A stretch of DNA of 24,929 nt from a virus (lineage: Duplodnaviria > Caudoviricetes), in IMG/VR virus record IMGVR_UViG_3300037755_000760, positions 1 through 24,929 of that record; one strand, given 5' to 3'. Below, one piece after another: positions 1-24,929 of this stretch. The notes below the pieces were generated by a model. That model was not told the DNA's origin, did not search any database, and saw nothing but the letters and a program-made list of their open reading frames with translations. The translations under genes and the position numbers were made by a program. The number at the start of each line of letters is the position of its first letter. The first letter of the stretch is position 1.

Positions 1-213
1 GGCACCGAGATCGCGGTCGCGACCGACATGGAGGACCTGGTGGACCGTGCGCGCCAATTCCGAGCGAACGGCGGCGCGGCCGAGCTCCGGGAGCTCGCCG
101 AGGCGATGGGTTTCGGACAGCGGCAGCCGTTCCAGGAGAGCATCAACGACTTGAAGCGGTTCAGGCGAGCGTTCGACCAGTTGCAGGCGGACGAAAGGAG
201 AGCGACGGGATGA
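1..213 (+). CDS. Hypothetical protein, probably 5'-truncated by the window edge
   Basis: Frame is open from base 1 (GTEIAVATDMEDLV...). Its TGA overlaps the ATG of the next gene (ATGA, 210-213). Confidence 0.6.
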   Translation, partial: GTEIAVATDMEDLVDRARQFRANGGAAELRELAEAMGFGQRQPFQESINDLKRFRRAFDQLQADERRATG

Positions 214-800
214 CAGTCATCACGTGGTCGAATCCGAATCTGCCGTCCGAGGTCGTGCCGCGTCGCCGACGCCGCGAGCCGAGGAGCCTCCTCGCCCTCG
301 ACCCCGACCTCGAATGGTTCCTCCACGAGAGCGCCAGCGAGCTCGGGTACCGGGGCACGATGGGCGCCATCATCGCCGCCGCGCTCTCCGGCTCGTTCGG
401 TTACGTGGAGCCGAGCGAGGCCTCGATGCGCCGGCGCGCGGCAGCGGCCGAGCGCGCGAGCCGGGTCCTCCAGCGCTGGCGGCTCCTCGGTGTCCGCCAC
501 CGTCGGATCCTCGAGGTCCACTACCACCCGCGCCCGCAGACGAGCCGTGAGGCGGGATGGGCGCGCAGCCCCGACGAGCGCATCCATGCTGCCATCGGGT
601 TCTGCGCGCAGGTGGCGGTCTTTTTCCACAAGTCCCCGCGGAAGCTCCTGGACGCCTGCGATCGCCCACACGTGTCGGCCAACGACGCGCTCATCGCCGC
701 CGCGCGCCAACGGGCTGAAGGCGTCGTCACGGCAGCACAGCGGGCTTGGTTCGCGACGGGGCGACGGGTCGTCGAGGCGGAGCTCGAGGCGCTCGGGTGA
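210..800 (+). CDS. Hypothetical protein, possible late-transcription regulator
   Basis: GGAG upstream and coupled to genes on both sides. The segment WRLLGVRHRRILEVHY loosely recalls sigma region-4/RinA/Q-like helices, and the gene lies just before the packaging genes. Function is inferred. Confidence 0.55.
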   Translation: MTVITWSNPNLPSEVVPRRRRREPRSLLALDPDLEWFLHESASELGYRGTMGAIIAAALSGSFGYVEPSEASMRRRAAAAERASRVLQRWRLLGVRHRRILEVHYHPRPQTSREAGWARSPDERIHAAIGFCAQVAVFFHKSPRKLLDACDRPHVSANDALIAAARQRAEGVVTAAQRAWFATGRRVVEAELEALG

Positions 801-1249
801 CGAGCATCGACGAGCTCCCGGAAGCGGTGCCCGGGTCCGGGCTCGTCGAGCTCACGGCGGTCGCGCGCGTCGGGAAGTGCCACCCAAAGACGATGCTCCG
901 AAGGCTCCGTGCCCTCGAGCACGAGCACGGCACCGCGCTCGTCCGGACGTTGCAGGCCGCGCCGGGCGTTGCTCGGCGATACCTGGTCTATCGACGGCGC
1001 CTCCGCCGGGTGCTCGAAACCGACCCCGAACAGCGCACGGTCGAGCTCGCGTTCCAGGGATCGCGGATCGACGATTTGGAACAAAAGTGCACGGCGCTCG
1101 CAAAATCGCTGAACCGGCTGAAAAGATCCCTAAATCGCGATGGCCAACGGGCCGGGCGTCGGACAGGATCGGACAGCGTCGGACACGCCGCGCCCCGGTA
1201 TTCAGTGAGCCCTGCGCACGAAGCGCGAACGACGGAGAGCAAGCCATGA
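797..1249 (+). CDS. Putative HTH DNA-binding protein with coiled coil
   Basis: GTG start at 797 overlaps the previous TGA. LTAVARVGKCHPKTMLRRL is HTH-like (MerR/Xis style) and is followed by the heptad segment IDDLEQKCTALAKSLNRLKRSL. Confidence 0.6.
   Translation: MTSIDELPEAVPGSGLVELTAVARVGKCHPKTMLRRLRALEHEHGTALVRTLQAAPGVARRYLVYRRRLRRVLETDPEQRTVELAFQGSRIDDLEQKCTALAKSLNRLKRSLNRDGQRAGRRTGSDSVGHAAPRYSVSPAHEARTTESKP
1159..1185 (+). repeat. Three direct TCGGACA repeats at exact 10-bp spacing; candidate protein-binding site
   Basis: TCGGACA starts at 1159, 1169 and 1179. Confidence 0.75.
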
Positions 1250-1293
1250 GCCGCTGACGCCGACGGGCCACGCGGGCTACCCTCCCGGTCCGC

Positions 1294-1503
1294 GTGGCCG
1301 TCAACTCCGACAGCGACAGCGACACTGGCATCGAGCTCGAGTGGCACATCGACGCCCGCTGCTTCCGGTGCGGCGCCCCACGGGAGCTCAGCGGGCACCT
1401 GCGGGTCTGGGGCGACGAGACCATCATCACCGAAACGGACGAGCCCTGTGACCAGTGCGGCGAGCGGAAAATCCGGACGAGGTTCGGGGTCGAGGAACTG
1501 TAA
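1294..1503 (+). CDS. Small zinc-ribbon protein (CxxC...CxxC); the original start may be ATG 1246, with an in-frame TGA at 1255-1257
   Basis: CFRC and CDQC motifs. The upstream in-frame ATG has a GGAGAG RBS. Confidence 0.6.
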   Translation: MAVNSDSDSDTGIELEWHIDARCFRCGAPRELSGHLRVWGDETIITETDEPCDQCGERKIRTRFGVEEL

Positions 1504-1545
1504 CGCAACGCGCCAGGCGATCGAACGCCATGGACGGCGAACACG

Positions 1546-2055
1546 ATGGCCACACGAAAGCGGCGGCGGAAGTCGCTGCGAACACCCAAGCAGGCAGCGA
1601 CCGAGCTCGCGATAGAGCGACGCCGAGAGAAGGCTCTTCAGCTACGTCTCGCCGGCTGGTCGATCCGTGACATCGCGGGTCACCTGAAGTGCTCGGTCAG
1701 CACGGCGCACACCGACGTGGCCGCCGTCCTCGACCGCACCCTCGACGCAACCGACAAGGCCGCGCAGCGTGGCCGAGCTCTCTCACTCGCGCGGCTCGAC
1801 GTCGCGACGAAGGGGATCTGGCCAGCGGTGGAGTCTGGCAGCCCCGAGGCCGCGCGCGTTCTCGTGAGGCTCGAGCAGCGCCGGGCGAAGCTCGAGGGTA
1901 TCGACGCGCCGACGCGCATCGAGGCAAGCGGACCGGACGGCGCTCCCATCCCGATCGATGCTCGCTCGGACCTCCTCACCCGAATCGCTGGCCTCGTCGC
2001 TGGCTCGATTGCCGGAGGCACAACGGGCGAAGATTCTGGGGGGCCTGACCGATGA
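1546..2055 (+). CDS. terS: Terminase small subunit
   Basis: N-terminal HTH (RREKALQLRLAGWSIRDIAGHLKCSVSTA), helical middle, C-terminal IEASGPDGAPI motif; directly precedes terL. Confidence 0.8.
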   Translation: MATRKRRRKSLRTPKQAATELAIERRREKALQLRLAGWSIRDIAGHLKCSVSTAHTDVAAVLDRTLDATDKAAQRGRALSLARLDVATKGIWPAVESGSPEAARVLVRLEQRRAKLEGIDAPTRIEASGPDGAPIPIDARSDLLTRIAGLVAGSIAGGTTGEDSGGPDR

Positions 2056-3316
2056 GGAGACCGAGGCGCTTCGCTGGGACTGGCGATTCTGGGCTCGCCC
2101 GGAGCAGCTCGCCCCCGCGGGCGATTGGCGGTACTGGCTCGTCCTCGCGGGTCGCGGATTTGGCAAAACGCGCACCATCAACGAGTGGTTGCTGGGCCGT
2201 ATCGAGCGCGGGCAGGCGCGGCGCATCACAATCCTCGCGGCGACTGCTAGCGATGCTCGAGACGTCGTGGTGGAGGGCGAGAGCGGCCTGCTGAATATTG
2301 CGCCGCCGTGGCTGCGGCCGGTGCCGTTCCTTTCGAAGCGGCGCCTCGAATGGCCGAAGTACAAGGCGCGCGCGACCATCCTGAGCGCCGACAAGCCCGA
2401 CCGCCTTCGCGGTCCGCAGTGCGACACCGCGATATGCGACGAGCTCGCGGCGTGGCGCTACCCGGAGGCCTGGGATCAGCTCTTGTTCGGGTTGCGGCTC
2501 GGAAGCGATCCTCGGGTCGCCGTGGCGACGACGCCGCGCCCGACGCCGCTCATCAAGAGCCTCGTCGACGACAAGCTCTGTGTGCTTTCCAGGGGCTCCA
2601 CGCACGACAATCGCGCAAACTTAGCGGCACCGTTCCTCGACGCGATCCTTCGAAAGTTCGAGGGTACGCGCATGGGTCGCCAGGAGATCGACGCTGAGAT
2701 CCTGGACGACGCCCCCGGCGCGCTGTGGCGCCGCGACACGATGATCGAGGCGCTGCGCGTAGCATCCGCGCCCGAGCTCGTAAGAATCGTGGTCGCCATC
2801 GACCCTTCGGTCTCGAGCGATAGTGAGAACGCGGAAACGGGCATCGTTGCGGCGGGGCTCGGTCGTGATGGCCACGGCTACGTGCTGGCCGATGGATCGC
2901 TCGAGCGACCGACGCCGGATGAGTGGGGTACCGGAGCGCTTGCGCTCTACACGACCCTGCGTGCCGATCGCATCATTGGCGAGACCAACAACGGCGGCGA
3001 CCTGGTCGAAGCCAACATCAAAGCGGTGGCGCGCGGCGATGGCTCTCGGGCTGCGATCGGGTACGCCTTCCGGAAAGTCCACGCGGCGCGCGGCAAGCAG
3101 ACGCGTGCCGAACCGATCGCGGCGCTGTACGAGCAGAAGCGGGTCCACCACGTGGGCGCCTTCGCGCAGCTCGAAGATCAGCTCTGCCAGTGGGAACCGG
3201 GCGTCTCGACGTGGAGCCCGAACCGGCTCGACGCTCTGGTTTGGGCGCTGACCGAGTTGATGCTCGAGCACACCGACCCGGGAAAACTCATCATCGTCAA
3301 CCGCCGTAGGAATTGA
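1958..3316 (+). CDS. terL: Terminase large subunit
   Basis: Walker A LAGRGFGKT, Walker B AICDELAAW, coupling motif ATTPRP, nuclease motifs VVAIDPS and SPNRLDALVWAL. Confidence 0.95.
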   Translation: MLARTSSPESLASSLARLPEAQRAKILGGLTDEETEALRWDWRFWARPEQLAPAGDWRYWLVLAGRGFGKTRTINEWLLGRIERGQARRITILAATASDARDVVVEGESGLLNIAPPWLRPVPFLSKRRLEWPKYKARATILSADKPDRLRGPQCDTAICDELAAWRYPEAWDQLLFGLRLGSDPRVAVATTPRPTPLIKSLVDDKLCVLSRGSTHDNRANLAAPFLDAILRKFEGTRMGRQEIDAEILDDAPGALWRRDTMIEALRVASAPELVRIVVAIDPSVSSDSENAETGIVAAGLGRDGHGYVLADGSLERPTPDEWGTGALALYTTLRADRIIGETNNGGDLVEANIKAVARGDGSRAAIGYAFRKVHAARGKQTRAEPIAALYEQKRVHHVGAFAQLEDQLCQWEPGVSTWSPNRLDALVWALTELMLEHTDPGKLIIVNRRRN

Positions 3317-4971
3317 TGGCCGCTCGCCGTCGCGCAAAGAAGCCGTCCGGCGATAGCCAGAGCGGAATCGTTGTTCAGCCACACACGCGGACGCGATCGA
3401 AGTGGACGCCGTCTCTCATCCGGTCCGCCGAAACCTTGGCCGACGCCGGAGACTTTCGGCTTGTGGGGGAGCTCTGCGAGTGGCTGCTCGGCGACGAGCA
3501 AATCGCTCGGCACCTCCACGCCCGCGCGCAAGCGTTGCTCGGGCTCGACCCGACTTTCGAGAAGAGCGGCGATAAGCGACGCTCGACTCGCGTCATCAGA
3601 GCACTCGAGGCCGGCGAGGACTGGTGGGACAGCTACCCTGAAGCCGAACTGACCGAGATCCTAATCTGGGGGATATTGCTCGGTTTCTCTGTCGCCCGCC
3701 ATCGATGGCAGGAGCTACGCGGACACGACGGCCGCATCCTGCCGCGGCCAGAAGTGTGGGAGGCACAACACGTCCGATACGACTGGACGGCTCGGACCTG
3801 GAAGGCGCTGGTCGTGTTGGGCAACAACACGAGCTCTGCTGGCGTAGAGGAGCCGTTCCAGCCCGGCGATGGAACGTGGTTGCTCCATTCGCCATATGGC
3901 GCGCACCGCCCGTGGCTCCGTGGACTCTGGAGAGGCCTTGGCCGATTCCGTCTGCTTCGTGATTACGCGGCATCGGACCTCGGGCGCCTTGGCGAGGACG
4001 CTACGCGCGAGGTCATCGAAACCGAAGCTGGATCGCAGGTCACCCCGGAGATGCGGCAGGAGCTAGCCGACGATCTCATGGACCTCGGGCGCGAAGCGAA
4101 GATCGTTCTGCCGCCTGGAATGACCTACAAGTTGGTGACCACCGCTCAGGGTGCCGCCGAGATTTTCCAGAAACAGTTCGACCTTGCGGAGCGCGCGTTC
4201 GCGATCGCGATCCGGGGTGGCAACCTGACGTCGAACGTGGAGGGCGGTAGTCGCGCGGCCGCCGAGGTGCAGGAGCGCCAGGGCGAACTCGTCAATCTTC
4301 GGTTCGACGCTCAGGGGCTCACGACAACGATCCACGATCAATCGCTCGTCTGGTGGGCAGAGTTCAATTTCGGCGACGCAGAGCTTGCCCCGTGGCCCGT
4401 CTACCCAGTCGATCCCGAGCGTGACATCGCCGCCGCAGCGAATGGCGCCGGAAAGGCCCTTGATGCTGCGGAGAAGGCGACGGCGCTTGGGTTTGAGGTG
4501 GACCATGAAGCGTTTTCGGAGGAGTTCGGGCTTTCGAAGTGGCTGAAAAAACCGCAGCGCCCCATTGCTCCACAGGTACCGCCGCGGAGCGCGCCAGCCC
4601 CCACCGATCCGGAGCTGGACTCGCGGCAGAGGTCTCGGCCGTCTGCACTGGTGGTGCGAAACTTACGACTCGCGTCCGGGGCATCCGTCTCTGAAGCGCC
4701 CGGCTTCGTCAACGGGCAACTATTCGCCGACGCGCTGACCGAGCGAGCGACCGGCGCTGGCGTAGCTGCCCTGCAAGGCACGATCGCTGCGATCGTGGAT
4801 GTCCTCGACTCCATCGCCGCCGACGACCCCGACCCCTGGGGCACACTTCGCGCACGGCTCCGCGAGAAGTACACCGAGCTCGACGCCGAGGCCTTGAGCG
4901 ACCTCGTGTTCCGCGCGATGGCCATGGCCGAGCTCGCGGGGCGCGCGTCCGTCCAGCAGGATCTCGAGTGA
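3316..4971 (+). CDS. Portal protein, Mu gp29/DUF935-like
   Basis: Follows terL with TGATG overlap. Motifs LLGFSVA, GGNLTS...GGSRAAAEVQE and C-terminal LREKYTELDAEALSDLVFRAMAMAELAGR are typical of DUF935 portals. Confidence 0.85.
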   Translation: MAARRRAKKPSGDSQSGIVVQPHTRTRSKWTPSLIRSAETLADAGDFRLVGELCEWLLGDEQIARHLHARAQALLGLDPTFEKSGDKRRSTRVIRALEAGEDWWDSYPEAELTEILIWGILLGFSVARHRWQELRGHDGRILPRPEVWEAQHVRYDWTARTWKALVVLGNNTSSAGVEEPFQPGDGTWLLHSPYGAHRPWLRGLWRGLGRFRLLRDYAASDLGRLGEDATREVIETEAGSQVTPEMRQELADDLMDLGREAKIVLPPGMTYKLVTTAQGAAEIFQKQFDLAERAFAIAIRGGNLTSNVEGGSRAAAEVQERQGELVNLRFDAQGLTTTIHDQSLVWWAEFNFGDAELAPWPVYPVDPERDIAAAANGAGKALDAAEKATALGFEVDHEAFSEEFGLSKWLKKPQRPIAPQVPPRSAPAPTDPELDSRQRSRPSALVVRNLRLASGASVSEAPGFVNGQLFADALTERATGAGVAALQGTIAAIVDVLDSIAADDPDPWGTLRARLREKYTELDAEALSDLVFRAMAMAELAGRASVQQDLE

Positions 4972-6521
4972 GCTGGGCGGTCACGGCCGACCCGGAACGG
5001 TTCACCGAGGCGGTCGACTGGGCGGCGGCGCGCATCGTCATCACGAAGGAGCAGGCGCTCGAGCTCGACAGCCGCGGGCGCCGTCAGGCCTTCTGGGTTG
5101 GCAACGGTCTCCAGCTCGAGCAGATTCAGCGCGTCTTCGACAAGCTGAACGGCGCGCAGGAGTCCGGTTTCCCCTTCGAGGACTGGCGGCGAGAGGTTCG
5201 CGCCGAGCTTACGAACGACGCGCACGCGGAAACCGTCTTCCGCAACGCCGTCCAGCGAGCCCTGAACGCCGGTAGGCTGCGCCAGCAGCGCGACCCGGAC
5301 GTCCTGGCACTGCGTTCGATCTGGGAATACGACAGCGTCCTGGACGACCGCACGACGGAGCTCTGCCGGTCCCTCGGCAGCCCAGCCGTACGTCTGCCAG
5401 CCGATCACCCGCGCTGGCTCACGATCTACCCACCGAATCACCATCGGTGCCGCGCCGGCGTCCGGAACATCACAGAGCGCCAGGCAGCGACCCGCGGCGG
5501 CGTCACGCCCGAGGACCAGCTCCCGGACGTGGAGCCCGACGCCGGATGGGCAGCGGCGCCGGACGGGGACGACGATGAGCCGCCGAAGCCGAAGCCGGAG
5601 AAGACCGACCCGGTGCTCCTGGCGGAGCTCGAACGCAAGCGCATCGCACCGCCGGCGCCGAGGCGCCGCAAGAAGACGAAGGCTCCCAAGGAGCACGACC
5701 CCGATCATTGGGAGGCGCAGTACCGGAAGCCCGGGGAGTTCGCGAAGGATGGATACGGCGAGGCAGCTCGAGCGGTCGCGTGGGGTCGAGCGATGGATGC
5801 GCGAGCGCTATCGCGACCAGCGTCCGAGGTGCTGTCCCAACTCCGCAAGGTGCACGAGCGGACTCGGAACCCCGTCGTCGAAAGTATCCTGGTTGAGTGG
5901 GAGGGCGTGCTCGAGGAGCTTGGGGACCGGCGCATCGGATCCATTGTGGCCGGTAACGCGAACCTTCGTGGCGCCGCAGCGATCGCGGAGCACACGCGAG
6001 CGGTCAAGCGTGGACGAAAGCTCCGCTTCACCGGGGCAGGGTTGCCCGACGAAGCGGTCCAATTCTACGACGGATTGCTCGATAAGTCGGTTACAAGGCC
6101 AAGCGTTCCCGTTCGTCGCCTGCAAGGGATTCGGGCTGGTTACTTGCCGGGATCGAAGCAGATCCACCTCGATGAATTCAGCGGCGTCGGCACGGCGATC
6201 CACGAGGCCGCGCACGCGCTCGAAGACCACGACGGACGTGCGCTCTCGAGGTCGCTTGCCTTTCTGGCGGCCAGGACGGCCGGCGAGGCGCCCCAAAAGC
6301 TCAAGGAGCTACGACCTGATCGGGACTATCGGGACAACGAGGTCACTCGCACCGATCGATTCTCCGACCCCTACATGGGCAAGGATTACGCGCCCCTGGG
6401 GCTGTCCGCGACCGAGATCACCTCGATGGGATACGAGCAGCTGTACCGTAGATGGCGAGACCTCTGGGACGAGGACCGGGAGCTGCTATACTTCCTGCTG
6501 GGCCAATTGGCCGGCAGGTGA
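4968..6521 (+). CDS. MuF/SPP1 gp7-like head morphogenesis protein with C-terminal HExxH zinc-metallopeptidase-like extension
   Basis: MuF motif WEYDSVLDDRTTELC...YPPNHHRCR, then a Pro/Lys linker, IHEAAH (His codons 6201-6215) and PYMGKDY...TEITSMG. Confidence 0.85.
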   Translation: MSWAVTADPERFTEAVDWAAARIVITKEQALELDSRGRRQAFWVGNGLQLEQIQRVFDKLNGAQESGFPFEDWRREVRAELTNDAHAETVFRNAVQRALNAGRLRQQRDPDVLALRSIWEYDSVLDDRTTELCRSLGSPAVRLPADHPRWLTIYPPNHHRCRAGVRNITERQAATRGGVTPEDQLPDVEPDAGWAAAPDGDDDEPPKPKPEKTDPVLLAELERKRIAPPAPRRRKKTKAPKEHDPDHWEAQYRKPGEFAKDGYGEAARAVAWGRAMDARALSRPASEVLSQLRKVHERTRNPVVESILVEWEGVLEELGDRRIGSIVAGNANLRGAAAIAEHTRAVKRGRKLRFTGAGLPDEAVQFYDGLLDKSVTRPSVPVRRLQGIRAGYLPGSKQIHLDEFSGVGTAIHEAAHALEDHDGRALSRSLAFLAARTAGEAPQKLKELRPDRDYRDNEVTRTDRFSDPYMGKDYAPLGLSATEITSMGYEQLYRRWRDLWDEDRELLYFLLGQLAGR

Positions 6522-6525
6522 AGCG

Positions 6526-6843
6526 GTGCTCTGGAAGATCAGCGACGGAACGACGGTCGAACTCGGCGGAACAATCCGCGGCGCGACCGTGCTTGCGCAG
6601 CGGCTGCGAGACCAGCTACCGCGCGCAACAGTGGCCATTTGGGCGCACCCTAGCCGTCACTTCGATGTCCACCCCAACGACCCAGCGCTGCTCGATGCGT
6701 GGCTTGCAGAGCGCGTCGAATGGTGGCAGCGCGTGCGAAGGTTGAAGCTCACGCTCGAGCGACCCGACGGCATCCCGCCGTTGCCGCCTCCGCCATGGGC
6801 GGGCCGAGAAGCTGACGAAGACGGCGAACTCGTCGTCTACTGA
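6526..6843 (+). CDS. Small hypothetical protein, candidate immunity/partner of the MuF extension
   Basis: GTG at 6526 with AGGTG upstream, 4 nt after the MuF stop. It is the 105-aa 3' part of listed ORF 5575..6843 (MLWKISDGTTVELGG...). Confidence 0.6.
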   Translation: MLWKISDGTTVELGGTIRGATVLAQRLRDQLPRATVAIWAHPSRHFDVHPNDPALLDAWLAERVEWWQRVRRLKLTLERPDGIPPLPPPPWAGREADEDGELVVY

Positions 6844-6935
6844 GCTGGTCCTAGGCCCTACCCGCGCGCGCCGGCGCACTGAACCCACCGGCGACCAAAC
6901 CACAGCACGCCCCGCACCCGGGCGACAACGGAGCC

Positions 6936-7172
6936 ATGTCCTACGCCCAGCAGATCCCCGTCACCAAGAGCGACACGGTGGACATCCGCCCCGGCTTCGT
7001 CGCCTGGGCGCTGTGGATCGGTGACGCAGGCGACGGCACCCTGCGGGTCACGACCGAGCTCGGCGTGGTCGTGAACTACGCGAGCGTCGCGACTGGGCTG
7101 ATGCCGATTCGCGTCCGCCGAGTGCACAACACCGGGACGGGCGCGGCCGACATCGTGGCGCTCGCGCCGTAA
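6936..7172 (+). CDS. Head-spike base protein, RcGTA Rcc01079-like
   Basis: GGAG RBS. Pattern VTKSDTVDI..ALWIGDAGD..LMPIRVRRVHNTGTGAADIVAL matches the recalled family pattern VTPSD..ALYVG.AG..LP.RV.RV..TGT.A..IVAL. Confidence 0.75.
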   Translation: MSYAQQIPVTKSDTVDIRPGFVAWALWIGDAGDGTLRVTTELGVVVNYASVATGLMPIRVRRVHNTGTGAADIVALAP

Positions 7173-7201
7173 TTGCGTCGCCATCAGAAGGAACCAAGCG
7201 A

Positions 7202-8527
7202 ATGCGTTATTCCATCCGTGCCGAGGCGGGTAAGCCCATCGAGCTCGACATCCTGGATGTGATTGCCGATGGCTGGTTCGGGGTGTCCGCACGGAATGTC
7301 GTGGCGCAACTCCGAAACAGTCAGGCGGAGACCATCAAGGTCAGGATCAACTCGATCGGCGGCGAGGTCACCGAGGGCTTCGCAATCTACGAGCTCCTGA
7401 AGGAGGCACCCGCGAAGGTGGAGGTTGAGATCCTGGGTCTCGCCGCATCGGTCGCCAGCTTGATCGCGATGGCGGGGGACAAAATCTCGATCGGCGAGGG
7501 AGGGTTCGTGATGATCCACAACCCGACCGGGTTCCTTAGTGGAGAGTCGGACGACTTCCGCCGGATCGCGGATCTACTCGACAACATGCAATCCGTGCTC
7601 GCCGACGTGTACGTTGCGCGCACGGGGCAGTCTCGCGACGACGTGCTGAAGTGGATGGACGCCGAGACTTACATGACGGCCACGCAGGCCCTCGAGCGCG
7701 GATTCGTCGACTACGTCATTCCAGCGAAGAAGAAGCCAAAGAAGAAGCCCAAGGCCGCGGCGTCTGCCTTCGCGATCTTCAACGAGGCCGACCTCGAGGG
7801 CGCACCCGAAGAACTACTCGCGGCCGTGAGAGACGCGCACGCTGCTCCCACGGCTGATCCGACTCCGACTCCGACTCAAGACCCACCCGCTCCGGACAGG
7901 GGCGGCGCAACAAAGCCGAAGGAAAAAGCCATGCTCGCGAACATCACCAAGCTTTTGGCCCTGTCCGATGACGCCGACGAGGGCACGGTTCTCGCCGCGA
8001 TCAACAAACTGAAGGTCTCCGCCAAGGTCGGCGCAGACGTCGAGACGCTCGTCGGGGCGTCGGGCCCTGCGGCGCTCGGCGCCGTGCGCGCGCTCAAGGT
8101 GGCCCAGGAGGCGAATGCCGAGCTCGCGACCAAGGTCGCCCAGCTTCAAGTCGTGAACGCACGTCGGGACTTCGAGTCCGCGCGCGATCAGGGACTGAAG
8201 GACAAGAAGCTCACCCCCGCGGTGGCAACGATGTACACCGATCGATTCGAAGGCTGCCTGAAGGACGAGTCGGTCAGCGCCGACGCCCGGGCTGCCAGCG
8301 CAGAAGCCGTGGCCGGGGACCTGAAGGGCTTCCTCGCAGTCGCTCCGCGCATCGTCAACGTGAGCCTCGTCCAGCCGCCTCCCCGCGGCGGCGAGGGCGG
8401 ATCGACGCAGCACAACGGCAAGGCGTTCGAGGCCATGAACGGTCCCGAGCGGAGGCGGCTGAAGGACGAGAATCCAGACCTCTACCAGACGATGCGCGAC
8501 GACGCGCTCTCGCGCCGCGCGATCTGA
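7202..8527 (+). CDS. ClpP-type prohead maturation protease fused to scaffold-like region
   Basis: RINSIGG, catalytic Ser in GLAASVAS, His in MIHNP, and WMDAETYMTATQALERGFVD; then a Lys/Pro-Thr linker and a helical C-terminal half. Confidence 0.92.
   Translation: MRYSIRAEAGKPIELDILDVIADGWFGVSARNVVAQLRNSQAETIKVRINSIGGEVTEGFAIYELLKEAPAKVEVEILGLAASVASLIAMAGDKISIGEGGFVMIHNPTGFLSGESDDFRRIADLLDNMQSVLADVYVARTGQSRDDVLKWMDAETYMTATQALERGFVDYVIPAKKKPKKKPKAAASAFAIFNEADLEGAPEELLAAVRDAHAAPTADPTPTPTQDPPAPDRGGATKPKEKAMLANITKLLALSDDADEGTVLAAINKLKVSAKVGADVETLVGASGPAALGAVRALKVAQEANAELATKVAQLQVVNARRDFESARDQGLKDKKLTPAVATMYTDRFEGCLKDESVSADARAASAEAVAGDLKGFLAVAPRIVNVSLVQPPPRGGEGGSTQHNGKAFEAMNGPERRRLKDENPDLYQTMRDDALSRRAI
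7931..8527 (+). CDS. Probable nested in-frame scaffold protein (internal start)
   Basis: AAGGA at 7919-7923 precedes ATG 7931, right after the linker (MLANITKLLALSDDADEGTVLAAINKL). Confidence 0.6.
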   Translation: MLANITKLLALSDDADEGTVLAAINKLKVSAKVGADVETLVGASGPAALGAVRALKVAQEANAELATKVAQLQVVNARRDFESARDQGLKDKKLTPAVATMYTDRFEGCLKDESVSADARAASAEAVAGDLKGFLAVAPRIVNVSLVQPPPRGGEGGSTQHNGKAFEAMNGPERRRLKDENPDLYQTMRDDALSRRAI

Positions 8528-8564
8528 TCTTCAGCTACTCAAAAACCAACAGAACAACAATTCC

Positions 8565-8626
8565 GCCGTAGGCGAGGCCGGCCCGAAGCTGGATTCGTCA
8601 ACGGACAGATCTGTCCCCCTACCGGC
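8565..8626 (+). promoter_or_regulatory. Candidate structured leader/operator upstream of the capsid gene
   Basis: An outer stem GCCGTAGG/CCTACCGGC encloses a hairpin and the perfect palindrome GGACAGATCTGTCC (8603-8616). The AGGAG RBS follows. Confidence 0.45.
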
Positions 8627-8646
8627 AGTCCAGGAGTTTTCAGGCC

Positions 8647-9885
8647 ATGGCCATCACTACGCAGTCCGACATGATCGACGTCCAAATCCTGATGGACGTG
8701 GTCCGCGGCGTCTTCAAGGGCAAAAACGCATTCATGGGATCGCCCCTGGTCTCTGCTGGTGCCGTCCGCGTCTCGGGGACGATGCCGAACCGTGGGCAGA
8801 GCGCAATCGGCAAGAAGGTCGACATCCCGTACTTCGGGTCGCTGGGAGAGTTCCTGCAGAACTCCGACGGAAACTCCGTCACGCCAAGCAAGCTCGGGCA
8901 ATTGCTCGAGCAAGCGACGATCGATCGCCACTCGCTGGCCGTGGAAGTCAGCCGCTGGGCGCAGGGTGTCGGCGCCATCGACCCTGCGGTGGGTGACCCC
9001 TACGACGAGGCAGCGCGGCAAATCATGACGGCCGCGGAACGGGCGATGGACGGCATCATCGTCACCGAATACGCGACGACGCCGCTCGTAGTCGACGTGT
9101 ACAGCGCATCGAGTCCGGTGTACCTCGACTGGGACCTCATCCAGGACGCCACCACGCTCTGGGGCGACGAGCAGGACGGGATCGTGGCCATGGCGATCCA
9201 CAGCCAGGGGCGCGCCGACCTGGCCAAGCTGAAGGACAACACGGGAAGGTTGCTGTGGGAGGTCGATCAGAAGGTCGGTCAGCAGCAGCTCAGGACCTTC
9301 GGCGGTGTGCCCTTGACGGTTTCCGACCGAGTCCCCCTCACCGGCTCGACGATGGGAACGGTCGTGTCGGCGGGCACGTCTCCGCCCGTCGCTACGCTTG
9401 CTGGTACGCCGCTCGGCCCGTGGAAGCTCTTCATCGACGCGATCACCGGCGATGCGACGACGTTGACGTTCCGGTTTTCGACGGACGGCGGCAACACGTG
9501 GTCGGCGACCTTGACCGCCGCCGACGACGGTGTCCCCGTTGCTCTCATCGACACGGCCACGGATTCTCTCGTGGGCGTCAACGGCAAGACGGGGCTCACG
9601 GTCGCGTTCGCGTCCGGGACGTTCAACGCGGACAACACATGGAAGGCGCAAGCCAACCTGAAGGTGACGGAGCTCATCTGCCAGGTCGACGCTGGCGCGT
9701 TCTGGTACAACGCCAATGCGCTGGGGCTGAAGTCGGACGAGGACATCCTGGCCGACACAGATATCACCGCGTCGCATCTCTACCACGCGCCCAAGCTCTA
9801 CCGCCGGCGCCGTGGCGGGTCGCGGCCTGGCGTGGTCGCGATCAAGCACAACGTTCGTGGATTCGTCGGCGTGGTCACGTTCTAA
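8647..9885 (+). CDS. Major capsid protein (HK97-fold expected) with ~100-aa insertion
   Basis: AGGAG RBS, position after the protease, and motifs GKKVDIPYFGSLGE, GDPYDEAARQI, AMAIHSQ, TFGGVPLTVSDRVP. Confidence 0.88.
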   Translation: MAITTQSDMIDVQILMDVVRGVFKGKNAFMGSPLVSAGAVRVSGTMPNRGQSAIGKKVDIPYFGSLGEFLQNSDGNSVTPSKLGQLLEQATIDRHSLAVEVSRWAQGVGAIDPAVGDPYDEAARQIMTAAERAMDGIIVTEYATTPLVVDVYSASSPVYLDWDLIQDATTLWGDEQDGIVAMAIHSQGRADLAKLKDNTGRLLWEVDQKVGQQQLRTFGGVPLTVSDRVPLTGSTMGTVVSAGTSPPVATLAGTPLGPWKLFIDAITGDATTLTFRFSTDGGNTWSATLTAADDGVPVALIDTATDSLVGVNGKTGLTVAFASGTFNADNTWKAQANLKVTELICQVDAGAFWYNANALGLKSDEDILADTDITASHLYHAPKLYRRRRGGSRPGVVAIKHNVRGFVGVVTF

Positions 9886-10154
9886 TGATCACCGGACGTC
9901 GAATTCGGGAGCGCCAGCGGCGCTCCGACGAGGCGGCCGCAGCCGAGCAAGAGCGGCTTGCGGCTCGGCTTGAGGCCCGGCGCGCGGCAGACCGCGACAC
10001 GGAGATCGCGGCGTCGCGCTCGGTACCGCCGCCAGAGGATCCGCCGCCCGAAGCGCCCGCCCTGGAGACGGAACCGGTGACGGAGGACCCGCCAGAGGAT
10101 CCGCCGCCAGAACGCCGAAGCTCAGGGCGGGGCGGAAAATCATCGCGTCGCTGA
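9885..10154 (+). CDS. Low-complexity charged/Pro-rich hypothetical protein
   Basis: TAATG overlap with the capsid stop. Duplicated CCGCCAGAGGATCCGCCGCC encodes PPEDPPP twice. Confidence 0.6.
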   Translation: MITGRRIRERQRRSDEAAAAEQERLAARLEARRAADRDTEIAASRSVPPPEDPPPEAPALETEPVTEDPPEDPPPERRSSGRGGKSSRR

Positions 10155-10173
10155 CCCCCCTCACCCGCCGGGC

Positions 10174-10440
10174 ATGTCCGAGATCAAGCGTCCTCGGCGC
10201 TACTACCTCCACAAGCGCCTTCAAGCGGCGCTGTATGAGGAAAGCGACATCGAGCTCACGTGGCAAGCCAAGCAAGAATCGGAGCCGGGGACACCGCTGC
10301 CCACGTCATTCCCACACCGCGCTGCGCTCGCCGCGTTCGGATACACGACCACTGAAGACCTTGACGGCGCCGACGCTGACGAGCTCTTGCGAGTCGGGTT
10401 TAGTACTGACGACGCAAAAGCAATCATCGAGGCGCTTTGA
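10174..10440 (+). CDS. Small protein with helix-hairpin-helix-like C-terminus
   Basis: ALAAFGYTTTEDLDGADADELLRVGFSTDDAKAIIEAL resembles NusA-CTD/RadA-N-type HhH motifs. Confidence 0.65.
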   Translation: MSEIKRPRRYYLHKRLQAALYEESDIELTWQAKQESEPGTPLPTSFPHRAALAAFGYTTTEDLDGADADELLRVGFSTDDAKAIIEAL

Positions 10441-10461
10441 GCGCCACTCCGGAGACCCTCC

Positions 10462-11013
10462 ATGTCTACAGCAAACGACGGCCACTACTACGAGCACAGG
10501 AACGTCATCCAAATCTCGCTCGACGATTGGCGAGAGGTCACGACGGCCGGCGCCGTCGGAAATCAAGCGACGGCAGCCGGAGGAATTCTCGCTTCGGACA
10601 CCACTCCGATCATGGGAGCGGAGGCGACGACCGAGGCGCGGGCCATCATCTGGGCCGCCGGAAACTCGGACATCATCGCGTCGAGCTGGACTCTCCCGCC
10701 GGACTTTTCCGGCAAGGACGACGTACTCGTGGAGCTCTGGGTTCTCACCGACAACGCCGGAGGCGGCGGGATCGAAGCCGCAACGTTCTCCGTGCTTTCG
10801 AGCTGGGACAATGGTGCTCAGGTGACGGACACGGCCACGGATGGGGTTCCGGCGACGACGGCCCACAAGATCACGGCTACGATCGCAGCCGGAGACGTTC
10901 CGGACGATGCCAGGTTCCTGAACCTTCAGCTGGTACTCGGGACGCACGCCAACGACCCCGTGCACCTGCTCGCCGCTGCCCTGAGCTACGTGCCGAAGTT
11001 GAAAGCGGCGTAA
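10462..11013 (+). CDS. Hypothetical virion protein, beta-rich (possible decoration/fibre domain)
   Basis: GGAG RBS, alternating beta-strand pattern, Thr/Ala/Gly/Asp-rich; lies between capsid and neck genes. Confidence 0.7.
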   Translation: MSTANDGHYYEHRNVIQISLDDWREVTTAGAVGNQATAAGGILASDTTPIMGAEATTEARAIIWAAGNSDIIASSWTLPPDFSGKDDVLVELWVLTDNAGGGGIEAATFSVLSSWDNGAQVTDTATDGVPATTAHKITATIAAGDVPDDARFLNLQLVLGTHANDPVHLLAAALSYVPKLKAA

Positions 11014-11020
11014 CCGCCGG

Positions 11021-11719
11021 ATGGCCGACCCCAAGGCGATCACGCTCAACGCTCTCGGCGAGGTCACAGCCGACGGCCAGGGCGCTGGCGTCGAGCTCGA
11101 CGTGCTGCATCGTGCCGCAAAGGTCGAGCTCGAGATTGCCGAGGCCGCGGGCGAAATCACGGTCACGATCGAGACGGCGCCAGAAGCGGCTGGCCCGTGG
11201 CGTCGAGGCCTCGAGTTCGACCCGCTGGCACAGCCCGGAACCTACGAGCTTTGTGTCGACGGTTTGTCCCGATGGGTGCGCGCCACGTGGGTCACCAGCG
11301 CGACCGTGACCTTCGCCGTGGCCGGCTCCGCCCACGTCCTCTACGCGGACGTTCGGGAAATCTCGCTACCAGGCGCAGCAATTCGCAACCTCGAGCGGAG
11401 CGCGCTCGTCAAGGCCGCGATCGACGCCACAGGCGAAGCGGAAACATATCTAGCGAGCGCCTACACGCTGCCGCTCGTGGCCTGGCCGGACGAGCTACGG
11501 CGAAAGATCGGGCACCTCATGGCCTACGAGGTGATGAGGATTCGCGGGTTTCAGCCGCAGGGTCCGGACGAGATCCTCTTGCTTGACCGAGACAAGGCGA
11601 TCACGTGGCTGAACCGGATCGCCAACGGCGGGCTACGTCCACCGGGAATCGTCGACTCGACGCCCGAGGAATACGAACCGGGAGCAGTCGTGGTCAGCCG
11701 CCCGCGGCGCGGTTGGTAG
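11021..11719 (+). CDS. Head-tail adaptor (Mu gp36/DUF1320-like) with extra N-terminal beta domain
   Basis: The C-terminal half has YAD..., DATGEAETYLASAYTLPL...PDELRR...DKAITWLNRIANG. Confidence 0.8.
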   Translation: MADPKAITLNALGEVTADGQGAGVELDVLHRAAKVELEIAEAAGEITVTIETAPEAAGPWRRGLEFDPLAQPGTYELCVDGLSRWVRATWVTSATVTFAVAGSAHVLYADVREISLPGAAIRNLERSALVKAAIDATGEAETYLASAYTLPLVAWPDELRRKIGHLMAYEVMRIRGFQPQGPDEILLLDRDKAITWLNRIANGGLRPPGIVDSTPEEYEPGAVVVSRPRRGW

Positions 11720-11972
11720 CTCCGCCCGATTCGAGCCAACGCGCTTGCAGCCACTCGCCGACTCTGCGCGCAAGCGAAAGACTGATCGGCTCCCCCTGAA
11801 ACGCATCAGAGAGCGCCTCGCTCGTCACGGGATCGACGGCGCCGTCGATGGACACTTCCGGTCGCTGACCGTAGCCGTCGCCCTCCAACACTCGAAGCGT
11901 GTAGCGAGTCCCCGGAATCCCGACCGGGTCGCGCACCGAATCGATTTCACTGACCTCGAAGATCGACCGCAT
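11694..11972 (-). CDS. Hypothetical protein on the opposite strand (moron-like)
   Basis: Fills the 267-bp gap between two neck genes. Composition is balanced and protein-like, but there is no clear RBS. Confidence 0.45.
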   Translation of the reverse strand: MRSIFEVSEIDSVRDPVGIPGTRYTLRVLEGDGYGQRPEVSIDGAVDPVTSEALSDAFQGEPISLSLARRVGEWLQARWLESGGATNRAAGG

Positions 11973-11986
11973 CGGCCAAAGCTACC

Positions 11987-12565
11987 ATGGCCCGCTCCGG
12001 CCTCACCGGCGACTTCGGCAAGCTCCGCAGGATGGCCGGCTCGCTCCAACGGCTCGGCGGCGCATCGACGGTCCGCGCACTCGCGCTGAACCTCGCCGAG
12101 GAGTCGATCGAGCGCATTCAGGAAGGCTTCGCCGGCCAGCGTGACCCCTACGGCCGGCGCTGGCGGAAGAAGGTATTCCCCGACGGGCGCCCCGTCCTCG
12201 TCGGCAAGACGGCCCGGCTGCGCCGCGGCTGGCACGTAGCGTCCGCGACGGCCCACGGCTTCCGGGTGTCGCCGTCCGTCTGGTACGCGATCACCAAGCA
12301 GCGGGGCTCTGGAATCTACGGCCCGCACGGCCGGCGCATTCGAGCCCGCGGCGGCGCGCGTCTCGGTGTCGGCGTGAGCGGCCCGCGGAGCTCGCGCGCT
12401 CTCGCGATACCGCTCCCGAGCGGCGGCACGCTTTTTCGCCGGTCGGTCGCCGGCGAGCGCCCGCGCCTGATGGTCCCGACGCGTTCGCGCGGTCTGCCGC
12501 GGGCGTGGCGCCTCTCGTTCGTGCACGTCGCCAAAGACTTCATCCGCTCTCGCCTGTCCACCTGA
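11987..12565 (+). CDS. Phage virion morphogenesis protein (Mu gpG/P2 S-like)
   Basis: FAGQRDPYGRRW...LVGKTARLRRG...YAITKQRG...RPRLMVP; very basic. Confidence 0.8.
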   Translation: MARSGLTGDFGKLRRMAGSLQRLGGASTVRALALNLAEESIERIQEGFAGQRDPYGRRWRKKVFPDGRPVLVGKTARLRRGWHVASATAHGFRVSPSVWYAITKQRGSGIYGPHGRRIRARGGARLGVGVSGPRSSRALAIPLPSGGTLFRRSVAGERPRLMVPTRSRGLPRAWRLSFVHVAKDFIRSRLST

Positions 12566-13083
12566 TGGATCCCCTCGAGGAGAAGATCCGGAGCTGCCAC
12601 GCTCGCCTCGAGGAGCTCGCAGAATCCGTCATCGAGCTCGCGATCGGCAACCTCGAGAAGAACCTCCACGGCGCGCCACCGCGCGTGACGTGGGAGGAGC
12701 AGGGCGGAGAGACGCGCCTGGCTCGAGGCGGCGGGGGCGCCGAGGCGGAAGGTGCCGAGCTCGAGGCGGAGTTCGTACGCTTCGCGATCGCGCTCTGGTT
12801 CGAGGACGTCGCGACGTGCCGAGAGCGCAAGGACGAGCTCAAGAACGCCATCCGTCTCGAGTGGGGACCCGCCAACTACCAGATGGGCCCCTACGACGCC
12901 GTCTCGCAGCACAACGGCGCGTGGGAGCACGCAGGAAAGCTCTTCACGCTCATGGTGAGCGTCCGCTACGCCGTGCCGCTCATGGACCCGCGCGTGACAC
13001 CGCGCACCATCGAAGGGCACCAGGGGACGATCACGATGGAGGACGTCGACGCGATCGTGACGGGCGGAACCGCAGTCCCCTAG
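12565..13083 (+). CDS. Putative tail completion/terminator protein
   Basis: TGATG overlap at 12563-12567. Acidic 172-aa protein located before the sheath; function inferred from position. Confidence 0.55.
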   Translation: MDPLEEKIRSCHARLEELAESVIELAIGNLEKNLHGAPPRVTWEEQGGETRLARGGGGAEAEGAELEAEFVRFAIALWFEDVATCRERKDELKNAIRLEWGPANYQMGPYDAVSQHNGAWEHAGKLFTLMVSVRYAVPLMDPRVTPRTIEGHQGTITMEDVDAIVTGGTAVP

Positions 13084-13095
13084 CCGAGGAAGACC

Positions 13096-13521
13096 ATGGA
13101 CGACGAATCCAACGCCACAACCGACGACCTGGCGGTCCCGAAGTCGAAGTCGAGCCGCGGAGCTCGCGCACCCGATCCGCCCCCGACGCTGCCGTCCGCC
13201 GACGGCTTAGCGACGCCCATCGATCACGCGCGCGCCACGGGCAACGTCACGCGTCGCGCCGTCGACCCGCGGCGGACGTTCGTGGTGTCGCTCGGCGGCT
13301 CCCGCGTCCCAAGCGAGACTCTGAGCTGGCAGCACCGGACCGCCGAAACGCTGCACGGCTGGCGTGACCACGAATACCACGCGGGCGCGCCCATCCGGAT
13401 CACGCGCCAGGCGTACCTGGCCGCGCTCGACGCCATCACGGCTCCCGACAAGCTCGGCATCTACACCCCGCACGCCGCAGCCCTCTCTCCCCACGCCCCC
13501 ATCGCCAAGCAGCAGGGATAA
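13096..13521 (+). CDS. Hypothetical pre-sheath protein
   Basis: GAGGA RBS. C-terminal GW...ITRQAYLAAL resembles small proteins that precede sheath genes. Confidence 0.65.
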   Translation: MDDESNATTDDLAVPKSKSSRGARAPDPPPTLPSADGLATPIDHARATGNVTRRAVDPRRTFVVSLGGSRVPSETLSWQHRTAETLHGWRDHEYHAGAPIRITRQAYLAALDAITAPDKLGIYTPHAAALSPHAPIAKQQG

Positions 13522-13524
13522 TCG

Positions 13525-15024
13525 ATGGTCTACCCTCCCCAGCAAACGATCAACGTCCGGTCGAACGGCATCGGCCTCACGGGCGCGAACGTCGTCCTTC
13601 CGCTCGTCATCGGCCACACCTCGGCCGGAACGCCGGACACGCTCTACCAGTACACCGACCCGCAGAAGCTCAAGGACGAGCAGGGGCACGGCGCGGGCGT
13701 CGAGGTGGCGCTCGGTCAGGTGCTTGGCGGCGCCGGCGGTTGCTTGCTCCTGGTCCCCACGGCGTCCACGGCGGGCGCCGCGGGCTCGGTGACCAAGACG
13801 GCCGCAGGAAGCGGCACCGGCACCGTCACGGTCGCGGGGGAGCCCTACCTCCCATTCCGCGTGAAGGTGCGGATTCGACTCGGAGGCGTGCTCGGAGCGG
13901 CCAAGTTCGACTTCACGCTCGACGACGCGGGAGACGACCTTCTGAGCACGTTCTCGGCCGTGCGCACGGTGCCTTCGGGCGGGACGTTCGCCATCCCCGG
14001 GACGAACCTCACGCTGACGTTCGTTCCTGGCGCCGGGACGCCCACGACCTACGACACGGGCGACACCCACACGTTCGTCTGCACGGCGCCGCAGTACACG
14101 ACGAGCGACCTCGGGACCGCGGTGACGGCCCTGCTCGACCAGATCGGCGTCCGCAAGATCCGTAGGGTCTTCGGCACTCACGAGAGCGCGAGCGGTTCCG
14201 CCGGCGCCACGATGGCGACCGCCTTCGCGACGCATCTCCAGACGCTCGAAGGTAAAGCCTACTTCGCCCGCGCCATGGTGGGCGCCGGGAGCGACACGGC
14301 CGCCAACGTCATCAGCGGATTCGCCTCGTTCGCGGACGACCGCGTAGCGGTCTGCCACGGGCTCGGCGAGATGGTGGCGCTCGACGCCTTCGAGGGCTGG
14401 GGCGTGCCGCGCGTACCGGCGAGCTGGATCGTCGCGCGCCGGGAGGCCGCGACGTCGCTCTCGGAAAACCTCGGGCGTCGCCTGTCCGGGAACCTGTCCG
14501 GATTCGTACGCGCCATTCGCGGCACCGCCGGGGCCTGGGGCTACGACGAGGAGCTCGACGGCGCGTTCAGCGAAGACGACCGCATCATCACGCTCACGAG
14601 CCAGCGCGGGCGCCCGGGCTTCTGGGCAACGAACGGCTTTCTCAAGAGCGCGCCCGGCTCGGACTTCAAGTTCTGGCACTGGGGCAAGGTCGTGGACATC
14701 GCGTCCGAGGTCATCAAGGACGAGCAAGACAAGGACCTCTTGCGCAGCGTGCGGACGATCGTGAAGGGTGCGATCAATCCGCTCGACCCGCGCGAAGCCG
14801 ACGCCATCAACCAGCGCGTGCGCCAAGCGCTCGCGGCGGCGCTCTCGGATCCGCCGAACGCGGAGGGAGAGAAGGGACACGTCACGGCGTTCTCGTACGC
14901 CGTCGACGAGACCGTCGACTTCATCGGCAGCGGCATCTACTTCTCCAACTTCAACGCGATTCCGCTCCGAGACATCGAGGGAATCGTCACCAACATCGGA
15001 CTCGCGCGGCGCCTGGCCGCGTAA
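13525..15024 (+). CDS. Contractile tail sheath protein (DUF2586-like)
   Basis: 499 aa; RIITLTSQRGRPGFWATNGFLKSAPGSDF...KVVDIA and C-terminal IPLRDIEGIVTNIG; precedes the tube gene. Confidence 0.85.
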   Translation: MVYPPQQTINVRSNGIGLTGANVVLPLVIGHTSAGTPDTLYQYTDPQKLKDEQGHGAGVEVALGQVLGGAGGCLLLVPTASTAGAAGSVTKTAAGSGTGTVTVAGEPYLPFRVKVRIRLGGVLGAAKFDFTLDDAGDDLLSTFSAVRTVPSGGTFAIPGTNLTLTFVPGAGTPTTYDTGDTHTFVCTAPQYTTSDLGTAVTALLDQIGVRKIRRVFGTHESASGSAGATMATAFATHLQTLEGKAYFARAMVGAGSDTAANVISGFASFADDRVAVCHGLGEMVALDAFEGWGVPRVPASWIVARREAATSLSENLGRRLSGNLSGFVRAIRGTAGAWGYDEELDGAFSEDDRIITLTSQRGRPGFWATNGFLKSAPGSDFKFWHWGKVVDIASEVIKDEQDKDLLRSVRTIVKGAINPLDPREADAINQRVRQALAAALSDPPNAEGEKGHVTAFSYAVDETVDFIGSGIYFSNFNAIPLRDIEGIVTNIGLARRLAA

Positions 15025-15036
15025 GGAGCGCGCCTC

Positions 15037-15597
15037 ATGGCAGAGCTGAAGCGAACCTCTTTCGACTTCGCGGCGAAGGAGGTCTCGATCGAATTCGCGA
15101 ACCCCGAGGCAAAGCGGCGGCTCTCCACCGACCCGACCGCCGTCGAGTCCATCGAGTACTCGGCGAGCAACGAGCGGGAGGTGCGTCACGGCGGATCGCG
15201 ACTGCCGCAGCTCCGGAGCGATGGACAGTGGTCGTTCTCCGGGTCGCTCACGGCCTACCGGTACTACTTCCAGTACATCTGCGAGGAAGCACGCGAGGCC
15301 GGCGTCCCGCTGATGCGGCTCGAGCTCACGATCGGCGTGACGTTCTTCGACGAGGGTGGGCAAAGCCTCTTCACCGACACGCTGACCCGCGTAGCCCTCG
15401 ACGGGATCGAAAACTCCATGAGCGAAGGCTCAGAGCTCATCATGGTCACGATGCCGCTGAACCCCTTCAACATCTTTTTCCAGGGCGAAGACATCGAGGG
15501 GAACAAGCTCGGCACCGGTGCGCCCACGGGCGGCGGCTCCGGCGGCATCGGCCGGGGCGGCTCACCGGGCATCGGCGGGCAACTGATCTTCCCGTAA
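15037..15597 (+). CDS. Tail tube protein
   Basis: AAGGAG RBS; follows the sheath; beta-rich (ESIEYS...G....FSGSLT...TDTL) with a Gly-rich C-terminal tail. Confidence 0.78.
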   Translation: MAELKRTSFDFAAKEVSIEFANPEAKRRLSTDPTAVESIEYSASNEREVRHGGSRLPQLRSDGQWSFSGSLTAYRYYFQYICEEAREAGVPLMRLELTIGVTFFDEGGQSLFTDTLTRVALDGIENSMSEGSELIMVTMPLNPFNIFFQGEDIEGNKLGTGAPTGGGSGGIGRGGSPGIGGQLIFP

Positions 15598-15607
15598 GCG
15601 AGGACGC

Positions 15608-16006
15608 ATGACGGACGTGAACGAGACCATTGCCGAGCTCGAGGAGGTCGAAGGGGACGAGGACGCGGAGCAGGAAGCCCGAGACCAGGCGACGCTCGAG
15701 GGGCTCCGGCAGAAGTACGAGACGCAGAAGGTCGCGTTCTGGGAGCCCGAGGACGCGCCCCGCGTCGTCGTCGCGATCAAGAAGGGCGCGCGGACGCGGC
15801 AGATCATGCACCGCTTCTTTCGCGACCTCGACACGAAGAAGGACAAGAACGCCCTCTACGAAAACCTCGCGCTCGCCTTCGTGGTCGAGCCGGGCAAGGA
15901 CGAGCTCTTGAGCATCTTCGAGGATGAGCCCGTGCTGCCGCTGCGAATCGCAGGGCGCATCCAAAAGATGACGGGGGGCAGCACGCGCGAGGTGGGAAAA
16001 GACTGA
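15608..16006 (+). CDS. Tail assembly chaperone (gpG-like)
   Basis: GAGGA RBS; lies between tube and tape measure; ends in slippery G GGA AAA. Confidence 0.8.
   Translation: MTDVNETIAELEEVEGDEDAEQEARDQATLEGLRQKYETQKVAFWEPEDAPRVVVAIKKGARTRQIMHRFFRDLDTKKDKNALYENLALAFVVEPGKDELLSIFEDEPVLPLRIAGRIQKMTGGSTREVGKD
15994..16000 (+). other. -1 programmed ribosomal frameshift site GGGAAAA
   Basis: X XXY YYZ heptamer in the correct phase. The -1 frame is open from 16000 to TAG 16207-16209. Confidence 0.85.
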
Positions 16007-16209
16007 GCCGATCCCGGGAGGACCTCGTGCTCGGCGGCCGCGCTCTCCTCGCGTTCGCTGAGCTGGCGGCGGGATCCGAGGACGTCGACGAGGACGACGC
16101 GGAGCTCGGCGCGATCATGATGGCCGAGCACCAAGCGCACGCGCGCGACCTCCTGAAGCTGATGAGCTCGTGGGCGAAAGCGTGGGTCCGAGCGCACCGA
16201 AAGCGATAG
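16000..16209 (+). CDS. Frameshift extension of the chaperone (gpGT-like C-terminus)
   Basis: -1 frame reads RLSRSREDLVLGGRALL... and ends 3 nt before the TMP start. Confidence 0.75.
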   Translation, partial: RLSRSREDLVLGGRALLAFAELAAGSEDVDEDDAELGAIMMAEHQAHARDLLKLMSSWAKAWVRAHRKR

Positions 16210-16212
16210 TTC

Positions 16213-18225
16213 GTGGACGACGACGCAGACTTCACGCTGAAGCTCCTGAACCAGCTTTCCGGCCCCGCCAAGAAGATGGCGGCGGACGTCCGGACGCTGG
16301 AGCGCGAGCTCGAGAGTCTCGACCGCGCAGCCGCCGCGATGCGCGGGCCCGAAGCGCTGAAGCGCTTCGACTTGTCGCGCCAGATCCGGCAAGCCAAGCA
16401 GGCGCAGGCCTTCCAGAAGCAGATCACGGCCTCGATCGTCAAAGAGCAGCTCGCCCGCTCGCAGGCGCGGGACGCCCAGATCCTCCAGCGCAACAAGGAA
16501 GTCCGGGCCGCCCAGGACGCCATGCGCTCGGCGATCGTGACCGAGCAGAAGAAGCGGCAGCAGATCCGCAAGCAAGAGCGCGACCTACTCCAGAACATCC
16601 GCAATGCACGCCTGACCCGAAAGAACGAGTTTTTTGACACCGCCGGTGCGTTCGTGATGCGGAGCGCCTTGATCGGTGTGAGCGTTGCAGCGGCGGCCGC
16701 GGCCGCCGCTATTGCTGTTTTGGCGTTCAAGTTCACGAGCGCGACCCACGAGTCGATCAAGTTCCGGCAGACCTCGCTCCTCGCGCTCGAAAAGCTGACG
16801 GGGAGCTCGGTCACGGCAGCCGGTCAATTCGACTCGACCCGGCGCGAGGCGGAGCGGCTCGGCCAAGACGTGTTCGAGACGCAGAAGGCGTTCCAGAAGC
16901 TCCTGGCCGCGCAATTCGAGGTCGGGAAGGCGCGGGAGATCCTGCGCATGAGCGCGGACCTCCGGGCCATCGGCGCGAGCGCCGAGGAGGTGCACCGCGC
17001 GCTCCTCGCGATGACGCAGATCAAATCGAAGGGCCGGCTCATGGCAGAGGAGATGCTCCAGCTCCAGGAAGCCGGAATCTCCGCCGAGCTCGTCTACAAG
17101 GTGCTCGGCGAGCGGCTCGGAAAGACCACGGCCGAGCTCCGCAAGATGCAGGAGCAGGGCCAGATCGACTCCGTGATGGGCATCGAGGCCATCATCGACG
17201 CGGTCAAGCTGAAGACGGGCGTCGAGACCACGGGCGAGGCCGGCGCCGACTTCGCATCGAAGACGCTCGAGGGCCAGGAAGCGCAGCTCAAGGGGTTTTT
17301 CCAAAACCTCTTCATCGACATCGGCGCCGCGGTCGAACCCGTGTTCGTGCCGATCGTGGGCAAGCTGATCGAGCTCTTGAAGTCGATCGCGAAAAACCCG
17401 GACGTCCAGGCCCTCGGGACGTTCCTGCTCAACCGGTTCGAGCTCTTCGGCATGTGGGTCGAGGCGAACTGGCCGACGATCATGGGAGTCATCAACACCG
17501 GCATTTCGCTCGTAGCGAGCCTCATTCGCGGCGCCGTCGATACCATCGACTTTTTCGCGCAGAACTGGGAGACGGTGCGGACGGTGCTGATCGGCGTGGG
17601 GATCGTGCTCGGGATCCTGGCGGCCGGAGCCGCCCTCGTCCTCGCTCCGTTCCTGCTGTTCACCGCCGCAGTGCTGGCAGTCGTCGGGGCGGTAGCGTTC
17701 GTGATCGGATGGGTCGCCTCTCACGTGGGAGACTGGTTCAGCGCCGGGGCAGACCTCATCGGGGGCCTGATCGACGGGATCACGAGCAAGTTCACCGGCG
17801 CCGTCGATGCCGTAAAGCAGTTCGGAAACGACGTGCTGGCCGCATTCAAGCGGGTCACCGGAATCGCGAGCCCCTCCAGGGTCTTCGAGGACTACGGGCA
17901 GTTCACGGTCGAGGGCTACGTCCGCGGCATCGTCGCCAACGACAACGCCGCCATGGCCGCCACCCGTGACCTCGGCATGGCCGCAAACGACGGCATCCAG
18001 TCCGAGCTCGGGCAGGCGCCCACGCTGCTCCGCTCGCAGACGACGGCGGCCGCCGCGACCGCCGACCTCGACGCGCTCCGGGGCGACGACATCAGCACCG
18101 TGCGAATCGGCAACGTCAGCGTCCAGGTCACCGTCAACGGCGACGCTGACGCCGAGCAGGTGAAGCAGGGCGTCGAGTCCGGGACGCTCGACGCGCTCGA
18201 GCGCTTCTTCGGCGAGGCGTCGTGA
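16213..18225 (+). CDS. Tape measure protein
   Basis: FTLKLLNQLSGPAK start, coiled coils, QIKSKGRLMAEEMLQLQEAGI core motif, hydrophobic segments, GIASPSRVF. Confidence 0.92.
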   Translation: MDDDADFTLKLLNQLSGPAKKMAADVRTLERELESLDRAAAAMRGPEALKRFDLSRQIRQAKQAQAFQKQITASIVKEQLARSQARDAQILQRNKEVRAAQDAMRSAIVTEQKKRQQIRKQERDLLQNIRNARLTRKNEFFDTAGAFVMRSALIGVSVAAAAAAAAIAVLAFKFTSATHESIKFRQTSLLALEKLTGSSVTAAGQFDSTRREAERLGQDVFETQKAFQKLLAAQFEVGKAREILRMSADLRAIGASAEEVHRALLAMTQIKSKGRLMAEEMLQLQEAGISAELVYKVLGERLGKTTAELRKMQEQGQIDSVMGIEAIIDAVKLKTGVETTGEAGADFASKTLEGQEAQLKGFFQNLFIDIGAAVEPVFVPIVGKLIELLKSIAKNPDVQALGTFLLNRFELFGMWVEANWPTIMGVINTGISLVASLIRGAVDTIDFFAQNWETVRTVLIGVGIVLGILAAGAALVLAPFLLFTAAVLAVVGAVAFVIGWVASHVGDWFSAGADLIGGLIDGITSKFTGAVDAVKQFGNDVLAAFKRVTGIASPSRVFEDYGQFTVEGYVRGIVANDNAAMAATRDLGMAANDGIQSELGQAPTLLRSQTTAAAATADLDALRGDDISTVRIGNVSVQVTVNGDADAEQVKQGVESGTLDALERFFGEAS

Positions 18226-18773
18226 CCTGGCTCACGAACCTCTTGGCGTTCCGACGCCTGTTCGTCAATGGGTCCGAGCATTCGCCGCGGCGTGACGACC
18301 TGGAATTGATCGGGCCGGGCGTAGCGGCCACTGACGAAGACGAGCGAACCAAGGTGGACCTCACGCCTCCGTTCATCCGATACCTCGCGCAGGGCACGAG
18401 CCTCGCCTTTGGGGCGAAACTTGCGCTCTCGGATCCGGTGGGCACCCCCGGATTTTCCCTCGCGAGCGACGAGGTCGAGCTCCCCTTCGCCGGCATCTAC
18501 GAATTCTCGCTCTCGGGCAGCGCGACGAGCGACGACACCGCGAACCCGAAGCAGATCGCGATCGCGCTCCAGATTGCCGGGACACCCGTCATGAGCGGCG
18601 GAGGCTGGCGCTTCAGCGCGAACACCTCGCACGACGTCCTCTGCACGGTGGTCGGCGCCTTCGAAATCACCGACCCCGCCACACAGAAAGTGTCGGTCGT
18701 GGCGGACGCGACCAACGGCTTGACCGGCGCCGCTCACCTCATCATCCGCCAACGCACGATCACGCTGCCGTGA
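18222..18773 (+). CDS. Short fibre/appendage-like protein with BclA-CTD/C1q-like C-terminal domain
   Basis: N-terminus is paralogous to the ORF at 24660. The C-terminus has VELPFAGIYEFSLSG...AHLIIRQ. Confidence 0.6.
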   Translation: MTWLTNLLAFRRLFVNGSEHSPRRDDLELIGPGVAATDEDERTKVDLTPPFIRYLAQGTSLAFGAKLALSDPVGTPGFSLASDEVELPFAGIYEFSLSGSATSDDTANPKQIAIALQIAGTPVMSGGGWRFSANTSHDVLCTVVGAFEITDPATQKVSVVADATNGLTGAAHLIIRQRTITLP

Positions 18774-19345
18774 GCTACCTCGACGAGCAAGCCTACCGCG
18801 TCTGCCGGCTCGGCGACGTGCTGCTGCCCGGGCTCGTGGAGTTCGGCGACATCGAGATGGGGGCACGCTTCGACAAGCAGAAGCGCCGGGGCCGAGACGG
18901 CATCAAGCTGAAGGATGAGGGTGTAGAGCCCGCCGAGTTTTCGATCTTCCTCTTCGGGAACAACGCGAACTGGAACGACTGGGTCGAGGTCTATCCGCTC
19001 ATCTACACGCCCAAGCCCGGCGGCGAGCGCCAGCCGCTGGCCATCGACCACCCGTTCGTGAACGACCACAAGATCACGACCGTCTACGTCAAGAAAATCA
19101 AGGTCGACTACCCGACTGCCAAGCGCGGGTGGAAGGTCGAGATCAAGGTCGAGCAGTGGTTCCCGGAGCTGAAGGAGAAGCGGACGGGGAACAAGGCGCG
19201 GCTCAACAACGCACAGAGCGTTCAGAATGCGATCTCGCGCGGCACCGCGTTGTCGGGGCTAGACGCCGGAGAGGCGTCCGAGTTCGGATTGCAGAACCTA
19301 GACCCGGCGAGCCCTGAAAACATCCAGTCCAATCTCTTCGATTGA
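18770..19345 (+). CDS. Putative baseplate tube-initiator protein
   Basis: LPGLV...FDKQKRRGRDG....DEG...AEFSI...PLAIDHP; position before the hub gene. Confidence 0.65.
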   Translation: MSYLDEQAYRVCRLGDVLLPGLVEFGDIEMGARFDKQKRRGRDGIKLKDEGVEPAEFSIFLFGNNANWNDWVEVYPLIYTPKPGGERQPLAIDHPFVNDHKITTVYVKKIKVDYPTAKRGWKVEIKVEQWFPELKEKRTGNKARLNNAQSVQNAISRGTALSGLDAGEASEFGLQNLDPASPENIQSNLFD

Positions 19346-20430
19346 TGGCCACCGCCAACGCCCAAAACCTCATCGCCGCCGAGATCCGCCTGCCCCGGAT
19401 CGGTGCCTGGCACGCCGACATCGACACCGACGGCGAGGACGTCCTCACGAGCCCGGTCCGGATCGAGATCGACGGCGTCGAGTTCGTGGGCGCGGTCGTC
19501 CGCACCGGCAACAACGGCTCTCGCGTGAGGACGCGCGTGGTCGGCGGCGCCGGCGGGCTCTCGACGGAGCTCCCGGCCAAGAGCTACAGCTCGGCGACCG
19601 GCGTCGAGGTAAGGACGCTCGTCGGAGACCTGCTGCGCGAGGCCGGCGAAACCTTGTCGGCGACGAGCGATCAGGCTCTCCTTTCGCGCCGCCTGCCCCG
19701 CTGGCACCGTGAGCACGCGGTGGCGAGCCACTCGCTCGTCCGCATCCTCGACGCCGTGCAGGCGAGCTGGCGCGTGCTCCGGGACGGCACCGTGTGGGTC
19801 GGCCCGGCCACCTACCCCGAGGCCACGGTCGCGCACGTCCTCATCGACGAGGACTGGGCGTCCGGGCACTCGACGATCGCTCCCGAGCGCCCCGAGCTCG
19901 AGCCGGGCGTGACGTTCCGCGGGCAGAAGATCGAGCTCGTCGTGCACCGGGTGGACCGGGAGGGCGCGCTCCGCACCGAGGCCTGGGTCACGTCCGCAAA
20001 CTCGGTGCTCGAGCGGTTCCTGGCGAGGATTCGGCAGTCGATCGACTACACGGCGCTTTGGCCGTGCCGCGTCGTCACCCGCAATGCCGACGGCACGCTC
20101 CAGCTCGTCCCCGATGACGAGCGGATGAAGGGCTCTGGGCTCGACAAGGTGCCGATGCGCGGCGCGCCGGAGTTCGTAGCGAAGGCCGGCGATCGGGTGC
20201 GGTTTGGTTTCGAGGGTGGGGATCCGTCGAGGCCGTTTGCCGCGGAGCCAAACTTCGAAGGCGAGCGCGCGGTCGCAAGGGTCGGCGATCCGGTCGTCGT
20301 CTACGTCCAGCCGGGCGTCCCCGTGCCTTTCACCGGCACGATCAACGGGCTCGCCGCAACCGGCACCTTCGTCATCGCGACCCCGGTCTACGGCTCGATC
20401 ATGAGCGGGCAGGACAGGCTGCGCGCGTGA
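19345..20430 (+). CDS. Baseplate hub fused to spike OB-fold and short tip region
   Basis: Hub-like WRVLRDGTVWVG, then CRVV...DGTLQLVPDD...GDRVRFGFEGGDPSRPF (spike OB-fold-like), then AVARVGD...GSIMSG. Confidence 0.72.
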   Translation: MATANAQNLIAAEIRLPRIGAWHADIDTDGEDVLTSPVRIEIDGVEFVGAVVRTGNNGSRVRTRVVGGAGGLSTELPAKSYSSATGVEVRTLVGDLLREAGETLSATSDQALLSRRLPRWHREHAVASHSLVRILDAVQASWRVLRDGTVWVGPATYPEATVAHVLIDEDWASGHSTIAPERPELEPGVTFRGQKIELVVHRVDREGALRTEAWVTSANSVLERFLARIRQSIDYTALWPCRVVTRNADGTLQLVPDDERMKGSGLDKVPMRGAPEFVAKAGDRVRFGFEGGDPSRPFAAEPNFEGERAVARVGDPVVVYVQPGVPVPFTGTINGLAATGTFVIATPVYGSIMSGQDRLRA

Positions 20431-20933
20431 GTCTCCAGTACGTGGGCGGAAAGTCGCTCCTGGCGGCGTTGCCGTTGACGGCGCAAGCGGTCGGGGCCGT
20501 GAATGCGGCCGCCGGCGCTTCGCTTGCAGACCTACAGGCGCGACTGGCCGGCGCCGTGGCGTTGCAGGCTGGGGTTGCGCTGAGTCCACCGAGCTTGACG
20601 GACCTGATCGCCGCGTTGCAGGCGCTCATCGAGCAGATTCTCGCGCTCCTGGCGCAGCCAGCGTCGCCGCCAATCGTCGTGAACGTGTCCGCCATGGCGG
20701 CTGTCGCGGCGGAGCTGCAAGCGGCAATCGGTCTGTTGCAGGCGCAGCTCGCGCTCGCAGCATCCATCAGCGGGACCCTCGGCGCCGGTATCCACCTGTA
20801 CCGCTACGACGGGCCTGCGTCAGGTCTCGTGGTCCCACCCGACACCACGCCCGACCAGCCGACGCTTGGCGTCGTCCTCGTCGCAACGGGTCCCACCGCA
20901 CAGGCGGCGCTTCGGGCCACATTTTCGATCTAG
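20427..20933 (+). CDS. Ala/Leu-rich helical hypothetical baseplate-region protein
   Basis: GTGA overlap with the previous gene. Long amphipathic helices precede GIHLYRYDG. Confidence 0.65.
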   Translation: MSLQYVGGKSLLAALPLTAQAVGAVNAAAGASLADLQARLAGAVALQAGVALSPPSLTDLIAALQALIEQILALLAQPASPPIVVNVSAMAAVAAELQAAIGLLQAQLALAASISGTLGAGIHLYRYDGPASGLVVPPDTTPDQPTLGVVLVATGPTAQAALRATFSI

Positions 20934-21226
20934 CGAAGCAGCCAGCGGAATAAGGCCAGCGTCAGAACTATCCCCGCAATTGCAGCAAGCGCCTGGCCGC
21001 CGGTCATCTTGAGTCCAGACGCGCTGGGCTTCGGGGCCAGAGCTCCGCATGTCGTGCAGCGCCACCGGTTGCTGCCCGACAGCGATGCAAGGATCCAGAT
21101 GGGGATCCAGGTCCAACAGAGACAGAGCGACACTACTCCGTGCACGAGGTGAGCGGGAGCGCGGCGCTCGAATCTCGTGTACTGCTGGCAAGCGTGACAC
21201 CAGTCGCGAGTGTGCTCGATCGGCAT
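20930..21226 (-). CDS. LITAF-like zinc-ribbon membrane protein
   Basis: CHAC, hydrophobic hairpin HLVHGVVSLCLCWTWIPIWIL, WRCTTC, then a C-terminal TM helix. Confidence 0.75.
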   Translation of the reverse strand: MPIEHTRDWCHACQQYTRFERRAPAHLVHGVVSLCLCWTWIPIWILASLSGSNRWRCTTCGALAPKPSASGLKMTGGQALAAIAGIVLTLALFRWLLR

Positions 21227-21230
21227 CGCG

Positions 21231-21791
21231 TCATCCGTTCGAGCAACAGTGCATGAGAGCCGCTGCGCCAGCGTCGGAGCAGTCCGTCACCGGGTCCGTC
21301 TCGCAAGGGAACTCGGCGCCGTCGGAAGCAAAGAACCCAGTCTTCCCTTCGCACGAGTAGTTGCCCACATCACAAAGCGCGCAGTGCGCTCCGATCGCAG
21401 CCGAGCACGGCGTCTCACACGCCTCGATCTCCGGGCACTCGTCCACCGGTCCGCCCGCTCCGGCTCCCGAGCTCGCGGCGCCACCTTCGGACGGAGCGCC
21501 ACCCTCACCCGGAACCGTTCCGCCGGCGCCGCCGCTCGGAGTCGAAGGCTCGCCGGCCTCCCCCGCCGACGCGTCACCCGTGCGCTCGCCCGCACTACCC
21601 GCGTCCACGAGCTCGCCCGCGGCGCCGACCTGCGCCCCCGACGACACCTCGCCACCGCTTCCCGCAGCACCGCCCTCTCCTGCCTCGCCAGCGGCCCCGG
21701 CGCCGCCCTCATCTCGCTTTCCGCCCGTCGGCCCCGGAAGGTCGCTCCACCCGCAAGCGAGCGTGACGAGGCCGAGGAGCACGGCGCGCAT
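21231..21791 (-). CDS. Putative lipoprotein with Gly/Ala/Glu linker and Cys-rich C-terminal domain
   Basis: MRAVLLGLVTLA-C lipobox-like signal, GGAGAAGEAGEGG linker, 10 Cys in the last ~70 aa; GGGAG upstream. Confidence 0.78.
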   Translation of the reverse strand: MRAVLLGLVTLACGWSDLPGPTGGKRDEGGAGAAGEAGEGGAAGSGGEVSSGAQVGAAGELVDAGSAGERTGDASAGEAGEPSTPSGGAGGTVPGEGGAPSEGGAASSGAGAGGPVDECPEIEACETPCSAAIGAHCALCDVGNYSCEGKTGFFASDGAEFPCETDPVTDCSDAGAAALMHCCSNG

Positions 21792-21838
21792 GCCGTCAAT
21801 CGTCTCCCGCCGCGCCGGCCCGTCAACCTGAACACCCG

Positions 21839-22240
21839 ATGCCCCTCGACCTCACCCGCATCGAAAACACGACCGACGTGCATTGCGACGGCGATTTCCT
21901 GCCCCACATGCCGGAAGTCTCGGGGCGCGTGGCGCTCGCCCAACGCCTGCTCCGACGGCTCTCGACGCGGCAGGGGGCGCTGCCTTACTGGGCGGACCAA
22001 AAGTCGCTCGACCTCCGAGACTACCTCCTGAGCGCCCATCCGCCGGAGCGGATCAGTCGCGAGGTCAGCGCGGTGTGCCTCGACGATGAGCAAGTCGAGC
22101 AATGCTCGACGGAGGCGTCGGTGCTCGGCCAGCAAGTAACGACCGAGCTTCAGATCGTCGATGCGGCTGGACCGTTCCGTCTCACGCTGACGGCATCGGA
22201 TGCGGCCGTGAACCTGGTTCGGCTCCAGCAGGAAAGCTGA
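21839..22240 (+). CDS. Baseplate wedge/sheath initiator (gpW/gp25/Mu gp46-like)
   Basis: ALAQRLLRRLSTRQGAL...LRDYL...CLDDEQVE; immediately before the J-like gene. Confidence 0.78.
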   Translation: MPLDLTRIENTTDVHCDGDFLPHMPEVSGRVALAQRLLRRLSTRQGALPYWADQKSLDLRDYLLSAHPPERISREVSAVCLDDEQVEQCSTEASVLGQQVTTELQIVDAAGPFRLTLTASDAAVNLVRLQQES

Positions 22241-22244
22241 TCGC

Positions 22245-23438
22245 GTGCCCACGCTGAACTGGTCCCAAGTCGTCGCCGTCACGGCCGCGGCAGCGAAGCA
22301 GACGCTCCTCGAGCTGCTCGACGACGCCGACTTCACGGCCACGAGCTGGCAGCCGTTCAGCATCGCGGCGACGATGCTCGAGGAAACCGCTCTGCTCTGG
22401 GAGCGATTCAGTGAGCTCGTCGTCTTCCACAAGACGCAGGCGCTGCTCGAGACGGCGGAAAAGGAAGCGCTGACTCGCCTTGCGGCGAGCCACTACAAGG
22501 TCACGCGAGCGGCGTCCGTCACGGCGCAGCGCACGATCGTCCTTGCCTGCGCGGCGACCGAAGGCCCGCACGAGATCGCGCTGGGCAGCGTGGTTCTGTC
22601 CAACGGACTCGGTAGCACGTACCGCAACGTCGAAGACGGTACGACCGTCTACCCGGTGACGCTCACGAGCGGCGGAACACTGACGCTCCGCTTCGAGGCC
22701 GAGGTCGCGGGCAAGGACGCCAACGTCGCCGAAGGCGTGGTGACGTCGCTCGTGACGACGCTGGCCGGCGTCACCGTCACCTCCGACGTGCCGTTCCGGC
22801 TCGGCGTCGAGGAGGAGAGCGATGCCCGCCTGAAGGAGCGGTGCTCGCTCCGATGGGCGCTCCTGACTCGGTTCGAGCTCATCGACGAGGGCATTCGGGC
22901 GCTCATCCTCGACGCGGTTCCCGGCGTCGCGGTTGTCCGGGTCGACTCCACGAATCCGCGCGGCGCCGGGACCCTCGACGTCTACGTAGCGGGCGCCGAC
23001 GACACCTCGCCGAGCGAGGACGTGACGGCCGCGAGCGACGCGCTCGAGCCCTACCTGTTCAACAACACGGGCACCGCAGAGCCGACGTTCGAGGTCAGCG
23101 CGGCGCCGACGGCGACGCTCAATCTCTCCGGGATCGTCTACTACGCGAACACGTTCGCTCAGGCGGACGTGAGGGCCGCGGTCGAAGCTGCGCTCGATGC
23201 GTTACTGCTCACGATCCCGCTTGGCGGCTTCGACTTCAGCCCCGGGCCGGCCAACGCCGTCCCGAAAAACGACGTCGAGGCCATCATAAAAAGCGCCGTC
23301 GTCAACGACCAGGCCGGAGCGGTAAAGACCGTGACGCTTACGACACCTGCGACAGACTTCACCGTGCCAGCGTTCGCCAAGGTGGTCGCGCCCATCACGT
23401 GGGGACTCATCACCTACACGGCCGTCAGTGCCAGCTAA
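22245..23438 (+). CDS. Baseplate J/Mu gp47-like wedge protein
   Basis: EAEVAGKDANV, GVEEESDARLKERC, PRGAGTLDVYV motifs. Confidence 0.92.
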   Translation: MPTLNWSQVVAVTAAAAKQTLLELLDDADFTATSWQPFSIAATMLEETALLWERFSELVVFHKTQALLETAEKEALTRLAASHYKVTRAASVTAQRTIVLACAATEGPHEIALGSVVLSNGLGSTYRNVEDGTTVYPVTLTSGGTLTLRFEAEVAGKDANVAEGVVTSLVTTLAGVTVTSDVPFRLGVEEESDARLKERCSLRWALLTRFELIDEGIRALILDAVPGVAVVRVDSTNPRGAGTLDVYVAGADDTSPSEDVTAASDALEPYLFNNTGTAEPTFEVSAAPTATLNLSGIVYYANTFAQADVRAAVEAALDALLLTIPLGGFDFSPGPANAVPKNDVEAIIKSAVVNDQAGAVKTVTLTTPATDFTVPAFAKVVAPITWGLITYTAVSAS

Positions 23439-24108
23439 CACATTCGTTCGGGAGCTCGCACGCCGAAGCCCGGCGTGGATGGTCGGCACGCCCGAGAACG
23501 GCCAGCTTGCCGAGCGCTTCTGGGGCGTGGTGGTCGGACTCACCGGAGACCTGTTTGCCGAGGCGATGCGGCTCGCGCTCCGCATGCCCTGGCTGCTCGA
23601 CCCAGAGAGCCCGGACGACGTTCTGCCGCTCATCGGTGCCGAGCGACGGATCCGACAATACCCGGGCGAGAGTGCGGCCGCGTATCGGGCACGCCTGCAC
23701 GCCGCGTGGGACACGTACTCGGCGCCGGGCAAGACGGCGATCGAGACCGAGCTCGCGCTGGCGGGCTGGCCCGGGACGGTGGTGTTCTACGATCGGCCCG
23801 GACCGAAGGGCGAGCCGGCACCGTACTGGTCGCAGTTTTGGGTGCGGTTCGGGGTCGGCGATCATCCGGTGACGGGGGATGCGCCCGCATGGGACAGCGG
23901 CGCCACATGGGACGGCTCGACGCTCTGGGACATTGGGGCGCCAGCGGCGTTCATCGCGACTATCCGCGCCATCGTCAGCAAGTGGAAGCCCAGCCGCTGG
24001 ATTTGCAGAGGCTTCGAGTTCGAGCTCGGGCAGCAGAACTGGGACGGCTCAGGAGTTTGGGATGACGGCGTTACTACGTGGGACGGCTACTTCGCTTTGG
24101 AGTTTTGA
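23428..24108 (+). CDS. Baseplate wedge protein (P2 gpI/Mu gp48-like) with WD-containing repeats
   Basis: PDDVLPLIGAERRI...ESAAAYRARL; follows J. Confidence 0.78.
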   Translation: MPANTFVRELARRSPAWMVGTPENGQLAERFWGVVVGLTGDLFAEAMRLALRMPWLLDPESPDDVLPLIGAERRIRQYPGESAAAYRARLHAAWDTYSAPGKTAIETELALAGWPGTVVFYDRPGPKGEPAPYWSQFWVRFGVGDHPVTGDAPAWDSGATWDGSTLWDIGAPAAFIATIRAIVSKWKPSRWICRGFEFELGQQNWDGSGVWDDGVTTWDGYFALEF

Positions 24109-24663
24109 ATGACCGATATCACCGACGTCGACGAGTTCACCGACCCGATCCAGCACGCGATCAACGCGGGCGAAACCATCAACGCGGCCGACGTGAACAC
24201 CGCGATCCAGGGGATCGCGAACCGGACCAGGAACGCTAAAAATCGCTTGGACCTGCTGGGCATCGCTGCACATTTTAGCGTATCCGGCTCTGGAGTCGCC
24301 GACAACGGCCGCTTTACGCTGACTAAGGTCGCCGACGTCGGCGGAACGTTCAACGTTGTCGGAGATGGCATACAGGTTCCCGCAGTAGGCACATACCTTT
24401 GCACGTGGTATGTGCTCGTTACAGCGAGCGGCACCACGGATCCACAGTTTGTCGAAGCGCGCCTAGGTGGCACTGGTGGCCCCTACGCTTCGTTCCACCG
24501 GCTCGGTGGCAGCTCGTCGACGACCATGCACCTGTCATCCGCGGGTATACTCACGATCAGCTCGCTCCCTAGCGATATCGAACTGCTGTCGCTAACCAAC
24601 ACGGTCACTCTGACCGGAGCCGGTGCCCCGGCGGGCAGAATCGCAATCGTCAAAGTGGCATGA
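24109..24663 (+). CDS. Short tail fibre protein
   Basis: N-terminal fibre attachment motif NTAIQGIANRTRNAK. The C-terminal IQVPAVGTYLCTW...GRIAIVKV is BclA-CTD/C1q-like. Confidence 0.7.
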   Translation: MTDITDVDEFTDPIQHAINAGETINAADVNTAIQGIANRTRNAKNRLDLLGIAAHFSVSGSGVADNGRFTLTKVADVGGTFNVVGDGIQVPAVGTYLCTWYVLVTASGTTDPQFVEARLGGTGGPYASFHRLGGSSSTTMHLSSAGILTISSLPSDIELLSLTNTVTLTGAGAPAGRIAIVKVA

Positions 24664-24929
24664 GCGATCCCATCTGGCCCCCCAACCTGCTCGCGGTCCG
24701 CCACATCTGGGCGAACGGTGTGCAGAAATCGCCACGACGCGACCACCTCGAGTTCGTGGGGTCGGGCGTCACGGTCACCGACGCCAACGGCCGCACCAAG
24801 GTCAACGTCGGCGGCGTCGCCCCGACCATCCTCGACGCCCTCCGCAACACAACCGAGGCCTTCTCCACCCCGAACACCACAGCGCCCATCACCGACACCG
24901 ACGTCGAGTTCGCGACCGTCGCCGCCGGC
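24660..24929 (+). CDS. Fibre/appendage-like protein, 3'-truncated (absent from ORF track)
   Basis: ATGA overlap; open to the window end (MSDPIWPPNLLAVRHIWANGVQKSPRRDHLEF...). N-terminus is paralogous to 18222..18773. Confidence 0.8.
   Translation, partial: MSDPIWPPNLLAVRHIWANGVQKSPRRDHLEFVGSGVTVTDANGRTKVNVGGVAPTILDALRNTTEAFSTPNTTAPITDTDVEFATVAAG

Follow-up and report, generated by a model that had tools for sequence, protein, structure and literature searches.

Small beta-sandwich domains that shuffle among virion proteins are already known. According to Fraser et al. 2006, as quoted in the relevant portions of PMC9230969, Ig-like accessory domains occur on tailed-phage virion proteins, and the same portions describe extra sheath domains for which adhesion is proposed. 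Among inserted outer domains, the P22 coat protein's I-domain (aa 222-345) is presented in the cited sections of PMC9965877 as a beta-barrel inserted in the A-domain and engaged in inter-subunit salt bridges. The cited sections of PMC12810830 describe the P1 I-domain with a T4-style I-domain linker and attribute to it a contribution to stability, and those of PMC7385642 present domain 2 of the chi/YSD1 tail tube as an inserted Ig-variant sandwich that lies outside the virion polymer and braces its neighbours, latching them in YSD1.

The window studied here, a virus record analysed over its 24,929 bases, encodes a Mu-like myophage morphogenesis block comprising terminase, Mu-type portal, gpF-like head protein, ClpP-type protease, capsid, gp36-like adaptor, sheath, tape measure and baseplate J genes. 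Judged by the sheath, the closest cultured phages are Meiothermus MMP7/MMP17, Thermus Riverbug and Myxococcus Mx4, and one related locus (L047) is harboured by a Myxococcales MAG. The gpF-like head protein (4968-6521) has a C-terminal extension with a HEAAH (HExxH) motif, which suggests the fusion of a metallopeptidase-like domain to a protein of MuF type. A 78-aa gene 5' of the protease gene (6936-7172) matches a PHROG annotated as tail fibre (E 3e-12), and a small gene 3' of the capsid gene (10174-10440), whose position appears by eye to be kept in relatives, has a weak helix-hairpin-helix match (PF14520, E 0.0016). Within the baseplate cluster, a Gly/Ala-rich and Cys-rich lipoprotein-like gene (21231-21791, minus strand) adjoins a small zinc-ribbon-like gene (20930-21226), both antisense to the cluster and moron-like, and the genes at 18222-18773 and 24660-24929 look alike by eye in their N-terminal stretch. 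The features that concern us most belong to a domain present in both capsid and sheath, hereafter the module:

8647..9885, plus strand: major capsid protein, 412 aa, HK97 fold, SPP1 gp13-like (phrog_247, E 1e-11; SPP1 coat 4an5 the best PDB sequence match, E 5e-4; model resembling HK97-fold capsids)
9343..9663, plus strand: inserted all-beta module, capsid aa 233-339, A-domain region (AlphaFold strands; missing at the equivalent site in the Riverbug and MMP17 capsids)
9478..9501, plus strand: Asp-box-like beta-hairpin motif within the module, aa 278-285 (weak BNR PF02012 matches)
9544..9594, plus strand: conserved acidic loop region, capsid aa 300-316, main capsid group only (conservation and alignment)
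13525..15024, plus strand: contractile tail sheath, DUF2586 family, 499 aa (PF10758, E 1.4e-11; phrog_907 tail sheath; sheath annotation of its relatives in MMP17, Riverbug and Mx4)
13774..14094, plus strand: second module copy, sheath aa 84-190, outer domain (profile match to the capsid insert; Atlas model matches)

Both fold and sequence link the window capsid to the gp13-like coats with HK97 fold. The capsids of Riverbug (286 aa) and MMP17 (287 aa) match both flanks of the module but do not have the module itself, which occurs at the equivalent site in 5 of 91 Riverbug-like capsid homologues and in none of the other 86. Because it is missing in 81 of the 86 full-length homologues (at least 270 aa), sequence comparison shows that the capsid module is a true insertion, not HK97 core. 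Together with the AlphaFold strands, this bears out the original prediction of an all-beta, mobile module in capsid and sheath lying outside that core; the contrary case, a piece of the core common to all homologues, does not hold, since most Riverbug-like capsids have no such segment. In a core-only capsid tree, the module-bearing capsids form two groups (33 and 5 rows, support 99 each) whose sister relation has a support of only 23, so that capsid lineages may have gained the module once or twice. The acidic loop belongs to the main group, where its mean majority-residue fraction is 0.83, against 0.69-0.74 in the capsid core, and L300, D302, D306, S307, G310, G313 and G316 are invariant; its extra residues do not occur in sheath or flagellar copies, nor in the five Riverbug-like capsids of the second group.

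Modelled with AlphaFold from a 120-row alignment, capsid aa 231-340 are all-beta, with eight strands and pLDDT 87-94. Coevolution over 613 unique copies (effective number 448) pairs strands 3-4, 4-5, 3-8, 1-2, 2-7, 7-8 and 1-8 and implies the pairing 6-7 with no direct signal for it. The coevolving residue pairs include M236-A336, L261-A334, D264-R276, R276-W285 and A249-V319, the triad D264-R276-W285 being the strongest, and family-wide conservation falls mainly on glycines and on residues of the turns and core. This pairing and DSSP of the model fit a predicted A-B-E-D / F-C-C'-C'' arrangement without G, suggesting an Ig-like sandwich minus its last strand, with sheets 1-2-7-6 and 8-3-4-5, which we take to be the Ig topology short of the final strand. 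Such a topology would bring both ends together and thereby make the module graftable into a loop. None of the Pfam, PHROG or PDB sequence families covers it. Over 69 copies, no curated Ig-like Pfam model (I-set, FN3, Big) reaches its cut-off, the best being Big_12 (E 0.021, 15.5 bits against 27, in 2 of 69), and sheath domain II (PF17481) matches 0 of 69 at E up to 0.1. In the Atlas, the sheath module resembles part of a 952-aa PF04984/PF17482 sheath (TM 0.75) and, as a lead only, has a feature score of 0.75 with a cluster containing 11% PF17481. BNR PF02012 weakly matches 17 of the 69 copies, the better PDB sequence matches of the module cover the Asp-box motif only, and no member was found by sequence among the solved structures of the PDB. 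A BNR/Asp-box beta-propeller was rejected: it has several Asp-box blades per chain, whereas each module, a domain of eight strands, has a single motif.

The sheath matches PF10758 with 44.6 bits (cut-off 26.4) and its gene sits 5' of the tube gene, which identifies it as a DUF2586 contractile sheath. The motifs from which the original prediction deduced a kinship between the capsid insert and the sheath outer domain are all present in the two segments, and the kinship is confirmed by family profiles of capsid aa 233-339 and sheath aa 84-190, which match at 97.9% (E 3.9e-13). These derive from alignments of 119 capsid and 119 sheath homologues plus the window proteins, after removal of the sheath record of the window itself and of one fragment that came from the window; between full-length capsid and sheath profiles, the match is confined to the module. 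With the capsid model as query against predicted viral structures, Foldseek returned amid capsids one short match, to a 472-aa protein (129 columns, 24% identity, E 4.7e-7); the MMP17 sheath has the same length, and our guess is that it is this protein. Convergence between Gly/Thr-rich beta strands with an Asp-box motif might mimic such kinship: the two segments are only weakly similar in pairwise BLASTP (no better than E 0.04), and Asp-box repeat proteins do yield false profile matches, 18 among the best 150 of 3510. However, the best of 20 column-shuffled profiles reaches 12.8%, reversed columns fail too, the match remains at 96.7% after deletion of the Asp-box hairpin from the profile, and intermediate copies bridge the capsid and sheath groups. 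Convergence, ruled out by the shuffled, reversed and Asp-box-deleted profile controls, keeps a vanishingly small probability.

Searching 1.84 billion representatives with the module profile yielded 3510 clusters at E<=0.001, a set that includes some false matches due to the Asp-box. The best 150 of these, a selection that favours multi-copy proteins and thus inflates the share of sheaths, comprise 81 sheaths recognised by their core profile, 4 capsids, 47 other proteins and 18 without a full-length module; by Pfam, the 47 include 5 DUF2586, 4 baseplate J, 2 gp36 and 5 pectate-lyase-like proteins. Hosts of the module besides capsid and sheath are neck adaptor, baseplate J, tailspike-like and tail-tube proteins. 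Among 48 related loci, it was found in gp36 adaptors identified by Pfam (L037/L038), in genes at the tail-terminator position with no family match (L023-L025), in a small protein of no named family (L046) and, in two copies each, in the sheaths of L017/L018, L033 and L048. Mx4 has it in baseplate J (iE 4.9e-11) as well as in the sheath, two chi/JBD30-type tail tubes have weak copies (L120, iE 2e-4 with the phage profile, and L113, matched only by profiles that include flagellar rows), and tandem arrays reach up to four copies (P0244). The claim that the module is displayed on head and sheath therefore stands insofar as both carry it, and fails insofar as nothing reserves it for them, many other virion proteins and bacterial flagellar proteins having it too.

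Some arrangements deserve separate mention. In two sheaths (L044:5914-7845 and L005:14520-16640) a further domain of ~140 aa is nested within the module, and in L019:11775-20285 a module-bearing capsid gene is followed by 9 kb with no recognisable sheath and with fibre-like genes instead. The 512-aa protein P0326 has an apparent signal peptide, a C-terminal membrane helix and two module copies, which suggests that the module is used on a cell surface. The gp36-like adaptor of the window (11021-11719) has an additional beta-rich N-terminal part (~aa 1-105); sequences that resemble it by eye are separate small genes in the relatives L019, L021, L023 and L037, probably coding for a protein of decoration type; L046, P0291 and P0298 have the module inserted in a protein that, also by eye, resembles this part.

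Relatives of the module occur in FliD, FlgK and FlgL of Myxococcota and Desulfobacterota. A phage-only profile has matches in 21 of the 251 genomes of the phylum of G001, in FliD for 10 of those, and a profile of the FliD module reaches 95.0% against the module of the capsid and 95.8% against that of the sheath, where core-only controls stay at 0.2-0.3%. On 40 further loci, collected with the FliD alignment, the phage-only profile matches FlgK in three (iE 5e-15 to 3e-13); a flagellin-family gene adjoining FlgK, taken as FlgL, also matches it, at up to about 2e-12. In the Atlas, the model of sheath aa 84-190 resembles an adaptor-insert model (TM 0.85), predicted FlgK (TM 0.74 and 0.69) and predicted FlgL (0.61), the flagellar models all being from Thermodesulfobacteriota clusters. 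Full-length profile homology and matching predicted fold thus concur for the outer domains of FlgK, FlgL and FliD; no solved flagellar structure was matched by sequence, so that the homology is demonstrated for the Myxococcota and Desulfobacterota lineages only. In the module tree, 31 of 31 flagellar copies lie on one side of a branch with support 98, a grouping favoured by the collection of most of them with the FliD profile. The FlgK and FlgL copies of L103 and L106 are near each other in the tree, in parallel to the sharing within virions, and FlgL-like proteins of ~1070 aa (L114:8468-11674, L116:8801-11998) have up to four copies.

Because the window's capsid copy has its closest kin on other capsids and not on the sheath of the same phage, and the two segments share no long DNA match, they represent an old graft and not a recent within-genome duplication. 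The sheath lineage would be the main reservoir of the module: sheaths account for 81 of the best 150 of 3510, a share inflated as noted, plus 5 more by Pfam, against 4 capsids, and phages with module-free capsids have module-bearing sheaths. The capsid lineage would have acquired its copy at the P22 I-domain site, a sheath-to-capsid direction left as a proposal by poorly resolved module trees (about 96 columns; over three samplings, the number of changes required for the capsid label is 2, 1 and 4), and this copy would later have evolved its own conserved acidic loop for capsid-specific contacts. The many related loci that have both copies would agree with head and sheath copies acting as a matched pair, for example for mutual recognition or through a common assembly factor. 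Yet L020 and L026 combine a module-bearing capsid with an unrelated, module-free phrog_165 sheath, which uncouples the head and tail copies; Riverbug, MMP17 (sheath module iE 2e-31 and 1.8e-28, respectively) and Mx4, with its gpT-type capsid, have the module on the sheath and none on the capsid; and the affinity of the window's capsid copy with other capsids points the same way. A matched pair is largely refuted by this distribution, and we hold it to be extremely improbable.

From HK97 and sheath architecture, we infer that the module is surface-exposed and in high copy. We picture these ~100 residues as a plug-in accessory of the virion exterior, grafted into a loop, whose head and tail copies would act independently of each other. 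That this portable surface accessory likely braces neighbouring subunits of the lattice is a reading we hold with about as much doubt as conviction. In its favour, the module, unlike a fast-varying receptor-binding part, is conserved much like its host protein (0.72 against 0.69/0.74 in capsids, 0.66 against 0.59/0.60 in sheaths), the capsid loop even more so, and inserted outer domains brace in P22, P1 and YSD1. However, weak binding to some common glycan would also keep the module conserved, and most related capsids are without the module, although separate cement proteins may serve there. The scaffolds also have very different geometry (tandem arrays, tailspike-like proteins, flagellar tips), which implies no single conserved lattice partner and agrees at least equally well with a generic role in adhesion or shielding.

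Adhesion, which the original prediction had offered alongside stabilisation, could take the form of weak multivalent binding to host-surface glycans or extracellular matrix by a module that head and tail display in hundreds of copies and that would act likewise at the tips of flagella. We consider this the main alternative, close behind bracing though on balance unlikely. It agrees with the pectate-lyase-like beta-helix neighbours in 5 of the 47 non-sheath, non-capsid members of the best 150 of 3510, with the tandem repeats, with P0326, which by eye looks membrane-anchored, with the presence of the module in FliD, FlgK and FlgL, with the D264-R276-W285 triad, which could make an exposed patch, and with the adhesive role hypothesised for extra sheath domains in the cited portions of PMC9230969. 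It agrees less well with a family-wide conservation concentrated at glycines, turns and core, and with a conserved loop proper to the capsid copy. Phages and deltaproteobacterial hosts might even trade one adhesive surface domain between virions and flagella, binding the same matrix or cell-surface ligand; we find this doubtful, and if true the virion would be coated, on capsid, neck, sheath, baseplate, tube and tailspike, with a flagellum-type domain of the cap and hook-filament junction. Little weight also goes to a tolerated passenger or steric shield that spreads by autonomous folding with adjacent ends and provides at most protease protection or folding help. Gain, duplication and loss over unrelated scaffolds, and close relatives without the module in the capsid (Riverbug, MMP17) or sheath (L020, L026), agree with it, but conservation equals that of the structural core in capsid and sheath, and the module is kept in 120 of 120 capsid and 120 of 120 sheath sequences, sets biased by their choice on full-length score. 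Bracing remains our preferred reading, and natural capsids with and without the insert, the latter in cultured Thermus and Meiothermus phages, make adhesion versus stabilisation by virion accessory domains directly testable.

The module defines a large uncurated domain family, with no curated model in the databases searched and no description found in the literature searched. Like the phage Ig-like accessory domains, as presented in the cited portions of PMC9230969, it is a small beta-sandwich swapped between structural proteins and sometimes repeated, for which adhesion or stabilisation is proposed; unlike them, it stays below the cut-off of Ig-like Pfam families, is predicted to have no last Ig strand, has an Asp-box hairpin, is inserted in loops, including that of the HK97 A-domain, and extends to flagellar proteins. 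By the order of elements in the model against the P22 domain limits, the capsid copy lies within the A-domain, at a place equivalent to that of the P22 I-domain, which is also all-beta and of similar size (both ~100-120 aa). The P22 domain is a beta-barrel in the sections cited above, whereas the module is a predicted two-sheet sandwich, so that it would add another type to the HK97 capsid insertions, one of different fold that likely occupies the same site. The alignment of the P22 coat to the capsid model spans 247 residues, which does not exceed the span reached by capsids that have no insert, whole-model matches stopping short of the insert, and there is no P22-like coat among the PDB matches to the module profiles at E up to 10 (all 54 for one search, the best 60 of 67 for another). 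A P1-type I-domain was ruled out, P1 gp23 and gp22 giving negative bit scores against three module profiles and hhalign probabilities of at most 0.3%. The T4-style I-domain site is the E-loop. T4/P1-type I-domains, as far as the cited sections of PMC12810830 describe them, share with the module an outward, beta-rich insertion in the major capsid protein that adds inter-capsomer contacts, but use the T4-style linker site instead of the A-domain. Domain 2 of the chi/YSD1 tube, in the cited sections on it, is of similar design, an inserted exterior sandwich, but its sequence sets it apart as a different domain; the related tube L113 has the module nested within the domain-2 region as an additional insertion. 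The outer beta domains of FlgK, FlgL and FliD in Myxococcota and Desulfobacterota are homologous to the module (profile 95-96%, iE down to 5e-15, predicted-model TM 0.61-0.74) and differ in forming their own group in the module tree, and this kinship with domains of the flagellar cap and junction suggests that the nanomachines of phage and host have exchanged surface modules.
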